This document shows, one piece after another, positions 1-64,000 of a DNA stretch of 64,000 bases (within the stretch, counting starts at the first letter, position 1; every line of letters begins with the position of its first letter). A program made the position numbers and the translations under genes. The notes under the pieces are model-generated. The model saw nothing but the letters and a program-made list of their open reading frames with translations, was not told the origin of the DNA and searched no databases. The stretch is from sequence record OZ240615.1; one strand, written 5' to 3'.

Positions 1-2
1 CG

Positions 3-185
3 GTCGCAGTTAACAAACCCGACACGTACGTGTTATGGGACAGTAAGACACGACCAACCACATACGCGCAGAATAAAGGACTGGATGTGAACAAGGATGG
101 TGTTATTACTCGAGCAGAAGTATCAAAAGTTATTTACAACATGTATGCGGAAGGTTGTTTGATCGAGAACCGCCGACCGCTTTAA
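3..185 (+). CDS. C-terminal part of a probable endolysin/lysozyme-like enzyme with an EF-hand-like motif (5' truncated by window)
   Basis: Manual translation of frame 3: VAVNKPDTYVLWDSKTRPTTYAQNKGLDVNKDGVITRAEVSKVIYNMYAEGCLIENRRPL*. The Y-x-QN-x-GLD-x-NKDG-x-IT-x-AE motif resembles phage lysin C-termini. Confidence 0.6.
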   Translation, partial: VAVNKPDTYVLWDSKTRPTTYAQNKGLDVNKDGVITRAEVSKVIYNMYAEGCLIENRRPL

Positions 186-195
186 GCGAGGCGTT

Positions 196-309
196 ATGGG
201 AGCAACTACCCTGTCGGGTGGAGATGTATTGATTATTTGCGCCGGAATCCTTATTACCATGGCTGCAACAGCATTCGTTCTTTCACTCTTGTTCGACGAT
301 AAAAAATAA
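196..309 (+). CDS. 37-aa single-TM peptide (not in ORF track)
   Basis: GAGG SD at 188-191, ATG at 196, MGATTLSGGDVLIICAGILITMAATAFVLSLLFDDKK*; followed by a terminator. Confidence 0.65.
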   Translation: MGATTLSGGDVLIICAGILITMAATAFVLSLLFDDKK

Positions 310-324
310 AAAGATAAAGTACAC

Positions 325-352
325 AGAGGAGAGAGCCTAGGCTCTCTCCTCT
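325..352. terminator. Bidirectional intrinsic terminator (perfect 28-bp palindrome)
   Basis: AGAGGAGAGAGC-CTAG-GCTCTCTCCTCT between convergent genes. Confidence 0.8.
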
Positions 353-363
353 GGTTTTGTCAC

Positions 364-960
364 TCAACTTAAATGCTTAATTGCGAGATCAAACATTTTT
401 TGCTTTACATCATCGAACCCGTAAAGGCGTTGATAGGCGGTTTGGTTTTGATTCCAAAGTTTGTCCATTAAGAAGACATTGCTCACTTCAGAAGCGTCAG
501 TACCGCCCCAATGCGGATTATCATCAAAGAGATAATAATCATACCCTTTTAAGTTGGCGTCTAACCAAGTCTTTTTACAGGGGACTTTCTCAGGGTCTAA
601 GAAGACCCCTTCCATTTCAACGCCAAGGCGGTCAAACTGCCGCTGCGTAAATTCAGCAGCGCGAGGGTGATACCCGCGGTGCGTAGCGAACATCGTTTGT
701 AGGCGCGCTCCAAAGACCGTTTGCATTTCTTTAATCAAAGCAGGAAGAGCTTCAAAACCAGGCACCCAGTCCGCGTGTTCCATGAACGAACCGTCTTCTA
801 AAACCGCCTTGAGGAAAGGAGCCTCAAACGGATCCGTACGCGAAAGTCGATTTTTCCAAACCAGCCCGCAGTTAAACGTATCGTTAATCCAGCGTGTCAT
901 GGCTTTTTCGGTTTCAAACTTGGTGTCATCCAAGTCAAACACGAACATTACTTTTTTCAC
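364..960 (-). CDS. HAD-superfamily phosphatase (5'-nucleotidase-like)
   Basis: N-terminal FVFDLDDT (DxD motif I), ATHRG motif II, LFDDN motif IV. Confidence 0.7.
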   Translation of the reverse strand: MKKVMFVFDLDDTKFETEKAMTRWINDTFNCGLVWKNRLSRTDPFEAPFLKAVLEDGSFMEHADWVPGFEALPALIKEMQTVFGARLQTMFATHRGYHPRAAEFTQRQFDRLGVEMEGVFLDPEKVPCKKTWLDANLKGYDYYLFDDNPHWGGTDASEVSNVFLMDKLWNQNQTAYQRLYGFDDVKQKMFDLAIKHLS

Positions 961-1460
961 GATTTAAGTTTCCTTTGCAGATAAAGATCCAGTGAATCTT
1001 TGAGTTTTTCCAAATACTGCTGACAAGAACTGGATAACGTGATTTTCCCACTGGGCCCGGAAATTGTCAATAGACCGTAGGATAGGGATAACACGTTAAA
1101 CGCAGCCAGATCCACCAGAATCGTGTGCGCACCCCAAGACACAATAATCTCCAAGTCTTGTACAAAACGCGTTTTGGGGGCTTCTGAGGAGTTCTCGTAG
1201 ACATTCTCGTGAAGTTTGTAGTCACTCCATTGTGCAGTGATGTACTCGTACACAGTTTCCGCTTCAAAGATGTCATCAGTTTCGATATTGATATTAACAT
1301 CATCGTAGTTACGTACATTGACGTACGTAGACGGACAGACAAGACCTACGCTCTGGCCTTTTTTAACAAACTTGATCTTTTCCAGATCTACGTAAAACGT
1401 CCCTTTAGCCGTTGTGATAAACAACGTAGTATTATTGATTCTCTGGAGTATCGAATTCAT
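957..1460 (-). CDS. hypothetical protein
   Basis: ORF track; co-directional packing; no recognised motif. Confidence 0.6.
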   Translation of the reverse strand: MNSILQRINNTTLFITTAKGTFYVDLEKIKFVKKGQSVGLVCPSTYVNVRNYDDVNINIETDDIFEAETVYEYITAQWSDYKLHENVYENSSEAPKTRFVQDLEIIVSWGAHTILVDLAAFNVLSLSYGLLTISGPSGKITLSSSCQQYLEKLKDSLDLYLQRKLKS

Positions 1461-2376
1461 TGTTACTTACCTTATTGATGTTTTGGAGAATAAGTGCGTG
1501 TAAAATATCAAACGAAACAGGGTAATCAAAGACTCCGCCAGCAGCGTCAGGGTGTCCACCGCCGTTAAAGACGTGCGCGAGTCTTTGCGCCCAACCCGTC
1601 CCTTTACGAGAACGGAAAGAAAGACCTAAACCTTTTTTGTTTAACGTTACGTTTACAACGAGGTCTACGTCATCTCTTTTTGCTAACAGCATCGAGGCTG
1701 CCTCAGATGCGTAATAGTACGGTGCTGAAAGATAAACCGCAGTAAACCGGAAAACGCCATTTGTTTCCACCGGGAAACATACTTTTTTATCGAGATGAAA
1801 CGTGATATTTTTATTTCTGGATTCGATGAGTAAATCAACGACAGGTCGGATTTCCGCCTCCACTCTTTCTTTGCTATACTCTAGCAGCGCGTTGAACGGC
1901 GGGAAGATATCTTCTTTGTTACCCTTCTTCAGGAAACGAACGAAGTACTCGTGATATTCCCGTTCACTGTCCGTAGCAATCCACAAATCTCGATTGTTAA
2001 TCAAACGAATAACTTCTGGCATCTCGCCGTGGTTCAGATACTTCCAGGTTAAACCAGAACCGGCCAGAGTACGATCAAAGTGAATGATAGTACCGGGGAA
2101 GATTGATCGGATGGTTTTACAATCCTCTTCTTTATCGTCGTGGTGATCGAGGATAACCAACCCGCCTAATAAATGTTTGTTTTCTTCTACCCATTCTACT
2201 GGCGGGGTGAAATCGAGGAAATGAGCGTAGTGCTTTTTACCTTCCTCAAGTTTTGGCATGGCGCGGTAGTTTACCGGGACAAATGTCGGTTTGTCAGAGT
2301 ACTTGTAGAAAAGTGCTGCTGCCGCGAAACCATCCATGCAAAGATCGTGATAAAAAACAATTAATTCAGTTTCCAT
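1432..2376 (-). CDS. DHH/DHHA1-family phosphoesterase
   Basis: YHDLCMDG, FLDF, ILDHH and C-terminal GGGHPDAAG motifs. Confidence 0.85.
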   Translation of the reverse strand: METELIVFYHDLCMDGFAAAALFYKYSDKPTFVPVNYRAMPKLEEGKKHYAHFLDFTPPVEWVEENKHLLGGLVILDHHDDKEEDCKTIRSIFPGTIIHFDRTLAGSGLTWKYLNHGEMPEVIRLINNRDLWIATDSEREYHEYFVRFLKKGNKEDIFPPFNALLEYSKERVEAEIRPVVDLLIESRNKNITFHLDKKVCFPVETNGVFRFTAVYLSAPYYYASEAASMLLAKRDDVDLVVNVTLNKKGLGLSFRSRKGTGWAQRLAHVFNGGGHPDAAGGVFDYPVSFDILHALILQNINKVSNNEFDTPENQ

Positions 2377-2400
2377 TTTACTTCCTCAACAAAAAAATAA

Positions 2401-2426
2401 ATTAGGGGAGAATTTTCTCCCCTAAT
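2401..2426 (-). terminator. Intrinsic terminator
   Basis: ATTAGGGGAGAA-TT-TTCTCCCCTAAT with an A-tract on the left (U-tract on minus). Confidence 0.75.
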
Positions 2427-2431
2427 AGAGT

Positions 2432-2680
2432 TTAGACTATTTTCAATATCTGGCGATGGTAATAACGCTCAGTCAGTGCATTCAGTGAAAATTCTGCACT
2501 TTCAGGACGCGCAATAAAATCATCGCAAACCTTCTGGGTTTCTTCAAAGACCAGACGCTTACGAATACGTTCTGCAACACGTCGTACCATTTTGGCTTTA
2601 CCTTTGTGTTCCCGAAACCCGATAGCCAAAGTGACTAACAAATCGATCATCTCATGATCGAGAGCAATGTTTCTACTCAT
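2432..2680 (-). CDS. hypothetical protein
   Basis: ORF track; packing. Confidence 0.6.
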   Translation of the reverse strand: MSRNIALDHEMIDLLVTLAIGFREHKGKAKMVRRVAERIRKRLVFEETQKVCDDFIARPESAEFSLNALTERYYHRQILKIV

Positions 2681-3027
2681 CCGGCAATGTCTACATTTGA
2701 GTAGAGAACGGAACAGGTGTCGTCGCCGTCAAAGACCACGCCGGATTCATTCATCCATTTAGTTTCGCTTTTAGATTTTTTATCCCGGAAAGACGCGGTG
2801 GTATAAACTTTATATCCCGGAGTTTGAGCTTCTCCTTCCATTGCGCTCAAGGGGCTGGGTTTACTGCGGAGTACAGCTACTGAAACGGTCTTGGTGTCCA
2901 CAGTAGGGAAAGTCGCCACAGCTTCCTTAACTGCATTTTGTACTCGGGAGATACAGGCCGCATTCGGCGCTGCGATTGCTTGGTTGATTGTCAGGGATGC
3001 AATAGCCAGCAGAATAATTTTTTTCAT
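2677..3027 (-). CDS. exported protein with signal peptide
   Basis: MKKIILLAIASLTINQAIAA Sec-type signal; two Cys. Confidence 0.7.
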   Translation of the reverse strand: MKKIILLAIASLTINQAIAAPNAACISRVQNAVKEAVATFPTVDTKTVSVAVLRSKPSPLSAMEGEAQTPGYKVYTTASFRDKKSKSETKWMNESGVVFDGDDTCSVLYSNVDIAG

Positions 3028-3123
3028 TGTTTTCTCCTTCTAAAACGCGGTTCATCTGTTCGGTGTTTAAGTTCAAGCCAATTTCACTCATAGCACGAAA
3101 GAAATCGACATCGTTAATTTTGT

Positions 3124-3525
3124 TCATTCAGTGATCACAAAGGTGTTTTCAGAAAACGGACGGAGGTTCCCTCGTTCAATCCAATACCCGTAATTCAAGA
3201 GTGAATCAAACCATCTGAGTATAGGTTGAGCTAGAGAGTGTATTTCTATTTCTTCAATGATCGTTAACCAATTCGTCTCAACTTCAATATCAAGTAAATA
3301 TCCTTCGTAGTCGCAGTTGAGTACATCGTAGAGCGTCTCAGCAAAGAGATTTACATCGATGTCAAGATAATGAAGATCGTTTCGGGAAAGTATTCGTAGC
3401 GTATCGTATATTGGACAGAGCGTCTCAAAAAAGAGCATCGCATGATTTTTTGAGAGCACCCTAATAAAGAAAGGATATTCTACGTAGACCTTTTTACGCC
3501 GTGTTCCCGTAGAATTGTAAGTCAT
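3124..3525 (-). CDS. hypothetical protein
   Basis: ORF track; packing. Confidence 0.6.
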   Translation of the reverse strand: MTYNSTGTRRKKVYVEYPFFIRVLSKNHAMLFFETLCPIYDTLRILSRNDLHYLDIDVNLFAETLYDVLNCDYEGYLLDIEVETNWLTIIEEIEIHSLAQPILRWFDSLLNYGYWIERGNLRPFSENTFVITE

Positions 3526-3733
3526 CGGGCCGCCGCTCCTTCAATTCACGTAAAAGGACGGTCAGTGGCGCCGGAGATAATGCGACTTTTCCCAGCCACG
3601 AATAACAGTCGTTCTCTTTTACGGTTAGTCTGACAAAACGCGCTGTTGTCTTAATGGCATTTTGTGTTTTATGTATAGCGTATGCCAACTGCAATGTCAG
3701 TAGGATATCGTCCCATTCTGTTTCATGTCCCAT
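3494..3733 (-). CDS. hypothetical protein
   Basis: ORF track; packing. Confidence 0.55.
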   Translation of the reverse strand: MGHETEWDDILLTLQLAYAIHKTQNAIKTTARFVRLTVKENDCYSWLGKVALSPAPLTVLLRELKERRPDDLQFYGNTA

Positions 3734-3735
3734 CT

Positions 3736-4146
3736 TTAACCTCTGTCGATAGTGAAAATATCAAAACCAAAAAACCCGGGGGCGTCTTTGTTCTGTTCAC
3801 CAAGGCGCCAATAATCGTTAAACGCCCGACGACTGATTCTCAACTTTCCTTCGAACGCGACCAGAGCAGGGTCAGTAAAAAGGAGATTGGCTTTGATTCC
3901 TTTCTCTGTAAGTCGGAAATTAGTGAAGAGGTGAGTCGGCTCTTTAAATTTCCTGTAACGCAGATAAAATTGATCAAAGGTCTCAGTGTGTTTCTTATCC
4001 AAAGAAGGATTGAGTTCGCCTTTTAGACTTTCTCGTGCTTTGAACGCGCGGAGTAGGCGCTCTAGATCCGTTGGACGCATGAAATCTGGTAAGGGTAAAT
4101 AAACATCGACAATGTGATCTTGATTAGCGACTTTAAACACAGACAT
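3736..4146 (-). CDS. hypothetical protein
   Basis: ORF track; AAGGA SD. Confidence 0.6.
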   Translation of the reverse strand: MSVFKVANQDHIVDVYLPLPDFMRPTDLERLLRAFKARESLKGELNPSLDKKHTETFDQFYLRYRKFKEPTHLFTNFRLTEKGIKANLLFTDPALVAFEGKLRISRRAFNDYWRLGEQNKDAPGFFGFDIFTIDRG

Positions 4147-4175
4147 TTCCTTTTGTGATGATTACAACGAAAAAA

Positions 4176-4195
4176 GAGGGTGACTACTCACCCTC
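4176..4195 (-). terminator. Intrinsic terminator downstream of the 60-aa NrdA-tail-like gene
   Basis: GAGGGTGA-CTAC-TCACCCTC with A-tract 4170-4175. Confidence 0.7.
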
Positions 4196-4203
4196 GAAAT
4201 AAT

Positions 4204-4386
4204 TTAAATTTTACAAGCCCCGCCTTCACAGTCATCGCTAGCTTCGATTTCCGGTTGGGCTTCGATGAATGCTTCGTTCTTTGCCGTCGCTGCTTCAACT
4301 TCTGCATCGCTGAGCGTAAATGAGTCAAAGTCGAGACTCTCATCTTTGGTACCGCTGAAATGGGTACCGGGAACAGGTTGTGCCAT
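4204..4386 (-). CDS. 60-aa acidic peptide ending in an NrdA-like redox tail (DDCEGGACKI)
   Basis: AAAAGGA SD; C-terminus matches E. coli NrdA C-terminus (DDGCESGACKI), same CX4C-KI-stop layout. Confidence 0.75.
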   Translation of the reverse strand: MAQPVPGTHFSGTKDESLDFDSFTLSDAEVEAATAKNEAFIEAQPEIEASDDCEGGACKI

Positions 4387-4464
4387 TAGAACTTTTCCTT
4401 TTTTAATCCGAGACGTAATGCCTCAAAGAAAGACAAGTAAGACTTAAAAAAGAAAAAGACCCAG

Positions 4465-4495
4465 AGGCATAGAGGGTTACAAGCCCTCTATGCCT
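4465..4495 (-). terminator. Intrinsic terminator upstream of the 60-aa gene
   Basis: AGGCATAGAGGG-N7-CCCTCTATGCCT with A-rich tract to the left. Confidence 0.7.
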
Positions 4496-4504
4496 TCTTT
4501 GAGA

Positions 4505-4975
4505 TCAATCAAGGTAAAAACATTTCCCGCCTTTGTTCTCCGCTACTAATTTTTTCAGTCCGTTAGTAGAGAAGATCACGTAGGCATCCGGGTGACCCTC
4601 AACGTACAGTTTGAAATTTTTCGCTTTGGTTACCTTAACGGTGTCGAAGAACGCACGCCAGTTACTGGATCCAACTCTAGAGAGGGGGGTAATCATCTGG
4701 TACTTATCCCCATCTATGTCAATAACCAACGTATAACGGTCATCGATAGTAGAAAGAGATTGCCCTTTCGCATCGGTCAGGAAAAGCGCCTGTTCTGGCC
4801 AGTTGTCACCGGTATCGCGACACGAGAACGCCAGCGAATAACCGTCTGTGCTTTCGGTATAAAATTCAAGGGTTCCTTGCTGATACGACTCTGTCCAGCG
4901 ATTCACAACAGCTTGTGAGGCGAAGGACATAAACGCAGAAAGAACCACCAGTGTTGCAGCGATAAATTTTTTCAT
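4505..4975 (-). CDS. exported protein with signal peptide
   Basis: MKKFIAATLVVLSAFMSFASQA signal peptide; AAAAGGT SD. Confidence 0.75.
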   Translation of the reverse strand: MKKFIAATLVVLSAFMSFASQAVVNRWTESYQQGTLEFYTESTDGYSLAFSCRDTGDNWPEQALFLTDAKGQSLSTIDDRYTLVIDIDGDKYQMITPLSRVGSSNWRAFFDTVKVTKAKNFKLYVEGHPDAYVIFSTNGLKKLVAENKGGKCFYLD

Positions 4976-5065
4976 GATATTTACCTTTTAGATAGAAGTG
5001 TGATTGATTAAAGTTCGGTTTCAGTGGGATGAATCTATAAGAGCGCTTTGCGACTCGGCGAAGAC

Positions 5066-5344
5066 TTACGCGTAGTACCAGTATCTTCTTTCAGATTCGA
5101 GTAAAGAGACCAGAATGAAGCGGAAAAATATACTCATCAAATAACAAATCAGACAAGTTAACTTTACCCCGTAAGATGTCCAGTCGCGAAGAGTTCTGAC
5201 TAAGCGACCTTTCCAGGAATTGTCGAACAATATAGCATCTTTCGCGGCGAATTTTGCCAATTGCCCGTTAGCGATAAAGAGCAGAATACCCAGTATCGCC
5301 AAAACTATTAACGCAACGAAGGTGATTAACAATAAAGTTTCCAT
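5066..5344 (-). CDS. small membrane protein
   Basis: Two hydrophobic segments. Confidence 0.6.
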   Translation of the reverse strand: METLLLITFVALIVLAILGILLFIANGQLAKFAAKDAILFDNSWKGRLVRTLRDWTSYGVKLTCLICYLMSIFFRFILVSLLESERRYWYYA

Positions 5345-5376
5345 GGAAGTGTCCTTAGCGAAGGGAGAAATGTCTT

Positions 5377-5760
5377 TTAGATGTATTTGAGGTCGTCTGT
5401 GTCTTCGCGCATCTGGCGGAGGCGTTCACCTCGCGAACTGTAATAGTTTCGACGAAGTCTGCGACGATCTTTACGGTTTTGTTGGTAACTAGGTTCAGTT
5501 ATCAACGTTTCGACAAAAGGTGGTGAATCAGATTCTACCGGCGCAGCGACAGTTTCCTCTTCAGTAAACTCATTTTCCATTACAGGGGAAACAGGTTCAA
5601 TTTCAGGGGTAGTGTTAACTTTCTTTTCTGTCGCTGTGCCTTTGTTATTGGCGAAGTACCAAAAGAGCATTGCCAACAAAGTTATAAACAGAACGATAGC
5701 TATTGTTTCGATCATTGGAGTACTCCTTTTAGTAACTATGCGAATGTGGTTTCTGTACAA
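5377..5760 (-). CDS. membrane-anchored protein with acidic linker and Arg-rich tail
   Basis: TM IAIVLFITLLAMLFWYF; start probably the internal MIETIA. Confidence 0.6.
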   Translation of the reverse strand: MYRNHIRIVTKRSTPMIETIAIVLFITLLAMLFWYFANNKGTATEKKVNTTPEIEPVSPVMENEFTEEETVAAPVESDSPPFVETLITEPSYQQNRKDRRRLRRNYYSSRGERLRQMREDTDDLKYI

Positions 5761-6296
5761 GAAAAACCATAGTGTTTATCATTAGGCCGAGTTCCGACCT
5801 TTTTCTTTTTGATCGCCTGCCGTCTGTTGTAACGGATTTGACGATACCGTAGTTTAACTACCCATACGTAAAGGTTCTTAAGAATAAAGGACCCTGCAAT
5901 TAATCCAGATCCTAGCATAACTGCTTTTGCCAACGGATGGGGTATGAAGTAGTTATAACTGAAGGCCAAAGTCGCGGCGGTGCCTGTGATGACATAGATG
6001 GGGATTTCAGAGCACATCGCTTGGTTGAGTTGATAATATTCAAGTAGCTCGCGAATAATCTTAATCTTTTCGGCGTCGATTTCTTTTTCAGCCGGGAAGA
6101 AATAACGAATAACCGCGTTTGCATCCAATCCAACCGTGTCAATGAATCTAGCCCAGTTTTCTTTCCCGGCGAGTACGTTGATAACTCGAATTACCGCAAC
6201 CAAGAGTTCGCTATGTTTAGCGGAACACTTTATTGCCGACAATACAGAGTCCACATCTTCCCAAGCGCGCCGGTAATCCATCGATCGTTTTTTCAT
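5736..6296 (-). CDS. membrane protein
   Basis: Two C-terminal hydrophobic segments, basic tail. Confidence 0.6.
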   Translation of the reverse strand: MKKRSMDYRRAWEDVDSVLSAIKCSAKHSELLVAVIRVINVLAGKENWARFIDTVGLDANAVIRYFFPAEKEIDAEKIKIIRELLEYYQLNQAMCSEIPIYVITGTAATLAFSYNYFIPHPLAKAVMLGSGLIAGSFILKNLYVWVVKLRYRQIRYNRRQAIKKKKVGTRPNDKHYGFSCTETTFA

Positions 6297-6607
6297 TTAG
6301 CTTCTTCCAGAATAACGTTGACCCGACTTTCGCGTTTGATAGCCCAGGTTAAGATAACTGCGTTCAATAACCCAATGACAACAAATGCAAAGAAATAAAC
6401 CGATACCATCACCGCGCCCAGAATACCGATAATGGTCTGAATGGCCAGAAAGGCGTAGTTGATAAAGATCATATTCCGAGAACGTTTCTGATATTTCTCT
6501 TCGGTTGATTTTTTACCGGCACGAATAAAAGCCACGGTAATGCCGTTGAGGAATAAAGAGACAATTCCGAACAGGACGATCGCTACGCAGATTAAAGTGG
6601 TTAACAT
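6293..6607 (-). CDS. three-TM membrane protein
   Basis: Three hydrophobic stretches; AGGT SD. Confidence 0.7.
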   Translation of the reverse strand: MLTTLICVAIVLFGIVSLFLNGITVAFIRAGKKSTEEKYQKRSRNMIFINYAFLAIQTIIGILGAVMVSVYFFAFVVIGLLNAVILTWAIKRESRVNVILEEAK

Positions 6608-6999
6608 GATTTTTACCTATTTATTTAGTAAAAGGGTTGAGTGAATTTGTCCTCTAAAGAAGTGTACAAATCGCATAGAGCGATGCCCAAGATCGACCGG
6701 GAACTCACAGCCTTTTATCTTGCAGCGTCGTGTCGTCTCAGAGAGTGTTTACTACGGCCTACAATTCATAATCTCAGACATAACTCGATTTGTTAGTCTA
6801 GAGTGAATCGCCCGTCAAAGCCTCGATCTGTTACGGCAACGATAACAACGAATTTTACCAATGTACAACTTCTTCTTACGAGATATGAGAGAGTGAGAAA
6901 ATACACTTTGCTTTAGAATTAAGTAACACTACTTAATTCTAAGCGTTTCATCATAAGCTCTTCCTTTCAAGTTAAGTGTGCCGAGGGTGGAGTTACTGC

Positions 7000-7347
7000 T
7001 TACGCAGTTGCAACGTCAGCTTCGTCAACAGAAGTCTGAGCCGTTTCAACTGGTACAGCTACATCGCTGCTTTCTTTTGGGAAAAGCAGCGCCTTCAGGT
7101 TTTTGTAAGTGTCGGTGACGTAGGTCACGATCAGCAGACCCGCTACCATATATGCCGCGACTTCGACCGCCAGGCTCAGGAAGAACATCGCGAAGAAGAT
7201 CAGGATTGCCATCAGAATCGTGTCGAATACGAAGCTACCTAACGCTTTACCCTTCTCAGTGATAGAGTAGGTAGTGCTTTCGGTATCGCCTTCAACAACG
7301 GTTTCTTTAGCGACGAATTGTGCGAAAAACGATTTGAATTTGTTCAT
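7000..7347 (-). CDS. two-TM membrane protein
   Basis: Central hydrophobic hairpin; AAAAGGT SD. Confidence 0.7.
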   Translation of the reverse strand: MNKFKSFFAQFVAKETVVEGDTESTTYSITEKGKALGSFVFDTILMAILIFFAMFFLSLAVEVAAYMVAGLLIVTYVTDTYKNLKALLFPKESSDVAVPVETAQTSVDEADVATA

Positions 7348-7430
7348 GATATTTACCTTTTAGATGGATTGGATAATAACTACATTTGAGAGAGTACTAC
7401 TAACACCGTTGAGAGACGGTGGCCTAGAGC

Positions 7431-7547
7431 TTAAATAAACTGTACTGCCGCGATTACGATCAGCGCTAAAATACAAGCTGGGAGGACAGCCAAATCCAGA
7501 GCAATAGCCATTGCCCCAGCCCCGAATAAAGAGAGTGCGTTTTTCAT
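7431..7547 (-). CDS. 38-aa hydrophobic peptide (not in ORF track)
   Basis: Manual: MKNALSLFGAGAMAIALDLAVLPACILALIVIAAVQFI*; start overlaps upstream stop (TAATG). Confidence 0.6.
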   Translation of the reverse strand: MKNALSLFGAGAMAIALDLAVLPACILALIVIAAVQFI

Positions 7548-7717
7548 TACGCCGGCTCCCCATGGTCTGTGTTCATCCATTTTCCGGCATTAGCCTGGGA
7601 ATCGATGATAGCGCCGACCATACCGGCCACAAAAGCAATAAGAATCGCTGGAACCACTGTCAGTTCAAACATAGCTGAAACCAACAGAACAATAATTAGC
7701 ATGATGAAATAAGTCAT
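7547..7717 (-). CDS. 56-aa membrane peptide (start revised to MTYFIM)
   Basis: GAGG SD before ATG at 7717; two hydrophobic segments. Confidence 0.6.
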   Translation of the reverse strand: MTYFIMLIIVLLVSAMFELTVVPAILIAFVAGMVGAIIDSQANAGKWMNTDHGEPA

Positions 7718-7731
7718 TTTAATTACCTCTT

Positions 7732-7890
7732 TTAAAGTCCGTATGAGATTGCCATGATCAGGAAGAAAGGGGAAAGCGCATACCAGGTAATGACACTTAC
7801 AACCCCGTAACAAATAGCCATCGGTATACTCACGCCGAAGATGAAAAGAGTGATGAAAAATCCCATTAGGAAGATAATTAATTCTTTCAT
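7732..7890 (-). CDS. 52-aa membrane peptide (not in ORF track)
   Basis: Manual: MKELIIFLMGFFITLFIFGVSIPMAICYGVVSVITWYALSPFFLIMAISYGL*; GAGGA SD; first gene after promoter motif. Confidence 0.65.
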   Translation of the reverse strand: MKELIIFLMGFFITLFIFGVSIPMAICYGVVSVITWYALSPFFLIMAISYGL

Positions 7891-7963
7891 ACTTTCCTCT
7901 TAGACCTCTTAGGTCAGTAAATGGATGTTTAGTTATCAGAAAAGCGTTATATCTTTCCTATTT

Positions 7964-7991
7964 CACTGTAGCAATATATACATCAAAAAAA
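7964..7991 (-). promoter_or_regulatory. Putative phage early promoter, copy 1
   Basis: Matches shared motif TTTRA-N4-TATAT-N2-C-N5-TG on minus strand. Confidence 0.7.
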
Positions 7992-8048
7992 CTGCATTTC
8001 GATTCTTAAGAGTTTTTATGACCCCTTCTACAACACAGGCTCTCTACG

Positions 8049-8588
8049 ATGAAAAAACTCACTATTTGGGGACTCCCCGTCCCTTTACTCGGTTTTCTTC
8101 ACTGGTTCGTTTTTCTATTGATTTATTTCTTTGCGTTAATTATTTGTGTTTTTGTCACCCCGTTCCTTCCTATTTTCGCAACTAAGGAAGGTAGACTCCC
8201 TACGTGGTTAGCCTGGTTTGATACCCCAGATAACACCCTTGATGGGGATTCAGGCTGGAAAGAGAAACATTCGCTTTGGGTAAAATTTTTACCTGATTGG
8301 GCTGAGACTTACGTGGCCAGAGTATTCTGGTTATACCGTAACCCTCTTTATGGTTTCTCGATCAGCGTTCTAGGGGCCCCTAAGGATAAATACCTCCAGC
8401 CGGTTCTGGACGGTAAAGGCTTTGACGTAAAAGGGACGTATAAGTCGCATTACTGGATGGTTTATTTCATGCGGGATGATCATGTCAAGAAACGCCGTTT
8501 TAAAGTGTATATCGGATGGAAACTCAAATCGGAAGGATTTGATAAATATCAGTTCGCTTTTTTGATTAACCCTTTCCAAACGCCGTAA
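8049..8588 (+). CDS. conserved phage membrane-associated protein (WFDTPDNTLDGD type)
   Basis: N-terminal TM; WLAWFDTPDNTLDGD and WLYRNP motifs recur in phage proteins of unknown function. Confidence 0.6.
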   Translation: MKKLTIWGLPVPLLGFLHWFVFLLIYFFALIICVFVTPFLPIFATKEGRLPTWLAWFDTPDNTLDGDSGWKEKHSLWVKFLPDWAETYVARVFWLYRNPLYGFSISVLGAPKDKYLQPVLDGKGFDVKGTYKSHYWMVYFMRDDHVKKRRFKVYIGWKLKSEGFDKYQFAFLINPFQTP

Positions 8589-8600
8589 TTGAAACAAAAA

Positions 8601-8628
8601 AAAAGAGAGGGCAAACGCCCTCTCTTTT
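8601..8628. terminator. Bidirectional terminator
   Basis: AAAAGAGAGGGC-AAAC-GCCCTCTCTTTT between convergent genes. Confidence 0.8.
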
Positions 8629-9068
8629 TATATTCTTTTTAAAGAATCGATTTCCAGCGCCACTTCAAATTCGTAAAGCATTCGCCCGAAGAAGGTCGCA
8701 ATTGTGAGCAGCCCGAGGAGGTATTCGTGATGTATCATCAACAGAATTGTAAAAGTCAGTGCAACGATGATTCGCTGACAAACATTCATTCCGCCTACAA
8801 AGGTGATGTGTTTTTCTGCCTTTTCAATGATCACTTGGCGCATCGCAGGCGTCAGGACGGCGCGTGTTATATCGGGCAATGAAACGTATTGATAAAGCAC
8901 CCAACCTAAACGACCGAGAATGAGTGCTACTGCCCATAGACGAACCAGATCAAAGGCTGTTTCGTTTTGCTTAAAACATAATACAGCGAGTACTACGCAA
9001 GAGAGCAGTGAGCAGACTTTAGAGGTGAGGGTAGAGAGGTAGAACATCTTTGTATTCCTTTTCTTCAT
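8628..9068 (-). CDS. multi-TM membrane protein
   Basis: Four hydrophobic segments. Confidence 0.6.
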   Translation of the reverse strand: MKKRNTKMFYLSTLTSKVCSLLSCVVLAVLCFKQNETAFDLVRLWAVALILGRLGWVLYQYVSLPDITRAVLTPAMRQVIIEKAEKHITFVGGMNVCQRIIVALTFTILLMIHHEYLLGLLTIATFFGRMLYEFEVALEIDSLKRI

Positions 9069-9080
9069 GAATTGTCATAA

Positions 9081-9108
9081 TTGTCAGGGAACGGTTGTTC
9101 CCTGACAA
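9081..9108. terminator. Stem-loop downstream of the endonuclease gene
   Basis: TTGTCAGGGAAC-GGTT-GTTCCCTGACAA; no clear U-tract. Confidence 0.5.
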
Positions 9109-9156
9109 CGGACGGAGATTAGTTACAGGTCAGAACGAGCTTCCCTTGGATGTGGG

Positions 9157-10125
9157 TCACGGATGTGACTCATCTTTGCTTAAACTTTTTAAATCAGCAT
9201 TAGGATCGATATTTGTTTTAATCCACCCTAACATTTCTTCAGTTAAATTAAACCATTCCGTAGAACCTCCGTATCCGGGTATATTCCAACCGGCATTATT
9301 GGGTGAGAATGAATCTTTAAACTCTTTTTCTAATTTTGCAGCTTTATACCCATCTTTGAACAAACAATGAGTGAAAAGGAAAGAATTGAAACCTAAATGT
9401 TTTGCAGCAGCCGCAGAAAGTAAAGCACGAATACGGTGAAGAAGATTCTTAGTAACACCGACTTTTATAAATTTAAAGTCATCGCTAACTAGAAAATAAA
9501 CCGACATCGGAAACATTCTACTGAAAAAGCCTCCGCAGGTAGGACAACCGCTTTTATCGTATAGGTGGGTAGCCGGTCGTTGTAAAAATTTACCATGGTC
9601 TTTACAAATTATTACGACATCTTTAGCTATGTTGATATAATCAACAAGCGAATAGTCGTAACGATCTCCGTGAATATTCCTGGCACTCTCAATAAATTGT
9701 GCCGTAGTCATTCTCAAAGTATCATGAATGCACTTCGAGCAACCACGTTGTTTAATTCCCAGATGATTTCCTGGTGACTGTTGAAACTCACCATGTACTT
9801 TACAAATTATAGTGACGGGATGATGTACACCGACATAAATACTTTTACTATAATCGTACCGATCGCCATGGATTTCCTTAGCCTCAAGAATAAATTCTTC
9901 GGTAGTTTTAGTCGTAGCTTTGCGATGTCTTTCTTTACCGCATTTAGGACAACTCTGTCCCTCTAAATGTTTTCTTGCTTTTTGTTCAAATTCACCATGT
10001 ACCGGACAAATTATTTTAATAACCCCATTAGAGCCGGTATAGATTACTTTTGAATAATTGTAAAAATCGCCGTGAATCAATTTAAATTTCTCTAATACTT
10101 TCTCCGTTTTAATTATTTTACTCAT
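9157..10125 (-). CDS. Putative homing endonuclease: zinc-finger repeats (CxxHG...HxxGxGCxxC) plus GIY-YIG/T5orf172-like C-terminal domain
   Basis: Three repeats such as YSKSIYVGVHHPVTIICKVHGEFQQSPGNHL...GCSKC; C-terminal SVYFL...IKVGVT...EKEF...GSTEWF. Start revised to MSKIIK because the longer start lies inside a terminator. Confidence 0.75.
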   Translation of the reverse strand: MSKIIKTEKVLEKFKLIHGDFYNYSKVIYTGSNGVIKIICPVHGEFEQKARKHLEGQSCPKCGKERHRKATTKTTEEFILEAKEIHGDRYDYSKSIYVGVHHPVTIICKVHGEFQQSPGNHLGIKQRGCSKCIHDTLRMTTAQFIESARNIHGDRYDYSLVDYINIAKDVVIICKDHGKFLQRPATHLYDKSGCPTCGGFFSRMFPMSVYFLVSDDFKFIKVGVTKNLLHRIRALLSAAAAKHLGFNSFLFTHCLFKDGYKAAKLEKEFKDSFSPNNAGWNIPGYGGSTEWFNLTEEMLGWIKTNIDPNADLKSLSKDESHP

Positions 10126-10157
10126 TTTCCACCATAGTGTAGCAATTAGAAGATAGA

Positions 10158-10187
10158 AGAGTGTGACGAGCTTCCCCGTCACACTCT
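10158..10187 (-). terminator. Stem-loop/terminator after the exported-protein trio
   Basis: AGAGTGTGACG-N8-CGTCACACTCT. Confidence 0.65.
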
Positions 10188-10192
10188 TTATT

Positions 10193-10693
10193 TTAGTTGC
10201 AGGTTAATACGAGTTTCCCTTGGATACGCGAAACGCCATATGGCATCTGTTGCGCATCCAGGTTGATCTTCGGAGCCAGCGCCAGCGTTTTGGTATTACC
10301 TGCGATATTCTGCGCTTGTGCAGCATCAGTCCACGCGTATTCCACATTGTTAACGAATACGGAAGTTTGATCGCGGTTGCTCACCGTCATCAGGTTATCG
10401 GCAAAGTCGAAGCGACCAGTGTTTTGGGTCAGTTTCGCTTCAGTGAGGCGCCAGTTTTTCTGGGCCGTGTTGCTGGTCAGCACGAAGTTGATCGCCTTAC
10501 TGTTATTAGTACCGGTTTCGCCTTTCAACAGGATACCGCCGACTTGAACACCGTTCGCGTAATCGATACCGCAGGAGATTTGAGTTTGGTTGTATTCTGC
10601 GTCCCAGACCAGTTCATTGGCAGCAAAAGCCGAAGAGGTCAGTGCCAGAGCGATTACGGAAACAGCGATTTTGATAGATTTCATTTGATACAA
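10193..10693 (-). CDS. exported pilin-like protein
   Basis: Signal peptide ending AFA; beta-strand-like pattern, two Cys near the ends, C-terminal G-x-L-x-L strand. Confidence 0.5.
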   Translation of the reverse strand: MYQMKSIKIAVSVIALALTSSAFAANELVWDAEYNQTQISCGIDYANGVQVGGILLKGETGTNNSKAINFVLTSNTAQKNWRLTEAKLTQNTGRFDFADNLMTVSNRDQTSVFVNNVEYAWTDAAQAQNIAGNTKTLALAPKINLDAQQMPYGVSRIQGKLVLTCN

Positions 10694-10744
10694 TTCCTAT
10701 TTGAATAAAGAAAGGTTTTAGTTAAAAACGACGAGAGTTTACTA

Positions 10745-11188
10745 CTATGGATCAACCTGCATGGCACGCTGAGAATCCATTTGTTGATTCTTTTCCATGC
10801 GATCCATTTCCATCTCCAAACGTTTAATTTGGAGTTCTTTCTGACGGCGACTCAAATCAGCGAGTCTTTCACATGACTCTGCCATTTTATCGTCGCCCCC
10901 GAGAGGGATACTGATGCTAACGTAACCGCCTTTATCGTCATTAGCATAACGATACTCGCTGCCGTTATTTCCGTACGCACCAACGTTGATTGTCGCCTGA
11001 GGACGACTAACCTCACAGCTAATATCACCGTTTTGAATACGGCCGCGGTTTTCTGCGATGTTGTTGGTGATATAAGGAGCATCAGCAAAGGCGGTACAAG
11101 CCGTTACCATTGTTACAATGAATAAGAGAATTTTATTCGAGATCGACATTGAAACATGCCTCTGGCTGAATTTCCGATTGAGGGACAA
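10745..11188 (-). CDS. exported protein with C-terminal coiled coil
   Basis: Signal peptide ending AFA; two Cys; RRQKELQIKRLEMEMDRME heptads. Confidence 0.6.
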   Translation of the reverse strand: MSLNRKFSQRHVSMSISNKILLFIVTMVTACTAFADAPYITNNIAENRGRIQNGDISCEVSRPQATINVGAYGNNGSEYRYANDDKGGYVSISIPLGGDDKMAESCERLADLSRRQKELQIKRLEMEMDRMEKNQQMDSQRAMQVDP

Positions 11189-11504
11189 CCTGCATCGCGC
11201 AGATCATTACGTATTTTTTACCGTTACTTCTCTCCCGAATAAATTTATTATTGACTTTGATAGGGAAGGTTGCCCTTTCTCCACCGAAGACATATTTTTT
11301 ATACGGAACGCCGTTTTTGTCGGCGATTTTTTTATCTTCGACGCGAAATATAAAATCAGAAGATTCTTTCGAATCAACAAACATCTCAACAACTGTATAG
11401 TTGTCGTATCCGATCGGTGTTACCCGCTGCACCGGGCCGAAATAAAATGCCATGGCATTAACAGAGAACAGCGACAAAAGAGTAAGTAGTAATAAGCGTT
11501 TCAT
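11133..11504 (-). CDS. exported Ig-like/chaperone-like protein
   Basis: Signal peptide ending AMA; beta-rich pattern; two C-terminal Cys. Confidence 0.55.
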   Translation of the reverse strand: MKRLLLLTLLSLFSVNAMAFYFGPVQRVTPIGYDNYTVVEMFVDSKESSDFIFRVEDKKIADKNGVPYKKYVFGGERATFPIKVNNKFIRERSNGKKYVMICAMQVVPQSEIQPEACFNVDLE

Positions 11505-11533
11505 TCAATTTCTCGGTGAAAAATAATAGAGGG

Positions 11534-11559
11534 AGTGAAGGGATTTAAATCCCTTCACT
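11534..11559. terminator. Perfect 26-bp palindrome/terminator
   Basis: AGTGAAGGGATTTAAATCCCTTCACT. Confidence 0.6.
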
Positions 11560-11567
11560 GTATAACC

Positions 11568-11984
11568 TTATTTGCAATGACGGCGCGGTTGATGGTTAAA
11601 GTTATTCTTCAAACGCTCCAGTGAACTTTTAGATGCCGGCGGTTCGGTGACTTTAGTGTTGTTGATAGATACAACATTTTGCTTTCCGGTGCACGGCCAA
11701 ATTTCAAGAATTAATTCGGCTGCATCGTCTTTTTCCAGGCCACCATAAACTTCGGAAAGAAGGTAGTAATCTGAAAACGCCGCTGCGTCTAAAATCAGAT
11801 CAGAGATCTTAGAACCCGCGACTGGGTAAAGTTGACTAACAACTAACTCCCCATCCAGTAGATATTCCGCTAAGGTAATTTTGGGGGTAGAATAAACCGC
11901 TTTTACTTTAATATCCTTAACGGAAAATTTACTTGAGGCGATTGCTTTCTGAATGTTCTCAATAGTGTTTTTAGCTAATAACAT
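11568..11984 (-). CDS. hypothetical protein
   Basis: AAGGAG SD; first gene after promoter motif. Confidence 0.65.
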   Translation of the reverse strand: MLLAKNTIENIQKAIASSKFSVKDIKVKAVYSTPKITLAEYLLDGELVVSQLYPVAGSKISDLILDAAAFSDYYLLSEVYGGLEKDDAAELILEIWPCTGKQNVVSINNTKVTEPPASKSSLERLKNNFNHQPRRHCK

Positions 11985-12044
11985 GTGAAACTCCTTTTAA
12001 ATGGTTTAGTTTGGTTTCGTGAAAAGGTTTTATTATTCCTTGTT

Positions 12045-12072
12045 CACCTTAGAAATATATATGTTAAAAAAA
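12045..12072 (-). promoter_or_regulatory. Putative phage early promoter, copy 2
   Basis: CACCTTAGAAATATATATGTTAAAAAAA on plus; fits motif. Confidence 0.65.
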
Positions 12073-12088
12073 TTGGAAATCAAAAAAA

Positions 12089-12120
12089 AAGAAAGAGAGA
12101 GGGTTTCCTCTCTCTTTCTT
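12089..12120 (-). terminator. Intrinsic terminator
   Basis: AAGAAAGAGAGAGG-GTTT-CCTCTCTCTTTCTT with A-tract. Confidence 0.75.
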
Positions 12121-12124
12121 ACCT

Positions 12125-12430
12125 TTACTCGACCTCTTTCAAGCCAAGTAAAATATCGGCTTTTTCTCGCGCTACTTTCTCTGAATGAGTGAGACCGTGA
12201 CCTTTACGCTGATGTCCGCACATCCAGCAACTGCAGTTACAAGGAGTGGTCGCAACCCGCCCGATAATACCTTTATCGGTTTGAGGTTTCATGTTGAGAA
12301 AATAAACGTTTGCATTCCAGTAGCGAGAAACTTTCTTTTTCTTCACTACCTTTTTGAACCGACGATAAGCGCGATCGCGTTGTGCCATAATTCTGAATCC
12401 CCTATATATCCCCGTGGAGAACATCCCCAC
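12125..12430 (-). CDS. small basic protein with CxCSCxxC metal-binding motif
   Basis: TPCNCSCWMCGHQRK; Lys/Arg-rich N-terminus. Confidence 0.6.
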   Translation of the reverse strand: MGMFSTGIYRGFRIMAQRDRAYRRFKKVVKKKKVSRYWNANVYFLNMKPQTDKGIIGRVATTPCNCSCWMCGHQRKGHGLTHSEKVAREKADILLGLKEVE

Positions 12431-12469
12431 GGGCAGATTGGTTTTTCAGAATGACGGTAGTACCGCAAG

Positions 12470-12913
12470 TTAGGCTGCATAGGCTTTTTCTACCCCGGTT
12501 AAAATTTCACAAAGCTTTTCGTTTTCGAGCTCACCGAGACCCTCAATGAACCCCTGCAAAGCTTTAATCGCGACCTTGAGATTACGACTTCCGCCGCTCC
12601 AATAATCCAAAGACAAAGGAGCGAAGTAGCGATTTTCGTGGAAACTAACACCTGCGGGTGAGCGAATATCAAAAAGAGGAACGTAAGGGATCACGTTCCG
12701 ACTGATATCGGTTACGATTCCGTCAGCGGATTTAACGGGAAAGAGATCGGGGAAATAAACCAACGTACTCCCGTCTTTCGTCTTCACAAACAAGCCGAAA
12801 TTAATACGGAGAGACCCTGGTCGGTCTACGGTAATAAATTCCCCAAAATCAGCCTTGTTTCGTTTTGTCCAAAGTGCTTTACGACCTTTAAAAGTACAAA
12901 GCATTCGAATCAC
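12470..12913 (-). CDS. hypothetical protein
   Basis: ORF track; packing. Confidence 0.6.
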   Translation of the reverse strand: MIRMLCTFKGRKALWTKRNKADFGEFITVDRPGSLRINFGLFVKTKDGSTLVYFPDLFPVKSADGIVTDISRNVIPYVPLFDIRSPAGVSFHENRYFAPLSLDYWSGGSRNLKVAIKALQGFIEGLGELENEKLCEILTGVEKAYAA

Positions 12914-13116
12914 CCTTCCCCGAAGATAGAGTTAATTAACTCGTCGTTACCCGACGCGTAGATCTTTCTGCTCAATGCAGCATTTTCTACTTTCCATTGA
13001 TACAACGCCCGTCCCTTGTTAGGGTGCGGCATTTGTTTTCGTAACGCCTTCTTTTCTTTACGGGTCATTTTAACCCCGCGTTTCCAAATTGACTTTGCCA
13101 TTATTCCTCCGGCCAA
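12910..13116 (-). CDS. small basic hypothetical protein
   Basis: ORF track; packing. Confidence 0.5.
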   Translation of the reverse strand: MAGGIMAKSIWKRGVKMTRKEKKALRKQMPHPNKGRALYQWKVENAALSRKIYASGNDELINSIFGEG

Positions 13117-13478
13117 CGAATGATTATTGCATTACCGGTACGGCGAGAATAATCTTCCATTCTCTTATACTCGATACAACGTTCTACGTACTCCACGGTA
13201 TAATCCCCGTAGTGCGCGATTTCTTCCGCGGGTATACCGCGCATGTGCGCCTCGTAAATTCCCGTCTGACGATAATCCGTAGTTATTGATTCAACGATCT
13301 CGTCTCGTTGTTTTATTAACCGCCCGATAATACTTCTGGCGATCCTATCGCCAGCGCGAACCTTGAAGAGTTCTTTCTCTCTGTCCTTGTTTAAGAATGA
13401 GATATAGGGCGAACTTTTAATAAATGAGCTCACGAAGTTCCCTCGCGGTGTCGTTATCGGCCAATAGATGGAACCCAC
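13101..13478 (-). CDS. protein with C-terminal HTH-like motif
   Basis: RGIPAEEIAHYGDYTVEYVERCI. Confidence 0.5.
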   Translation of the reverse strand: MGSIYWPITTPRGNFVSSFIKSSPYISFLNKDREKELFKVRAGDRIARSIIGRLIKQRDEIVESITTDYRQTGIYEAHMRGIPAEEIAHYGDYTVEYVERCIEYKRMEDYSRRTGNAIIIRWPEE

Positions 13479-13638
13479 TTATTGTCGACGTATCTGCTCC
13501 GATACGTTTACCCATAACGAGTAAATCGTAACGGGCGGTCGGCAGCGGAAGAGGTAGCGCTTCTTTATCAATTTGGGTTTCGTTTACCAAATCACAAAGC
13601 GATTCTTTCGCGAGAAAAATCTGGTAATCTTTATCCAT
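13417..13638 (-). CDS. hypothetical protein
   Basis: ORF track; fills gap. Confidence 0.5.
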   Translation of the reverse strand: MDKDYQIFLAKESLCDLVNETQIDKEALPLPLPTARYDLLVMGKRIGADTSTISGFHLLADNDTARELRELIY

Positions 13639-13643
13639 AGTGG

Positions 13644-14051
13644 CTATTTCCAGCAGACGTCGAAGGTGATGATGTCAGAGCGATAAGTGCCATCTTCGTT
13701 TTTCTTCCGCAGAATACGCGGATAGAATTTAAACGGTAGGTCGGGCTCTTGGAGCGATTTCGCCACCCGTTCAGATTTGATAGGGTTGTAAGATTGAATG
13801 ATCGCCGTAAGATTACCTTCGCTGTCCCAATTGTAGTGTTTGGTGACGAAATGGCAATCCTTCTTATCAACCGTCACGTAACGAAGGAACTCTTCTTTCG
13901 ACATCCCTTTCACTGGTGGAGGTAAATGTCCCAGCTCCAGGAAAGAATGTTTCCTTTCGAAGAACTTACTGACAGAGGCTATACCTAAACGGTCCACCTC
14001 AGATTTGTTCAGTAATACTACACGACGGGAAAATTTAGCCAGTTCGTTCAT
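13644..14051 (-). CDS. hypothetical protein
   Basis: ORF track; packing. Confidence 0.6.
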   Translation of the reverse strand: MNELAKFSRRVVLLNKSEVDRLGIASVSKFFERKHSFLELGHLPPPVKGMSKEEFLRYVTVDKKDCHFVTKHYNWDSEGNLTAIIQSYNPIKSERVAKSLQEPDLPFKFYPRILRKKNEDGTYRSDIITFDVCWK

Positions 14052-14545
14052 TTTAGATTCTCCAAATAAGTGTTCAAACGATCAACGTGAGCGGCGACCC
14101 ATTCCGGATCGTCGTAATCATCAATATTAGCAGTGACTTCTAATACAGCGTCTGGTACTTCGACAGAGTAGTATTCCAGATACATTTTTAATAACGAGCA
14201 ACCCGCCGCATCGATATAAAGGTACGCATCGAAAATGTCGGTATCGCTAACTTCATTCGCTCTGTCGGAACTGTGGAGCGTGTTAAGATCTTCTATTGTC
14301 GTCCCATCCGGATGTGCTGTATCGAGTATCACGCCATCAATACTTAAGAAAGCGTGGTTGTCATTATCCCAATACGCGACAGAGTGACCTAGCGTATTTG
14401 CGACGGCACCAATTGCTAGTGCCGCAGTCCCGCAATCGCCTTGGTTGATTCTCTGCACAGCGTCTTTATCGTCAATCCTATCAAAGAAGACGCGATAGAA
14501 AGTAACAAAGGTGTTAATCAGTTCTTTTGGGGTAACGGTAGGCAT
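14048..14545 (-). CDS. possible papain/transglutaminase-like Cys-His-Asp enzyme
   Basis: INQGDCG ... HAFLSIDGVILD spacing. Confidence 0.45.
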   Translation of the reverse strand: MPTVTPKELINTFVTFYRVFFDRIDDKDAVQRINQGDCGTAALAIGAVANTLGHSVAYWDNDNHAFLSIDGVILDTAHPDGTTIEDLNTLHSSDRANEVSDTDIFDAYLYIDAAGCSLLKMYLEYYSVEVPDAVLEVTANIDDYDDPEWVAAHVDRLNTYLENLK

Positions 14546-15212
14546 TAATAAACTCCTCTTGATTGACTTTTAAATAATCAAATGCAATTTGGTATTTCGA
14601 CGCTACATCGCCATGACGGAAGGTGTACTGCTCATCCAGAGCATCGAACCGCGCCAGTGCTTGCGCTAAAATACCGCTATGAAATCCATTGCGAGGTAAG
14701 TTGTTTAAGAATTGATCTTTCTCGACTAACCATGCCCGTAAAAAGGCTATAGGTAGGTCGTCTGGCTGAGACGCATTGTCCAGGATATCGGCGATTTTTA
14801 CCGCCCAGATAAAAGGGTCGTCAGATCCAATCAACCTCAGGTTTTCTAATGTTGTTCTATTACAGCGATTGGCCTTGATATACTCTTTCGTATAGACATC
14901 CGTCACCCCATCCACAATATGGATGGTTCGATTTAGTAACTTTGAAAATTGGAAACTGATGTTATCGAAAGAGAAAATAGTATAGCGTAAATCCTCCAGT
15001 GACAATTCAGTGTCTTCAACAACGTCATGGAGAAGGCCCGCACAAACAACTTCTGCTGGAAATTGGTATGCTTTTAAAAGTTCACTTACTTTGAAAGGGT
15101 GAATGTAATAAGGTTTATCGCTTCCTTTTCTCTTTTGTCCAGTGGCACCATGGGCAACCATTGCCACGATATTGGCCAGCCGATAAAGTTTTTCTTCATT
15201 CGTAGCGTTCAT
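14514..15212 (-). CDS. HD-domain hydrolase, RelA/SpoT-HD (Mesh1/small alarmone hydrolase)-like
   Basis: AHGATGQKRKGSDKPYYIHP, LLHDVVEDT, VKIADILDN. Confidence 0.8.
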   Translation of the reverse strand: MNATNEEKLYRLANIVAMVAHGATGQKRKGSDKPYYIHPFKVSELLKAYQFPAEVVCAGLLHDVVEDTELSLEDLRYTIFSFDNISFQFSKLLNRTIHIVDGVTDVYTKEYIKANRCNRTTLENLRLIGSDDPFIWAVKIADILDNASQPDDLPIAFLRAWLVEKDQFLNNLPRNGFHSGILAQALARFDALDEQYTFRHGDVASKYQIAFDYLKVNQEEFINAYRYPKRTD

Positions 15213-15236
15213 GTGCCACCTTAGTAGATTGGGTTA

Positions 15237-15264
15237 CATTAGAGTGATATAGTCTTCAAATAAA
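15237..15264 (-). promoter_or_regulatory. Putative phage early promoter, copy 3
   Basis: Minus strand TTTGAAGACTATATCACTCTAATG. Confidence 0.7.
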
Positions 15265-15284
15265 TTCCGTTCACCGTAAAATAG

Positions 15285-15314
15285 AAAGAGGAGAGGGAAA
15301 CCCCTCTCCTCTTT
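15285..15314 (-). terminator. Intrinsic terminator
   Basis: AAAGAGGAGAGGG-AAAC-CCCTCTCCTCTTT. Confidence 0.75.
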
Positions 15315-15319
15315 TATCG

Positions 15320-15943
15320 TCAATAAATTCGAACTTCGTAAACACCCTGCTGAACAAAGGTAATTCCCACACCCAAGTTCGCTGGCCAGTTCACCAAAAT
15401 CTTGCCCGGTGTCGCTTCATTGGCGACGATTGCCGATGACATCTCGATAGCATCTGAGGCGTTACCTTTGGCAAGAACATATTCACCGTAAACGTTAGGG
15501 TACGACACATTCAAAACAATAATACGGTGGTAACCGGTAGTCCCGATAAGCCGTGACGGAATCGTGATGCTTTCGTTGGCGGTAGCAGTGTAGCGGAATA
15601 ATACGCCAGTCGCCGCATTATTGACAGGAAGAGAAACTGCCACTCCAGAACTGTTCATGATCTGAGACAGTGTACTCCCGTCAAACAAAAAGATGTTTGC
15701 CGCTGTTTTGGTATAGTCCGACCAAATCAGTGCGTAATCACCCGCCTTAAGATTCGCCAAAGCGGTCGCACTGTCTGTATAAACGGTAGGGTTAGCCATA
15801 ACCATACGAAGTACGGCCACTGAAACCGCCTGTGTACTTTCGTCCCCGTTTACCAGTGATGTCGAGAAAGGAATAATGTCCTTCTCGGCTATGGTGTTGA
15901 CACGGGTAAGTTCAGAGATCTTTACCGAGATATCTTCTGCCAT
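15320..15943 (-). CDS. short tail-fibre/virion appendage-like protein
   Basis: N-terminal KISEL...IP.S..L..G...T segment aligns by eye with the N-terminus of the 24155 tailspike. Confidence 0.55.
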   Translation of the reverse strand: MAEDISVKISELTRVNTIAEKDIIPFSTSLVNGDESTQAVSVAVLRMVMANPTVYTDSATALANLKAGDYALIWSDYTKTAANIFLFDGSTLSQIMNSSGVAVSLPVNNAATGVLFRYTATANESITIPSRLIGTTGYHRIIVLNVSYPNVYGEYVLAKGNASDAIEMSSAIVANEATPGKILVNWPANLGVGITFVQQGVYEVRIY

Positions 15944-15998
15944 GTTAAAGTTCCTTAGGAATAAAACGAAGAGTTAACATAGCAACTCAGTCGTGGTA

Positions 15999-17273
15999 TT
16001 ACGCCGGATCCGGGTTAGGGATATTGACGTCACTGATACCCACCGCTACATCGGGATTAGGTTCAACGCTGTCATTTTGCTTCCTTTCGATTCGTAATTT
16101 CTCGGGGTGTTTCAGATTAAAACGACGCCGCATTTGGTAGAGATAATTGTTATCGTCGTCATCGCCGATAAATTTGATTTCATACCCAACCCGGTCAAAA
16201 TAACTGTAGGTATCAGAGCGACTGTTTTTACGTTCTAATCCAACAACGACTTTCCCTTTAAACCGCTTATAGTCTTCCGTCCAACTCTGGAAATGTTTTG
16301 TTGGGAAACAGGGCGTTGAGAAGCTGATCTCGTAAACGGCTCCTCTGAACCAGGTCAGTTTATCATCAATAAGTTGAGCGTCATTAGGGATCAACGCGAT
16401 CAACCGCATCAACGGGTAAATAAGGTCTCGATGGATTGTTTCTCCTCGAAACTCACCACCAACCCTGACGATCTCTTCCCCGTTATCGTAGCCATCGGAC
16501 CAGGTTGCGTTATCAAGGCTCCTGATCGCTTTCTGCCGAGCCTTTGAATCGAATTGACCCATCAGCTTAATGTAATGAAGAAACGTCTCTGTGAGCGTAT
16601 CACAGAGTGTAGGGTCGATGAAAAACGATTCCGGTCGGATGTAATTTCCTTCAACGAAACCCGCTCCGGAACGAAGATACCTCAACTCAATAAACACTTC
16701 GGCGTGCTGCGGGTTAATTTCAATAGTTGCTGCGTTGTCGAGATAAAAATGTTTCTCCGGTTTATCGGGCTCACTCCACGGGAAGGTAATTTCGGTAGAG
16801 GAATAATAGTTGTGATAACCAATAAACTCGCCACTAAAATTACTCGGGTGGTAAAATACCCGACCGTCGTTATAACGCGCTATTCCGTCGTCGTCTAAAA
16901 ACAGCGCACCACAACGCTTATTTTGTTTATTCCCATACCCGTGATCAACCCACTCTTCCGGTTCCCCTGTCAACGGAGTCAGCGGAGAAAAGCTGAGCAG
17001 TTTGATAAGAATATCCAACACCCGGGTACGTTCAGTTGTCTCGTCAATGCGAGAAAATAATAACTGACTGAATCCGTAAAGGAGAGAATCTTTATCTTCG
17101 ATAGGGGAAAGGTTTTCTTTCCAATGACGCATGGAACCAATTAAACAACTAGCACTTCCGCCGGAGTGACCCTGCCCGTCCCAGATCTCGTAACACTCTC
17201 TTAAGAGGTCACAGGTTTCCGCGTCTAATTTGGCGAAAATGAATTCCACTTCGAAATGACTTTTCAAACTCAT
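15999..17273 (-). CDS. conserved phage hypothetical protein
   Basis: QGHSGGSA...PLTPLTGEPEEW...QNKRC motif seen in phage proteins of unknown function. Confidence 0.6.
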   Translation of the reverse strand: MSLKSHFEVEFIFAKLDAETCDLLRECYEIWDGQGHSGGSASCLIGSMRHWKENLSPIEDKDSLLYGFSQLLFSRIDETTERTRVLDILIKLLSFSPLTPLTGEPEEWVDHGYGNKQNKRCGALFLDDDGIARYNDGRVFYHPSNFSGEFIGYHNYYSSTEITFPWSEPDKPEKHFYLDNAATIEINPQHAEVFIELRYLRSGAGFVEGNYIRPESFFIDPTLCDTLTETFLHYIKLMGQFDSKARQKAIRSLDNATWSDGYDNGEEIVRVGGEFRGETIHRDLIYPLMRLIALIPNDAQLIDDKLTWFRGAVYEISFSTPCFPTKHFQSWTEDYKRFKGKVVVGLERKNSRSDTYSYFDRVGYEIKFIGDDDDNNYLYQMRRRFNLKHPEKLRIERKQNDSVEPNPDVAVGISDVNIPNPDPA

Positions 17274-17461
17274 GGTTTTGATTTCCTATTGGCTTTGTTT
17301 TCGATTAGTAATAGTATTTAAAGCTGTAGTCTGTATGCGTTTAAACGCTGTTCTTCTTATTTTCAAAACAAATAGATACCGCGTATTTTTTTCTGGGTTA
17401 TCGGCCCGGTATTTTATGTTACCGTAACGTATCAAACACTTTGCAAAGGTTAAAATAAAAA

Positions 17462-18757
17462 ATGAAACATACACGTAATGTTCTTAAGGCGCTCGCATCA
17501 AAACCTTCTTTAGAGGCCCAGGCTTTCGAGGCTTTACAGGAAGGTCAGAGTGCTGATCTCAGTTTCCTGGCACTGGAAGCTTATGAACTCACCGATGAGG
17601 TCACCGAGCAGCTCGACGAAGCCGGTGAACTGGAAGAGAAAACAGAACGCGGTGAAGTACTCAAAGATTTCATCCAATCCGAAATTGCTAATGACGACCG
17701 CGTAGCGACCCCTAACGAAATCGCTTTAATCGAGCAAGCCACCGACGCGGTTGTTGACGGCACTGGTGAGACGGTTGAAACCGTCATCCCATCTCTGGAG
17801 TCGTTTGAAGTGAAAGGCGCCGCTGCACCGTCATTGGAAGCGTTAGGTGGGACAATTTCCGACTTCGCAAAAGGCGCGATCCAACTGGTTAAGAACGCAG
17901 GTGATTCTTTTAAGAAGTACCTCAAAGGTCTGTTCTCTCGTCTTGAGGCTTTGAAGAACTTAATCAATGACGTTGAGAAGCAAGCCGCCAGCGCAGAGTT
18001 TGCTGAATCAGTTGACGTCTCAGCCGCACTTTCGGTTTCCGCTGCTTGGGACGATAACAGCTTTGCCTCCACATTCGATAAAGCCATTTCCGGAATGGAA
18101 GTAATCGCGAAGAAAACTACCGAACTGTCCGGTCCCTACGCTCAGAAACTGCTGACTAAACACGACGAGTTTGTCAACCTGGTTCAGAAAACGTTTGACG
18201 GGGCATTAGGGCGCAGCGATAAAAAATCCCTCGAGCGTTCCGATCTGGCGAAGAAATTTATCAACAACGCCGAAGCACTGGCTGCGTTGTTCCAGGGTAG
18301 CCTTTCTGACGGAAAAGAGTTCGGCGGACTGTATGTCTCTAATGGCGAGAAATTAAAAAGTTCCGACGATTTCAGCGCTGTATCTAAATCGATCGTTAAA
18401 TGTGTACCGCAGGTTTTCCGTGCTGGTAATGTCGATGGTCGTTCCTTCACCATGACCGGCGTGAACAAAGAGTCTGTACGTCGCCTGTGTTCGATTCTGA
18501 AGAACTCTACCGGCAGCCTGTCCAGAACTAAAGCAACCGGCACTATGTTTAATGTCGATTTCTTTACGACGCAGAACGATTTTGGTTTAGTGAGTTCAAT
18601 CGTCTTTGGTATCAGCTCCACTCAATTCCAGATGGCGATTAACCGCGTGAACCGCGCGTACATTTCCGGCTATACTCGCCCGTTGATGCAGTACATCAAC
18701 CACTACTTCCGTGTAGCGGAAGCGCAGCTGGCGATCGCCAAAAAAGCCATGAAATAA
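17462..18757 (+). CDS. virion inner-head protein, phiKZ/SPN3US multi-copy head-protein type
   Basis: Acidic propeptide with repeated SLE/ALE/AFE motifs (prohead protease S/A-x-E sites) followed by a helical region. Confidence 0.75.
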   Translation: MKHTRNVLKALASKPSLEAQAFEALQEGQSADLSFLALEAYELTDEVTEQLDEAGELEEKTERGEVLKDFIQSEIANDDRVATPNEIALIEQATDAVVDGTGETVETVIPSLESFEVKGAAAPSLEALGGTISDFAKGAIQLVKNAGDSFKKYLKGLFSRLEALKNLINDVEKQAASAEFAESVDVSAALSVSAAWDDNSFASTFDKAISGMEVIAKKTTELSGPYAQKLLTKHDEFVNLVQKTFDGALGRSDKKSLERSDLAKKFINNAEALAALFQGSLSDGKEFGGLYVSNGEKLKSSDDFSAVSKSIVKCVPQVFRAGNVDGRSFTMTGVNKESVRRLCSILKNSTGSLSRTKATGTMFNVDFFTTQNDFGLVSSIVFGISSTQFQMAINRVNRAYISGYTRPLMQYINHYFRVAEAQLAIAKKAMK

Positions 18758-18774
18758 AAAATAAAAGAAAACAT

Positions 18775-18807
18775 TTTCCTCTCTCCGCCAAAAGCGGAGA
18801 GAGGAAA
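18775..18807. terminator. Bidirectional terminator
   Basis: TTTCCTCTCTCCGC-CAAAA-GCGGAGAGAGGAAA between convergent genes. Confidence 0.8.
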
Positions 18808-18812
18808 TATGC

Positions 18813-19178
18813 TTATTTGATAATTTTCCCGTTAAGGAGGTTTACAAGGAACAAGCGGTAGTCGGCATCTTCCACTTCAGGGAGAATTTCGCCTTGAACC
18901 GCCGCCGCTACGCTCCGGTATTTCGTGATGTCAATATCGACAACGTCCTTTCCTACTTGACTATCCGAATACCCGATGATCGTAGACTCGATTTCTTTTA
19001 CAATAACTTCTAAAGGTAAATCAAGTTCACGCCATCTGCCTTTAGCACCGTCGTAAATATTCTGCAAAGTGGCAGACTCACTGCTGTTAGAGAAAAGTAG
19101 TTTGGTGAAAAACCCCAAAACCTTTTTACTCTGTACTAGCCGCGCAAACAGTACCGAATCATAATCTTTCAGGTACAT
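18813..19178 (-). CDS. hypothetical protein
   Basis: AGGAG SD. Confidence 0.65.
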   Translation of the reverse strand: MYLKDYDSVLFARLVQSKKVLGFFTKLLFSNSSESATLQNIYDGAKGRWRELDLPLEVIVKEIESTIIGYSDSQVGKDVVDIDITKYRSVAAAVQGEILPEVEDADYRLFLVNLLNGKIIK

Positions 19179-19199
19179 CTTTACTCTCCTTTATTTCCG

Positions 19200-19553
19200 C
19201 TAATCGGTTTCTTTCACAAAATACTGAGGGTTAGCTTGGAGGAACGACTCCATTAGTATTACTGCCTTGCCCAAGTCATCACTGACAGAGAGTAAATTAG
19301 TCGAGGCAACGTAACCTTTTGTCCATCGCGTCGGCTGTTCTTTCATGTAATGAACTTCACAACGAAGTAGAAAAAAGAGCCCTCCGTTAAATTTGGCATC
19401 GCCGTCGATAATGTTTTCAGTCACACCGTAACTGGACCCTACGATAGAAATCCAATTTTTCATCGATTCTTTGGTCTTAAATTTCATGACATCGATGTCT
19501 TGAATACGGCTGACCTTTTTACTCAGCTGGTTTAATGCCTCAGTGATATTCAT
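19200..19553 (-). CDS. hypothetical protein
   Basis: ORF track; packing. Confidence 0.6.
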   Translation of the reverse strand: MNITEALNQLSKKVSRIQDIDVMKFKTKESMKNWISIVGSSYGVTENIIDGDAKFNGGLFFLLRCEVHYMKEQPTRWTKGYVASTNLLSVSDDLGKAVILMESFLQANPQYFVKETD

Positions 19554-19555
19554 TA

Positions 19556-20341
19556 TTACAGATCCAAAAGTCGTTTGGTTAATGCGCGGTGTTCTTCAAC
19601 TTCTTTCTGGAAATTTGAGCGCTGTAACGCTAACCAACTACTCGCATACTCCGGGTATTGGAGTAAAGTTGATTCGGCAATGCGATCTTCAACAGAACCT
19701 TTTCCGTCCCAAGGTTCTGCATAGTAGAAAACTTTGTGGTCGTCGATCAAGGGGTTAATAGGAAACTCATCGCGGCGAACCATGCGCGTTGAGGCGTAAC
19801 CTTGCCAATAGGCATACTTCGGTTTCGGGAAATTATGAACAGCGTCGGTTTTGTAAATAGGTCCTTCGAGCTCATAGCGGATCATCCGATGACAACCCCG
19901 ATGATGGTAGTGTTTGTAATATTCAGACCACTTCCAATCAGTAGGGTTATTGGTTAAAGGCCGCGGAGATTGCCCGGTGGCCAGTAATTCTACCGCCCGC
20001 ATGACCTTAGGAGAGAGTTCCTTTAAACCCGCTTTCTTTTGCGCTAGCAGAATAGATTGCATCAACGGAAAACGGGAAGGGTCATCGGTCAAATCGCGAG
20101 TGGAAAATGATTCCATGAAAGAACGAAATTGACTAAAAATGACCGATAATAATTTGACTTGAAACTGCGGTGTGATTTCATGAATAAATTGTTTTTCATT
20201 TTCAGTTAAATCCGCACCGTCGAGATAAATTTTATTCTTCGCCATTTTGTTCACTCCCAATTGATAAAGAGAATAAATGGACGGGAACGACCCGTCCATA
20301 TCATGTTTAACGCCCGTTAAAAATCTTTCGTGTAAAATCAC
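19556..20341 (-). CDS. hypothetical protein, partial similarity to 15999..17273
   Basis: PRPLTNNPTDW vs PLTPLTGEPEEW. Confidence 0.55.
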   Translation of the reverse strand: MILHERFLTGVKHDMDGSFPSIYSLYQLGVNKMAKNKIYLDGADLTENEKQFIHEITPQFQVKLLSVIFSQFRSFMESFSTRDLTDDPSRFPLMQSILLAQKKAGLKELSPKVMRAVELLATGQSPRPLTNNPTDWKWSEYYKHYHHRGCHRMIRYELEGPIYKTDAVHNFPKPKYAYWQGYASTRMVRRDEFPINPLIDDHKVFYYAEPWDGKGSVEDRIAESTLLQYPEYASSWLALQRSNFQKEVEEHRALTKRLLDL

Positions 20342-20879
20342 GCTCTACGTCGACCGTAGTGAGACCATAAGCGCAAAGGATACCTTGGATATAGCCTAAC
20401 CATCTGTGCTTCTTAGAGAGGCTCTGAAGAAGGTCATTTTCCAGCGTATCTAACATCCCCAGCAGATGCCCCGCGTTAAGATAAGGTGTAGTAGGTAAAG
20501 CGCCACCTTTCTCTTTAATCAGTGAACGATACCGGTTAAGAATGGTCGGGTAAAATGCCTTTGGTACCAGATGAAAATCGCTGAGGCTCCCGTGTAACAT
20601 ACAGTCGGTGTTAATGGGAGTATCTTCTGGAACGTAATCTGTTTCAGGTTCATTCTCGTGGAAATAGGCAATCTCTGATGCTGGGTGTGCCTCCACGACC
20701 AGCGTAATAGGAGTCGGAGTTTCTGAGTTCCCTACGCCATCCAGAAGGGTAAGGAACTGATGCGTCATTAGCTCACACGCTTCCTCGACCGTTCCAGTAT
20801 TCCGAGCCACATAACGAGCAATTCCTTTCACGTCAGAAAGGAATCCTTCCAATAACGCTTCTTTGGTTAATTCAGGCAT
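20307..20879 (-). CDS. conserved phage hypothetical protein
   Basis: C-terminal HRWLGYIQG motif. Confidence 0.6.
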   Translation of the reverse strand: MPELTKEALLEGFLSDVKGIARYVARNTGTVEEACELMTHQFLTLLDGVGNSETPTPITLVVEAHPASEIAYFHENEPETDYVPEDTPINTDCMLHGSLSDFHLVPKAFYPTILNRYRSLIKEKGGALPTTPYLNAGHLLGMLDTLENDLLQSLSKKHRWLGYIQGILCAYGLTTVDVERDFTRKIFNGR

Positions 20880-20880
20880 C

Positions 20881-21144
20881 TTAGCACCTCATCAGAAAGA
20901 GTGACCATGAACCCATCGAAAGGGAAAGAAGCAAGTAAAAATACGCCCACTTCACATTCTTTAGATTTTCTTTTCTCATTTCCCGGTGAAAAATAAAGTA
21001 GAATAAGAAACTTAAAAGTACACCAATAACCAACACGGACAACGCAAGGGTTTTCGGAATAAAACCGTCTGTATTTAGACCAACCATCGCCCCCACAGTG
21101 TTAGTAATAATAAATAAATAAAACATAAGGTTAAGTGACTTCAT
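20881..21144 (-). CDS. three-TM membrane protein (start revised to MKSLNL)
   Basis: Hydrophobic segments; longer start would overlap tdk. Confidence 0.6.
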   Translation of the reverse strand: MKSLNLMFYLFIITNTVGAMVGLNTDGFIPKTLALSVLVIGVLLSFLFYFIFHREMRKENLKNVKWAYFYLLLSLSMGSWSLFLMRC

Positions 21145-21145
21145 G

Positions 21146-21739
21146 TTATTTTTTACCCACCCCTGATTCACTGGGCTGTTGTAATGCCCAATGTTTCGAA
21201 CACACGGAAATATAACTGTCGTTCCCGCCAATTTGTACCTGCGGACCTACAACCACGACTTCGCCTTTGTCGTTGAGTCGTAAAACGAAACGGGCTTTCT
21301 TTCCACACCAACAGACAGTAGGAACTTCTTCCAGCTTATCCGCTACCGCTAAAAGTACGGCCGATGCAGGGAACGCTTCCCGTTGAAAGTCTGTCCGCAG
21401 TCCATAGCACAGAACGGTAACGTCATTTAAGTCGACGAGTGAGCGTAATTCGTAAACGTGGAAAGGTTCCAGGAATTGCGCTTCATCGACTAAGATAACC
21501 TTAGGGTATTGACGGTCTTTGTAGATGTCCGTTAAGAACGAAGTGTTCTTATCAAGTATAACACAATCGCCAGATAACCCGATACGAGAACTCACTTTCC
21601 CTTTCTCGTCCCGCGTATCGATAGCCGGTTTGAAAATATCAACAGTCATTCCACGCTCGCGATAGTTATACGCGGTTTGCAGAAGGTTAGAGGACTTCGA
21701 GGAATTCATAGCACCGTAACGAAAGACTAAGTTAGACAT
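21146..21739 (-). CDS. tdk: thymidine kinase (type II)
   Basis: YGAMNSSKS P-loop, FKPAIDTRD, VDEAQFL, YGLRTDF, Zn-site CWCG...C; start revised to MSNLVF. Confidence 0.95.
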   Translation of the reverse strand: MSNLVFRYGAMNSSKSSNLLQTAYNYRERGMTVDIFKPAIDTRDEKGKVSSRIGLSGDCVILDKNTSFLTDIYKDRQYPKVILVDEAQFLEPFHVYELRSLVDLNDVTVLCYGLRTDFQREAFPASAVLLAVADKLEEVPTVCWCGKKARFVLRLNDKGEVVVVGPQVQIGGNDSYISVCSKHWALQQPSESGVGKK

Positions 21740-21740
21740 C

Positions 21741-22049
21741 TCACACCCCCATCGCAATTAAATTTAATAATACGATTAACCCAGAAATCACCGAAGCAAA
21801 GTAATACCATCGACGAGCGGTTTCTGATTTCTTTTTCTTGTCCAAGTGCTCTATTCGCCAGATACAAAGAAATAAACTGATTGCCCCAATACCAATTGCC
21901 GTAAAGGAAAATATAGGATTGGGATCTATTTGGTGGATGGGTTTTGTTGTTACTGCTACCACGAGAACAACAAAAAACATGACAAATGATAAGTGGGTAT
22001 TAGGGGCCCATTTATTAGACGATTTCATGGATAAGTCCTTATCAAACAA
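21741..22049 (-). CDS. three-TM membrane protein
   Basis: Hydrophobic segments. Confidence 0.6.
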   Translation of the reverse strand: MFDKDLSMKSSNKWAPNTHLSFVMFFVVLVVAVTTKPIHQIDPNPIFSFTAIGIGAISLFLCIWRIEHLDKKKKSETARRWYYFASVISGLIVLLNLIAMGV

Positions 22050-22055
22050 AAAGAA

Positions 22056-22078
22056 AAAGAGGGAACAACTCCCTCTTT
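22056..22078 (-). terminator. Intrinsic terminator
   Basis: AAAGAGGGA-ACAAC-TCCCTCTTT with A-tract. Confidence 0.65.
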
Positions 22079-22088
22079 AGTTAAAACC

Positions 22089-22751
22089 TTAACCGTAGTA
22101 GTCTACGCACTCAATTACCCACGCGTGAAAAGCAATGGCAGCGCTTTCTGTCTGGAATGGAATTTGATAATCGTTAACGAACACGATATTTTCTTCCCGA
22201 GCGACGACATTGACATTATTCCAGCGTACGTAAACGATCATCCCCTGAGAGATTGTATTATCGATATAGCTAAACTTCTTCTCGTCAGCCTCGTCTTCAA
22301 CTTCAGAGAAGAATTGGAGGTCTTTTTCCGAGTAGGGTTCTGCATCTTCCCCAATGAAGTATGCAGAAGGAGACGGCATAGGTTTGGCGTCATCTACAAT
22401 CCCATAGGTCTTCAACCAAAGATCGGAGATGATAGTTTTCGCCACCTCCGCGCATTGATCTGTAGGGTAATGTAAAATGACCTCTTCTTCTTCTAGATAT
22501 TCGAGTATCACCATCTGAGGAGGTTGTAGACTAATCTCACGCAGTTTGCTGAAAGGGATAACTCTCAAACTTTTGTGTACCCGAACTGCTAAACCACCAA
22601 CACCGAGGTTATTGATGAGATCAAGAAGATATTTAACTTCAACATCGCTCAGGAGGGTATCGTCTGAGATGTATTTATCGAGACTAAAAGCCATTATGTT
22701 ACTCCCTATCAAGTGTATAAGTGAATAAGACACGGTACGGAAAAATTTCAC
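22089..22751 (-). CDS. hypothetical protein
   Basis: ORF track; true start probably MAFSLD. Confidence 0.6.
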   Translation of the reverse strand: MKFFRTVSYSLIHLIGSNIMAFSLDKYISDDTLLSDVEVKYLLDLINNLGVGGLAVRVHKSLRVIPFSKLREISLQPPQMVILEYLEEEEVILHYPTDQCAEVAKTIISDLWLKTYGIVDDAKPMPSPSAYFIGEDAEPYSEKDLQFFSEVEDEADEKKFSYIDNTISQGMIVYVRWNNVNVVAREENIVFVNDYQIPFQTESAAIAFHAWVIECVDYYG

Positions 22752-23067
22752 TACTCCCGCGCCATTTCCGATTTGGGTCGTTGAGTTTTATTGTTTCGTT
22801 GATACGCTGGCGCAATAAGTTGACCTGCGTTTCCAGAATGTAATTGAAATCGGGTTGGTCTCCTCCCCATATCGCCTGGCCCTTGGCTTTTACATCAAGA
22901 GTAATGACGCCCTCGATAAAATTACAAGTGAAAAATATTTCAGAGCCAAGAGACCCGGTGCGCGAGCCGTAGTCTGCATCTTTCGCCAGAAAACCTTCCA
23001 TGGCGCGAATTAAAAATTCGCAGGTTTCGTTATACGCTTTGGCGCGTAAAAGGGCGGTTGTTGTCAT
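22699..23067 (-). CDS. hypothetical protein
   Basis: ORF track; packing. Confidence 0.6.
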   Translation of the reverse strand: MTTTALLRAKAYNETCEFLIRAMEGFLAKDADYGSRTGSLGSEIFFTCNFIEGVITLDVKAKGQAIWGGDQPDFNYILETQVNLLRQRINETIKLNDPNRKWRGSSEIFPYRVLFTYTLDRE

Positions 23068-23651
23068 CGTAATTCCCCCATGACTTTTTCAAGCCAATCG
23101 TAAACCATTTGATGAGATAGATCGTATATGTTGATACAGGGAATTCCCCTGTCCAACGCAATTTTGTACGCGGACCGTGTACCGCCTTTAGGTAAACCCT
23201 CTTTGTCTTGCGGCGCGCAAGCAATGAGAAAAGAAGAGGGGCTTTCACAGTCTTCCCCTAAAATCTGGAAGACATTTCTGATATGAAAAACTTTTTGTCC
23301 GTCAGTGAGTCTGTCCCATACCGGATGAACGTCTTTGATAATTTCACTTGCCTTATTGATATTTTCAGCAGTGTAATTAAAACGATCGTAGCGGTCGGAA
23401 ACAAAAACGTTGTGTCGTTCAAAGGTTTTCCACGGAAGGAATATTTGCGGGTCACGTATGTAGTCATTATCGCGAAGGGCTTTCTCGAAGCCTACCTGGT
23501 ACGCTTGGTCTGCCCCCGGCGCTTTTCCTGACCGCATTGAATAACCCTGCTCACAAATGAAGAAACCGAGTTCCTCACAAAAGGAAAAATGTGCATGTCC
23601 AATATCAGTTGCACCAATAGTGGTGACGTAGGAGAATTCGGCGTTCTTCAT
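23064..23651 (-). CDS. SLOG-superfamily (DprA/Smf-like) nucleotide-binding protein
   Basis: MRSGKAPGADQA, FLPW, RNVFQILG, GGTRSA motifs. Confidence 0.7.
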   Translation of the reverse strand: MKNAEFSYVTTIGATDIGHAHFSFCEELGFFICEQGYSMRSGKAPGADQAYQVGFEKALRDNDYIRDPQIFLPWKTFERHNVFVSDRYDRFNYTAENINKASEIIKDVHPVWDRLTDGQKVFHIRNVFQILGEDCESPSSFLIACAPQDKEGLPKGGTRSAYKIALDRGIPCINIYDLSHQMVYDWLEKVMGELR

Positions 23652-23664
23652 CGTGTATTCCTTC

Positions 23665-23991
23665 TTAATAGAGCCTTATTAACATAGTGACACCGGAGGT
23701 GATTTTCACCACCCCGGCTAAGAAGGTGATGAACATCGCTCTGGCATACGTTCGGTTATACGACCAAAAGGAGAGCTGAAAAGCTAATACTCCCCACCCT
23801 AAACCCAATAGAATAATAATGACGGCAATGATCGACTGTTCCATGACGGACCAATTTCCGAGGAATCGACTGACGTTGATTCCTATCCAGAGCCCGCCAA
23901 GAAAAGCAAGCGTTGTCAACGCCGCCAACATCAATTTATTCTTCGTCGTCATCGTCATCCTCTTCGTCGTTAGATTGACCCAGAAATGCAA
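23665..23991 (-). CDS. three-TM membrane protein (start uncertain, likely downstream)
   Basis: Hydrophobic segments; 5' part overlaps the acidic peptide ORF. Confidence 0.55.
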   Translation of the reverse strand: MHFWVNLTTKRMTMTTKNKLMLAALTTLAFLGGLWIGINVSRFLGNWSVMEQSIIAVIIILLGLGWGVLAFQLSFWSYNRTYARAMFITFLAGVVKITSGVTMLIRLY

Positions 23992-24019
23992 GGACGATTA
24001 AATCGAGTAAATCAGACAT
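23936..24019 (-). CDS. 27-aa acidic-tailed peptide (not in ORF track)
   Basis: Manual: MSDLLDLIVLAFLGQSNDEEDDDDDEE*; GGAG SD; first ORF of meaningful length after promoter copy 4. Confidence 0.5.
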   Translation of the reverse strand: MSDLLDLIVLAFLGQSNDEEDDDDDEE

Positions 24020-24058
24020 AGTGTTTTAAAGCTCCATTGTTGTTAGTTGGACTAATTC

Positions 24059-24086
24059 CAATAGAGTGATATAGGTGTCAAATTAA
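24059..24086 (-). promoter_or_regulatory. Putative phage early promoter, copy 4
   Basis: Minus strand TTTGACACCTATATCACTCTATTG. Confidence 0.7.
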
Positions 24087-24154
24087 TTGGATTCCTCGTT
24101 AAAAGAGATGGCAAGTTTCCTATGACTTTTGACCTATGTGATAAGGTAAATGAA

Positions 24155-26776
24155 ATGAGTGATTTCGGGAATAAGATCAGCGAATTAAATCCGTTGAGCG
24201 CAGGAAATATGGCGGGGGAAATTCCGTTAAGTTTAACACTGTCTAGCGGTACTTTGGCAACCAATAAAATCACGTTGAGCCAACTCAGAGATCTTTTTGA
24301 CTTCGATAGCGCATACAGCAGTGTAGAAGAAGGGATCGCTGCGACAGTAGAAAACCAAATGTTCTACGTTTACGTAGACAATAATAAATTATCGGTCAAT
24401 GAATACATCCGAACTAGCATTGGTGCGAACGCGGTCATCGGTAAAAGCGGCACTAAGAAAATTATTTATATCCCTGCATTATTAAAACATATTCAAATCC
24501 AAGTAGAGAGTTTTGCTGCTCTGCGGGAGTTTAAACCGTGGTGGGAAGGACAACGGGTCGAGTTACTGGGCTACTATAAAGGTAGTGATGAAGGTGGCGG
24601 GGTTTTTCGTGGTTCATTCACTAGTCTCGATGACGATGGAGGGTTTGTTGCAGGTGGAATTGGTTATCATTGGCTGCGCATTGAGTCTACAGAAGCAGTA
24701 GTTGAGATGTTTGGCGCTAAAGGTGATGGCGTTACAGACGATCGCGTAAGCTTAATCGCCGCGGGGTCGTCTAAATACAGCAATAAACTTTCTTTCACTA
24801 AAAACAAAGTTTATTTAACTACTGGATCGATCACTGCAGTAAACGCTAAAATCGTTGAAGGTAACGGCGCCACAATTAAAATGACCGCAGCGCCCGCGGC
24901 AAATACTAATGTATTTGTCATGGGTCAACAGAAAGGAACTTTATCCGGGTTTACTTTACAGGGCGATCAATTTGCGCGTACATTTACTCTCCCAGGGATA
25001 GGTGCTTTTACCGAAGTCGGGGATTTAATATCCCTCGGATCGGATTCGTACAGGCTGCAATTCGACAATAACTATTATTACGGTCAGCGCGCCATCGTTA
25101 CCGCGATAACAGGGGATACTGTCACTATAAACGCAGGTCTTTACGAAGCGTTTCAAATTAACACAGTCACCGTGCACCGCGGAAAAGAACCTCTTGTTTT
25201 AGAAAATCTTAATATCGATCTTCTTTCTATTCCTAGTACGCCTATCAACGTCCAAGCTCTTTCAATCACAGGCGTGAACGTAAGCGTTAAAGGGTGTAAA
25301 GTACAGGGTTCTAGTTATTGCGCAGTGGGCTTAGGGTTGCAGGGTTGTATTGGTCGAGTTGAAAACTGTTTATTCGGTGGCTTCCTTAATGCTAACGGCA
25401 CGAGCGCTAGAGTGGGGTACGGTATTTACCTCGACGGAGTCGACCTTGTTGTCACGGGAAATAATTTTTACAACAATAAACATTGCGTTACTTCTGCATC
25501 TCGACGGTATCTGGCCTGTGGTATTGTTATTGAAAACAATCATGCTGATACAGTAACTGCAAGTAATGCAGAAGCCGTGTTTGATTTTCACTACAATGTT
25601 GTCGGTGTGCCAGTTGTTCAAAATAATCACATCTATGCCGGTAAAGCTGTTTTCAATGCTAGAAACGGCGGCGCTAAATTTGTGAATAACTACATTTACA
25701 ACAATCGCACTGACACAAATAGCTCTCCTGGCGTTATTGCAATGTACGAGTGCCCGAATGTTTATTACCTTGAGTTCTCTAACAACTATATCGAGACATC
25801 AAGTAATGTTCGTTTACTTTACCTTGGCGATGTAAATGAAGTTAAAAACATTATCGTAACCAATAACACGGGTCGTTTAGGGTCCATCTTCAACCAAGCA
25901 ATGAATATTGTTTCAATGAAGAACATGACCATTGAAAATAATAATTTTGCGGGAATGACGCAGATCTTCGAAATGAACAGGAGATCAGCAGCTTCTACGC
26001 AGTTCATGTTTGCATTGATTGAGAACGTGAGTATTTTTAACAACACATTTGATTTAACCGAAAACGGTACAGTAGGAGTAGCCGCGTTCCACATTTGGTG
26101 TCATGCTAACACAACGGTCGCGAATAAGCTCAAAATGAAGAATTTCTCCTTTAAGAATAATAAGGTGTTTTCCAAAGACACACCTATCTTAATCGAGTTT
26201 ATCAATGGACAAGGTAATTTCGAAATCACGGAAAACACCTTCGACCATGCGGTGAGTTCTTCAACCGTTTCTGCTCCAACAAACAACACGATGGATATCC
26301 AACAATCTAATTTTTCATTTATTAGCATTGTTGGCAACACCGCGCCTGGAAGAATAAGATTTGGTATCGTTGATACGCAAAAGACAGGGAGTACAGCCTA
26401 CCCAGCAGAAGATGTCGTAATTACCTTTGCTGTCAATAACAACAAAGCAGCAGGTGTATTTTTCGATTGTATGGCAGCGACGATTGATAGAAGAGTGACG
26501 TTCGGTTATTCCCAGATAAAGAATAACTTGCTGGTTAACCCTTACGGAACAACAATTGGATTTACTTCAACGTTTACCAACATGGGTTGGAATGGTGGTG
26601 GCGTCGTCGATATTTCCGGCAACGCGCTTTACCCTACTACTGGAGCCTCCGTTGGAATAAGTTTAGGGTTCAGAGTACATCGGATCGCAATCAGTTATAA
26701 TACGATGTCTGCGGCTATCAATGACACTGCGACGCAATATAGCGTAACAGGTAACGTCATAGTTTCACTGACTTAA
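24155..26776 (+). CDS. tailspike/polysaccharide depolymerase with right-handed beta-helix
   Basis: FGAKGDGVTDD motif, many Asn-ladder repeats (NNF, ENN, NNY); AAGGT SD supports MSDFGN start. Confidence 0.85.
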   Translation: MSDFGNKISELNPLSAGNMAGEIPLSLTLSSGTLATNKITLSQLRDLFDFDSAYSSVEEGIAATVENQMFYVYVDNNKLSVNEYIRTSIGANAVIGKSGTKKIIYIPALLKHIQIQVESFAALREFKPWWEGQRVELLGYYKGSDEGGGVFRGSFTSLDDDGGFVAGGIGYHWLRIESTEAVVEMFGAKGDGVTDDRVSLIAAGSSKYSNKLSFTKNKVYLTTGSITAVNAKIVEGNGATIKMTAAPAANTNVFVMGQQKGTLSGFTLQGDQFARTFTLPGIGAFTEVGDLISLGSDSYRLQFDNNYYYGQRAIVTAITGDTVTINAGLYEAFQINTVTVHRGKEPLVLENLNIDLLSIPSTPINVQALSITGVNVSVKGCKVQGSSYCAVGLGLQGCIGRVENCLFGGFLNANGTSARVGYGIYLDGVDLVVTGNNFYNNKHCVTSASRRYLACGIVIENNHADTVTASNAEAVFDFHYNVVGVPVVQNNHIYAGKAVFNARNGGAKFVNNYIYNNRTDTNSSPGVIAMYECPNVYYLEFSNNYIETSSNVRLLYLGDVNEVKNIIVTNNTGRLGSIFNQAMNIVSMKNMTIENNNFAGMTQIFEMNRRSAASTQFMFALIENVSIFNNTFDLTENGTVGVAAFHIWCHANTTVANKLKMKNFSFKNNKVFSKDTPILIEFINGQGNFEITENTFDHAVSSSTVSAPTNNTMDIQQSNFSFISIVGNTAPGRIRFGIVDTQKTGSTAYPAEDVVITFAVNNNKAAGVFFDCMAATIDRRVTFGYSQIKNNLLVNPYGTTIGFTSTFTNMGWNGGGVVDISGNALYPTTGASVGISLGFRVHRIAISYNTMSAAINDTATQYSVTGNVIVSLT

Positions 26777-26783
26777 CCTTATA

Positions 26784-26814
26784 AGGGTAAGGGCGGATTA
26801 TCCGCCCTTACCCT
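26784..26814. terminator. Bidirectional terminator
   Basis: AGGGTAAGGGCGGA-TTA-TCCGCCCTTACCCT. Confidence 0.75.
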
Positions 26815-26830
26815 ATTACAGTAAAAAATA

Positions 26831-27091
26831 TTATTTTCGTTTCAAAGAAACCACTACCAGACCCAACACCGGATCCGCAGAATCAGTGCGTACTAACCCG
26901 TAACGAGGAAGTTCAATTACTAGTTGAGTGATACGGTGTTTTTCTTGTTCACTTAACGCACTTAAATCCAAAGCGTGAAAATCCTCTACCACCTTAACAT
27001 CGTCATCGGAGTAAGGGAAAGACCATTCTAGTTTGTTCTGTTCTTTATTCCCCGGTAAATAAAGGACATGCACCTTTTTGTATACGTTCAT
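26831..27091 (-). CDS. hypothetical protein
   Basis: ORF track; packing. Confidence 0.6.
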   Translation of the reverse strand: MNVYKKVHVLYLPGNKEQNKLEWSFPYSDDDVKVVEDFHALDLSALSEQEKHRITQLVIELPRYGLVRTDSADPVLGLVVVSLKRK

Positions 27092-27597
27092 TCTCTTACT
27101 ACCTTTTTAAACTCGGAAACAAATTCATGTTCAGGAATCGTCACTGCTTCACGTACTAACGAAACGTAAGTCCCTACCACAGACCATTGGACAGGGAAAT
27201 TGTTAGTCATTACGCGGTTAAACCCTTGGAAAAGGCGCTGGGTCTTGATGCAAAAATAATAGGCGTGAGGATCAATGTCTTTAACGTCCGCTAAACGTAA
27301 ATTTCTTTCTGGTCCGTACGTTAATTGATACAGGTCGTCAGGTATTGCTTTTACTTTCTTTTCCACCAAAGAAAACAAATAATGCAACTTACAACCCCCG
27401 TCGAAATCTCCACTGCGTAAGTATAAGAAAATATCTCCAAGTGTATTATCCTTGACAAATACCGCGGGGTCATTGCGTTTACTTTTAAACATACGCCATG
27501 CTCCTTTTAATAGAATGGAGAGTGGTAAAACCACTCTCCATAGATTCATTCTGCGTAGATCGCTAAGGCAGTTTGGCAAATCGGGGAACGTACACAA
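27088..27597 (-). CDS. hypothetical protein (start probably MFKSKR)
   Basis: AAGGAG SD before the internal Met. Confidence 0.55.
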   Translation of the reverse strand: MCTFPDLPNCLSDLRRMNLWRVVLPLSILLKGAWRMFKSKRNDPAVFVKDNTLGDIFLYLRSGDFDGGCKLHYLFSLVEKKVKAIPDDLYQLTYGPERNLRLADVKDIDPHAYYFCIKTQRLFQGFNRVMTNNFPVQWSVVGTYVSLVREAVTIPEHEFVSEFKKVVRE

Positions 27598-28367
27598 TCA
27601 GCATCGGTAAAGTTAATTACCGGGATACCCAACTGTTTACGCTCTATCCGTTCAAGTAGGTCTGCTAACCCCGACTTGACACCTTTAGGAAGATCGCACT
27701 GTTTTAAGTCACCATTAATGATGACCGTGGAATTGTCACCGATACGCGTCAGGAAGAGACGCATCTGATTTACCGTGACGTTTTGGGCTTCGTCAAGGAT
27801 AACCACAGCATCGTCGAAAGTCCGTCCGCGCAAGAAACTGAAAGGGGCTACTTCAATTTTCTCGATTTCGGGGCGAAGGCAGTATTGGAGGAAACTCGCA
27901 CCCATTCTCCGGCGGAGAATATCATAGACCGGTCGGAAGTAAGGAAGGAATTTCTCGTACTGTGTCCCTGGAAGGAAACCCATCTCTTCTTCCGCTGTCA
28001 GCATCGGGCGAGTCACGACGATTTTTTCGACGTTTTTCTCACTGAGTTGATCGACCGCATAAACTGTAGCTAAAAGCGTTTTCCCTGAACCTGCGGAGCC
28101 CGTAGCGATGACGATGTCTTTACTGGCAATCGCATCCATATAAAGACCTTGATTGACGTTCCTGGCTTCAATCGGCGTACGATCCCGTTTTTCTTTTTCC
28201 ATCCCGATCTTGGTAATATCCTGAGAGTTACTTCTGCCGTCGAATCGAATTAAGTCTGCACTTTCTTCGCTCGATAAGGACCGTTGCTGGTTCAGTCTAC
28301 GGCGTGATTCGCGGCGAACTTCACGGTCTAACTTAGCATTACTCTTTTGACGACTCATCAATACCAC
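27546..28367 (-). CDS. phoH: PhoH-family ATPase
   Basis: TGSAGSGKT, VTRP, GFLPG, LRGRTF, ILDEAQN, GDLKQCD. Confidence 0.95.
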   Translation of the reverse strand: MVLMSRQKSNAKLDREVRRESRRRLNQQRSLSSEESADLIRFDGRSNSQDITKIGMEKEKRDRTPIEARNVNQGLYMDAIASKDIVIATGSAGSGKTLLATVYAVDQLSEKNVEKIVVTRPMLTAEEEMGFLPGTQYEKFLPYFRPVYDILRRRMGASFLQYCLRPEIEKIEVAPFSFLRGRTFDDAVVILDEAQNVTVNQMRLFLTRIGDNSTVIINGDLKQCDLPKGVKSGLADLLERIERKQLGIPVINFTDADCVRSPICQTALAIYAE

Positions 28368-28452
28368 CTTAGCAGATTGTAAAGAGGCTCACCTTACCAT
28401 TCCGAGGAGAGCTTTTTCAGAGAAACCCTTTTCTGATTCATAAAAACCTTAA

Positions 28453-28800
28453 CTAAGAATCTTTTCTGATCAGAGGTTTAAATCCCCAGCTAAAGCCGGA
28501 GAACAATCTAATCCAAAATGGCGCATCGGGTTTGTATCGGTAAAACAATTTTATCCCCGGTAACCACCCGTAATAACGTACGGTTTTAAACCAATTAGTC
28601 CTTACCTCTGTAAAGACAGAACTTAACCAGAAACGTATTGTTTCTTTGTGTGGTTCTAATTCAGGGCTGTCGACTAGAAGTTTGTTGAAAAAATCAGTGA
28701 AGAGTAAATTGGGATCGGAATGTGTAAACTCGAGCCGTTTATTAATCGTCGGCTGATCTTCTCCCTCGATCAAGATTTCGAGAACGTGTTTCTTATCCAT
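28453..28800 (-). CDS. hypothetical protein (start revised to MDKKHV)
   Basis: Longer start lies within terminator 28847-28873. Confidence 0.55.
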   Translation of the reverse strand: MDKKHVLEILIEGEDQPTINKRLEFTHSDPNLLFTDFFNKLLVDSPELEPHKETIRFWLSSVFTEVRTNWFKTVRYYGWLPGIKLFYRYKPDAPFWIRLFSGFSWGFKPLIRKDS

Positions 28801-28846
28801 CGTTAGGAACCCCTCGAGGCAAAAAAAAGAAAATACATAGTGAAGG

Positions 28847-28873
28847 TTTGGCTCAGGGAATCCCTGAGCCAAA
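28847..28873 (-). terminator. Intrinsic terminator
   Basis: TTTGGCTCAGGGA-A-TCCCTGAGCCAAA. Confidence 0.65.
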
Positions 28874-28879
28874 TAACGA

Positions 28880-29248
28880 TTACGTTTTACTGATTACGCT
28901 AAACTGTCCTGCTAGTACTCTGTTATCGTAGAGATACTTTTTAGTACGGGCATTGTAAAGACGTACTTGATAAACGTCGGTGTTAGTATAATGCTTCAAA
29001 ACGAAGATGATACGGTTACCGCACTCATACGCCGCCGCAGAAAAAACTAACCCATCGTCATCAATTTCTTCCGGCAAATTGATACCAAACTCACAGACGT
29101 ACTTCTTCCCGTCAACGTACGCTACCGTTCTTTTTTCGCCGATAGTAAAGTTATTTTTATCGTCTTTAAATGAAACGGTGGTCGCCAACGCCAGAGAAGG
29201 CATCAACAGGACAATAACTGCCATAATAAATTTTTTCATCATCAACAT
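28880..29248 (-). CDS. exported protein with signal peptide
   Basis: MKKFIMAVIVLLMPSLALA. Confidence 0.7.
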   Translation of the reverse strand: MLMMKKFIMAVIVLLMPSLALATTVSFKDDKNNFTIGEKRTVAYVDGKKYVCEFGINLPEEIDDDGLVFSAAAYECGNRIIFVLKHYTNTDVYQVRLYNARTKKYLYDNRVLAGQFSVISKT

Positions 29249-29254
29249 TCCAAA

Positions 29255-29554
29255 TTAGTGATAAGTACCAGATAACCAGTATAGACACTCTTCTTGCTGA
29301 GCGACTTCCAGTTTCATTTTCATTTCCGTGAAGCATTTGATGTCATCACGGTGCTGAGAAACAACCGACGGGTCGAATTGTTCACCCAGTTCGACTAGCA
29401 TCTCCAGCGACGCGATAGTCCGTGAGAGTAGTTCAATCGTTTTGTTCAGTAACAGCGGCCTGTCAACCAGATCGTGCTCGTCTTTAATGTTGAACAGCGC
29501 ATGGTAAACGTTAGTAAGCTCAGTCAGTGTCAAATCTACGTTCTGGGTTTTCAT
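29255..29554 (-). CDS. hypothetical helical protein
   Basis: AGGAG SD. Confidence 0.6.
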   Translation of the reverse strand: MKTQNVDLTLTELTNVYHALFNIKDEHDLVDRPLLLNKTIELLSRTIASLEMLVELGEQFDPSVVSQHRDDIKCFTEMKMKLEVAQQEECLYWLSGTYH

Positions 29555-29605
29555 CGTGTACTCCTTTTTACGTTAAGGTGAAATTAACTAACAGTTTACG
29601 CGCCG

Positions 29606-30073
29606 TTATTTGGCGAGAATGGATTTACCTTTATATTCCAACATCAGCCCAGCTAAACCGATCCGTGCTTCCGCTTCCGCTACCATTGCCTCTAAAGCAG
29701 GCATCAGAGTCCGTTCTTTCGCTTTCAAGAATACCGGCTCGAAACCGTCCGAGAAAACATTATCGAGACTGATGCGTACCCAGACTTCACCAGTATCTTT
29801 CATGGCCACTTCCATTTCCCCGAAATCTTCACAGCGGTTCGGCGCCAAGTCTTTAAGAAACAGAATTGTTTTTCCGCACTCGTCTCCGACGATCCAGTTA
29901 CTTTCGTCGAAATTCGTTAATTCTTCAAGGAGTTCGCCGGCATGATAAACAATGATAGCGTTAATACTTTCACGCATTTCAGTCACTGAGTCCGCGAATT
30001 TCTTTTCGCGTTCTTCACGAGTGTAGTTCAGAGAAGAGAAGACATTAGCAACAGCATCTTTGATCAGAGACAT
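29606..30073 (-). CDS. hypothetical protein
   Basis: AAGGA SD. Confidence 0.65.
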   Translation of the reverse strand: MSLIKDAVANVFSSLNYTREEREKKFADSVTEMRESINAIIVYHAGELLEELTNFDESNWIVGDECGKTILFLKDLAPNRCEDFGEMEVAMKDTGEVWVRISLDNVFSDGFEPVFLKAKERTLMPALEAMVAEAEARIGLAGLMLEYKGKSILAK

Positions 30074-30139
30074 GTTAAGGTTCCTTATTAGTTAATTAAC
30101 GAAGAGTAAGTTGAGCGTGACGTTTATTTTCGAAGAGAA

Positions 30140-30169
30140 ATAAATGAGAGTCCGAAGACTCTCATTTAT
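30140..30169 (-). terminator. Stem-loop terminator
   Basis: ATAAATGAGAGTC-CGAA-GACTCTCATTTAT. Confidence 0.7.
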
Positions 30170-30176
30170 AGATAGA

Positions 30177-30788
30177 TTAGAAATGTACCGCCAGGTTACG
30201 GGCGAACTGGTTGTCTTCCGGATGAACAAAGTTAATGGTAGAGATCAGAGCTGGTTTCTGATAATCCCCGCGAATCAATTCGCGGGTTTTATCCAACAAC
30301 ATTTCCCCGTTACGGAACAGCAGGAAATAGTGCTTACCTTTCGCGACTTCATCGATCAGCACATCTTCTTCCGGATTGAACTCGACAGCTTCAGTCAGTA
30401 AACGGATCGAATGCTGTTCACGATAACCCATTGTTGCCATAGTTTCCCTACTGCCATATGCGACAGTTAAAATATCCGGAGTTCCTTCGATCAGCGATGC
30501 TTCATCGCCGTTGTAAAGACGGGATTTGATGTAGTCGCGCTGGAAAAGGTAGTCAACCAGAAAACTTTCATCATCAATCCCCGCGGTAATAAAAGCGTGG
30601 TCACCAACTTTATACATCCACATTACTAAATCGTCGTCCGTTGTAATACGGACGAGAAGGTCAGCTTCTGCTGGAATGGAACGATCTTCATGACGCGTTT
30701 CGTAGGAGGAAAAATGCTCTGTCATGGTATCAGGGGTCAATTCGAAGTTAGCGTCTTTAGCAAAAATAGAAATGTTGAAAGTCTTCAT
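30177..30788 (-). CDS. hypothetical protein
   Basis: AAGGA SD; first gene after promoter copy 5. Confidence 0.65.
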   Translation of the reverse strand: MKTFNISIFAKDANFELTPDTMTEHFSSYETRHEDRSIPAEADLLVRITTDDDLVMWMYKVGDHAFITAGIDDESFLVDYLFQRDYIKSRLYNGDEASLIEGTPDILTVAYGSRETMATMGYREQHSIRLLTEAVEFNPEEDVLIDEVAKGKHYFLLFRNGEMLLDKTRELIRGDYQKPALISTINFVHPEDNQFARNLAVHF

Positions 30789-30842
30789 AATTTGGTTCCT
30801 TAATTGGTTTAGTTAAACGGAAAGATCTTTCCTTTCCTTATT

Positions 30843-30870
30843 CACTCTGGCTATATATACTTTAAAAAAA
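30843..30870 (-). promoter_or_regulatory. Putative phage early promoter, copy 5
   Basis: Minus strand TTTAAAGTATATATAGCCAGAGTG. Confidence 0.7.
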
Positions 30871-30923
30871 CTGCATTTCGATTCTTATGAATTTTCAACT
30901 GACTAATAAAGGCTGAACGCTTT

Positions 30924-32384
30924 ATGGACGTAATTATCGATGGTAAACGTTATATCCCGGAAGAACACGCTTCCCGTAAAATCGGTATCGCGATCTCCAC
31001 GCGTAATCGACACGACGTACTAAAGAAAACCCTCGCTGAGCACGCCAAGTTCCTCCCTCCTAATGCGGTTATCTATATTGTCGATGACGGTTCAGATACC
31101 CCGGTGCAAGCTCCTGATTGGGCTATTGTCCATCGCCATGAAAAAAGTGAAGGGATAGTAGCCGTTAAAAATACGTCCCTTCAGCTTTTGATTGACGCCG
31201 GCTGCGAGCATCTGTATCTGTGGGACGACGACGCCTACCCTATTGCTGATAATTGGTGGGTTCCGTATATGTTGTCACCAGAACCCCATCTCGGATATCA
31301 GTTTAAAGACCTAGCGGGAAAAAGAAAAATAAATGACGTTATTGAAGTGTATAATGACGGGAAACATTTTGCACTTTCAGGGCAGCGTGGAGTTATGCTC
31401 TATTACCACAAATCGGCGATTGATAAAGTCGGTGGTTTCGATCCGATTTATCAACGAGGGATGTATGAGCACGTCGACCTTGCCCTGCGTATCCATAACG
31501 CAGGTTTAACCACGTTCCCATTTGGTGACGTCGTCGGAAGTAACCGACTTATTCATTCCATGGACGAATACGAAGAGGTTGCGCGTTCTGTTCCGCCTGC
31601 CGATCGTCAGCAGCAAGTGGAGAGGAACGTAAAGATCTACAACGCCCGTCGTCGTAGTCGCTATACGGGCTACGCTCCGTACAGAAAAGGACGTCGCGTA
31701 GTCGCTACGGTATTATTAACCGCTTGCACAGATCCACAGCGCCAGAATACACATATGGCAGCAAGTAGCGCTTTATTGCAAACTTGGGCAAACAGCATCA
31801 AAGGGGCAGAGAAGGTTGTCTTTGCGGACCAACTTTCTGAGATGACCGGTGTAACGTTGATCAAGGTACCGGAGGTAAAAGGTCTTTCCCCATATTTCCT
31901 TCGTTGGTTGCACATTTACCAATGGCTCCGTGATAACCCTGACGTCACGCAAATATGGTGTACAGACGGCACCGATGTCAGAATGCTCAAAGAACCTTGG
32001 GATGAAATGGAACCAGGGAAAGTTTATGTCGGAAATGAGCATACCACCTATGCTAACCCTTGGTTCGACAAGGTTAATCACCAGAAATACCTGAAAGAGT
32101 TTATTGCTGCAAACAAAAATGAACAGGTGGTCAACGCAGGGTTAATCGGCGGTTCCAGAGAAGACGTTATGCAACTGGCTCACGGAATGATTGCCCAAGT
32201 GTGGAAAATGAAATCCGAGATCTTTTGGCGTGAAGAACTCGCCCCTGAGTCAGTGACGGACATGGTTATGTTCGGTATCGAAGCGAAGAAGTTTGGCGAT
32301 CGATTAGTGCACGGCCCTATTGTCAACACCGTTTTTAAAGGTAACGAACACGGTAAAGACACCGCTTGGTTTGCGCATAAATGA
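30924..32384 (+). CDS. glycosyltransferase family 2-like, with a second C-terminal DxD domain
   Basis: IGIAISTRNR, IVDDGS, LWDDD, GGFDPIY, EHVDL; C-terminal CTDGTDV and VNAGLIGG. Confidence 0.85.
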   Translation: MDVIIDGKRYIPEEHASRKIGIAISTRNRHDVLKKTLAEHAKFLPPNAVIYIVDDGSDTPVQAPDWAIVHRHEKSEGIVAVKNTSLQLLIDAGCEHLYLWDDDAYPIADNWWVPYMLSPEPHLGYQFKDLAGKRKINDVIEVYNDGKHFALSGQRGVMLYYHKSAIDKVGGFDPIYQRGMYEHVDLALRIHNAGLTTFPFGDVVGSNRLIHSMDEYEEVARSVPPADRQQQVERNVKIYNARRRSRYTGYAPYRKGRRVVATVLLTACTDPQRQNTHMAASSALLQTWANSIKGAEKVVFADQLSEMTGVTLIKVPEVKGLSPYFLRWLHIYQWLRDNPDVTQIWCTDGTDVRMLKEPWDEMEPGKVYVGNEHTTYANPWFDKVNHQKYLKEFIAANKNEQVVNAGLIGGSREDVMQLAHGMIAQVWKMKSEIFWREELAPESVTDMVMFGIEAKKFGDRLVHGPIVNTVFKGNEHGKDTAWFAHK

Positions 32385-32402
32385 TCTTAGGAGGGGTTAA
32401 GA

Positions 32403-32993
32403 ATGAAAATTGCGGTCGTTGGCCACGTTTCAAGACTCTCTGCGATCGAAAGACTTGTTTCGGCTCTTCCGTGTGAAGTCTTTATGGACAGTGTAGGGAA
32501 AGGGGCTTTACACAATCACCTGAGGGCGTTACGTTGGGCGGCAGAACAAAATGAGCGTGTAGTGATCATGGAAGATGATGCCATCCCCGTTACGTCTTTT
32601 ATTGAAAAAGCAGAGAAATGGTTTTCGCTATTTCCCGATCAATTTCTTTCTTTTTATTTGGGGACGAGTCGTCCACCTCAATACCAGAAGTTAATCGATC
32701 ATTCCATAGAAGACTCCAAAAAGCTCAACCGTCAATTCATTTGGTTGAACCAGTTGATTCACGGTGTCTGTTACTCCCCAGTTCCCGGGACAATTCAAGA
32801 TATCGTTGATAAAATCGATATGAATAAACCAGCGGACTTCGCTATAGGTTCTGCTTGGGGTAAATCTGTCTATTACCCTATCAGGTCGCTTGTAGAACAT
32901 CGTGACGGTAGATCGGTAGAGAAACACACCGATGGCAGGAAAAAATCAGGTGTGCGAGTAGCGCGCTTCCTAGACGGTAATTTACAGTACTAA
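32403..32993 (+). CDS. glycosyltransferase family 25-like protein
   Basis: GALHNH...W, VVIMEDDA motif; co-transcribed with the GT2 gene. Confidence 0.6.
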   Translation: MKIAVVGHVSRLSAIERLVSALPCEVFMDSVGKGALHNHLRALRWAAEQNERVVIMEDDAIPVTSFIEKAEKWFSLFPDQFLSFYLGTSRPPQYQKLIDHSIEDSKKLNRQFIWLNQLIHGVCYSPVPGTIQDIVDKIDMNKPADFAIGSAWGKSVYYPIRSLVEHRDGRSVEKHTDGRKKSGVRVARFLDGNLQY

Positions 32994-33014
32994 AATAAAA
33001 AGATCAGAGCACAA

Positions 33015-33045
33015 CTCCTCCCGTAGCAGAACGCTACGGGAGGAG
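33015..33045. terminator. Bidirectional terminator
   Basis: CTCCTCCCGTAGC-AGAAC-GCTACGGGAGGAG. Confidence 0.75.
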
Positions 33046-33054
33046 AGTGTTATC

Positions 33055-33489
33055 TTACTGAACTAACGTCACACCTTCAAAGCCATCGACCGAATACCCT
33101 CGACATTTAACGAAGGTGATGTCGTACGCAAGTTTACCCAGATTGAACAGCGCGTCACCAAGATCAATCCGCTCAACTTCGATTGCACAACTCCCTTCAA
33201 AGAGGTAGATAGGTATACCCTTCTCGGCCACAAAGACAATCCGTTTACCGGAAAGCTCGGCGTCGGCTTTCGCCTTTTTGATCTCAGCCATCAAGTCGAC
33301 CGCCTTTAGTTCCCCGTGTTCGCTGTGCAAGAAGAGGATAACGTCCTCCTTTAATTCCGGTACGACACCGGAAAGAAAAGTTTCTGCTTCAGCGCAATCT
33401 TCCCCGATAATCGACAAAGAATGTTGAGACTTTAAAAACTGAACGAATAACTGTTTAACGGGGGTCACGCAAAACTCCTTAGCTGACAA
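33055..33489 (-). CDS. hypothetical protein
   Basis: ORF track; packing. Confidence 0.6.
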   Translation of the reverse strand: MSAKEFCVTPVKQLFVQFLKSQHSLSIIGEDCAEAETFLSGVVPELKEDVILFLHSEHGELKAVDLMAEIKKAKADAELSGKRIVFVAEKGIPIYLFEGSCAIEVERIDLGDALFNLGKLAYDITFVKCRGYSVDGFEGVTLVQ

Positions 33490-33667
33490 AAGCCCTGAAA
33501 CAAATAAAATGTAACCAGCCGAAAACCGCAGCGCAGAAAAGACAACTGGAAAATGACAACCACTTTCTCTTCAGTCCATCCCGACAAGCAATACCTACGC
33601 TCATCAAGACCAGGTTTCCGCTGAACATGATTAGTACCCAGAGCAGCGAGTTAAGCGCGAACGTCAT
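33479..33667 (-). CDS. small two-TM protein
   Basis: Hydrophobic; AAGG SD. Confidence 0.55.
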   Translation of the reverse strand: MTFALNSLLWVLIMFSGNLVLMSVGIACRDGLKRKWLSFSSCLFCAAVFGWLHFICFRAFVS

Positions 33668-33815
33668 CCTTTACTCCGGAGATAGTTTCTAACTTCCAAT
33701 AGAGTTCTTTCCCTTCTCGCTTATCGGGATTAGGGAGTTTGCCCTTGCTCACTCGGATACGCACTGCAGCCTGAGAAATACCTAACATTTTAGCGACGTC
33801 TTTGATGTTTTTCAA
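33651..33815 (-). CDS. AlpA/excisionase-like HTH protein, TTG start (not in ORF track)
   Basis: Manual: MKNIKDVAKMLGISQAAVRIRVSKGKLPNPDKREGKELYWKLETISGVKDDVRA*; AAGGA SD 9 nt upstream. Confidence 0.7.
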   Translation of the reverse strand: MKNIKDVAKMLGISQAAVRIRVSKGKLPNPDKREGKELYWKLETISGVKDDVRA

Positions 33816-34257
33816 TGGGGTCAGTCCTTACAGAATTATCTTTAACAAAAGTGAAATCGAATCCTTCGATCGTTTCTATCTGAGCAATCCGACCGTAATC
33901 CGATTCGATGATTAAACTCTGGCTTCGCATAGCAAATCCAGAGAGGTCTGGAAATAGATTTCTGAAGCCGATGGCTTCTGGGGAAAGCGCGATGTCCGCA
34001 TATAACCACATAGCGCCAGTACTGACGTTATTGACGATTTCATAACCCACTAAGTACCCGGCACTTTCATTTCGCCGAAACGATTTTTCCCAATCGTCCA
34101 CCTGACAAAACGTCACGTAGCCAATACTTCCAAAGTTTAAGATGGATTGCATTTGCTTTTCCAGTTGATCTAACGTGATGTTATATTGATCATTGGAAAG
34201 ATTTATCGCTGGCGAATTGAAGGTCATTAATTCAATATTGCGGACAAACTCTGACAT
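33790..34257 (-). CDS. hypothetical protein
   Basis: ORF track; packing. Confidence 0.6.
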   Translation of the reverse strand: MSEFVRNIELMTFNSPAINLSNDQYNITLDQLEKQMQSILNFGSIGYVTFCQVDDWEKSFRRNESAGYLVGYEIVNNVSTGAMWLYADIALSPEAIGFRNLFPDLSGFAMRSQSLIIESDYGRIAQIETIEGFDFTFVKDNSVRTDPIEKHQRRR

Positions 34258-34275
34258 AGCACTTACCCCACGAAA

Positions 34276-34803
34276 CTAACCCCCGAAAGAATGGGAGGAA
34301 AACGAAGAATGCGACCGCGACGTTGAACCGAACCCTGAGCGAGTAACAGTCTTCACGCCCGATAAGCCGTTAGCAGTTCGGGTAGGAGAGAATTCTGTCC
34401 CTGTGCGAGAGCGAAAGGTTTCGCTATTCCTTGATCGATAGAAAGGCTGTGCGTAACTCCCCGTACCGCCATAGGAATAATAATGAGGGTAGGGGTAGAA
34501 GTGGGCGCCGCCATGGGACGTGTATTCACAACGATTCGCGTCGTTATCCTTTTCGCATTCTTCTTTGGTACGATATGACTTCCCTGTAACCTTTGCATTA
34601 TCAACCGCTGATTTATACGCATTGGTACAGTTCGAGGAATAATCGTTCAACGTCTTCTGACATTCAGAGATCGAGCCATAAGGACGATACGTGTCGTCAG
34701 AGACATCGCAACCTGATAAGAAAGCGCTGCTGATTATTATTCCGCCCGCGAGAATGATTCTTTTACGGAATCTCGCCTTAGCAATATTTTTTGTTCTTTT
34801 CAT
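34276..34803 (-). CDS. DUF1190 (YgiB/UPF0441)-like lipoprotein
   Basis: MKRTKNI..ARFRK N-terminus, lipobox LSGC, four spaced Cys, VTRSGFG and C-terminal SFGG mirror E. coli YgiB. Confidence 0.8.
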   Translation of the reverse strand: MKRTKNIAKARFRKRIILAGGIIISSAFLSGCDVSDDTYRPYGSISECQKTLNDYSSNCTNAYKSAVDNAKVTGKSYRTKEECEKDNDANRCEYTSHGGAHFYPYPHYYSYGGTGSYAQPFYRSRNSETFRSRTGTEFSPTRTANGLSGVKTVTRSGFGSTSRSHSSFSSHSFGG

Positions 34804-34881
34804 TACCCTTGCCTTAAAAGTAAATAATCAAATAAATTCAGCGGTATAAAAAAATAGACAGAGATAACCCCTGTCTACACC

Positions 34882-35274
34882 TTAATGACCCATTGCCGTA
34901 GGGGATTGGTTAGATGGTCTAGTAACAGACCATGCAAATCCACCACTACCCTTTTGTACTTTGATAACAATATCGGCAACAAATTTTGTTTTGTTAGTGA
35001 GCGCCCTTACGTCCAGCGTCAACCATAACTGACGGTTAGGTACTATTACCGGTTGTGGTTTCGAAGGGTGAGATAACAACGTCACAGTATCAAACGTCCC
35101 TGCTGAAGGTATCTCGGACAGTGAATCAGAAAAAAGTTTACCTACGCTTCTTTTCGTGATCGGACCAAATTGGTCCTCTACAAAGGTGAGTAAATCATCC
35201 TCAAGTTCCCCGATAAGCAAGACGATTTTATTTTCTTGCCACATGACCGCATTGAGCGCATCTTGACAATTCAT
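34882..35274 (-). CDS. hypothetical protein
   Basis: GAGGAG SD. Confidence 0.6.
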   Translation of the reverse strand: MNCQDALNAVMWQENKIVLLIGELEDDLLTFVEDQFGPITKRSVGKLFSDSLSEIPSAGTFDTVTLLSHPSKPQPVIVPNRQLWLTLDVRALTNKTKFVADIVIKVQKGSGGFAWSVTRPSNQSPTAMGH

Positions 35275-35720
35275 TTGGTTTCCTCCTCAAGTTGAGCCAA
35301 ACCACTTTTTCTTTCGGTGCGATCAAAACCATACACCGACAACTGGCCTCCATTTAATTCAAAGTGCGCGATAATGTCGGCCTTAAACAACGTCTTGGGC
35401 GGAAAGGAATAATCCTGATAGAACCCTTTCGCAAACGAGCCCTCGGAGAGAAATAGGACAGACTCCTCACGCCCACCTATTGCCGGGAAGATTCGATTCA
35501 GTTGTTTTGTCGCGCCAATAAACCGTTCAACTGGCTTGTAGTAAATGGCCATGTCAAAGCTCATGTGCCGTTCGATAATGATATTTCTGCGGTCACTGGG
35601 AATGTTTTCAATTCCCAATTCCGCCAACCCCATCGCCAGTGCTTTTTCACTGTTACCAGTAATCAAAACAAACTTACCCTTGGCCGGAACCACTAAAGCT
35701 TTCAGTGTTTCAATGTTCAT
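35271..35720 (-). CDS. hypothetical protein
   Basis: GAGGAG SD. Confidence 0.65.
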   Translation of the reverse strand: MNIETLKALVVPAKGKFVLITGNSEKALAMGLAELGIENIPSDRRNIIIERHMSFDMAIYYKPVERFIGATKQLNRIFPAIGGREESVLFLSEGSFAKGFYQDYSFPPKTLFKADIIAHFELNGGQLSVYGFDRTERKSGLAQLEEETK

Positions 35721-35747
35721 GTTATTTCTCCTCTATTGAAAAATATA

Positions 35748-35769
35748 AGTAGGGGAAAATTCCCCTACT
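35748..35769 (-). terminator. Intrinsic terminator
   Basis: AGTAGGGGA-AAAT-TCCCCTACT. Confidence 0.6.
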
Positions 35770-35772
35770 GTT

Positions 35773-36072
35773 TTATTTACGATATGCTTTTGTACTACCG
35801 TCGGTCTTTTGGTCGTACTTGTTCCCAGAAGGGCAATACGGATCACGGGCGGCGTAACTACCTCCTAAGACAGGCGTAATACTTTTCCCTTCTACGTAAA
35901 AATATTCACAACCTGTCGCATGATCCACGATGATTCGCAGATAACCATCATCCATAGATTTCTTTTCGAATCGCCCACTGTAGTCGCCGTTAGGGTCATC
36001 CCAAACCGTAATTGAATCAGCCAATGCGCTATGAGACAAGAACAGAAACGCAACAAGAAATAGTTTATACAT
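35773..36072 (-). CDS. small exported protein
   Basis: Signal peptide ending ALA; IIVDHATGCEY motif. Confidence 0.65.
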   Translation of the reverse strand: MYKLFLVAFLFLSHSALADSITVWDDPNGDYSGRFEKKSMDDGYLRIIVDHATGCEYFYVEGKSITPVLGGSYAARDPYCPSGNKYDQKTDGSTKAYRK

Positions 36073-36520
36073 CTAACACCACCCCCGAAGCACTGAATTT
36101 ATTTCGCCAGACAAACAGGGAAACTCCCTTTTCACTACGTTTGGCTTCTAACCAGACATCGGGTAAGATTTTTATTCTATCTCCCGCACCGCCAGTCGAA
36201 AGCCATAGCTTCTTCCCGCCGGTTTCAGCCGATAACCCGATGGCCAAGGCGACGTCGTGAACCGAATCAATGTAGTTGTTGAGCGGTTCTGTTACTTTAT
36301 TTTCACCTAACCGGTTTTCCCAGTACGTAATGGCGTCAACCTCACCGTCGGAGGTTTTTGTAACATTACGCTGTAACAGAGCCACTTGAGCAACGTTGGT
36401 CACCTTATTACTGAATAATATATCGACCGTCGAAAGTAATAGATCCTCATCAGCAGCGGTGAGTAATAAACTGGATTTTTCTTGGGTGGTGAAGTTTTTG
36501 ATAATACTTTCGATATTCAT
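36065..36520 (-). CDS. hypothetical protein
   Basis: ORF track; packing. Confidence 0.6.
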   Translation of the reverse strand: MNIESIIKNFTTQEKSSLLLTAADEDLLLSTVDILFSNKVTNVAQVALLQRNVTKTSDGEVDAITYWENRLGENKVTEPLNNYIDSVHDVALAIGLSAETGGKKLWLSTGGAGDRIKILPDVWLEAKRSEKGVSLFVWRNKFSASGVVLDV

Positions 36521-36969
36521 TTTTTATTCTCCAGATACTCTTCGACGTCTTCGACGACTAACGTTTCTCGGTGGGCAATTTCTTCTGCTGACATACCCAT
36601 TTTAAAACAATTATCGATTGCATTAAAGTTGGTAAAGACGCCTTGTAAATTAAGGTCGATGACAGCATCTGTTAAAATTACGTCTAAGAAATCGTCACTT
36701 AAACCAGCCGCCGTTAGCGCAATTTCGCCCAGTACCCTTGGACCTTTTAACCGCTCTCTAATTTCGTTTATACCAGAAAGCGCATCGTTCACTAAAGCCC
36801 CAGGTGATTTATTTTGCAAATCAGTAAGAATTTTAACTGTCTCGGATTTAAATTCGCCGACCATTTCTGAATGGATTTCTTTTACTTCAGCGACTTTCTC
36901 CGGCGTTAGTCTTCTCACTATTGCTTTTTGGGCTTCCTCGATAATCACCACATCGATATCTTTATCCAT
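36517..36969 (-). CDS. protein with C-terminal HTH-like motif
   Basis: KMGMSAEEIAHRETLVVEDVEEYL. Confidence 0.55.
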   Translation of the reverse strand: MDKDIDVVIIEEAQKAIVRRLTPEKVAEVKEIHSEMVGEFKSETVKILTDLQNKSPGALVNDALSGINEIRERLKGPRVLGEIALTAAGLSDDFLDVILTDAVIDLNLQGVFTNFNAIDNCFKMGMSAEEIAHRETLVVEDVEEYLENKK

Positions 36970-36970
36970 C

Positions 36971-37555
36971 TCAGAATCCTTTCGTCGAATTCATTAACGT
37001 AAGACTCGGCATGTTAAAATGCCGATCCGATTGAATCTGTGCCGCCAACGAGGTAATAGTTTTAGCCCGTAAAAGATCCCACTGCCCACCTATTGAAACA
37101 ATTACACCAGCGTCCTGGTTTTCCCCGACCAAAAATGTCGTGTAAGAAAGTACAGAGCGTGTTTTCGCAATGAGGTTCTTCTGCTGTTCTTCGGGGATGG
37201 GTTGACCTATCTCCTGATGCGCGCTGATGAGATCGAGGACATCTTGTTCGCAGTAAACCGGGAACAACTGATCTTGCCCAGGGATACGTTTGCACCGCTG
37301 ATAATAACGCGTCAGTGTAGGGAGAAAGGAAAAACGTTCTACAGTATTATCGTCTACCGTCACCTTTTCTAAGAACTCACTCTCTAAGCGAGTGTAGCGG
37401 TCATTTCTCCGGTTTATAGACGAGTAAAGAACTACCTGTTCGCCATCCGTTAAATTGTCGGCAGAGACAACGAGATCATCGACGATATAAACTCCGCCTT
37501 TGTAATGACGGAAAATATCCCACTGACGTACTTCACGTTTTACTGAGCTATACAT
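36971..37555 (-). CDS. DUF1653-domain protein
   Basis: FRHYKGGVY...VVLY...YTR..SEF.EKV. Confidence 0.7.
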   Translation of the reverse strand: MYSSVKREVRQWDIFRHYKGGVYIVDDLVVSADNLTDGEQVVLYSSINRRNDRYTRLESEFLEKVTVDDNTVERFSFLPTLTRYYQRCKRIPGQDQLFPVYCEQDVLDLISAHQEIGQPIPEEQQKNLIAKTRSVLSYTTFLVGENQDAGVIVSIGGQWDLLRAKTITSLAAQIQSDRHFNMPSLTLMNSTKGF

Positions 37556-37627
37556 TTTATTAACCTCTTTCGTTGTAACGAGCGACTTTACCCGTCCGTT
37601 AGTGGACGGGTAAAGTCGGGTACGGTA

Positions 37628-38269
37628 CTACTCCGCAATTTCGAAGTTGATCCCTTGCTGGATAGAGTGAATGGTTTCCTCGTAAGTCTCAGCCAAAGGT
37701 CTGCGAGAAGAGTTGAAGGAAAAAGACCGTTCTTCGTTAAAATGATACAGTTGGTCTTCGCCCGTATCAAAATAAAGAACAACGCCGTCTTTAACGAAAT
37801 AACGTTCTTCAAGTCCTTGACGCGGGTAAAGAAATTCACGCCAATTCGGCTCACGAACATAACCTTTCAGTGCCGCTAAATTATCGAGTGAAATGTCAGT
37901 AATCCCCCATTGTATTTCTGGGCGAGGGTCACTGTACCCCAAATCGACGAAGAACTGAATGAAATCGTTCACTGTAACATTTGGCTCAACGCCGTCGAAG
38001 TGAGACGAGACAAACGAGAGAACACCGTCTTTAACTACCGCGACCATATCTCTCGGTTTAGTGACTATCGTCGCCGACTCTAATTCCAATATCGATTTTA
38101 CTCCCAAAAGGAGTTCGCCTGTTACTTCAGATTCATTGATCGCTAAGAATTCCAAAAGGCCCGCGATATAGCCCTTTTCTTTTAAACGATCAAACTCGAA
38201 AATAAGAGTGTGATTACCTTCAGTTAATCCGAATTTTACGCTCTCTTCTTTCAGGACAAACTTACCCAT
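37628..38269 (-). CDS. hypothetical protein
   Basis: ORF track; packing. Confidence 0.6.
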   Translation of the reverse strand: MGKFVLKEESVKFGLTEGNHTLIFEFDRLKEKGYIAGLLEFLAINESEVTGELLLGVKSILELESATIVTKPRDMVAVVKDGVLSFVSSHFDGVEPNVTVNDFIQFFVDLGYSDPRPEIQWGITDISLDNLAALKGYVREPNWREFLYPRQGLEERYFVKDGVVLYFDTGEDQLYHFNEERSFSFNSSRRPLAETYEETIHSIQQGINFEIAE

Positions 38270-38272
38270 TTT

Positions 38273-38692
38273 TTATTCTCCGGTAGTGTTTCTGTTAGGG
38301 TCGAAAAAGCTCACAGTTTCTGAAACAGGTTTATCGAGCGTTCCTTTTAAAACGCGCATGGCATTATAGTTGATCAGGTTTGCGACCGCTTCTGCTAAAA
38401 TGGGCGATTTTAAATCAAGTTCTAAACCGATCCCCCCAGAGTGTCTAACTAGAACAGTAGAATCGCCAAAGCCACAAGCGTTCACTGCGCTGTATTGAAC
38501 GTAGTACGTTCCTGAATATTCCTCTTCCGATCCTTTCAATTTTTGGTCGACGAAGAAACCAAAAGGTAAGAAAGTATTTTCGATTCTTTCGAGTATTTTT
38601 TGTTCTTCTTCTGAAAGAATACCTTGAATAAAATCATTAATGGATGGATTGTCTAAAACTTTGTTTGTGATTTTCACTTCTTCTGCTTTCAC
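38273..38692 (-). CDS. hypothetical protein (GTG start)
   Basis: AAGGA SD. Confidence 0.6.
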   Translation of the reverse strand: MKAEEVKITNKVLDNPSINDFIQGILSEEEQKILERIENTFLPFGFFVDQKLKGSEEEYSGTYYVQYSAVNACGFGDSTVLVRHSGGIGLELDLKSPILAEAVANLINYNAMRVLKGTLDKPVSETVSFFDPNRNTTGE

Positions 38693-38783
38693 GTTACAGT
38701 CCTTAATTACTTGAGTTCAATTTCGAAAGCTTCTTTTATACGCACCTTCGCTGTACACTACTTTGTATCTTCAAATTAAAGCT

Positions 38784-39308
38784 TTACCATTCTAATTTTG
38801 TTTTACGTAAAGTCCAAAAGTCGGGGTAAACTTCCAATAACATGACCCTAACATTTTTTGGTGACAATTCACGAGCGGCGTTGGATTTTATTTTGAATGG
38901 GTGTACCAGATTAAAATCAGGGTTTTCTCCCGGATTAAATACTCTGATCTTTTTTACTAACTTCATCTCTAAAGGTTTAACTATCCATATTTCTTCCGTA
39001 AAATGGGCATCCCAAACATATTTCCTTTGAGTCAGAATTTTAGTGGGTATGAAATCTTCTCTCTTTAATTTTTTCGCTGGGGTATAGACAAAAAAGTCCA
39101 TGTACGGATAGTTTTTTTCTTCGAAAAAAGAAGAGACATTAGGATATACAGAATCGAAGCACTTCTCCTCAGTCGGAGCTAATGAAATACGCGGAATATT
39201 CGGTTCAGGGTATTTTGCATCTTTTGATCCTTTCAGTTCCATGCCATCTGGTAGCTTAGGTTTCCATAAACCCGCTAAATCACTTTTGAAACTAATGTGC
39301 AGGTACAT
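38784..39308 (-). CDS. conserved jumbo-phage hypothetical protein, possibly ADP-ribosyltransferase-like fold
   Basis: HIS ... PRISLAPT ... WDAHFTEEIW pattern. Confidence 0.45.
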   Translation of the reverse strand: MYLHISFKSDLAGLWKPKLPDGMELKGSKDAKYPEPNIPRISLAPTEEKCFDSVYPNVSSFFEEKNYPYMDFFVYTPAKKLKREDFIPTKILTQRKYVWDAHFTEEIWIVKPLEMKLVKKIRVFNPGENPDFNLVHPFKIKSNAARELSPKNVRVMLLEVYPDFWTLRKTKLEW

Positions 39309-39324
39309 TAAACCCCCAAAAAAG

Positions 39325-39348
39325 AAAAGGGGCGCATTCGCCCCTTTT
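39325..39348 (-). terminator. Intrinsic terminator
   Basis: AAAAGGGGCG-CATT-CGCCCCTTTT. Confidence 0.7.
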
Positions 39349-39352
39349 ATAA

Positions 39353-40894
39353 TTAATAACCGAGAACTTTGTTCAGCTGCTCGATCGCCAAACCCAGCGC
39401 TGCCTGGGCATCAATCTGCGCATCTATCGCCTTCTGCGTTGCCGCAAACTGAAGGACGATCTCGTCGCGAAGCGGCTTGATCGCAGCGATCAACGCTTCA
39501 TTACGTTCCTTCTGCTCCAGCTCTGCCGCTACCCGTTCGAGTTCCAGAATTTGTTTACGAACATCCACGGAACTAGTCGGTGCCGGTAATTGCTCTTTGA
39601 GCTCGATCGGTGTGATAGGGTCTGGTACCGCAGAGAGCATTTCAGGGAGCGTTGCTAAATTTACCGGTTTAGACTCCAGTTGCGCGGTACGATTAGGGTA
39701 TTGAGAAGTATTGGATTTGACGTCAGTCGTTTTCTTCTCTAACGCTTCCATTACCGCCTGCGCTATCGCAGTAGTAGGTTCTTCGCCACACGTTCTCACT
39801 ATTTCCTCCCCGCTCGGTTTCCCTTCATCAATAGCGACCCAGCTCACTACCTTTTCCTTTGCATTGGCGTTAGGGTGAGCATCATCGTAGATTCTGATTT
39901 TGCCCTCGGTCAATAACGGATTTAGGATATCGTAACGGTCTTGGGAGCTCAATGCTCCGTCGAGGCCGATGTAGTTCCACACCCGGAAGAGAGGCAACGG
40001 TTTTCCTAAATTGGTCAAAAGCTCAATGACCAAAGTACCTACTGCACGCGGATCAATTTTACGCTCTTCTATTTTAGGCGTAACATTTTTAATGTCTGAG
40101 ACCGAAGGGATAGGATCTAACGTGAGCGCAGGCGCCGCATGATCGAAACGTTGCTCAGAGGTAGGTAGCGGTTTGCAGAAGTCACCATGCACAAAACGAC
40201 CCACTGGATAACGGATGTTTTCGCCTTCCGGGAACTGCTCTTTGACCCCTTCGTATTTCTTCAGGTAGTTCAGTACGTCAGAGCGCGCTTGACCCTTCAA
40301 GTATTTATACTCCACCAAAGCGTTGTCGAGTTCAGTGCGCGTAAAGCCTTCTTTATTAGTTAAAAGAAGTGCTTTGATTTTAACCGCCGCATTAATTAAC
40401 TTCCCTTCTTTGAGGTGCATTTTGCGTAACTCGTCGTAGTCGACAAGTTTCTTTTCTTCACCAAGGAAAACGATTTCTTCTTTATTTACTGGTGTTTCAG
40501 TGCTCATAGCGGGTTTATCCATGACGGGGACAATACGGTTTATCAATGTGCGTTTGCGAGTCACGAGCGTCTGTTTCCCCGGAGCTGCAATGTGGACTAC
40601 CTCTCCGGAGAGTTGATGTTGCGGTGGCTGCGCGACCACGTTAATCGGGGCTGAGTGCATTTTGTGACGCAGGTGCGGAGAGCCAACGACGCCTTTCCGC
40701 GTTATCGGGGTGACAACGATACGATCTTTTGTAATCACGTAATCCAGTAACAACCCTAGCTCTTTCTTGTTCAGCGTACGGAGGGAGGGGATTTTCGTTT
40801 GGAGAAGGTCGTAGGTCATTCCGTCGGGAATACGCTCCAGAAAGCGACTCAGTTCGTTATACGGTAAGTAAAGTTTTTCTTGTAAACGGGCCAT
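39353..40894 (-). CDS. large protein with C-terminal coiled coil (start revised to MARLQE)
   Basis: AAGGAG SD before ATG at 40894; heptad-rich C-terminus. Confidence 0.65.
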   Translation of the reverse strand: MARLQEKLYLPYNELSRFLERIPDGMTYDLLQTKIPSLRTLNKKELGLLLDYVITKDRIVVTPITRKGVVGSPHLRHKMHSAPINVVAQPPQHQLSGEVVHIAAPGKQTLVTRKRTLINRIVPVMDKPAMSTETPVNKEEIVFLGEEKKLVDYDELRKMHLKEGKLINAAVKIKALLLTNKEGFTRTELDNALVEYKYLKGQARSDVLNYLKKYEGVKEQFPEGENIRYPVGRFVHGDFCKPLPTSEQRFDHAAPALTLDPIPSVSDIKNVTPKIEERKIDPRAVGTLVIELLTNLGKPLPLFRVWNYIGLDGALSSQDRYDILNPLLTEGKIRIYDDAHPNANAKEKVVSWVAIDEGKPSGEEIVRTCGEEPTTAIAQAVMEALEKKTTDVKSNTSQYPNRTAQLESKPVNLATLPEMLSAVPDPITPIELKEQLPAPTSSVDVRKQILELERVAAELEQKERNEALIAAIKPLRDEIVLQFAATQKAIDAQIDAQAALGLAIEQLNKVLGY

Positions 40895-40980
40895 GTGATT
40901 ACTCCTTGTGTATTGGCGGAAAGATATTTCATAAGAGAAACCGACGAGTGGAATCGAATTTGATTCATCTGTCAATATTA

Positions 40981-41008
40981 CATTCTGGTGATATATACAT
41001 CAAAAATT
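40981..41008 (-). promoter_or_regulatory. Putative phage early promoter, copy 6
   Basis: Minus strand TTTGATGTATATATCACCAGAATG. Confidence 0.7.
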
Positions 41009-41016
41009 ATGCATAA

Positions 41017-41046
41017 TTCCTTACAGCGCCTGAACGCTGTAAGGAA
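41017..41046 (-). terminator. Terminator after the NAMPT-like gene
   Basis: TTCCTTACAGCG-CCTGAA-CGCTGTAAGGAA. Confidence 0.7.
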
Positions 41047-41058
41047 AGTTTTATGCTA

Positions 41059-42816
41059 TCAAATCCATTGTGCCGCACGATCACGGAGAGTACGGATACT
41101 TTCCAGAATCTTTACGTCGCCGTTCAGGTAGACTGTGCGCATCGCGTCTCGCTCACTTCCGCGCAACGTTTCGTACTGCTCCCGAGTCAGATCGTCTTTC
41201 AGTGTTAACGTTCCGTCGTCTTCACGATAGACAATCAGATACCCTTTTGCTGACTTCTTAGTACCATCGTCAGTTTTAGGGTTCTTCGCGATGTTGTAGT
41301 GTTTACCGTTGACTTTCCCAGCAGTCGCCTTCATGGCGATACCCAGAGTGTCACGAGTCACGAATTGGAACTCGAAACTCCCTACGCCAAAGACAACGTT
41401 AGAACTACAGAACCCATTCGCTTTCAAACGAGAAAGGATCCGTGTCATGGTGTTGATGTTGATCGCATCGCCATAGATCAAACCGACGTGCGGATCCAGT
41501 TCTTTATACCCAGCGGCATTTGTGGTTCCGCCGAAGATTTCCCAGAGTATCTGTACTGCACCCTTCTGCTCTTCGATAGAAATAGGTTTCCCTGTTTTAG
41601 TCGAATAGAATTGACCATCAACACAGAAAGATTCGAAATTACCAGACGTAGCATTTTGAATCGCGACAAATTTCGTAGCATCTAAAGCAGAAGCTCCCCC
41701 TAAAACGGTCATCTCTTGGGAATTGTGATTATCGCCGTCCCAGGTGTATCCACAAAGGATATGGTACGGATTCCCGGAATCCGGGCGATACACCAGTTTA
41801 CCATCGCGCGCCATAATCGCATCTTTGTTTGCAATGGCCTTGGTGGTGATGGTGTCAAAGAAGTCATTCGTATCACTGACGAAGCTGAAAACACCAGAAG
41901 GGTAAACTTCCGTGATCAGGCGTCGTTGGAATAATTCCTCCGCCTTCGAGAGTAACTCCGCTTCTGTGACATTAGCATATTCAGGGGTCGCCTTCAGTTC
42001 CTCTGCGTAAACCGCAATATTCAGACAGGTTACGCTGTGTTCTGTGGCTGGAACACTACCAGCGATTTCCGAGACCGATACGTCGCCTTCCGGATTATAG
42101 AAGCGATTCGCGGTCCAGACAGAAGGGAAGCTATCACTCCCTTTGAAATAGATCAACTGACCTACCGAGCTGTTCGCATCGTCAAACATCCCCGACATTC
42201 CACGTAACGCGAAGTTATGCGCCTGGTAGTCAATGAACGCTTGCGCCGCCCCTGTCTCGTTAGCGTACTGCTCCAGTACACGGCGGAAGTGTAACGCTTT
42301 CGTTGCCAGTACGCACGGTTTCCAGAGTTCGTTACTCCAGAGGTCTTCGAAGTAACCGGTCAGCCACCCAAAGCCGTCGACAGTGTTTTCAATCGTCAGG
42401 AATGGAACACGAATAGGGACTAATGACCCCTCCGGTACCGCACGAATTTCGAGCGGGATATAGCCCAGTTCGTGCAGCTCTTTCAGATGCGCCGATTTCA
42501 CCACGCCTTTACCCAGAACCCCGTCCATGTATTCGAGGTATTCAGCCTCTACCTGATTAAACGGCGTTTTGAAGAAGTTATCAAAACTCCCTACCAGCCA
42601 GCGGAGCACTAAACGCTGCAGACCCATGAATACCGAACCGTCAAAGTCCAGTGGGGTATTGAAGTACGTGTGACTTCTGGCCGTCAGGTTTTCAAAGAAG
42701 CTGTCGGTACCCAGCGGTTGTTGGTTGATGTGCCCGGTTTTATAGGCGTCACAGAGCAGGAATACCAGCGGATCTTCGGTATAGAATTTTGGGTCTTTCA
42801 GTAAAGGATTGGTCAT
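41059..42816 (-). CDS. nadV: nicotinamide phosphoribosyltransferase family (NadV-like; candidate Namat of NARP1)
   Basis: DAYKTGH, PATEHSV, VSDT, RPDSG, LIYGDAI, FGVGS, TRDT, KNPKTD...KKSAKG. Confidence 0.9.
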   Translation of the reverse strand: MTNPLLKDPKFYTEDPLVFLLCDAYKTGHINQQPLGTDSFFENLTARSHTYFNTPLDFDGSVFMGLQRLVLRWLVGSFDNFFKTPFNQVEAEYLEYMDGVLGKGVVKSAHLKELHELGYIPLEIRAVPEGSLVPIRVPFLTIENTVDGFGWLTGYFEDLWSNELWKPCVLATKALHFRRVLEQYANETGAAQAFIDYQAHNFALRGMSGMFDDANSSVGQLIYFKGSDSFPSVWTANRFYNPEGDVSVSEIAGSVPATEHSVTCLNIAVYAEELKATPEYANVTEAELLSKAEELFQRRLITEVYPSGVFSFVSDTNDFFDTITTKAIANKDAIMARDGKLVYRPDSGNPYHILCGYTWDGDNHNSQEMTVLGGASALDATKFVAIQNATSGNFESFCVDGQFYSTKTGKPISIEEQKGAVQILWEIFGGTTNAAGYKELDPHVGLIYGDAININTMTRILSRLKANGFCSSNVVFGVGSFEFQFVTRDTLGIAMKATAGKVNGKHYNIAKNPKTDDGTKKSAKGYLIVYREDDGTLTLKDDLTREQYETLRGSERDAMRTVYLNGDVKILESIRTLRDRAAQWI

Positions 42817-43676
42817 TTCACGCGTCCATCGTTAGCGGTTAAATAGGATTGGGTCGGTAACCCGTCGTCGGTGATGTTTTCCCACCACACGTTAGTCGAG
42901 AAAATCTGATCGAAGGCAGCGGAAAGCTCACCTAGTCCTTTCGAGAAAATACCGTGAGTCACGAAGAGACTGAGCGATTTCGGGTTCTGAGTACTGAGCT
43001 TTTTCGCCAGCTCAGTGAAGGTCCACCCGCCGTCGCAAATGTCATCAACAACCAACAGATTACGACCTTCGATATTGTCGTTGTCCAGTAGCGTAATGTC
43101 GAGGATATTGCCGGTTTTGGTATCGCGCTTTTTGTTTGCATAAACGATAGGCGCACCACCCAAGAGTTTCGCCAGCTCTTCAGTTTTCTTCGCAGCTCCA
43201 CCGTCAGGGGAAACTAACACGACGTTATTCTCCCGAATCCAATTGGCCAGGAGATTAAAGACTATTTTGGGCTGCTCCAGAACGACGAGGTTTTTGATCA
43301 GGGCCGGGGTGACGTTAGAGTGCGGATCGTGTATCAACACCCGGTCTGCTTTCAGGCTGTTGAACAGCTCTGCGAATACGCCGAGGGAGAACGATTCTCC
43401 TGCATTACACACGCGGTCTTGGCGTGCGTACGGGAAATACGGCACGGTTAAATGAAGTTCTGTTTTCGCCGTGTATTTACCAATGCGACGAATAGCATCA
43501 ACAAGCAGCAGGAGGCGGACTGCCTCAGTGGAAGATTTGATACTTCCTTCTATTTTAACGATACCAATATCGTGCGGAGGAAGACCGTGGCGATTAATTG
43601 CAATATGTTCTTCCCCGCCCGGGAACGTTAAGTTTTCATAAAGGACGGGTTGTCCATCGAACGTAACTTTAAACAT
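42813..43676 (-). CDS. prs: ribose-phosphate pyrophosphokinase family (candidate Adps of NARP1)
   Basis: FPGGE, PYFPYARQDR, DPHS, SPDGGA, VVDDICDGGWT, VTHGIFS; start revised to MFKVTF. Confidence 0.9.
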   Translation of the reverse strand: MFKVTFDGQPVLYENLTFPGGEEHIAINRHGLPPHDIGIVKIEGSIKSSTEAVRLLLLVDAIRRIGKYTAKTELHLTVPYFPYARQDRVCNAGESFSLGVFAELFNSLKADRVLIHDPHSNVTPALIKNLVVLEQPKIVFNLLANWIRENNVVLVSPDGGAAKKTEELAKLLGGAPIVYANKKRDTKTGNILDITLLDNDNIEGRNLLVVDDICDGGWTFTELAKKLSTQNPKSLSLFVTHGIFSKGLGELSAAFDQIFSTNVWWENITDDGLPTQSYLTANDGRVK

Positions 43677-43724
43677 TGTAACCCCTTTAAAAATGGTAAA
43701 CAATAATCTTCAAAATAAATATTA

Positions 43725-44264
43725 TCAGCGTGTTATCGGATTCTGGACTTTCACGTAGGTGGAAAATCGACACCGTTCGTGCCAACTAAACTCGTGAGTT
43801 TCGAGTACCCAACCCTTATGGACCGTAGTGTAAGAGAGTAGTTTACCGAGCTCCTGAATAAGATCGATATCTAACTTTATATTACCGTTGGAGTGAATGG
43901 GGATTTCCGTGACGTAGATCTTCTGTACACGATCGATCAGTTGTTTGTAGATACTGACCCCTCCGCAGATAACAACCTCGTTGTAGCCTCTTCTAGAGGC
44001 ATCTACGGCGATATCTTCGAATGAGCTGTAGGCAATGATATCGGGGATAGATTCGAATTGAGAAGGGTTGCTTGTCAGAACGTAATGGGTACGTCCCGGT
44101 AAAGCCCGCCCTATTCCTTTTGCTGTAGTAGAGCCCATGACAATCGCTTTATTTTTGGTTTTCCTGACGAACCATTGCATATCTTCTTCAGAACGCCAAG
44201 GGAGTTTATCGTCTTGACCAATGACGAAATCAAGATCGTGTGCTACGATGAGAGAGAAAATCAT
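43725..44264 (-). CDS. folA: dihydrofolate reductase
   Basis: LIVA...VIG.DDKLPW...DM, VMG.TT..IGRALPGR, VICGG..IY; start revised to MIFSLI. Confidence 0.9.
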   Translation of the reverse strand: MIFSLIVAHDLDFVIGQDDKLPWRSEEDMQWFVRKTKNKAIVMGSTTAKGIGRALPGRTHYVLTSNPSQFESIPDIIAYSSFEDIAVDASRRGYNEVVICGGVSIYKQLIDRVQKIYVTEIPIHSNGNIKLDIDLIQELGKLLSYTTVHKGWVLETHEFSWHERCRFSTYVKVQNPITR

Positions 44265-44316
44265 AATTGCCTCTGCTGTGATGAATTCAGAATAAAAGAA
44301 AAGAACGTGATAATAA

Positions 44317-44344
44317 ATACAGGTGAGCCTAGGCTCACCTGTAT
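44317..44344 (-). terminator. Perfect palindrome/terminator after tailspike
   Basis: ATACAGGTGAGC-CTAG-GCTCACCTGTAT. Confidence 0.75.
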
Positions 44345-44355
44345 AAGATAACTTA

Positions 44356-46452
44356 TTAAGAGAAGATCCAAGCGTTTCTGGTTGAATTCCAGATAAACTC
44401 ATAAGTCCCCGGTGCAGAAATTACAACGGACGTTAGTGATGCACCACCCGGTCCATAGATAGTAGCGATCGTAGAGTCTGCGTTTGCCGTAGGTGTAAAA
44501 GTGTAATTTCCTGCGGTTACCACCTTTTTAAATCGAATCACCTGACCGTTCGTTAATGAAGACGTTTGAGGTAAAGTGAATGCACTATCACTAGTATTAA
44601 TGGCGTAGTAACAATAAGCAATGTTTGTACTAGGAATAGCTGCACCGTTTGCAATTTCGGAGAAATTGATTTGAGGAGCAGACAGGCTATAGAGGAAAAG
44701 TCTTCCTTGATTCCAACCTATAAGGTTTGTGGGTGCTGCGTCGCCCGTCCCGCCCATTAGATTTGTAGGCGTGAGCTGAAGGCCGTTATACGTCTTGTAG
44801 TAAGTTTTGGCGGCGTATGTTACCGTTGTAGGTGTATAAGCAAAAGTCTGTACCGAATGCTTAAATCCGACCTGTAGACCATTTTGATCGAATCTAGAAG
44901 CCTCGGTATCAAAGTTGCTATAGGAAATTTCGGCACTGACACCTGCATTAGTTGTACCAAAATTACCATAGACATCATTCATCGATGACATGTTCAAAGA
45001 AGACGCAGTGCCTTCCCGGTAAATACAGTACGCTACACGTCTCTCGGTGAGGGTTCCGCCGTAATTGTAGTGGACATTATTAGCTTTAAAGTTAGTGATA
45101 CTTTTAGCAATGCGGATGTTAGCATACTTATTAGTAGTGACGTCATCGGAAGTGGCGCTTTGCCAACCATTAGCAAAGAATAAGTTATCTGTGCAGACAT
45201 GACCCTCAGTCCCGCCAGCGGTGTTAAAATAAATACCATTTTTACCGTTGGTATTAAAATGGTTTCGTGTGATTGCAGTTACAACCGCTAGAGGTCCTAA
45301 TGTTAAGCCATTTCCTTGGTTTTCGTAGCTCTCAGAGTTAGACATCCTGAAGGAGCCGCAGTTAGCGTATATCCCTTCCGCAGAAAGTGACCTGCCGAAC
45401 GAACAAGAGTCTAACAACCAATCTACCGCACTAGGAATGTACAAACATTGTAGACCGCAATAGAGGACAGACGAATAGTCGATACGGCCCATATTTCGGT
45501 TAGTCCCGGCATAAATCCCATAACCAGAATAATTACTGACGGTGCAACTTTCCATTTGGATAGAAGTCTGATACGAAGACTGATCATTAATCCAAATCGC
45601 ATTCAGCGCACCAAGGGTGGTAGGGGGCGTGGGAGAAACTCGACTTCCTACTGTTGTCCAGTCCCCGACTAAGTTCAAATTCTTAAATGTCGGCGCTAAA
45701 TAAGTTGCTACAGTAAAATGATTCCCTGTTGTCCCTGGGACGGGTGACAATTGAGTACTAGCGCGTTTACTGGTCCCACTTAAAGTCGTAGGTGCGTTTA
45801 AAACCAAGTTACCTGTCAAGTAAGTCGCGTTATCCCGAAATCTAACCTCTCCTTTTTTAGCGACATTAATCGCATTTTGAATAGCGTTAGTGTCGTCCGA
45901 CGAACCATCGCCTTTTGCCCCAAACCAATCAACGATATAAAAAGGGACGTCAACAATACGTTGCCAATAGTACCCGCTACCGGCCGCAATCACTCCGCCA
46001 TCATCGGTTTTAGTCCCTTTATACCCAACAAAGATGCCCCCGCCGATATTTGTTCCTTTATTCCAACCGAGAAGCGTCACTCGTTGTCCTTCGTAAACAA
46101 CAGGTAAGGTACGTAGCGTTGCAAAACCATCAACTTCTAAAACTAACTGGGTGGAAATACTTTGCTGTAATTTCCCGTAATAGTCAAAAGTAGCAAAAGA
46201 GTAATGGGTATCAACTAATAAATCTACAGAGTTACCATTGGCGTCTATCGGGTTACCTGTAGCTGACAACGCTATTGGTTGTGTTAATGCTACTACTGTC
46301 CCATCGCTTTTCCGTCCGGTAACAGTTAATCGATTAGCTGCGACCGTAGGGTCTGTCCCAGCAGCACCGATATAGAGTGTGCCATTCTTTGCTGGGCGAA
46401 ATCCATCAGCTAAAGAGAAGCTTGAATTCTGAGGTGAAACGATATTAGACAT
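44356..46452 (-). CDS. tailspike/depolymerase with P22-type N-terminal head-binding domain and beta-helix
   Basis: N-terminus (KNGTLYIGAAGTDP...LTQPIALSATG...HYSFATFD) resembles P22 gp9 head-binding domain; WFGAKGDGSSDDT; Asn-rich repeats; start revised to MSNIVS. Confidence 0.85.
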   Translation of the reverse strand: MSNIVSPQNSSFSLADGFRPAKNGTLYIGAAGTDPTVAANRLTVTGRKSDGTVVALTQPIALSATGNPIDANGNSVDLLVDTHYSFATFDYYGKLQQSISTQLVLEVDGFATLRTLPVVYEGQRVTLLGWNKGTNIGGGIFVGYKGTKTDDGGVIAAGSGYYWQRIVDVPFYIVDWFGAKGDGSSDDTNAIQNAINVAKKGEVRFRDNATYLTGNLVLNAPTTLSGTSKRASTQLSPVPGTTGNHFTVATYLAPTFKNLNLVGDWTTVGSRVSPTPPTTLGALNAIWINDQSSYQTSIQMESCTVSNYSGYGIYAGTNRNMGRIDYSSVLYCGLQCLYIPSAVDWLLDSCSFGRSLSAEGIYANCGSFRMSNSESYENQGNGLTLGPLAVVTAITRNHFNTNGKNGIYFNTAGGTEGHVCTDNLFFANGWQSATSDDVTTNKYANIRIAKSITNFKANNVHYNYGGTLTERRVAYCIYREGTASSLNMSSMNDVYGNFGTTNAGVSAEISYSNFDTEASRFDQNGLQVGFKHSVQTFAYTPTTVTYAAKTYYKTYNGLQLTPTNLMGGTGDAAPTNLIGWNQGRLFLYSLSAPQINFSEIANGAAIPSTNIAYCYYAINTSDSAFTLPQTSSLTNGQVIRFKKVVTAGNYTFTPTANADSTIATIYGPGGASLTSVVISAPGTYEFIWNSTRNAWIFS

Positions 46453-46545
46453 ATTGACTCTCTCTAATAGATAAAAGTTTACATACGAATCTTCGTAACC
46501 TTTTGAGAGAATCTTAAAAGTAATCAAAAAAAGAAGTAGTCATAG

Positions 46546-46576
46546 CCCTAGGGGATCCATTACGGATCCCCTAGGG
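46546..46576 (-). terminator. Intrinsic terminator
   Basis: CCCTAGGGGATCC-ATTAC-GGATCCCCTAGGG. Confidence 0.7.
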
Positions 46577-46599
46577 TACGTTCGCGCCGGAAAGCGGAA

Positions 46600-47322
46600 T
46601 TATTTAAACGCCGGGTGCAATTTGATCACTTTCACTTCCGCAGCGAGAGCTTTGTCAGCTTTGGCTTCGGCGAGGTCGATGGCTTGCTGGAGGTTAACCC
46701 AGAATTCGACAGTGGTTTTGGTGGCTTTTGCCAGGCGGTAGGCGGTGCGGATGGTCAGTTTGGATTTGCCGTCGAGCAGACGCGACAGCGTTGACGTTGC
46801 CAGACCGATGTGTTTGGCGAAATCAGTCGGGGCGATACCAGCGGGTTCCAGGTACTCTTTCAGGAGAATTTCACCTGGAGTGGAGGGTTTGCGTGCTTTT
46901 GCCATTTTTTGGTATTCCTTTGGTTTATAAGGAGAAGTTAGTGGTGCGTTGTTACACAATACTACTTCTTGACGTGAAAGATTACCCGGAAAGAGAATCG
47001 ATCCGACGACGAAAATCCCTTGTTTTAAACCGTCCGGGGTATTACGGAACAGCGTAATCTGATTTTTGTTTTTCGCCAGAAGATCGGTGAGTAGTTTCAC
47101 GTAATAATCTGACGGGTTATCGAGATCGCGTAGCAGGAGAACCTCGGCTTCCGCGAAACTGATCCTCTTCTCCTGCACTATCGACATTTGCAGCGGGAAC
47201 TTCAGTTTATGGACCAGGATCTCGTACGGTAACGAAATCACCTCTTTCGGATTATTCTCTTTATCAAGAATGTACCGATTGAGTTCTTCATCTTTGATGT
47301 TTTTGTTCACGTAGTGAATCAT
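46600..47322 (-). CDS. higA: unknown N-terminal domain fused to (or in frame with) a HigA-family HTH antitoxin domain
   Basis: STPGEILLKEYLEP.GI...FAKHIG...STLSRLL.GK...T...AYRLAK..TT.EFWVNLQ; internal SD AAGGA and ATG at 46905. Confidence 0.8.
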   Translation of the reverse strand: MIHYVNKNIKDEELNRYILDKENNPKEVISLPYEILVHKLKFPLQMSIVQEKRISFAEAEVLLLRDLDNPSDYYVKLLTDLLAKNKNQITLFRNTPDGLKQGIFVVGSILFPGNLSRQEVVLCNNAPLTSPYKPKEYQKMAKARKPSTPGEILLKEYLEPAGIAPTDFAKHIGLATSTLSRLLDGKSKLTIRTAYRLAKATKTTVEFWVNLQQAIDLAEAKADKALAAEVKVIKLHPAFK

Positions 47323-47377
47323 TTCGTTCTCCTTTATTTACAGATAGGTGACCGTTTGTTGCCACCAACCGCCAAAA

Positions 47378-47791
47378 TTATTTGGTATAAACGAACCCAC
47401 TCAAAGTCATACCTACCAAAGGATACGGTTTGACATTCTCTTCGTTGTCTAACATGATGGCAACAACGGAGAGGGTAGGGTTGCCAGGGTCGGTTATTCG
47501 GTATTCTCCGCCCAGAAGAATTTTCCCTTCCTGTCTTTCAACTACTCCGGTGTGCGGTACTAAAACAGAGAAGTTATCTTCTTTCGTCATAGCGAAAGGG
47601 ATGTTAACCGGGATTGGTAAATATCTGTTTTCCGCATGTACCGCAAACACGAGACCGTCGATCAATATGGCGGGATGAGCTTCAAGTGATTGATCGGAAA
47701 AATCCGGGTAGGCTTTGAGGAAATTGAGTAATGGTAAAGGGTTATAACCATATACCGGCACCCAGATATCGTTAAATTTTTTTGCTTCCAC
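47378..47791 (-). CDS. hypothetical protein (GTG start)
   Basis: AAGGA SD. Confidence 0.6.
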   Translation of the reverse strand: MEAKKFNDIWVPVYGYNPLPLLNFLKAYPDFSDQSLEAHPAILIDGLVFAVHAENRYLPIPVNIPFAMTKEDNFSVLVPHTGVVERQEGKILLGGEYRITDPGNPTLSVVAIMLDNEENVKPYPLVGMTLSGFVYTK

Positions 47792-47832
47792 GTTATGAAT
47801 TCCTTCAAGTAATTGGTTAGCTACAAAGTACT

Positions 47833-48297
47833 TTATCCGATAGTGATAATACGCTCTTCAAATCTGAGCGGGTTAGGAATGTTGACGTTATCCATTTCTG
47901 AGAGGTAATACGCAGTGAGTTCCCGGGTAAAGAGAGAAACGCCAGTTTCTACTAACGCGAGAGCGTCTGCGACTTTGATGACAATATTGTTCCAGAAGTC
48001 GCTTTTTACTTTCACTTTTAACGTAGGAAACTTCCCGTCGGCAATAAAATCCAGCCCGTATTCAAACTTCAGATGATCAGAGCAACCATATTCTGTTTCG
48101 ATGTGTAAGTCCGATAGTCTTTCCCTCAGTCTCTCCTCAGTCATCGTAGGCATAACTATACATAGGTCGATATCATTTTCGTTCTTCTCTGCATTACAGA
48201 GAATGAAGACCATTTGCTGATTGCTCATTTTATTCCCTCTCTTAAGGCATGACAACCCAATAAGGATCGTCGAGATTGTCGGCGCACCACCGCGCAA
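47833..48297 (-). CDS. hypothetical protein (start probably MSNQQM)
   Basis: GAGGG SD before the internal Met. Confidence 0.55.
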   Translation of the reverse strand: MRGGAPTISTILIGLSCLKRGNKMSNQQMVFILCNAEKNENDIDLCIVMPTMTEERLRERLSDLHIETEYGCSDHLKFEYGLDFIADGKFPTLKVKVKSDFWNNIVIKVADALALVETGVSLFTRELTAYYLSEMDNVNIPNPLRFEERIITIG

Positions 48298-48607
48298 CCT
48301 TTAAGAATTCTTCAAAGTCAGAAAACCCAATATTGTTGCGTTGTTCTTTCGTCATAGGCCAGCGCGTCAGTAACTGAAGTTTCTCCAGGAAGAAGTCATC
48401 TATTTTACCGTAACAAATCCCATCCTTTTCTCGTCCACTGAAAACAATATTGAGATAGTTGTTAGTGAAGTTGGCCACCGAATAATAAGTGGAATGGTTA
48501 ATGAACAATGAATTATCTATTGGGCAGGTACTGGGGACTTGCGCAAAAAGTTTATTACCGTCCTCGGTGTCTTCTTTGAGCTCACCAAATTGAAATAAGA
48601 TTGCCAT
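48242..48607 (-). CDS. hypothetical protein
   Basis: AAGGA SD. Confidence 0.6.
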   Translation of the reverse strand: MAILFQFGELKEDTEDGNKLFAQVPSTCPIDNSLFINHSTYYSVANFTNNYLNIVFSGREKDGICYGKIDDFFLEKLQLLTRWPMTKEQRNNIGFSDFEEFLKVARWCADNLDDPYWVVMP

Positions 48608-48631
48608 TCATTCTATCCTTTATAGCACGAA

Positions 48632-48656
48632 TCCTAGGAGAGGTTATCTCCTAGGA
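48632..48656. terminator. Stem-loop
   Basis: TCCTAGGAGA-GGTTA-TCTCCTAGGA. Confidence 0.55.
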
Positions 48657-48667
48657 CGCTGAGGTTA

Positions 48668-49435
48668 TTAAATGTTTTTAATTTTCTCTTGAGTTGCTAT
48701 TGTGTTCTGTGCGAGAGAAATTAAATCCGGTAACACCTTTTTGATATTTGGATACGACAAATCGAGATTGCTGATTTTAACTTGTACCAGGGCTTGCCAA
48801 CGTTCGCAATAATCACCAAACTGAATGACCTTGAGACGATAAGTGATGTTAGTCCCGATATAGCGAAAATCATCGCATTCTTTCCGCACGGCCTGCGGAT
48901 GAATAACCCTTTCAATCAATACCCATCTAGCAACACCATTCACGTCGATTTTAACTCTTTCACGAGAGGTCATTGCGATGCCTTGATTTATCATTTTGCG
49001 AATATTTGGCTTATATTCGTTTTCATGATCGGTGCTGTCAAGGGACTGAATAACCTTCAGTAAATAATTACCGTCCTCATCTGCGGAAATAAATTTCATC
49101 CATTCGTACCAATCCAATTTTTTGTACTTACTCCGCAAATAACGCGTAACAAGAATCCTTCCTCGTTCCTCTACGATGGCCCTGACTGCGTTTTCTGGAT
49201 TGTAGTATTCAAATTGACTATGGAAGCCGTTTACAATACCAACTTCTAATTCATACCGAAGAATATCGTTACTGTCGGTAATTAACAGTCGACCGTTGCG
49301 ATTCTTTTTCTTAGAAGCAAGAAATAGAACATTGAACTCGGGGGAGGTATCATACCTCTTTTTCAGTAGAAACCCTTTCTCTTCGATTGAATTTTTAACT
49401 TCTTCACCTACAGTAAATAATTTACGCATTTTCAT
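48668..49435 (-). CDS. hypothetical protein
   Basis: ORF track; packing. Confidence 0.6.
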   Translation of the reverse strand: MKMRKLFTVGEEVKNSIEEKGFLLKKRYDTSPEFNVLFLASKKKNRNGRLLITDSNDILRYELEVGIVNGFHSQFEYYNPENAVRAIVEERGRILVTRYLRSKYKKLDWYEWMKFISADEDGNYLLKVIQSLDSTDHENEYKPNIRKMINQGIAMTSRERVKIDVNGVARWVLIERVIHPQAVRKECDDFRYIGTNITYRLKVIQFGDYCERWQALVQVKISNLDLSYPNIKKVLPDLISLAQNTIATQEKIKNI

Positions 49436-49492
49436 TTTCTCTTAGTTGAATAAAACGCGGGTTTGACCGCCCGCTTCGGTTTACAAATAGGA

Positions 49493-50317
49493 TTACATTC
49501 CTGCAACAACAGACTGTAACCAATTCCCCACGATCTTCTGATTGCGCAGAGAAAGATTCGCTGAACTGAAATCTTCTTCTACAATCGTCATCTGATAGCC
49601 TTGGTCGTATTTTGGAACGTCCAATGCAGGAGAGATGAAGAAGTTACGCGTTGGTTTAAATCCGGCTCGCTCAACCTGGGTCATGAAAGGTCTCTCCTCC
49701 CCGTTAAGATCTGGGTGGTATTCGATTTCCGCTTTAAACTGAACATGCGCTCTGATCCCGTCAAATAACGCATAGTACATATCTGTTTTCTTCGGCTTGA
49801 GACTTCCTGATTTTTTGAAACGTTTCCCGTTATCGAGTACTGGTACGTTGATCTCACGCTCTGCGCAATACTCACTGATAGTGGGTAAGAAAGGATCGAT
49901 ACTAGAGAGGCAATTCGTGGACGTTCCCCGATAGAAAATCTGACCGCCGATAATATCAACATTTTTAATCAGGCAGTCGTAAAGATACTCGCCTAACCAT
50001 GACATCAACCGCCCGTGCTGCGAGAAACTGTCAATTCCGTTTACTTCGGTCTGGTACCGAATCCCACCCCAACCTTTAGGGTTGACCATGCGAACGATAT
50101 ACGTATCGTTGCTTTCTACGTATTCCGCAATGGACAACCAGTAGTAATTCAACGCTTTAGCAGAAGTGATGACGTGATGAAGTTTACAATTCGGACTATC
50201 GGATCCGCGTACTATCCGGTGAAACAAATTGTTCTCGGCGTGACCCGCTTTGATCACCATCTCCGGAACCAGAGGGTGAACGTTGTAGTGATTTTTAGTG
50301 CTAGGTAAAATAATCAT
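49493..50317 (-). CDS. hypothetical protein
   Basis: AAGGA SD; first gene after promoter copy 7. Confidence 0.65.
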   Translation of the reverse strand: MIILPSTKNHYNVHPLVPEMVIKAGHAENNLFHRIVRGSDSPNCKLHHVITSAKALNYYWLSIAEYVESNDTYIVRMVNPKGWGGIRYQTEVNGIDSFSQHGRLMSWLGEYLYDCLIKNVDIIGGQIFYRGTSTNCLSSIDPFLPTISEYCAEREINVPVLDNGKRFKKSGSLKPKKTDMYYALFDGIRAHVQFKAEIEYHPDLNGEERPFMTQVERAGFKPTRNFFISPALDVPKYDQGYQMTIVEEDFSSANLSLRNQKIVGNWLQSVVAGM

Positions 50318-50412
50318 CGTGCAGTTTCCTTCTTCGTGACCAGTTAGTGGCCCGTTACGTTAGATAAGAGAATTTTAGATTCTCAGTATAGAGTGTAGAG
50401 ACTAAGTCTCTA

Positions 50413-50440
50413 CACTGAAGTGATATAGGCGTTAATTAAC
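50413..50440 (-). promoter_or_regulatory. Putative phage early promoter, copy 7, abutting an 11-bp hairpin (50392-50416)
   Basis: Minus strand AATTAACGCCTATATCACTTCAGTG; one mismatch in the T-tract. Confidence 0.6.
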
Positions 50441-50965
50441 TTGGGTCTCGGTATCCTTCACGTAAAACCCGGTTTCAATTAACAAAGAAAACCCAACAGC
50501 AGAAAGTTCAACTTGTTCACTACCATTCGCAATAACGTTGATACAACCATTTAAATGCTCAACGTTAATTCCTCCGTTGACATGAATGAACGCTTTTTCG
50601 ATTATTCCCGGAATATTGACTTCAGTTCCATTTTTTAAATCGAGAATTCTGAAGTTGCGTTCTGTGTTTTTAACGGCTGGAAAATAAGGGTACGGGACAA
50701 CGACGTGGCCGGCATATAGTAGTTCATTATCGTTACCATATTTGTTATAGCGGATAAGGACTTGGTCGACGCAAGCCTTGACAATAAATCGCATCCGCGC
50801 TTCTTCAACCGGCATTGTTGCGCACGCCAGGCTGAAAAGATTAAAACCGTCAGCGTTATCGGATTTAAAGAAAACGTCATTTCCTGTTTCAGGAATACCT
50901 GTAACAAAAAGATCCTGATTTTCTTTAGTGATTTTAAAGTCCAACTTCTTGATATCGGTAAACAT
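50432..50965 (-). CDS. hypothetical protein
   Basis: ORF track; packing. Confidence 0.6.
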   Translation of the reverse strand: MFTDIKKLDFKITKENQDLFVTGIPETGNDVFFKSDNADGFNLFSLACATMPVEEARMRFIVKACVDQVLIRYNKYGNDNELLYAGHVVVPYPYFPAVKNTERNFRILDLKNGTEVNIPGIIEKAFIHVNGGINVEHLNGCINVIANGSEQVELSAVGFSLLIETGFYVKDTETQVN

Positions 50966-50977
50966 AATTTTATACCC

Positions 50978-51262
50978 TTATTTTTTAAGTCCGACGAAAA
51001 GGTCGGGGTGATGTTTCTTACCGTAATTAAGCGCGTAATCCCAATTAACGTAACGTTTATTAGACATATACGTCGACCGAACTAACGCCATTAATAAGCG
51101 TGGCGGATAGACTTCATTGCAGAGTGAGATCAATAAATTTTCTATTAATGGTTTATTTTCTTTATTTAGTACCAGCCTCATGAGCGTTCTTGCTGCTTCT
51201 CGTTCAGTGATAGTTCCCGCTGCTATCTCGCGCATTAGAACAGAAAGAAAATCATCAGACAT
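50978..51262 (-). CDS. hypothetical protein
   Basis: ORF track; packing. Confidence 0.6.
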   Translation of the reverse strand: MSDDFLSVLMREIAAGTITEREAARTLMRLVLNKENKPLIENLLISLCNEVYPPRLLMALVRSTYMSNKRYVNWDYALNYGKKHHPDLFVGLKK

Positions 51263-51279
51263 ACCCGCCCCTTTAAGTT

Positions 51280-51717
51280 TTACTCGACGTTACTGTACTG
51301 ATCACCCACCCATACTACAGGTTTTAAAAGACCCCTGCCGATTTCCTGCTCCCGATCTTTCTGTTTATCCTCGTCAGAAAAATCGTCAATGCGCATTAAC
51401 CTATTCGATGCCAAAAGGTGATTTCCTTTATTTCCCTCTAAACTTTCATAGTGAATAATTTTAGGGGAAAATGTACGCACGCCTTCGTCAGTGTTAAAAC
51501 CTAGTATAGCTGATGTACTAAGTTCCCCCTCCAACAACCATAGTGTATCCGTTGCGTCCCCTGTAGCGCAGATCTTCTGATCGTGGTTTATAAAGAAGGT
51601 ACAGATTTTTTCGTTTTTAGGTATTAGCTCAACAACCCTGACTGTTTTCCCGACGTTATCAGGGTGATCGGGATCACTGATCACGAGCGCTAAACAACCC
51701 GCCTCGATTGGTTTCAT
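51280..51717 (-). CDS. phage hypothetical protein (GCLALVI...NVGK.VRV type)
   Basis: N-terminal motif recurrent in small phage proteins. Confidence 0.6.
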   Translation of the reverse strand: MKPIEAGCLALVISDPDHPDNVGKTVRVVELIPKNEKICTFFINHDQKICATGDATDTLWLLEGELSTSAILGFNTDEGVRTFSPKIIHYESLEGNKGNHLLASNRLMRIDDFSDEDKQKDREQEIGRGLLKPVVWVGDQYSNVE

Positions 51718-52094
51718 GCGCGTTTCTCCTGTGTAAGGAAATATTCGCGTATTCCCTCAGCTAACGGACCAAAATCGGATACCAACTGTAACAAAGCCAG
51801 TTGGTCATCGGTCTGCCGTAGTCGTTCTAACCCGATACGCGGTGGCGTTAACCCTACCTCAGTCAGTTCCAGTTTACCGAGGTATATCTTTGTCTGCCCT
51901 CGATCGAGAAACGCGTGAAAGGACAATTCCGGCCCAGTAGCAAGAATCAGCCCATCAAAGGGATTCTTCCCGCTATACACGCTTTCCCTCTGAAAATGGA
52001 AAGACGCTGCCACTTTCTCGCCTTCCCCTAATTCCTTTTGACAGTGTTTTAACCAACGTTCAGTCAATTCCGCTTCTTTGAATTTAAATTCCAT
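51714..52094 (-). CDS. hypothetical protein
   Basis: AAGGAG SD. Confidence 0.65.
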   Translation of the reverse strand: MEFKFKEAELTERWLKHCQKELGEGEKVAASFHFQRESVYSGKNPFDGLILATGPELSFHAFLDRGQTKIYLGKLELTEVGLTPPRIGLERLRQTDDQLALLQLVSDFGPLAEGIREYFLTQEKRA

Positions 52095-52119
52095 ACCGAC
52101 TCCTTATTAAACAAAATAA

Positions 52120-52147
52120 AAATATAGGGACAAACGTCCCTATATTT
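52120..52147 (-). terminator. Intrinsic terminator
   Basis: AAATATAGGGAC-AAAC-GTCCCTATATTT. Confidence 0.75.
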
Positions 52148-52159
52148 CAGTACGTACTT

Positions 52160-53848
52160 TTAGTAGTGGCGCGTCAGCGAATAACGCACGGTCGTGCCGT
52201 CCGCCATTTCAGCAACCAGATTGAAAGGTCCAGTGCTACGATAGATTTCAACACCGGTGTTCCCAGGGATTTGAATCCCTGCCGCAACAGAACCTTCCAC
52301 TTCTTCCAGCTTATTCGCTTGGGAGAACGCTTCAACAACGCGACGAACATCGCGGAGTTCATGCGTCAGCTCTTCGGCAAACAGCGCAGATTGGTTTGAA
52401 TTTTTGTCCTTAAATCCTTCGAGGACTAAAATCATACCATGATCTGGAGTGTTGTACGTGAAGGTCTCTTTCCCGCCCCACGCTTGCGGAGAGAGGGTGA
52501 TCCCAACCACTTTTACCGGACCCGTTGCATCCGTCCAATTCATCAGACGAGAACCACCTTGGTAGCTGTAGCAAGAAACGGAGTTGCGCTTCTCTTCCGA
52601 ATCCCAGCGATGGATAGGCTTGGCATCGACAACCGCGCGATCTGTCATTTGAACGGTGTTGAATCTCGAATAGCCCGCGTTGTGGAATTCGACGGCCAAC
52701 GATTGCGCCTTAGGTAAGACCTCCACCATAAATTGCATTAGGGAAATCGCACCGCCGTCAACAACCCGTTTCGCAGGGGCAACTTTCTCTTCTTTGGTTT
52801 TCAGGCCATCGAAGATGCTACCGACTTCTTCCGTCTCTTTTGCCGTCGCAGTCGGCTGCCATACCCATTCCTGAATATCGCTCACCAACGCGAAACGACG
52901 GCGGAACGCGGATTCGATCCCGAGCGTTTTCACTAACGTTTTCGCCTTTTCCAACTGTTCCTCAGTTGGAGCTTCAGTGGCGCGCATGTAGTTAACACCT
53001 TCAATGCTTTCACGGAATTTACGAATCGCGTATTGTTCGTGACCGCTTTGAATGTCGTCCATCAACACGCCGACAACCGTGGTGTGGAAATGAATGATGT
53101 CTTTGTTGTCAAAGTTCATCGCTTCCCACACCAAGTTGTTTTTGATGTTGTTGTTTTTGGTAGCATTGAACTCGCGATGGAGTTTCGCCCAGGTTTTAAA
53201 CCGGTTGGCGAATTTGGTGATATGTTTCAATTCACCGTGTTCGAACAGTTCAACAGCCCGCTGCACTGTTTCAGGTGCCCAGCGTGTCAGGCCACTGCGC
53301 AGGATACGGACCAGTTCACGCCCTTCTGCTTCTTTACCTAAACGCTCTTCGTCGTTATCGTAAGTAAAGATCAGCGCAGTTGATGCGCAGTTCAGTTTAC
53401 CGTTGAAGTGGCGGAATTTACCGGAATGCTTCAGCGAGTAATCGGCGACGTTCTCCACGACGATGTCGGTTACCGGGCAACGGGCGATAATACGGTTCAA
53501 TGCCTTAACCATCGCGTATGCGTTGGTGTGCGGTTCGCCCTCTGCTTCGATATCAATATCGAAAGCCAGGCTCTTAGCTACACCGTCGTCGATGGTCACA
53601 TACTGACCGAATTTATTCAGCCAACGTTCACAGGTTTTACAGGTGTACTGTTGACGCTGCTCTTCCGGAAACAGGCTCAGGTAATGTTGATACAGCGATT
53701 TACCAGTGCTGGCTTCAACATCGACTTTATAAATATCGTCATCGATATCGAAAAGAGAAAGGTTGTGCTCAATAATATCAACCAAAGAATCGTAAAAACG
53801 ATCTTCAGCGACAACAGTTTCATTGGAAGCTACAATTTGTTCAGACAT
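52160..53848 (-). CDS. large conserved hypothetical protein with CxxC motif
   Basis: QYTCKTCERW, FRHF; AGGA SD. Confidence 0.7.
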   Translation of the reverse strand: MSEQIVASNETVVAEDRFYDSLVDIIEHNLSLFDIDDDIYKVDVEASTGKSLYQHYLSLFPEEQRQQYTCKTCERWLNKFGQYVTIDDGVAKSLAFDIDIEAEGEPHTNAYAMVKALNRIIARCPVTDIVVENVADYSLKHSGKFRHFNGKLNCASTALIFTYDNDEERLGKEAEGRELVRILRSGLTRWAPETVQRAVELFEHGELKHITKFANRFKTWAKLHREFNATKNNNIKNNLVWEAMNFDNKDIIHFHTTVVGVLMDDIQSGHEQYAIRKFRESIEGVNYMRATEAPTEEQLEKAKTLVKTLGIESAFRRRFALVSDIQEWVWQPTATAKETEEVGSIFDGLKTKEEKVAPAKRVVDGGAISLMQFMVEVLPKAQSLAVEFHNAGYSRFNTVQMTDRAVVDAKPIHRWDSEEKRNSVSCYSYQGGSRLMNWTDATGPVKVVGITLSPQAWGGKETFTYNTPDHGMILVLEGFKDKNSNQSALFAEELTHELRDVRRVVEAFSQANKLEEVEGSVAAGIQIPGNTGVEIYRSTGPFNLVAEMADGTTVRYSLTRHY

Positions 53849-53902
53849 GTCTTTTCCTATTTTGCAAAATAAGGGGTTTTGTTCAGAGTAATTCTAACGG
53901 GT

Positions 53903-54496
53903 TTATTTTCGGAACAGATTTAAAAATCGGGTAAGTAAAGAAGGGCGAGATTTCCGCATAACTTCAGCCCAGTACGCGCCTTCATCGACAGGGGTTTTAT
54001 CGGTAGCAGATGCATAATCGGAATAATTGGCGGCAGTGGTATATTCATCGGAGGTCGTGTATCGATTAGGGTCCGCGTACGTCTTTCGCTTTTCCTGTTT
54101 AGCGTCCTGCAGCCGTTGTCGCTGTACTGCCTCTTCAGCGATATAAGTATTTTTATTACGCATGAAATCCATCAGTGAGGCTAAAGCCAATTCCGCGCGC
54201 GCGGTGGAATTGTAGGTGATGGAGCAATTGTTCACGTTCCGCCCATCGTTCGTTTGGAAACGGACTAGACCATCACCGTTTGACAAAGTGAACACTTCAT
54301 TAGTGACCACATTCAGCGAAGCAACCGGGACCGCTATTGTAATAACGTCGCCCATAATTTCCAACTGGGTGCCGTTATCGATTATTATCCAAAAACGATT
54401 TTCCACCTGTTGAACCAGTTTCCCCAAAAAGTCCGTTCGCTCTGGAATGACCGCACCGTTTTCGTTAGGGACGTCACTACGAATGTTATCTTGCAT
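53903..54496 (-). CDS. hypothetical protein
   Basis: ORF track; packing. Confidence 0.6.
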   Translation of the reverse strand: MQDNIRSDVPNENGAVIPERTDFLGKLVQQVENRFWIIIDNGTQLEIMGDVITIAVPVASLNVVTNEVFTLSNGDGLVRFQTNDGRNVNNCSITYNSTARAELALASLMDFMRNKNTYIAEEAVQRQRLQDAKQEKRKTYADPNRYTTSDEYTTAANYSDYASATDKTPVDEGAYWAEVMRKSRPSLLTRFLNLFRK

Positions 54497-54854
54497 GAGG
54501 AAGCTCCGGGGTTAGATCGCCAACTTTAAGAACGGTAACAGCGTGATTCTTTTTATCGTACGGGACAAAGGCAATACAGAAGTAGCGTTCTTCTTGCATC
54601 AGTTGAACAACTCTCCCTTCTGATTTAATATCCTTCCCTTCCCACTTGACTGCCGTGAAAACTTCGTCGAAGGCAAATACTAAATTTCCTTCTGGCTCTT
54701 TCCATTCTGCCTCGGTTTCGCTAGCGATGACGATCTTAACATCACCAACGTAGAAGAATCGTTTTCCGTTGCGAATATAGAAAGTTGCTTCCGCATCGCG
54801 AAACGGTTGGAAATCAATAAAATCCATTTCCTCAAGAATAAACGTCTTCGCCAT
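54486..54854 (-). CDS. hypothetical protein
   Basis: ORF track; packing. Confidence 0.6.
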   Translation of the reverse strand: MAKTFILEEMDFIDFQPFRDAEATFYIRNGKRFFYVGDVKIVIASETEAEWKEPEGNLVFAFDEVFTAVKWEGKDIKSEGRVVQLMQEERYFCIAFVPYDKKNHAVTVLKVGDLTPELPHAR

Positions 54855-54857
54855 AGC

Positions 54858-55187
54858 TTAATCCGCCAGATCAATAATTTGCTCGGTAAAAGGGAACCGG
54901 TTCGCTAACAACTCCATACAGGTTCCTACCGAATCGCCAATGAAATAGTAGTCGTAAAGCATCCCGCTCGTATGACGGTGTTTGACGTGTAGTATCAGTC
55001 CTTTACGATCGGCTGCGTAAAAGTCATTAAACCACGTAGAGGTGATGTACTCACCTACACCAAACACAGCCCGTAAATAATCTTTCACCGTCATCTGTTC
55101 ATTTTCCGGGAAAAATCCAAACGACTTTATCTCGAACAGTTCAAAGCGATGTTCTAATTGCATGTTAACTCCCTCGTTAAAGGCCAC
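54858..55187 (-). CDS. hypothetical protein (start probably MQLEHR)
   Basis: GAGGGAG SD before the internal Met. Confidence 0.55.
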   Translation of the reverse strand: MAFNEGVNMQLEHRFELFEIKSFGFFPENEQMTVKDYLRAVFGVGEYITSTWFNDFYAADRKGLILHVKHRHTSGMLYDYYFIGDSVGTCMELLANRFPFTEQIIDLAD

Positions 55188-55194
55188 AAAAAGA

Positions 55195-55218
55195 CTCCTG
55201 AGGCAATAACCTCAGGAG
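55195..55218 (-). terminator. Intrinsic terminator
   Basis: CTCCTGAGG-CAATAA-CCTCAGGAG. Confidence 0.65.
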
Positions 55219-55224
55219 ACCGTA

Positions 55225-56001
55225 CTATTTACGCTTTTTCTTTTTGGATTGCCCAGAAGCGTGTTTAGACACGCGTTTAGGGCGTGCCGGTGGCGCGGTG
55301 AAAAGGTTGCGTTTTCCGCCCATACTGAACCCGCCATTGAAAGAGAAGCTGGTCTGGAACTCTGAGGGCAGGGCTTCTTTAAACTTGGTTTTCCACGCCA
55401 GACGCAGCGCTACGTGATTAACCTGAAATGCCCCTTGAACAAACCAGTCGCCCGGGTTACGCTCAATCAGCGTTTTCCCGCCGTAGCTTGCAGTGACGGT
55501 GTTCTCTTCTTGGCTGACAACAATACTGACAACCGGGTGTTCGATCGCTGGTTTTTCTGCATTGACCAGCTCGGAAGCACTGTCTAATTCGATGTGCTTC
55601 GTTGAAAGATCCGCAGGGGTAATTTCGTGCCGATAATATTCACCGGGGTTGTCATCAACTTCAATCCCTTTCCCGAATCGTCCGGACTGAGAATGATTTT
55701 GTACCTTTTTGGTATCAGGGATAAATGCGGGTTCGTCTACGTAAATAAGACGACTCTTTTCTTTTGGTGTTTCTGCTGCAGGTAGTACTAATCTATCGTA
55801 CGGGGAACGTACATGGAAATTGAAAGGTTTTAACTCGCGACCATCGCCCTGTACGCGTTCTAATTCTTCTTCAGAAATAAACGCCGGGTCATCTACCGGA
55901 ATGGTCAGTCGTGTTTGCCCGCGGCCGAGAACGTTGTGTTTTTCCGCGAGAGTTTCAGCGGTGATCACGCCTTCTACAGCTTCGATTTTTTTACTTTCCA
56001 T
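55225..56001 (-). CDS. hypothetical protein with basic C-terminal tail
   Basis: Ends KRVSKHASGQSKKKKRK. Confidence 0.65.
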   Translation of the reverse strand: MESKKIEAVEGVITAETLAEKHNVLGRGQTRLTIPVDDPAFISEEELERVQGDGRELKPFNFHVRSPYDRLVLPAAETPKEKSRLIYVDEPAFIPDTKKVQNHSQSGRFGKGIEVDDNPGEYYRHEITPADLSTKHIELDSASELVNAEKPAIEHPVVSIVVSQEENTVTASYGGKTLIERNPGDWFVQGAFQVNHVALRLAWKTKFKEALPSEFQTSFSFNGGFSMGGKRNLFTAPPARPKRVSKHASGQSKKKKRK

Positions 56002-56027
56002 TTTATTTTCCTTCTTTAAGAAAATGA

Positions 56028-56360
56028 TTAACGACGACGTTTTACTTTGATCGGTTTAGCGCGTACCTTCTTCTTCGGTAACGGTCGACCTTTGGCGTGC
56101 TTAGAAACACGGATCGCTTCTAATTTCTCGATTTCATAATCGATAGTTTCCCCGCTGTCGTCAGTGATTCGGTTCAACACGGTAATGTCAATGTGTTTTA
56201 CCTTCACCTTTAATAACGGGAAATGTTTCTGAAAGATCTCTGCCAGAGTGTCAAAGTTAATGGTCGATGTTTTTGGATCCACTGCTTCACGGAATAAACT
56301 GTGATGAAGAGAGTGGCCTTGAGTTCTGGCAGAAAGGGTGTTCTTAATCCGTTCTTTCAC
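56028..56360 (-). CDS. hypothetical protein with basic C-terminal tail (GTG start)
   Basis: Ends RVSKHAKGRPLPKKKVRAKPIKVKRRR; GGAGG SD. Confidence 0.65.
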   Translation of the reverse strand: MKERIKNTLSARTQGHSLHHSLFREAVDPKTSTINFDTLAEIFQKHFPLLKVKVKHIDITVLNRITDDSGETIDYEIEKLEAIRVSKHAKGRPLPKKKVRAKPIKVKRRR

Positions 56361-56426
56361 AGGTTATCCTCCCTGTCGTTTTTATTAAAAGTTGGTTCAT
56401 AATCGAGTTACCAAACTAAAAAATAA

Positions 56427-56454
56427 ATTGAGGGGATCCGAAGACCCCCTCAAT
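56427..56454 (-). terminator. Intrinsic terminator
   Basis: ATTGAGGGG-N10-CCCCTCAAT. Confidence 0.65.
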
Positions 56455-56456
56455 CG

Positions 56457-56930
56457 TTAATTTACCAAATAGAAGATAACGTCTTCAGCGAGCGTAAAGT
56501 TGGTGAGCAGGGACTCATAAGTCTTGTCCCGACGTACGCGGCTAAAATAAAAATACGCTTCGTCTACGTAAACGTGCGTAATGGGGTGTTTTCGGTACGC
56601 AGCGGTATAACCCTGTTCGTACGGTTTTCCGACGATGACCCTTAAGTCTTGTGGTATTACCCCAGCGTTACGCGTAAACCGAGACAAAAGTTCTTCTTTC
56701 ATTTCACTCGTCGGGAATAAGATGAGTGAGTGGGCGGGGTCTTTTTTAGCCCGTGAAAATATCCACTCGGTCTTTCCTGTTTGCCGCGTTGCAGTAAAGC
56801 CAATAGTGCGACACTCTCGAAGTAAAATCGGTCGTCGCCAATCACAACGTTTGGCCTGTTCAGAATTCTCTGAGATAAGCGTCTTTTCTAATACCTGCGC
56901 AATTGATTCAAAATCGTTTTTATTTGCCAT
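56457..56930 (-). CDS. small stand-alone P-loop NTPase domain
   Basis: ATRQTGKT Walker A, HVYVDE Walker B. Confidence 0.65.
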   Translation of the reverse strand: MANKNDFESIAQVLEKTLISENSEQAKRCDWRRPILLRECRTIGFTATRQTGKTEWIFSRAKKDPAHSLILFPTSEMKEELLSRFTRNAGVIPQDLRVIVGKPYEQGYTAAYRKHPITHVYVDEAYFYFSRVRRDKTYESLLTNFTLAEDVIFYLVN

Positions 56931-56948
56931 GGTGTATTTTGCCTTTTG

Positions 56949-57299
56949 TTACAGTGAATGGAACCAGCCTTCATTATCTGGCTCCGAAGAAAACTCAAAG
57001 TTCACAAATTCTTTCCCTTTTGCAAACTCTGCAAAGGTATCCGTACCAATCCAAAATCCCCGGCGTTTCAACTCATATTGGTCGCCATTTAAACGAAAAG
57101 ATACTTTCCCTTCATTAGCGTCAAACTCCGCGTCAATCCAATCGCCATCAGTCATTCCTTTAAACGCAGACGTAAAACGAAAGAAGCCTGACTTATACAG
57201 ACTACCGATTAGTTTCCCGCCTCGTGAATTACCAATATTTTTTGGCGTAGAAAGAAAACGAAGGTTGTTTAAATCTAACTTCATCCTCTCTCCCCTCAA
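56949..57299 (-). CDS. hypothetical protein
   Basis: ORF track; packing. Confidence 0.6.
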   Translation of the reverse strand: MRGERMKLDLNNLRFLSTPKNIGNSRGGKLIGSLYKSGFFRFTSAFKGMTDGDWIDAEFDANEGKVSFRLNGDQYELKRRGFWIGTDTFAEFAKGKEFVNFEFSSEPDNEGWFHSL

Positions 57300-57622
57300 T
57301 CAAGAAACTCTATTGAAAAAGTCCCTTCTTCTCGATTATAACCCACGAAAAAACGGACACCATTGGCTTTCAAGATATTACTCAAGGCAACAACCGCGGT
57401 TGGCGAATCGTCGCGGCCAAACAACGGGTTTGAAATCGTATTCTGTAATTCCCAGAAAGGGTCACCCGATTTCTTTTTTCGTTTCCAGCGAGAACGAAAG
57501 GTAACCGGTTGTTTTTGCCAAAGGTATAACGGTCCTTTATTCGTTTGGACTGTCAACGAACGAATAAAGGTTGCGCCCGTATATTCTTTGCCAAATAGAA
57601 ACGTTTTTATTTTTCCCAACAC
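57296..57622 (-). CDS. hypothetical protein
   Basis: ORF track; AAGGAG SD. Confidence 0.6.
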   Translation of the reverse strand: MLGKIKTFLFGKEYTGATFIRSLTVQTNKGPLYLWQKQPVTFRSRWKRKKKSGDPFWELQNTISNPLFGRDDSPTAVVALSNILKANGVRFFVGYNREEGTFSIEFLD

Positions 57623-57856
57623 TTATAGCTCCTTAGAAACTGATTTCGTCAGTGTCTGAATTTGCTCCAGAACACAGAGATCGTTTTGAATAGATTCGAC
57701 ACTGATACCGTAGAAATGCGCTATTTCCTCAGTACGCATTCCGTTCTTGACGCCTTGTTGAATGAGTTTAGCAATACTCGGATTTTCTATCTTTGCGAGT
57801 AATGCGTCGAAGTTGTTGAGGTAATCCTTATACGCGTTACGATCCATTAGAAACAT
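57623..57856 (-). CDS. small HTH protein
   Basis: NGMRTEEIAHFYGISVESIQNDL. Confidence 0.65.
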   Translation of the reverse strand: MFLMDRNAYKDYLNNFDALLAKIENPSIAKLIQQGVKNGMRTEEIAHFYGISVESIQNDLCVLEQIQTLTKSVSKEL

Positions 57857-58226
57857 CCTTTAAACGGCTTCTGGCAATGTCAGACCAACCGTGTTCACGA
57901 AAAAGACGGTCTAAAGTGGCGCTATACTCGTTTATTTTTGCCTGCAGCTCAATAGCCTCTGCAATTTTAACAGGGTCGTCAGGAATCAGAAAATCTTCTC
58001 TGATCAAAAACCAACCAGATAACCCCTCTATTTTGACGACGAGGGAGTCAGGTAGCCCGACTCTTTTAACTCCGGGTACCCGATCGACTTCTTTAAAAAC
58101 TTTCGTTACAAAAGGCGTAATATTAATAGCCTTTATACCCGTCCAGGTTTTACCAATTTTTCTTACTTTGGAAATCGTATCAGTGACGATAACTTTGTTC
58201 ATAATCTTTTCCTCTTTACTCGCCAT
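57837..58226 (-). CDS. hypothetical protein
   Basis: ORF track; packing. Confidence 0.6.
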   Translation of the reverse strand: MASKEEKIMNKVIVTDTISKVRKIGKTWTGIKAINITPFVTKVFKEVDRVPGVKRVGLPDSLVVKIEGLSGWFLIREDFLIPDDPVKIAEAIELQAKINEYSATLDRLFREHGWSDIARSRLKDVSNGS

Positions 58227-58228
58227 TA

Positions 58229-58672
58229 CTATTTCCTCACCTGAATACTATTAACCCACTTCTCATCCTCAGTTATTGGATAGAACTCCGTCGTTTTAAT
58301 TTTACCGATTAAAGATAACCAACGTAAATACGTTTCATCATCTACAAATAAAACCGCATTTTTTCTTTGATTAAATTCATCAGGGATTACCCTACTAATC
58401 CCCTGCGTAGGAAACGGAAGAGATTTGATTAACCGCCGTTGGTTAACTTCAATCTTTACTTGCTCTAAACCTCTACGAGCTTCTTCGAGTGTGGGTATAT
58501 AACCTGTCTCAGCACTGACAAACGGATATATTTCGGGTAGATTAAAATATCTTAGTTTTTCCTTCTTCGTCCAGTTTACTTTTCGATCTAGAAAAGCAAT
58601 AATCGATTTGTCAGTAAAACCGAGAATAAATCCTAATCTAGTGCAATGGCGTAAATTACCCAGATTTAACAT
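58229..58672 (-). CDS. hypothetical protein
   Basis: GGAGG SD. Confidence 0.6.
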   Translation of the reverse strand: MLNLGNLRHCTRLGFILGFTDKSIIAFLDRKVNWTKKEKLRYFNLPEIYPFVSAETGYIPTLEEARRGLEQVKIEVNQRRLIKSLPFPTQGISRVIPDEFNQRKNAVLFVDDETYLRWLSLIGKIKTTEFYPITEDEKWVNSIQVRK

Positions 58673-59646
58673 TACACCTCCTTATTCAACCCAGAAACGA
58701 TAGTGGCACGGATCCATTTGAATTTCAACTTCCGTACCCCATTGACAACAGGTCCTACCCAGTAACCGTGCCAATGGGCACGACGAATATGCGCTGCTCT
58801 TCCGTAGGTCTTTTGCCCTTTCTTTCGTTGCTCCATTTCTTCGAGGTAATCAAACCCTACTGGAAACTTACGATGCGCATTCAGGAAACGCAAACTGTAG
58901 TGTTTACCCGAACGTTTCATTTTGGTTAAACGAAAGGTGTTACGGAAATCAGCAGCGTCTTGTCGGTCATATTCCTGCGCGACGAACAAAGCTACATTCA
59001 ACAGCTTAGTGTAAGTTTCACGATATCCGTCACGCATCAAAATATCTGCTGCGGCTTCTGCGTCAAGGTTGTGCTCCTTTGCAGCACGAATAATCGTCGG
59101 GTCTGAAGCAATAACTTCTTCCAGCGTCAGTCCTTCATCGAATGGAAAGAAGAGCGTTTGCGGGAATCCACCATCGTTATACGGGTAAACAATAGTCAGC
59201 CCTTCTTTCCCGCTCCAATGCGTAACAGTGGAGAGGAAAATCCCTTCAATGAGCGGCTCCTCCGGGAGGGGGTGTTTGATAGGGCACGCTGAAAGGTTGA
59301 CGTACCCCGTCCAATGAGGAATGGTTTTCAGAACGGTTAGCGGCAATTTACCGTTGAACTCGGAGTCCAGCACATCTGCCAATAATTCAGAAGGGATTTG
59401 ATATTCCGGTTTCGTGATTTGCCAGCAGTAGGTCATACTCGCGTGCCAGAACATTTCCCGGTAGTATGGATTATTGAAATCGATTCCCTTTGGGAACCCT
59501 TTGTTTTCACCCCATATTTCCAACGGGTAAAAATACGGTGGAATTTCTCCTTTCGTTTCCGTAAGGATGCGATTGAAGAAATCTTTTGCGTCCCACGCCC
59601 TCAAGCGCGGGAGTAAGGTTTTTTCTACGGTTTCAAGAATGTTCAT
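58672..59646 (-). CDS. conserved hypothetical protein with C-terminal HIRRAHWH motif
   Basis: AAHIRRAHWHGYWVGP...KWI. Confidence 0.65.
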   Translation of the reverse strand: MNILETVEKTLLPRLRAWDAKDFFNRILTETKGEIPPYFYPLEIWGENKGFPKGIDFNNPYYREMFWHASMTYCWQITKPEYQIPSELLADVLDSEFNGKLPLTVLKTIPHWTGYVNLSACPIKHPLPEEPLIEGIFLSTVTHWSGKEGLTIVYPYNDGGFPQTLFFPFDEGLTLEEVIASDPTIIRAAKEHNLDAEAAADILMRDGYRETYTKLLNVALFVAQEYDRQDAADFRNTFRLTKMKRSGKHYSLRFLNAHRKFPVGFDYLEEMEQRKKGQKTYGRAAHIRRAHWHGYWVGPVVNGVRKLKFKWIRATIVSGLNKEV

Positions 59647-60196
59647 GGAATCTTTTCTCCATTCCTTCGTCTACATGCCAACAAAACAGAGAGAAAAAAT
59701 GCTCTTCCATAGATTGCGGCAATAATGAGAAATTAGCGGGAGTGACGATATTGTATTTTTTCTTGTTCGATAGAGCGACGATAAAATGACTCTTAGTAAC
59801 TCTGACCGAAACAATCTCGTGGCCATACATCTTATTAATTTGTTTGCCATCTCTTATTCGGAGCCCGACAATTCCTTGCCCTATGCGTAATCCATTTTTA
59901 GAGGAAGGGACAACCCAGTCCCCTTGACGTTTTTTGAAGAAATTCCACCAAAGGCTCACCGGGATAAACCAGTGAGCATCTTTAAGATTTCTTCCCGTAT
60001 GGTAAGAGATAGCCTCGTACATTTCCTTTTGCGTTAAAGTCGTCCCCTCTTGGTCAGGGGTATTTATTTTTACTCCCATTTTTTCAGAGTAAACAAACAT
60101 GATGATAGAGTTATCGCGAAGAAATAAATTTTCGCTTACCCACTTACCGTACTCTATCTCTAACTCAAGAACTTTTTCTGCTGTACTCTTTTCCAT
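59633..60196 (-). CDS. hypothetical protein
   Basis: ORF track; packing. Confidence 0.6.
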   Translation of the reverse strand: MEKSTAEKVLELEIEYGKWVSENLFLRDNSIIMFVYSEKMGVKINTPDQEGTTLTQKEMYEAISYHTGRNLKDAHWFIPVSLWWNFFKKRQGDWVVPSSKNGLRIGQGIVGLRIRDGKQINKMYGHEIVSVRVTKSHFIVALSNKKKYNIVTPANFSLLPQSMEEHFFSLFCWHVDEGMEKRFHEHS

Positions 60197-60222
60197 CTTT
60201 TACCCGATCAGTGCTAATTACA

Positions 60223-60411
60223 TTAGATGTCTAACGTGGGGTTCCACCAAGTAGCAAGTCTGTCCAAATCTTTGACCACTTTGGCAGCCTGCCTTGCCGG
60301 GATACGGTACTTTCTGGCTACCCGGCGTTTTGCGCTTTGTACAGTAGTCATGCAGGTGGAAAGGTCGTAGGTGACCAAGTTATCTATTTTCTTGCGTAAA
60401 GATTCTTTCAT
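60223..60411 (-). CDS. small basic protein
   Basis: ORF track; start overlaps upstream stop. Confidence 0.55.
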   Translation of the reverse strand: MKESLRKKIDNLVTYDLSTCMTTVQSAKRRVARKYRIPARQAAKVVKDLDRLATWWNPTLDI

Positions 60412-60671
60412 TACATTTTTCCTTTAATGGTTTGGTATAACCGATCGAGGTTGTCACTGATGAGTTTCCCACGCGAAATAGTAATCGGCTTAGTCCTTGA
60501 ATCGTAAAAGGTTATTTCTAATACGACGAACGGAATCGTCCCGAGCCGCCCTTTAAAACTACGGTCTACAATAGACCGCCGAATCGTTTTAATATCGCGA
60601 ATGAATAAGCAATAATAATTTTCTCCGTCAGTAATATCCACTTTCCCATTAAGTACCGTAAAGTTTGGCAT
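60411..60671 (-). CDS. hypothetical protein
   Basis: ORF track; packing. Confidence 0.55.
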   Translation of the reverse strand: MPNFTVLNGKVDITDGENYYCLFIRDIKTIRRSIVDRSFKGRLGTIPFVVLEITFYDSRTKPITISRGKLISDNLDRLYQTIKGKM

Positions 60672-60680
60672 AGTTTTCTC

Positions 60681-61004
60681 TTAGTGAAATAATTTGATTA
60701 AAGGAACGGTAACAGACAGAGTTTTTTTCGGTTTATTTCTGTGGTTTCCAACGCCAAACGCCCTTAGTTTAACGCTGTCTTCCGTGTGGAAACGAAGCGA
60801 CTGTAAATCCAGTAACATTCTTTCGACAGCCCGCTCATTAGCTCTCGACCAAGTCAGAGTCGCAACGGTCTGACCGTTAAGAAGAGTTTCAAGACAAACT
60901 TGGTAAGAGTATTCTTTTTTTATATTTTCTTTAACTATTTGCTCAATAGCGACTATCAGCCCCTGAAAAGCAGGAACCTCTTCTAAGCGAGGAACGCGTT
61001 TCAA
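60681..61004 (-). CDS. hypothetical protein, probable paralog of 62451..62759 (TTG start)
   Basis: GGAGG SD; shared pattern ending T(V/I)PLI. Confidence 0.6.
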   Translation of the reverse strand: MKRVPRLEEVPAFQGLIVAIEQIVKENIKKEYSYQVCLETLLNGQTVATLTWSRANERAVERMLLDLQSLRFHTEDSVKLRAFGVGNHRNKPKKTLSVTVPLIKLFH

Positions 61005-61006
61005 GC

Positions 61007-61513
61007 TTAACCTCCGTAACTGTTATCGAAACCAAAAGACGCCCCCTCGATAACGAGAATGACTTTACTTTCCGGCGGATAAATGACATCCAGCGCCGCT
61101 CTGATTTCTTCGTTCACGTTAAATCTGGCTTTAATGCAACCACAGATATTTTTCATTAATTCCTTACTTTTATTTTCATTGAGCATAATTCGAACAATGA
61201 GATCGGCGTCATCGTCAATAGATGCTTGCGTCTCAATCCCATCGGTTTCCACGTTATATTCGAAGCGAACGTTGTCCGCCGAAACGTTATGAACACTAAA
61301 ACCTTCTGGTACCGTATGGTATTCTACGCCAGACGAAATTAGCGCGACAATTTTCTCGATTTCATCGCGAGAGATTTTACAAACTTCCGCCTTTAAACGC
61401 TCAATGGCTTCTTTTTCACTGTTTCGGTGTTTTTGAATAGCGTCAAGAGCCATAGGGGAAGAAACGAAACTTTTGATCACTTCTGCGATTTTTGACGGTT
61501 CAGTGGATTTCAT
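61007..61513 (-). CDS. hypothetical protein
   Basis: AAAAGGA SD; first gene after promoter copy 8. Confidence 0.65.
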   Translation of the reverse strand: MKSTEPSKIAEVIKSFVSSPMALDAIQKHRNSEKEAIERLKAEVCKISRDEIEKIVALISSGVEYHTVPEGFSVHNVSADNVRFEYNVETDGIETQASIDDDADLIVRIMLNENKSKELMKNICGCIKARFNVNEEIRAALDVIYPPESKVILVIEGASFGFDNSYGG

Positions 61514-61569
61514 GATATTTTTCCTTTTGTTGATTTCAGAACAATTAAAGAGTGAATGTTTTTCTACTT

Positions 61570-61597
61570 CATTAAGGTGATATAGACTTTAAATGTA
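61570..61597 (-). promoter_or_regulatory. Putative phage early promoter, copy 8
   Basis: Minus strand TTTAAAGTCTATATCACCTTAATG. Confidence 0.7.
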
Positions 61598-61615
61598 ATC
61601 GAAACAAAAAATAAA

Positions 61616-61643
61616 AGAGAGAGGAGGGGTTCCTCCTCTCTCT
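61616..61643 (-). terminator. Intrinsic terminator
   Basis: AGAGAGAGGAGG-GGTT-CCTCCTCTCTCT with A-tract. Confidence 0.75.
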
Positions 61644-61648
61644 GTGTG

Positions 61649-62008
61649 TCAGTGAAAAAAGCGATAAGACCAAACCCCCAACCAGACTGACGCCATTACC
61701 AAAGTAAAAATATTTAACATTACGCCAAGCATAGTTGCAAAAGTATTTTTCTGGTATTGACGCCGGTGGATTAAGTATCCGGGGTAATAGAGTACCCAAA
61801 GGAAACTCGGCGACTTCCCGGTTTTGTTCCCCACGACAAATTTATCCATCGCAATCAGATAAGTTATCCAGAAGAAATAAACGACAGACATCAGCCATAG
61901 CGAATTAAAAGGCCAGAGGGTAATAATGGGATGATAGGCCCAGAGAAAATAATAACCGAAGGTGAGCAGATAGCCGAGCAGGAAAAAGAAATTCTTCATT
62001 GCAGGCAC
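61649..62008 (-). CDS. multi-TM membrane protein
   Basis: Aromatic/hydrophobic segments. Confidence 0.6.
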   Translation of the reverse strand: MPAMKNFFFLLGYLLTFGYYFLWAYHPIITLWPFNSLWLMSVVYFFWITYLIAMDKFVVGNKTGKSPSFLWVLYYPGYLIHRRQYQKNTFATMLGVMLNIFTLVMASVWLGVWSYRFFH

Positions 62009-62463
62009 TGCGTAGAAAAACCACGAAGGAAGCGAAAGATATCTTCCCGGGTTTTTAGATCAGTTAACTCTTGCCACGGCGCTTCTTTCCAGAACTGAAC
62101 CGAAAGAGAATAGTGATTGATGCAACCCGCGTAACTGTCAACGTAAACGTTTAAACGGATAGCGAAGATACTAGAGAGTCGCGGAGTTTTGATCGGTAAA
62201 CGAATGATAAAATTAGCGTAGGTACCAACGGTCGTCTCGAGGTAAGTTTCCGAAAAAAATTCCAGCTTCGGAAAATAATGCGGGTCGATATAGGGTGCTT
62301 TCAGAATGTTGTTGCCACCACCCAACCAGTTTGCGGTATCTTTCAGGGATCGCAAGAACAGTTGTTTATTCCGTTCAGGAAAATCAGAGCGCTCCAGTTT
62401 AACGAACCCTAATAATTCTTTACCGAGAACAACTTTTGTATCAAATTTCATTATTTTCTCCAA
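61996..62463 (-). CDS. hypothetical protein
   Basis: ORF track; packing. Confidence 0.6.
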   Translation of the reverse strand: MEKIMKFDTKVVLGKELLGFVKLERSDFPERNKQLFLRSLKDTANWLGGGNNILKAPYIDPHYFPKLEFFSETYLETTVGTYANFIIRLPIKTPRLSSIFAIRLNVYVDSYAGCINHYSLSVQFWKEAPWQELTDLKTREDIFRFLRGFSTQCLQ

Positions 62464-62759
62464 ATTAAGGGGATTGTAAACCTAGAAGGGATTTTGCGAT
62501 GTTTGAGTTTAGCTTTTGCTTTATCGGAACAAACGATGCTCAACTCAACACTTTCAGGCAGAAGAAGGTCCAGTCGTTTAATTTTCTCAACCAGACCTTT
62601 CACTGAGACCGGATCGCATGAAGTAACGACTCCCCCACCAATGACCCTGTTATCTAGCAATAAATTGCTTTGCAGTTTGATAGGATCTAAAGTATTCTGG
62701 ACATCTATTACCCACTTTTCAAGACCGGGTATTTTATGGTAATCGGGGAGTGTTTTCAT
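62451..62759 (-). CDS. hypothetical protein, probable paralog of 60681..61004
   Basis: AAGGA SD; shared pattern. Confidence 0.6.
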   Translation of the reverse strand: MKTLPDYHKIPGLEKWVIDVQNTLDPIKLQSNLLLDNRVIGGGVVTSCDPVSVKGLVEKIKRLDLLLPESVELSIVCSDKAKAKLKHRKIPSRFTIPLIWRK

Positions 62760-62763
62760 TTTT

Positions 62764-63945
62764 TTATTCCTTTGGTTTTTTACCGGTGATGCGCAATGTG
62801 ACAGGTTGCCAAATACCGCGTTCGGTGGCAGCGTGTTCTGCGCGTTGTAGAATAGCCGCTGTATCTGGCCATTCTGTAATAACAGGAAGAACTTCTTTGA
62901 GAGGGATGTCCATTTTCAGTTCATCTCCCTCAAACCACGCTTCACTGTTATCCGCTAACCATTCCGAATTATCAATGGTAACAGCGATTTTTTGATCCGC
63001 TTTTCGAGCAAGGTTATCCACGAGGATGTCGGCATATCCGGTAAGGAGTTCGCGGTTTTTCACCGACTCTTCGGAACTGAAAACTCGCCCAGAATGAATC
63101 GACCAGAACTCCGCGCCAAAGTGGGCGTAACCGCTAACCTTACGCTCTCCTTTAAGGCCGGACGAACCAAAGAAGCGAATAGCCGGGGAACTTAAAAAAG
63201 CTCGCCAGCGCATTGCGTCGCGTAAAAGGTCGGTAGAAAGCGGCTTTAATTTAAAGCCATCGGGGTCTTTAACATACTCGCCATCTAACGTCTGGCGGAA
63301 GTATTCGATGTCTTTTTCGGTTAAAGGTCTGAGAGTTACTGAGCCGCCGCTGTTCTTCAGATCAACGACAAGTTCGCCGGCTTCCTTTTTACTGATGGTT
63401 CCGGTTCCTGGATCAAACCCATAAATTACCGGCGCAGGAGAATTGTCTTTCTCCGCCCGCAAAGCACGATTTTCCGATTGCTTTTGAGTCAACCGGTCAT
63501 CCGTTGTTTCTTTCTCCAGCTCTGCCAAAGCCTCTCTTGCAGCGACAACTTGTCGTTGACGGACCAACTCTTCACGGATAAACTCCTGAAGTTCCTCTGA
63601 CGTTTCTGTTAGCGAGATGACGTAGCGATCGTTCTTACTGGGGGTATCCTTCAGATAAAATCCTAGCGGGTTATTAAACTCATTATGAAAAATAACCGAT
63701 ATGGTGTCGCCAACGGATTTAACGCTGATTTCCTTAATCGGCCCGTAATAATCTTGACCGTTCAGCGTTTCATAAAGCGACCGAATTTCATCCTCAATAT
63801 CTTCATTGAGTTGCGCTTTAGGGTAAGGAGCAGTCATTCCCGGCTCCATTATTCCCCAGTCCCACTCTACGATCTCTTTTATTTCCCGAGGTACTCTATT
63901 GGACAAGTTGTCCTGTAACGATCTGATTGATTCTTCAGTCGCCAA
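62764..63945 (-). CDS. hypothetical protein with central coiled coil (TTG start)
   Basis: ORF track; YAHFGAEFWSIH motif. Confidence 0.6.
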   Translation of the reverse strand: MATEESIRSLQDNLSNRVPREIKEIVEWDWGIMEPGMTAPYPKAQLNEDIEDEIRSLYETLNGQDYYGPIKEISVKSVGDTISVIFHNEFNNPLGFYLKDTPSKNDRYVISLTETSEELQEFIREELVRQRQVVAAREALAELEKETTDDRLTQKQSENRALRAEKDNSPAPVIYGFDPGTGTISKKEAGELVVDLKNSGGSVTLRPLTEKDIEYFRQTLDGEYVKDPDGFKLKPLSTDLLRDAMRWRAFLSSPAIRFFGSSGLKGERKVSGYAHFGAEFWSIHSGRVFSSEESVKNRELLTGYADILVDNLARKADQKIAVTIDNSEWLADNSEAWFEGDELKMDIPLKEVLPVITEWPDTAAILQRAEHAATERGIWQPVTLRITGKKPKE

Positions 63946-64000
63946 AATAACATGATCGCTACCGGGGAGGATTACCCCTGCACGACCTTCTAAACCCAGG

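Follow-up and report, generated by a model that had tools for sequence, protein, structure and literature searches.

What use could a phage have for the redox tail of a ribonucleotide reductase (RNR) that its own genome does not appear to encode? RNR is the sole de novo route to DNA precursors. At every turnover the tail cysteines of NrdA re-reduce the active-site disulfide, the tail is itself re-reduced by thioredoxin (Trx) or glutaredoxin (Grx), and re-reduction limits the steady-state turnover of E. coli RNR. The C-terminal Cys pair of RNR and its reduction by Trx or Grx have been described (PMC4078304, PMC5704485, PMC9669993). The question arises from a 60-aa gene in a 64,000-nt stretch of DNA (the window) from the Klebsiella phage vB_KpM_Centimanus, a nucleus-forming jumbo phage with a genome of 299,730 bp.

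The peptide gene and its signals

The gene is 183 bp long and encodes a strongly acidic peptide that ends in ...EASDDCEGGACKI directly before the stop codon. Its strand, which is minus, is a detail absent from the wording of an earlier reading made from the letters of the window (the sequence-only reading). The features of the locus are as follows.

4204..4386, minus: peptide gene, ATG start, 60 aa, stop codon included (ORF list)
4396..4400, minus: Shine-Dalgarno AAGGA, 9 nt 5' of the ATG, seen directly in the sequence
4166..4195 (stem 4176-4195), minus: intrinsic terminator directly 3' of the stop codon (terminator scan and fold)
4446..4498 (hairpin 4463-4498), minus: upstream hairpin and U-rich stretch (fold)
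4306..4344, minus: N-terminal acidic-aromatic motif, residues 15-27 (DESLDFDSFTLSD), conserved in alignments A2 and A4
4258..4308, minus: central segment, residues 27-43, the only predicted helix, which joins the two motifs
4207..4257, minus: NrdA-like tail, residues 44-60 (BLASTP, and family profile against the PDB)
4228-4230, minus: Cys53, tail cysteine
4213-4215, minus: Cys58, tail cysteine, followed by Lys-Ile and the stop

The sequence-only reading had described an acidic 60-aa gene with its own Shine-Dalgarno sequence between two terminators, and this description stands: the ORF is real, it has its own AAGGA, and a hairpin lies on each side. The downstream terminator is canonical, a stem of 8 bp closed by a 4-nt loop and followed by a U run, and folds at -14.7 kcal/mol (z = -5.8; 0 of 200 shuffles equally stable), while the upstream hairpin has 11 bp, is GC-rich and folds at -22.9 kcal/mol (z = -3.3). 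As the upstream hairpin terminates the preceding gene (4505..4975), the peptide gene needs a promoter of its own within about 4401-4445; a scan of this interval gave no match to a sigma-70-like promoter, and no promoter was identified there. Centimanus encodes its own multisubunit RNA polymerases.

The copy of the gene in record OZ240615.1 is 100% identical and that in MW394391.1, where it is called as a CDS, 98%; the Centimanus and FBKp24 records annotate it as 'hypothetical protein'. No Pfam family matched the peptide at E <= 1 and no NCBIfam model did, and phrog_14561, of no known function, gave a weak match to the end of the peptide only. The only transcript data come from the homologue g117 of phiR1-37, for which an RNA-seq table gives values of 3.9, 1.5 and 1.2 against 10^2-10^4 for its neighbours. 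The phiR1-37 RNA was column-purified, and column RNA kits can lose short transcripts, so a monocistronic g117 transcript of ~250 nt may be under-counted.

A free-standing copy of the NrdA tail

E. coli K-12 NrdA, fetched by accession and translated, ends in ...DDGCESGACKI before its stop and has Cys-x4-Cys, Lys-Ile and the stop in common with the peptide; seven of the final eight residues are identical, the single difference being Ser versus Gly, and BLASTP aligns the peptide tail with E. coli NrdA residues 747-761. The exact eight-residue ending is found in many NrdAs other than that of E. coli, a point missing from the sequence-only reading: the NrdA C-terminus has this form in no fewer than 105 bacterial species hits, among them Proteus, Providencia, Yersinia, Pectobacterium, Shewanella and Pseudoalteromonas. 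In pairwise BLASTP the window peptide matches the C-terminal end of Providencia NrdA at 11/15 residues (E = 6e-6), and the Miami homologue matches an NrdA end at 13/17 (E = 9e-7). A family profile built from 16 members and run against 177,635 distinct PDB sequences returned 12 matches at E <= 10, every one of them a class Ia NrdA chain aligned end-to-end with the extreme C-terminus. A PDB search with the single sequence gave just a chance match, a dioxygenase, NrdA being recovered with the family profile. On these alignments the peptide reproduces the NrdA redox tail as a separate, free-standing unit, as the sequence-only reading had proposed, and its tail is very probably descended from the 3' end of nrdA.

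The best PDB match of a Neisseria member is chain B of 1QFN, a free 25-residue chain of ribonucleoside-diphosphate reductase 1. We take this entry to be a complex of glutaredoxin with the C-terminal peptide of R1, in which case a free peptide bearing the NrdA tail would be a redoxin substrate. The peptide itself has no thioredoxin/glutaredoxin fold, judging from the absence of a Pfam match and from a Cys-x4-Cys, rather than Cys-x-x-Cys, in a predicted disordered end. The RNR barrel (PF02867), the all-alpha domain and the ATP-cone are all absent 5' of the tail, as the ORF starts 59 codons before its end; two IMG/VR viral sequences that carry the same tail, L045 and L052, are true NrdAs in which the Pfam RNR barrel, all-alpha and ATP-cone domains are seen upstream of it.

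A second conserved block and the predicted shape

AlphaFold2 gives the helix at residues 27-43 a pLDDT of about 72-74 and the remainder 51-59 (mean 60.9), and the peptide is predicted to be intrinsically disordered, with one central helix and disordered ends. The acidic-aromatic motif in the N-terminal part is a second conserved block of the family, lying outside the tail, which the sequence-only reading missed; it may be a docking motif. In composition-preserving local shuffles, a suggestive but post hoc test, its likeness to the last 6-8 residues of NrdB exceeds that expected from composition in 10/23 members (p < 0.05), with p = 0.02 for the window peptide. Near-exact likenesses include that of FDDFEL (L030) to NrdB ends such as ...DDFDDFEL. 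The block is internal in the peptide, whereas the acidic aromatic-x-Leu stretch of NrdB sits at its very C-terminus, and a PDB profile search with the N-terminal block returned designed coiled coils matching the helix and no NrdB. As NrdB was missing from this unbiased search, mimicry of the NrdB tail is kept as a lead only.

Spread and conservation of the family

The search for homologues that the sequence-only reading suggested uncovered a large family, with members in 51 phage records of GenBank, on about 30 IMG/VR contigs and on the chromosomes of the bacteria Neisseria, Moraxella and Thalassolituus; no plasmid copies were found. HMMER gave 13 matches, the genuine ones all of 43-60 aa, and a word-indexed protein search gave three close relatives only; among 1.8 billion sequences an NrdA with an 11-residue match cannot reach significance. 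The members are scattered over at least five PHROGs, all of no known function, and with no Pfam or NCBIfam model the family is invisible to annotation pipelines. The module is also found fused to unrelated N-terminal domains, namely an N4 gp49-like domain (PF13876) and proteins of 80, 123, 163 and 263 aa. The literature search found no match for the tail strings, nor any account of a small phage protein with host RNR as its target. The family is widespread and undescribed, in agreement with the sequence-only reading, which knew of no described system of this kind.

Exactly two cysteines are present in all 16 tabulated peptides (that of the window and 15 found by similarity). Among the latter Cys58 is identical in 15/15 and Cys53 in 14/15, the exception having Cys-x3-Cys. 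All eight tail codons vary synonymously with the amino acids kept; together with the constant number of cysteines, this is best read as selection on the tail to stay redox-competent. Across 185,579 bacterial species genomes, nothing exactly matched a tail of the type found in the Alcaligenes phage CASP1. The view that tails are simply taken from the present host is therefore not supported.

Absence of RNR from the carrier genomes

In the window, tblastn with E. coli NrdA and NrdB matched nothing but the peptide tail, which bears out the statement of the sequence-only reading that an nrdA body is neither adjacent nor elsewhere in the window. With E. coli NrdA, NrdB, YfaE, NrdD and NrdG as tblastn queries (class II RNR having no query of its own), no NrdA, NrdB, YfaE, NrdD or NrdG was found in the whole Centimanus genome, and no RNR is annotated in it. 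The complete genomes of CASP1 and of Vibrio phage 275E43-1 likewise gave no RNR, which makes three of three carriers, and no RNR genes flank the peptide gene at the roughly 40 loci examined. According to one review, more than half of jumbo phage genomes conserve an RNR beta-subunit gene cluster (PMC13282480). Centimanus encodes thymidylate synthase, dUTPase and thymidylate kinase, indicating that it processes deoxynucleotides made by something else, and, lacking RNR, the carrier phages appear to depend on that of the host. No candidate redoxin partner was seen among phage ORFs of at least 60 aa screened for a CGPC/CPYC-type motif, save for a CPHC in an RNA-polymerase beta-subunit gene.

Proposed role and its alternatives

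The peptide family probably acts on the host supply of DNA building blocks. As the phage has no RNR of its own, the peptide is proposed to work in trans on the host enzyme, and the reading preferred here, tentatively and at somewhat less than an even chance, is that of a surrogate tail, rechargeable by Grx or Trx, which would bind to host NrdA and supplement the reducing capacity available to RNR-less phages. Host Grx or Trx would hold the peptide in its reduced state; it would dock on host NrdA, possibly through the N-terminal acidic-aromatic motif, hand its dithiol to the oxidised active site, depart as a disulfide and then be recharged. Extra diffusible tails would thereby raise reducing capacity at the re-reduction step and, for no more than a 183-bp gene, increase the dNDP output available to a 300-kb genome. 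We infer that useful amounts of the peptide would be made, that Grx or Trx would reduce it, that it would gain access to the NrdA active site and that stimulation would outweigh inhibition. A booster and a decoy or blocker, two further options of the sequence-only reading, are both compatible with the sequence. Several points weigh against a surrogate tail: a free peptide must compete with the tethered native tail, the bacterial copies adjoin Fe-S and flavin redox genes and not nrd genes, phiR1-37 g117 transcripts are very low, E. coli NrdA differs at one tail residue, and the CASP1 variant has no exact bacterial match. The N-terminal block could provide the tether that a free tail lacks; if it is a true mimic of the NrdB tail, however, it would compete with NrdB for NrdA, which points to inhibition. 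A possible but doubtful extension joins both motifs, with the copy of the NrdA redox tail and a mimic of the NrdB docking tail allowing a disordered peptide to plug into host class Ia RNR and tune its turnover, in RNR-less phages and in some bacteria.

The inhibitory alternative, a blocker or decoy like yeast Sml1, is unlikely though credible; the peptide would occupy the sites of the native NrdA tail and perhaps the groove for the NrdB tail, or soak up Grx/Trx, and so lower host RNR activity, its purpose being arrest of host replication or, in the bacterial copies, a brake. Small-subunit C-terminal peptides inhibit class I RNRs, yeast has small disordered protein inhibitors of RNR, and two weak linear motifs with a linker have the layout of a bivalent inhibitor, with the NrdB-like motif of 10 of the 23 members counting in the same direction. 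Against this, the carrier phages appear to rely on the very enzyme that would be blocked, and ~5 Mb of host DNA would yield fewer than 20 genomes of 300 kb. The linker is just two residues in some fusions (L054), a length at which it is difficult to see two sites far apart being bridged, and the N-terminal profile did not retrieve NrdB from the PDB. A pure steric blocker would need neither both cysteines nor the full NrdA-like ending, both of which are kept, and so faithful a copy would act chemically as a reductant and not as a trap. Rather improbable is a general redoxin-coupled dithiol peptide with a target other than RNR, in which the NrdA-like end would be a handle for Grx/Trx and the N-terminal motif would direct the peptide to, for example, IscS/IscU or flavoenzymes. 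It draws on the bacterial contexts: in 11/11 Neisseria loci the peptide gene is in the isc operon directly 5' of iscU (iscR-iscS-(variable ORF)-peptide-iscU-iscA-hscB), the Moraxella caprae copy comes after an Old-Yellow-Enzyme-type flavin oxidoreductase and the Thalassolituus copy after a flavodoxin/FAD/NAD diflavin reductase, and the fusions make the tail look like a portable unit. Three contexts are nevertheless anecdotal, and the synteny in Neisseria, where DNA-uptake-sequence hairpins flank the gene, may be inherited and not functional; no Fe-S or flavin genes adjoin the phage copies, and an NrdA match that extends over 15-17 residues, not just around the cysteines, would be left unexplained.

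The remaining readings carry little weight. One option of the sequence-only reading, that the peptide serves in trans as the tail of a phage NrdA which lacks one and is encoded elsewhere, has a precedent in the separately encoded redox module nrdJb of Pseudomonas, which serves the split class II RNR NrdJa+NrdJb (PMC5704485). Its probability is close to nil: the Centimanus genome, in which an nrdA lacking the CX4C was to be sought, has no nrdA at all, the other two complete genomes and the locus flanks are equally empty of RNR, and both viral NrdAs found have complete tails of their own, so that no co-occurrence with a tailless NrdA was seen and a split RNR was rejected for this phage. It is very improbable that the peptide is a RiPP precursor, with an acidic leader bearing an F-x-L-D-like box and a Cys-containing C-terminal core, even though one UniRef entry labels a Neisseria peptide 'FxLD family lantipeptide' and the peptide is superficially leader-like in its size, its acidic N-terminal part and its F-x-L-(S/P)-(D/E) block. 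This candidate was rejected as well: NCBIfam models match 0/10 members even at E <= 10, Ser/Thr in the core are unconserved and are missing altogether from the final 17 residues of several members, no modifying enzyme or lanthipeptide synthetase was seen among the annotated or Pfam-scanned neighbours in the phage or bacterial loci inspected, and identities of 8/8 to 13/17 with NrdA ends would stay unexplained. The ORF could also have arisen by chance, or be a functionless remnant of an nrdA 3' end that was once captured, which the probable nrdA origin of the tail and the near-zero transcripts of the phiR1-37 homologue would suit. That too is highly improbable, as an intact small ORF with Shine-Dalgarno sequence and terminator is kept in unrelated phage groups and a whole bacterial genus, with synonymous tail codons and a conserved block outside the tail; with nothing nrdA-like upstream either, the broken nrdA remnant that the sequence-only reading had allowed for as its undoing is not what lies here.

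Comparison with known systems

One close likeness is to the class Ia NrdA tail itself (E. coli Cys754/Cys759), with which the peptide has in common an acidic and predicted disordered character and the Cys-x4-Cys, Lys-Ile and stop, at 8/8 residues in many gammaproteobacteria and 7/8 in E. coli; when more of the tail is aligned, the identity reaches as much as 13/17. The peptide differs in having no RNR body, in its RNR-less carrier genomes and in its additional N-terminal motif and helix. GrcA/YfiD and Y06I of phage T4 are free-standing glycyl-radical 'spare part' proteins, and resemble the peptide as stand-alone C-terminal catalytic modules of a large host enzyme, one of them phage-encoded; they are, however, folded domains that serve pyruvate formate-lyase by radical chemistry and have no sequence relationship to it. 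Cyanophage CP12 is small and disordered, with redox-sensitive Cys pairs, and is thought to steer host metabolism to deoxynucleotide supply, but its targets are Calvin-cycle enzymes, and it is homologous to an entire host protein, where the peptide copies an enzyme tail. Host-like cyanophage genes have been described as redirecting metabolism toward dNTP synthesis (PMC4103541).

NrdJb of the split class II RNR is likewise an RNR redox module encoded as its own gene (PMC5704485); it is a folded zinc-finger domain with six Cys and 150-220 residues, and its gene adjoins that of its catalytic subunit, whereas the peptide has 60 aa, two Cys and one predicted helix, and its genome has no partner subunit. 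NrdJb is reported to have no sequence similarity to the class I tail (PMC5704485). Yeast Sml1 and related regulators, which are small, disordered and thought to act at the C-tail site of the large subunit, would be the analogue if the peptide is inhibitory; they are eukaryotic, and no sequence relation to them was seen among Pfam families at E <= 1. Sml1-type regulators are not known to copy the cysteine tail itself.

Significance

Because the tail is disordered in structures, its re-reduction is among the least accessible steps of RNR, and a free-standing, evolutionarily optimised tail would help to trace tail docking and recognition by Grx/Trx. The copy in the Neisseria isc operon hints that this redox relay is linked to Fe-S or iron status. 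Should the peptide prove inhibitory, it would represent the first counterpart of Sml1-type regulation in the bacterial world and a template for peptide ligands of enterobacterial RNR. If the two-motif reading is true, bacterial RNR would have its first small-protein regulator or cofactor, and genes built from copied enzyme tails would make up a new, minimal class of viral metabolic genes. The surrogate tail, if true, would explain the dNTP supply of large RNR-less phages and represent a new kind of auxiliary metabolic gene, in which 180 bp replace a 3.4-kb operon.

The peptide gene and its signals

The window is identical (100%) to about 186,001-250,000 of OZ240615.1 (Klebsiella phage vB_KpM_Centimanus, 299,730 bp), and FBKp24 matches it at 98% identity. 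The 60-aa gene with its own Shine-Dalgarno sequence and flanking terminators, as described in the sequence-only reading, was recovered in all its elements.

Features of the peptide gene
4204..4386, minus strand: peptide ORF, ATG start, 60 aa (ORF list)
9 nt 5' of the peptide ATG, minus strand: Shine-Dalgarno AAGGA, read from the sequence
Stem 4176-4195: strong intrinsic terminator 3' of the peptide stop (z = -5.8)
4463-4498: GC-rich hairpin and U-rich trail, terminating the gene upstream of the peptide

With these signals of its own, the gene looks like a very short stand-alone unit. No promoter was identified in a sigma-70 scan, which carries little weight since the Centimanus genome encodes its own multisubunit RNA polymerases. 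The peptide is predicted by AlphaFold2, from a shallow alignment, to form one helix (residues 27-43) with both ends disordered (mean pLDDT 60.9); besides the tail, a second, N-terminal acidic-aromatic block is found family-wide, its version here being DESLDFDSFTLSD.

The sole transcript data are the published RNA-seq values for the copy in Yersinia phage phiR1-37, g117 (L002:6010-6165), which is annotated with a ribosome-binding site and terminator of its own; the values are 3.9, 1.5 and 1.2, versus hundreds to tens of thousands for neighbours, and the small neighbour g116 likewise has near-zero counts. A host-type 'Sigma promoter' is marked 5' of g117 in the same table. The RNA of that study was column-purified. 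Column kits can under-recover transcripts of this size, and some loss of short monocistronic RNAs at that step is possible.

Likeness of the tail to NrdA

Comparison with NrdA of E. coli K-12, retrieved by accession and translated, places its ...DDGCESGACKI-stop against ...SDDCEGGACKI-stop of the peptide; BLASTP aligns the two ends through the last residue (10/16), and over the last eight residues the E. coli tail differs from that of the peptide at one residue. A 16-member family profile was run against the full set of distinct PDB sequences; at E <= 10 it matched NrdA chains only, 12 in all and each C-end on C-end. These are singly weak (E = 0.15-3.1), and their weight rests on exclusivity and end-anchoring. 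The top PDB match of the Neisseria member is 1QFN chain B, 25 residues named ribonucleoside-diphosphate reductase 1, which we take to be the NrdA C-terminal peptide in complex with glutaredoxin.

A scan of one bacterial genome per species with the last eight codons and stop of the peptide gave at least 120 matches. Among those listed, at least 105 are 3' ends of long, NrdA-like ORFs, an identity assigned from the sequence upstream of the tail, with nrdB downstream in 88 loci, and at least 15 are short free-standing ORFs. The NrdA-like matches come from Proteus, Providencia, Morganella, Xenorhabdus, Photorhabdus, Yersinia, Pectobacterium, Brenneria, Gilliamella, Shewanella, Pseudoalteromonas, Moritella and others. 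When aligned to the Providencia NrdA end, the window peptide shows 11/15 identities (E = 6e-6) and the homologue from the Miami phage 13/17 (E = 9e-7), indicating that the tail exactly reproduces, by sequence, one that is common in class Ia, and that it very probably originated from an nrdA 3' end. As most class I RNRs carry Cys-x-x-Cys (PMC9669993), the Cys-x4-Cys-Lys-Ile ending is lineage-specific and the match more telling. These comparisons support the NrdA redox-tail likeness noted earlier.

Distribution and conservation of the family

The homologue search called for by the sequence-only reading revealed a family in both phages and bacterial chromosomes. By tblastn the peptide is present in 51 GenBank phage records, including FBKp24-like and KpLz-2_45-like jumbo phages of Klebsiella/Serratia, numerous Erwinia jumbo phages, Klebsiella phages of the Miami type, Yersinia phage phiR1-37, Salmonella phage SA002 and two phages of small genome size, Alcaligenes phage CASP1 (47 kb) and Vibrio phage 275E43-1 (48 kb, Zobellviridae). 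Seven further small proteins (43-59 aa), one of them with a Cys-x3-Cys tail variant, emerged when 1.8 billion representatives were searched exhaustively with HMMER. An exact tail scan of IMG/VR returned 32 loci: 23 small ORFs (26-86 aa), seven larger proteins (80, 123, 130 and 263 aa) with the module at their end, and two true NrdAs bearing the same tail. One viral-contig NrdA with this tail (L052:1811-4621, 937 aa) has a weak intein-splicing-domain match inside its barrel domain, under the Pfam cutoff (22 vs 35.8 bits).

Larger proteins ending in the acidic-motif-plus-tail module
L016:3701-4192: 163 aa, Salmonella phage SA002
L035:1052-1843: 263 aa
L047:5787-6158: 123 aa
L054:1193-1585: 130 aa, N4 gp49/Sf6 gp66 domain (PF13876)
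L025:2501-2743: 80 aa

Apart from that of the 130-aa protein, the N-terminal domains match no known family. Pfam and NCBIfam hold no model for the peptide family, and in PHROGs it is scattered over phrog_14561, 24014, 38753, 10239 and 20277, each of unknown function there.

Of 15 members picked by similarity and not by tail pattern, all share the second Cys and 14 the first, the exception being the Cys-x3-Cys variant; each of the two tail glycines is identical in 14/15, and Lys and Ile each in 12/15. Exactly two Cys occur in all 16 tabulated peptides, that of the window included. As synonymous differences between members occur at each of the eight tail codons, this conservation indicates selection at the protein level and neither recent transfer nor a dead fragment; a dead nrdA remnant is accordingly very hard to credit.

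Bacterial chromosomal copies

Among the matches listed, all 11 Neisseria loci place a 42-aa gene between iscS and iscU, in the order iscR-iscS-(variable ORF)-peptide-iscU-iscA-hscB, with DNA-uptake-sequence hairpins flanking the peptide gene. The same placement is seen in one misassigned contig and in L039 (IMGVR_UViG_2541047228_000006), a 45-kb 'viral' contig in IMG/VR with the Neisseria isc and peptide region on board, of which at least the isc part looks like bacterial chromosome and not phage. The Neisseria peptide has 229 members in its 90% identity cluster, and single member sequences lie on at least about 1000 contigs. One of its UniRef entries is named 'FxLD family lantipeptide', a name unsupported by NCBIfam; a RiPP precursor is considered highly improbable.

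Chromosomal copies
L097:888-1013, minus strand: Neisseria 42-aa member
L129:6789-6917, minus strand: Neisseria 42-aa member (nine further Neisseria loci)
L133:~375-560, minus strand: Moraxella caprae, directly 3' of an OYE-type (Old-Yellow-Enzyme) flavin oxidoreductase
L125:1759-1998, plus strand: Thalassolituus, directly 3' of a flavodoxin/FAD/NAD diflavin reductase

These contexts are redox-flavoured, yet not nrd.

RNR status and gene content of the carrier phages

Three carrier genomes were read to completion. The complete Centimanus genome, searched in pieces by tblastn, contains no NrdA, NrdB, YfaE, NrdD or NrdG and no RNR annotation, and CASP1 and 275E43-1 likewise lack all five proteins; class II RNR is ruled out by annotation and absence of NrdA similarity only. 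Neither nrdA nor nrdB lies in the flanks of about 40 peptide loci. The earlier proposal of a split RNR, in which the peptide serves as a trans-acting tail for a tailless phage NrdA encoded elsewhere, is refuted by these absences and was rejected as extremely improbable. As an RNR beta-subunit gene cluster is reported to be conserved in over half of jumbo phage genomes (PMC13282480), the carriers belong to the minority that has none. Centimanus does encode thymidylate synthase, dUTPase and thymidylate kinase; among its ORFs of at least 60 aa, the only classical redoxin motif is CPHC in an RNA polymerase subunit. It is nucleus-forming, with nuclear shell protein and PhuZ tubulin genes.

Further genes of OZ240615.1 (window positions unless stated)
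9157-10182, minus strand: 341 aa, GIY-YIG/T5orf172 plus DUF723/treble-clef zinc-finger repeats, probably homing-endonuclease-like
15999-17273, minus strand: 424 aa, N-terminus Pfam Tad3, type I Thoeris inhibitor (E = 2.9e-27)
17462-18757, plus strand: phiKZ-like internal head protein (PF12699)
41059-42816, minus strand: nicotinamide/nicotinate phosphoribosyltransferase
44356-46527, minus strand: tailspike-like, P22-type head-binding domain and right-handed beta-helix (pectate-lyase-like), probably one of the capsule depolymerases
L012:1321-3222, outside the window: chimallin
L012:11476-12444, outside the window: PhuZ
L011:21400-21483 (OZ240615.1 121400-121483): 'tRNA-Stop(tta)' among phage tRNA genes, possibly a suppressor-like tRNA
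OZ240615.1 272599-274961, outside the window: NadR and PnuC

The phosphoribosyltransferase, NadR and PnuC make a phage NAD salvage set, and the internal head protein fits the chimallin and PhuZ genes.

The N-terminal block and the NrdB tail

The NrdB ends from 88 of the bacteria matched in the tail scan are acidic with an aromatic-x-Leu finish (e.g., ...DDLSDFEL, ...DDFGDFDL; E. coli, ...DDLSNFQL), and near-identical strings occur in the N-terminal block of several peptides: FDDFEL (locus L030), IDDFEL (family member P0009) and IEDFDL (CASP1). Against composition-preserving shuffles, a 6-residue NrdB-end profile reached p < 0.05 in 10/23 members and an 8-residue profile in 8/23, with p about 0.02 for the window peptide; the members are mutually related and the hypothesis was formed post hoc. 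An unbiased search of the N-terminal profile against the PDB returned designed coiled coils only, NrdB being absent. For these reasons, mimicry of the NrdB tail is kept as a lead only.

Function of the peptide

The cysteines of the NrdA tail re-reduce the active-site disulfide, after which thioredoxin or glutaredoxin reduces the tail (PMC4078304, PMC5704485, PMC9669993). A faithful free copy of the tail would be expected to engage both partners of the native one, the NrdA active site and Trx/Grx. Literature searches turned up neither the tail strings nor tail mimics, and no small phage protein targeting host RNR. NrdJb, Sml1 and the spare-part proteins GrcA and T4 Y06I are conceptual precedents; by sequence, the peptide is a member of none of these groups.

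The same engagement could serve to block or decoy host RNR, for which Sml1 is a eukaryotic analogue; this is rather unlikely, would gain if the NrdB resemblance of the N-terminal block were real, and is weakened in that a mere plug would not require the cysteine pair together with the full ending. A target other than RNR, as suggested by the bacterial gene contexts and domain fusions, appears less probable still. Preference is tentatively given to a surrogate tail that would be recharged by Grx/Trx and may boost host RNR, a reading somewhat short of an even chance, because the carriers appear to rely on host RNR, because the ending is conserved throughout, its two cysteines included, and because the second conserved block is a candidate tether, an element that a free tail would otherwise be missing.

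Follow-up and report, generated by a model that had tools for sequence, protein, structure and literature searches.

What might three small and probably exported proteins, one of them pilin-like, do for a virulent phage that lacks an usher? This question is raised by a gene cassette of the Klebsiella jumbo phage vB_KpM_Centimanus, which is located in the window, that is, the whole stretch of 64,000 nucleotides from sequence record OZ240615.1 that was analyzed. A sequence-only reading of the window had likened the cassette to a minimal pilin/chaperone system, and we followed up this proposal computationally.

Gene organization of the cassette

The three genes, termed P1, P2, and P3 in the order of transcription, are tightly coupled and are all encoded on the minus strand (Table 1). 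Their description as three adjacent co-oriented genes was correct, as the minus-strand ORFs are present and are annotated in the public record as CENTIMANUS_00217, CENTIMANUS_00216, and CENTIMANUS_00215, respectively. For P2, a 147 aa ORF with a TTG start is unlikely; the sequence GAGG is situated 9 nt 5' of an ATG, and this ATG was therefore taken as the start codon. The length of 166 aa that had been given for the last protein had to be corrected, because the TTG start counted was too close to the sequence AGGA, and P3 thus comprises 163 aa.

A sigma-70-like promoter candidate lies upstream of the transcription unit, and the corresponding site of FBKp24 carries a promoter annotation. The intervening gene, CENTIMANUS_00218, is probably co-transcribed with the trio. 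Nevertheless, it does not belong to the conserved module: a counterpart is found upstream of the module in close relatives only, and unrelated genes take its place in Miami, Eowyn, and pEp_SNUABM_01. The gene had no family match in the libraries scanned.

At the 3'-end of P3, a homing endonuclease gene has been inserted, which is absent from FBKp24 according to the genome comparison. Because the insertion displaced it, the ancestral 3'-end of P3 is now found as a separate remnant, which matches positions 147-165 of the P3 family profile and contains one TGA. The remnant and the old terminator align at the DNA level with the P3 end and the terminator of FBKp24. Several small membrane proteins, one of them a DUF7338 protein, are encoded just downstream.

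Table 1. Sequence features of the P1-P2-P3 cassette and its surroundings. Nucleotide positions refer to the window, residue numbers to the respective protein.
Feature	Position	Strand	Remarks and basis
P1 gene	11133-11504	minus	123 aa, mature part 104 residues; translation
P1 signal peptide	residues 1-19, nt 11448-11504	minus	
P1 predicted disulfide	C102-C117		
P2 gene	10745-11149	minus	134 aa, 17 nt overlap with P1; translation
P2 signal peptide	residues 1-22		
P2 mature N-terminus, conserved motif			D-x-P-Y-I-x-N-N
P2 predicted beta-hairpin	about residues 53-60 and 75-84		
P2 predicted disulfide	C45-C93		
P2 predicted C-terminal amphipathic helix	about residues 94-125		heptad and alternation analysis
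P3 gene	10193-10684	minus	163 aa; translation
P3 signal peptide	residues 1-21		
P3 conserved N-terminal extension	residues 22-37		E-Q-V-W-x-A
P3 predicted disulfide	C38-C162		start of strand A to penultimate residue
Intrinsic terminator-like hairpin	10157-10188	minus	14 pairs, directly 3' of the P3 stop codon; terminator scan and sequence
Homing endonuclease gene	9157-10125	minus	DUF723 zinc fingers and T5orf172/GIY-YIG domain; Pfam, PHROG, annotation
Remnant of the ancestral P3 3'-end	9119-9178	minus	about 43 nt coding; profile match
Old P3 terminator	about 9075-9118		after the remnant; DNA alignment to FBKp24
CENTIMANUS_00218	11568-11984	minus	138 aa, without signal peptide; ORF list and annotation
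Sigma-70-like promoter candidate	12054-12083	minus	9 of 12 consensus matches, upstream of the transcription unit; consensus scan
Terminator preceding the promoter candidate	12089-12120		

Conservation and distribution of the module

The order P1-P2-P3 was identical in all 13 contexts that were compared, which comprise five phage genera (Maaswegvirus, Siatvirus, Miamivirus, Eowynvirus, and Henunavirus), metagenomic phage contigs, and one Providencia chromosome. The expectation that homologues are syntenic was thus confirmed. The intergenic distances ranged from -17 to +10 nt for P1-P2 and from -4 to +63 nt for P2-P3, and the genes flanking the trio differed between contexts. Nonsynonymous differences amounted to 0.11-0.42 per site, compared to 0.58-0.97 synonymous differences per site; the three genes are under purifying selection, which, together with the constant order, speaks against a chance arrangement. 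The invariant order together with the tight coupling argues for a joint action of the three proteins, and the trio very probably represents one functional module. In the Providencia chromosome the module stands alone, 3.2 kb from a chaperone-usher operon, and therefore no other phage gene seems to be needed nearby. The trio is best read as a conserved operon that moves horizontally among large virulent phages infecting Enterobacterales.

Only one 592 bp scaffold was matched in species-representative bacterial genomes, and the plasmid collection contained no match to the module. Contigs from public environmental metatranscriptome runs cover parts of the cassette, which does not prove transcription, its timing, or its level. 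Scans of the three proteins with Pfam, PHROGs, NCBIfam, and PADLOC revealed a single family, phrog_37374 of unknown function, which was matched by 7 of 7 P2 members. Accordingly, the trio had neither a PADLOC match nor a functional PHROG match to curated defense or exclusion families. Searches of PDB sequences with the profiles likewise gave no match. A fold search of BFVD matched only unnamed phage proteins, and no paper describing the three-gene module was found in the literature. Homology among the three proteins was also considered; hhalign aligned only the leaders and, for P1 with P3, one further stretch of 24 columns.

Export of the three proteins

As read from the sequence, the N-termini of all three proteins consist of K/R residues, a hydrophobic run, and an A-x-A site, with putative cleavage at AMA/F in P1, AFA/D in P2, and AFA/A in P3. 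Such leaders were retained in 13 of 13 cassettes, and the mature N-termini are among the most conserved parts of the three proteins in the family alignments. The cysteine pairs listed in Table 1 are invariant in the alignments of all three families, in the case of P3 in 13 sequences. Thus, the initial assignment of a Sec signal peptide and a Cys pair to each protein holds across the 13 cassettes, and P1, P2, and P3 are very probably exported via Sec to the host periplasm. N-terminal stretches of the proteins were even aligned with the leaders in the models of Stx2B and BhsA. P2 was also considered as a lipoprotein, and this was rejected because the Cys within its leader is not conserved in the alignments.

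Structural similarity of P3 to pilins

In the AF2 model of P3 (pLDDT 86.7), the C-terminal strand is the last element of an Ig-like core. The final strand of the last protein had been said to recall CFA/I-type pilin C-termini, and a similarity to this class was recovered with modest scores: the best solved structures found with Foldseek were CfaB, CS17, CooA, and CS20 (E 1.5e-3). With VIA, an independent aligner, nearly all of the top 50 matches were chaperone-usher pilins, of all classes, at Z scores of 4.7-6.2, whereby the best value of 6.2 falls below the distinctive level of the tool, and unmatched models typically reach a best value of 7-8. The superpositions with pilins comprised about 105-110 residues at 3.5-4 A, and the P3 model aligned to its last residue, opposite the pilin F strand. 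The only named neighbors in language-model features were fimbrial subunits of the SEF14/CS22, SCPU, and Saf types.

At the sequence level, a Pfam scan of 13 P3 members gave no match and thus no membership in a pilin family (Fimbrial, CS1, SCPU, SEF14, Saf), and the P3 profile had no match among PDB sequences. Of 1.84 billion proteins searched, only 11 representative clusters were matched, and none of those scanned or aligned carries a pilin family. Taken together, the models make a pilin-type fold of P3 likely. Four residues of the N-terminal extension (E24, V26, W27, and A29) are invariant in the alignment. The extension does not form a strand in the monomeric AF2 model, and therefore an open groove of P3 is inferred rather than seen.

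A pilin-like protein of a phage could act as a decoy. P3 would then be an orphan pilin that is taken by PapD-type chaperones of the host to the ushers, where it would cap or block type 1, type 3, or other pili in a FimI- or PapH-like manner, while P1 and P2 would assist or stabilize it. The hosts, i.e., Klebsiella, Raoultella, Erwinia, and Providencia, carry many chaperone-usher operons, and the proximity of the lone chromosomal copy to such an operon, albeit a single case, would be in line with this explanation. In addition, FimI, an inhibitor of type 1 pilus assembly, is among the best structural matches of P3, and FimI and FimA are equivalent to within about 0.5 Z (6swh_B, Z 6.2; 7b0w_I, Z 5.8). 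However, canonical chaperones anchor the C-terminal carboxylate of the pilin, whereas the tails after the invariant last Cys vary between 1 and 31 residues in P3 homologues. Some homologues carry C-terminal extensions of 21-31 residues, which disfavors capture by PapD-type chaperones and, hence, the decoy. Furthermore, the predicted disulfide ties the last invariant Cys to the beginning of strand A, P3 is invariably accompanied by the two other proteins of the module, and the sequence of P3 is not similar to that of any host pilin. A blockade of host pili by P3 is therefore regarded as improbable.

P1 is a single Ig-like domain

The mature part of P1 was modeled by AF2 as a complete Ig-like sandwich of seven strands (pLDDT 93.6), in agreement with its former description as beta-rich. 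Ig-like folds, which structure prediction and Foldseek could have failed to reveal, were thus found for both P1 and P3. P1 matched generic Ig-like domains with Z scores of up to 8.1; 525 chains had a Z of at least 5, and hundreds of unrelated Ig-like domains matched equally well. Domain 1 of the chaperones Caf1M, DraB, and FimC reached Z scores of 6.6-6.7, compared to 7.8-8.1 for unrelated Ig domains, and the Foldseek list for P1 includes CfaA and FaeE. The only invariant residues in the P1 family alignment are F, P, C, and C, and none of them is basic. P1 cannot be counted among the PapD-type chaperones because it consists of a single domain; it also lacks the conserved cleft Arg and Lys and had no PapD_N match in the Pfam scan. 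The likening of the cassette to a pilin/chaperone system was therefore not supported with regard to a PapD-like chaperone.

The similarity of P3 to pilins might also be a coincidence of the generic Ig fold. The three proteins might then act in the periplasm as binding proteins that work independently or cooperate only loosely, and their task might be a different one, for example to bind peptidoglycan, an outer-membrane protein, or capsule intermediates, to time lysis, or to counter an envelope-based defense. This explanation is compatible with the weak P3 scores (Z 5-6 and the Foldseek E value), with the equally good matches of P1 to unrelated domains, with the lack of a family annotation for the trio in any library scanned, and with the downstream small membrane proteins, including the DUF7338 protein, which suggest a general envelope-directed neighborhood. 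However, three methods ranked pilins first for P3, with unrelated Ig domains further down, and P3 terminates exactly at the strand that is aligned with the pilin F strand. Moreover, the strict co-inheritance and translational coupling of the trio point to joint action. We consider a mere coincidence less likely than not.

P2 is predicted to combine a hairpin with a helix

A C-terminal coiled coil had been noted for P2. This was confirmed in part: an amphipathic helix of about 25-30 residues, equivalent to two to three heptads, is predicted, and nothing beyond that. Both strands of the predicted hairpin alternate hydrophobic with small or polar residues, and the second strand strictly alternates hydrophobic and small residues, as would a donor strand or a membrane strand. 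ESM Atlas had a model of neither P2 nor P3, and the feature neighbors of P2 were uninformative.

The Pfam family OEP (PF02321) was matched by 14 of 36 P2 family members, all below the gathering cut-off (best score 21.7 bits versus 22.0 bits). The matches align P2 residues of about 48-115 with positions 38-107 of the 187 profile positions, i.e., with one partial repeat; in TolC, this stretch comprises the membrane hairpin and the first part of the descending helix. The strand end h-S-h-S-h-P-h is common to P2 and TolC. However, hhalign comparisons of P2 with E. coli TolC and CusC yielded probabilities of less than 2%, hmmsearch against TolC/CusC gave negative scores, and hhalign against four OEP repeats resulted in P 0.2, though the path ran through the equivalent region. 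The P2 profile found no OEP chain among PDB sequences. Therefore, P2 could not be assigned to the TolC family: the score is below the cut-off, one partial repeat is matched instead of two, and the profile comparisons are not significant.

The absence of an usher, initially noted for the cassette, extends to the entire phage. The usher family PF00577 and the PapD_N family PF00345 are absent from the whole 299,730 bp Centimanus genome and from FBKp24, and in 12 of 13 contexts the flanks that were read contain no chaperone or usher gene. The best reading is that the trio does not build a classical usher-dependent pilus.

The usher could instead be replaced by P2, so that secretion would be self-contained. 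P2 would form a small TolC-like outer-membrane channel to which each protomer contributes one hairpin, e.g., six for a 12-strand barrel, P1 would serve as a single-domain escort in the periplasm, and P3 would polymerize by donor-strand exchange into a fibre or coat at the surface of the infected cell. The number of P2 members matching OEP, the constant register of these matches, the strand end common to P2 and TolC, the alternation in both P2 strands, and the pilin-like P3 with its conserved N-terminal extension all point in this direction. Incomplete barrels that pair up have been reported for outer-membrane proteins of phages (10.64898/2026.10.24.761521), which is in line with this explanation. 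However, neither the hhalign and hmmsearch comparisons nor the PDB search confirmed the OEP likeness, P2 has only about 112 mature residues with a helix far shorter than the TolC tunnel, and a virulent phage has little time to gain from a fibre. Self-contained secretion thus appears quite unlikely; if true, it would enable a virulent phage to cover the infected cell with a coat or with fibres, independently of machinery of the host or of the classical chaperone-usher type.

Proposed mechanism and role

We tentatively favor the view that the trio forms an exported envelope complex around the pilin-like P3, which would serve exclusion or envelope remodeling. In the envelope, P1, P2, and P3 would assemble into one complex, and we lean toward such a physical association. 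A partner strand, provided by P2, P1, or another P3, would complete the open sheet of P3 as in donor-strand complementation, and P2 may use its helix to oligomerize at, or close to, the outer membrane. The complex would then alter the envelope of the infected cell to the benefit of the phage, with the exclusion of competitor phages or the masking of receptors as the most plausible outcomes. Virulent phages use periplasmic proteins for exclusion, e.g., Sp and Imm of T4, Sim of phage P1, and Llp of T5. By analogy, an exclusion or masking role of the trio is conceivable, yet it must be regarded as doubtful.

If the trio assembles, it would constitute a stripped-down way to stabilize or polymerize pilin-type subunits, or a new tool of phages for envelope remodeling by exclusion, receptor masking, or interference with fimbriae. 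Phages of Klebsiella and Erwinia that contain the module are considered for therapy and biocontrol, and thus an envelope-active accessory could influence how phages compete in cocktails. As all three proteins are small and easily expressed, the question is directly testable.

Comparison with known systems

Like the PapD-like chaperones FimC, Caf1M, DraB, and CfaA, P1 is a putatively exported Ig-like sandwich encoded near a pilin-like gene. Unlike them, it has one domain of 104 residues instead of two, it lacks invariant basic residues, and generic Ig domains fit it as well or better (Z up to 8.1). P2 resembles the TolC family (OEP) in that its predicted hairpin and helix gave repeated matches just short of the threshold, which fall on the membrane hairpin and descending helix, and in the conserved Pro of the strand-end motif. 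In contrast to the two full repeats of TolC proteins in about 450 residues, P2 has one hairpin in about 112 residues.

The periplasmic superinfection-exclusion proteins of virulent and temperate phages, i.e., T4 Sp and Imm, phage P1 Sim, and T5 Llp, are small, envelope-directed accessory proteins that are not needed for virion structure and that move between phages. They are single proteins, whereas the module is a fixed trio, and no sequence or fold relation to them was found. Nevertheless, the trio would likewise represent a small, envelope-directed, mobile accessory of phages.

The chaperone-usher pilins used for comparison belong to class 5 (CFA/I CfaB, CS1 CooA, CS17, and CS20), to type 1 (FimA and FimI), and to the FGL/archaic groups (SEF14, Saf, and Csu/SCPU). 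P3 shares with them the predicted export via Sec, a size of about 140 mature residues, a conserved N-terminal extension, and a predicted Ig-like core whose last strand is the C-terminal one. It differs in its lack of sequence-family membership, in a different disulfide, which links the penultimate residue with the beginning of strand A, in its variable C-terminal tails, in the lack of a PapD-like chaperone or usher in the phage genome, and in being encoded by virulent phages. Pilin folds of the donor-strand type are known in bacteria, namely in chaperone-usher systems, which depend on a chaperone of two domains as well as on a large usher. The pilin-like P3 moves between virulent phages in the company of no more than two small proteins.

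The three-gene cassette and its surroundings

The region between window positions 9000 and 12500 is identical to the genome of the Klebsiella jumbo phage vB_KpM_Centimanus (OZ240615.1, 299,730 bp; record position 186001 corresponds to window position 1), and the locus is about 96% identical to that of the Maaswegvirus jumbo phage FBKp24. The three genes lie head to tail on the minus strand (table). The sequence-only reading had described them as adjacent and co-oriented, with signal peptides and Cys pairs, and we confirmed predicted leaders as well as two invariant Cys in each family. Its length of 166 aa for P3 had been counted from an upstream TTG and was corrected to 163 aa. The run of small predicted membrane proteins and a DUF7338 protein just downstream suggests an envelope-directed gene neighbourhood. 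Public sequencing runs containing the stretch were metagenomes from wastewater, food, and silage. In three metatranscriptome runs, parts of the cassette were covered by contigs of low depth; these are no proof of transcription.

Features of the locus and of related loci (window positions, unless a comparison sequence, L, is named)
Feature	Position	Strand	Details
Terminator-like hairpin	12089-12120		before 138-aa gene
Promoter-like site	12054-12083		before 138-aa gene
Leaderless gene	11568-11984	minus	138 aa; upstream of trio
P1	11133-11504	minus	123 aa
P2	10745-11149	minus	134 aa; 17-nt overlap with P1; GAGG 9 nt 5' of ATG
Insertion in P2-P3 spacer	10739		15-nt TAC repeat; one metatranscriptome contig
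P3	10193-10684	minus	163 aa; AGGA 10 nt 5' of ATG
Terminator hairpin	10157-10188		14 pairs; directly 3' of P3
Homing endonuclease gene	9157-10125		323 aa; DUF723 and T5orf172/GIY-YIG
Ancestral P3 end	9119-9178		last ~43 nt of ancestral P3; old terminator follows
Small predicted membrane proteins	7000-9068	minus	115, 38, 56, 52, and 139 aa
DUF7338 protein	8049-8588	plus	E 7e-43
Trio of Erwinia phage pEp_SNUABM_01	L005:1361-6498		within tRNA array
P3 homologue P0015	L007:4001-4555
P3 homologue P0014	L009:492-1076
Chaperone-usher operon and trio of Providencia rettgeri JBEEVP010000011	L016:1-2413, L016:5667-6903
Endonuclease gene, metagenomic phage contig	L025:4053-5396		447 aa; DUF723

The 3' end of P3 has been invaded by the homing endonuclease gene, which is missing from FBKp24. 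The ancestral P3 end and the old terminator beyond it are nearly identical to FBKp24, and the present end of P3 is a recoded duplicate of the same strand, leaving the frame intact. The C-terminal peptide cited in the sequence-only reading is this recoded version. In several metagenomic variants P3 is joined directly to the FBKp24-type terminator, and these variants therefore have no endonuclease. An otherwise unrelated contig carries a different endonuclease gene directly after its P3 homologue. The conserved end of P3 seems to be a recurrent homing target.

The trio is inherited as a module

Using tblastn, P2 and P3 were found in the same 24 phage records, 21 of which also contained P1. The homologues were syntenic: in every case examined, comprising annotated regions and metagenomic contigs, the order P1-P2-P3 was unchanged. 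The trio is present in FBKp24 (gp143-141), Siatvirus KpLz-2_45, Miamivirus Miami, Eowynvirus Eowyn, Erwinia phage pEp_SNUABM_01 (147 kb, Vequintavirinae), eight metagenomic phage contigs, and one Providencia rettgeri chromosome. In the Erwinia phage the trio lies inside the tRNA gene array, where accessory genes typically insert. The genes on either side of the trio change from one lineage to the next (thymidine kinase, tRNAs, S1-domain protein, exonuclease), showing that the trio moves as a unit. In 13 cassettes, the P1-P2 gap ranged from -17 to +10 nt and the P2-P3 gap from -4 to +63 nt; the TAC-repeat insertion shows that the latter spacer varies in length in nature. Mean pairwise identities for the three proteins were 33%, 47%, and 51%. 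Per site, non-synonymous differences (0.11-0.42) were far fewer than the mostly saturated synonymous ones (0.58-0.97), and all three genes are under purifying selection. The trio is a module rather than a chance neighbourhood.

Beyond phages the module is rare, with a single 592-bp scaffold among 185,579 species genomes and no occurrence in the plasmid collection. The P3 family has few members: a word search gave 12 clusters, and 1.84 billion proteins contained 11 representatives. The P2 profile retrieved 67 clusters. The Providencia chromosome is the only bacterial one found with the trio, which lies there amid broken TacA/TacT, toxin-antitoxin, and IS/transposase remnants, with an integrase gene about 5 kb beyond. 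A chaperone-usher operon with genes for an usher, a PapD-like chaperone, and two subunits lies 3.2 kb upstream of the trio, a single case that may be a coincidence. This copy shows that no phage genes need be nearby for the trio to persist, which fits a self-sufficient envelope function.

Export signals and cysteines

At the N-terminus of all three proteins, a basic residue is followed by a hydrophobic stretch and an A-x-A site. Signal peptides are predicted from these sequences, from their conservation in the 13 cassettes, and from matches to the Stx2B and BhsA models that were confined to the leader. The mature part of each family contains exactly two invariant Cys (P1 C102/C117, P2 C45/C93, P3 C38/C162). 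A classification of P2 as a lipoprotein was rejected, as the Cys within its leader varies across the family.

P3 has a pilin-like and P1 an unspecific Ig-like predicted fold

The AlphaFold2 model of P3 (13-sequence alignment, mean pLDDT 86.7) contains strands at 38-42, 65-71, 76-87, 107-111, 114-116, 133-140, and 153-162, the last forming the chain end. Foldseek against the PDB returned nothing below E 1e-3; the best rows were CfaB (E 1.5e-3), CS17, the PapG pilin domain, CooA, and CS20. When the model was compared with 48,161 representative chains by VIA-align, the first twelve included FimI (Z 6.2), FimA (Z 6.1), CS17, the FimH and PapG pilin domains, CfaE, CfaB, CsuE, and CsuA/B, although Z values below 8 can reflect a common arrangement. 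In a second fold comparison, about 45 of the top 50 were chaperone-usher pilins of every class. Superpositions typically covered 105-110 residues at 3.5-4 A and reached the last residue of the model. The case for a pilin-like P3 is the consistent ranking, not the score itself. Language-model features provided a third and different line: among the 30 nearest neighbours of P3, the only named clusters were SEF14/CS22 major subunits (0.94), SCPU (0.92), and SEF14/Saf-Nte (0.92). Pfam scans of P3 members and a PDB sequence search revealed no link to pilin families, so that the proposed CFA/I-type likeness held for the fold ranking but not for the sequence.

The first 16 mature residues of P3 belong to its best conserved parts, with E24, V26, W27, and A29 invariant. 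They form no strand in the monomer model, which makes an N-terminal donor strand hypothetical. At the other end, the homologues P0014 and P0015 extend 21-31 residues past the invariant C-terminal Cys, and the remaining family ends 1-2 residues past it. PapD-like chaperones anchor the terminal carboxylate of the subunit, and capture of P3 by such host chaperones would thus be unlikely. This disfavours the alternative that the trio is a decoy for host fimbriae.

For the mature P1 (104 residues, 16 sequences), a complete seven-strand sandwich was predicted with a pLDDT of 93.6, in agreement with its description as beta-rich; the Foldseek and VIA-align comparisons characterize both P1 and P3 models as Ig-like. 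Ig-like, Fn3, and macroglobulin domains that match P1 number in the hundreds, with 525 chains reaching Z 5 or more and a best Z of 8.1. CfaA, FaeE, and MSP/PapD-like domains were among many other Foldseek rows, and domain 1 of Caf1M, DraB, and FimC reached Z 6.6-6.7. The predicted fold is compatible with a chaperone-like role, yet unspecific, and unrelated periplasmic binding functions are a rival explanation for the trio. In hhalign, the sixth-strand region of P1 (F-P-x-x-V...K-x-V-x-I-C) aligned with the last strand of P3 in a 24-column stretch at 62% probability, which hints faintly at a shared ancestry. The two proteins may be very remote paralogues, of which P1 would have retained a seventh strand that is absent from P3.

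P2 is predicted to combine a strand pair with an amphipathic helix

In the 36-sequence family alignment, the mature N-terminus of P2 is invariant (A-D-x-P-Y, N-N). Two predicted strands (~53-60 and ~75-84) strictly alternate hydrophobic and small or polar residues, the second ending in S-I-P. The disulfide connects the segment before the first strand with the start of a predicted amphipathic helix. The C-terminal coiled coil of the sequence-only reading was recovered as this helix, limited to about 25-30 residues with two to three heptads.

Pfam scans matched the TolC family OEP in 14 of the 36 members and any other family in at most three; the best OEP score was 21.7 bits, under the cut-off of 22.0. 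Every match aligned P2 residues ~48-115 with profile positions ~38-107. Scanning the halves of E. coli TolC showed that profile positions 2-187 correspond to residues 26-209 and 232-427, which places positions 38-107 in the membrane hairpin and the initial portion of the descending helix. The second TolC hairpin ends in h-S-h-S-h-P-h, the same pattern as in P2. Neither hhalign of the P2 profile nor hmmsearch gave a significant match to TolC or CusC. Against four aligned OEP repeats, hhalign was also non-significant (P 0.2), though its best path fell in the equivalent OEP region. The hairpin likeness is a tentative lead from sequence patterns, which we consider somewhat improbable. A true fibre independent of an usher, with P2 as the pore, is a rival reading of the trio.

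Proposed function and comparison with known systems

No usher or PapD_N match was found in the whole Centimanus and FBKp24 genomes, bearing out the noted lack of an usher. The trio combines predicted export signals, disulfide pairs, co-inheritance, purifying selection, Ig-like folds, and the pilin-like ranking of P3 with the absence of classical machinery. We infer that P1, P2, and P3 function together in a single envelope complex, where a strand from a partner would complete the P3 sheet. Candidate donors are the alternating second strand of P2, its invariant N-terminus, P1, or the P3 extension on a neighbouring copy. P2 would oligomerise via its helix. There is a small chance that the trio represents a new kind of assembly system. 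We found no paper describing it; a preprint on huge-phage envelope proteins deals with sortases, PspA, and beta-barrel outer-membrane proteins, with no pilin-like proteins among them.

Of the suggested pilin/chaperone resemblance, the pilin-like fold of P3 was retained, whereas P1 is not a PapD-like chaperone: these have two domains and a conserved basic pair, and P1 has a single domain and lacks the pair. P3 is alike in fold to chaperone-usher pilins, but differs from this family in sequence and genetic context. The sub-threshold matches of P2 fall in the register of the TolC-family hairpin region, but P2 itself is not an OEP protein. Phages T4, P1, and T5 have periplasmic exclusion proteins. 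By analogy with these, the envelope role of the trio would most plausibly benefit a virulent phage through competitor exclusion or receptor masking.
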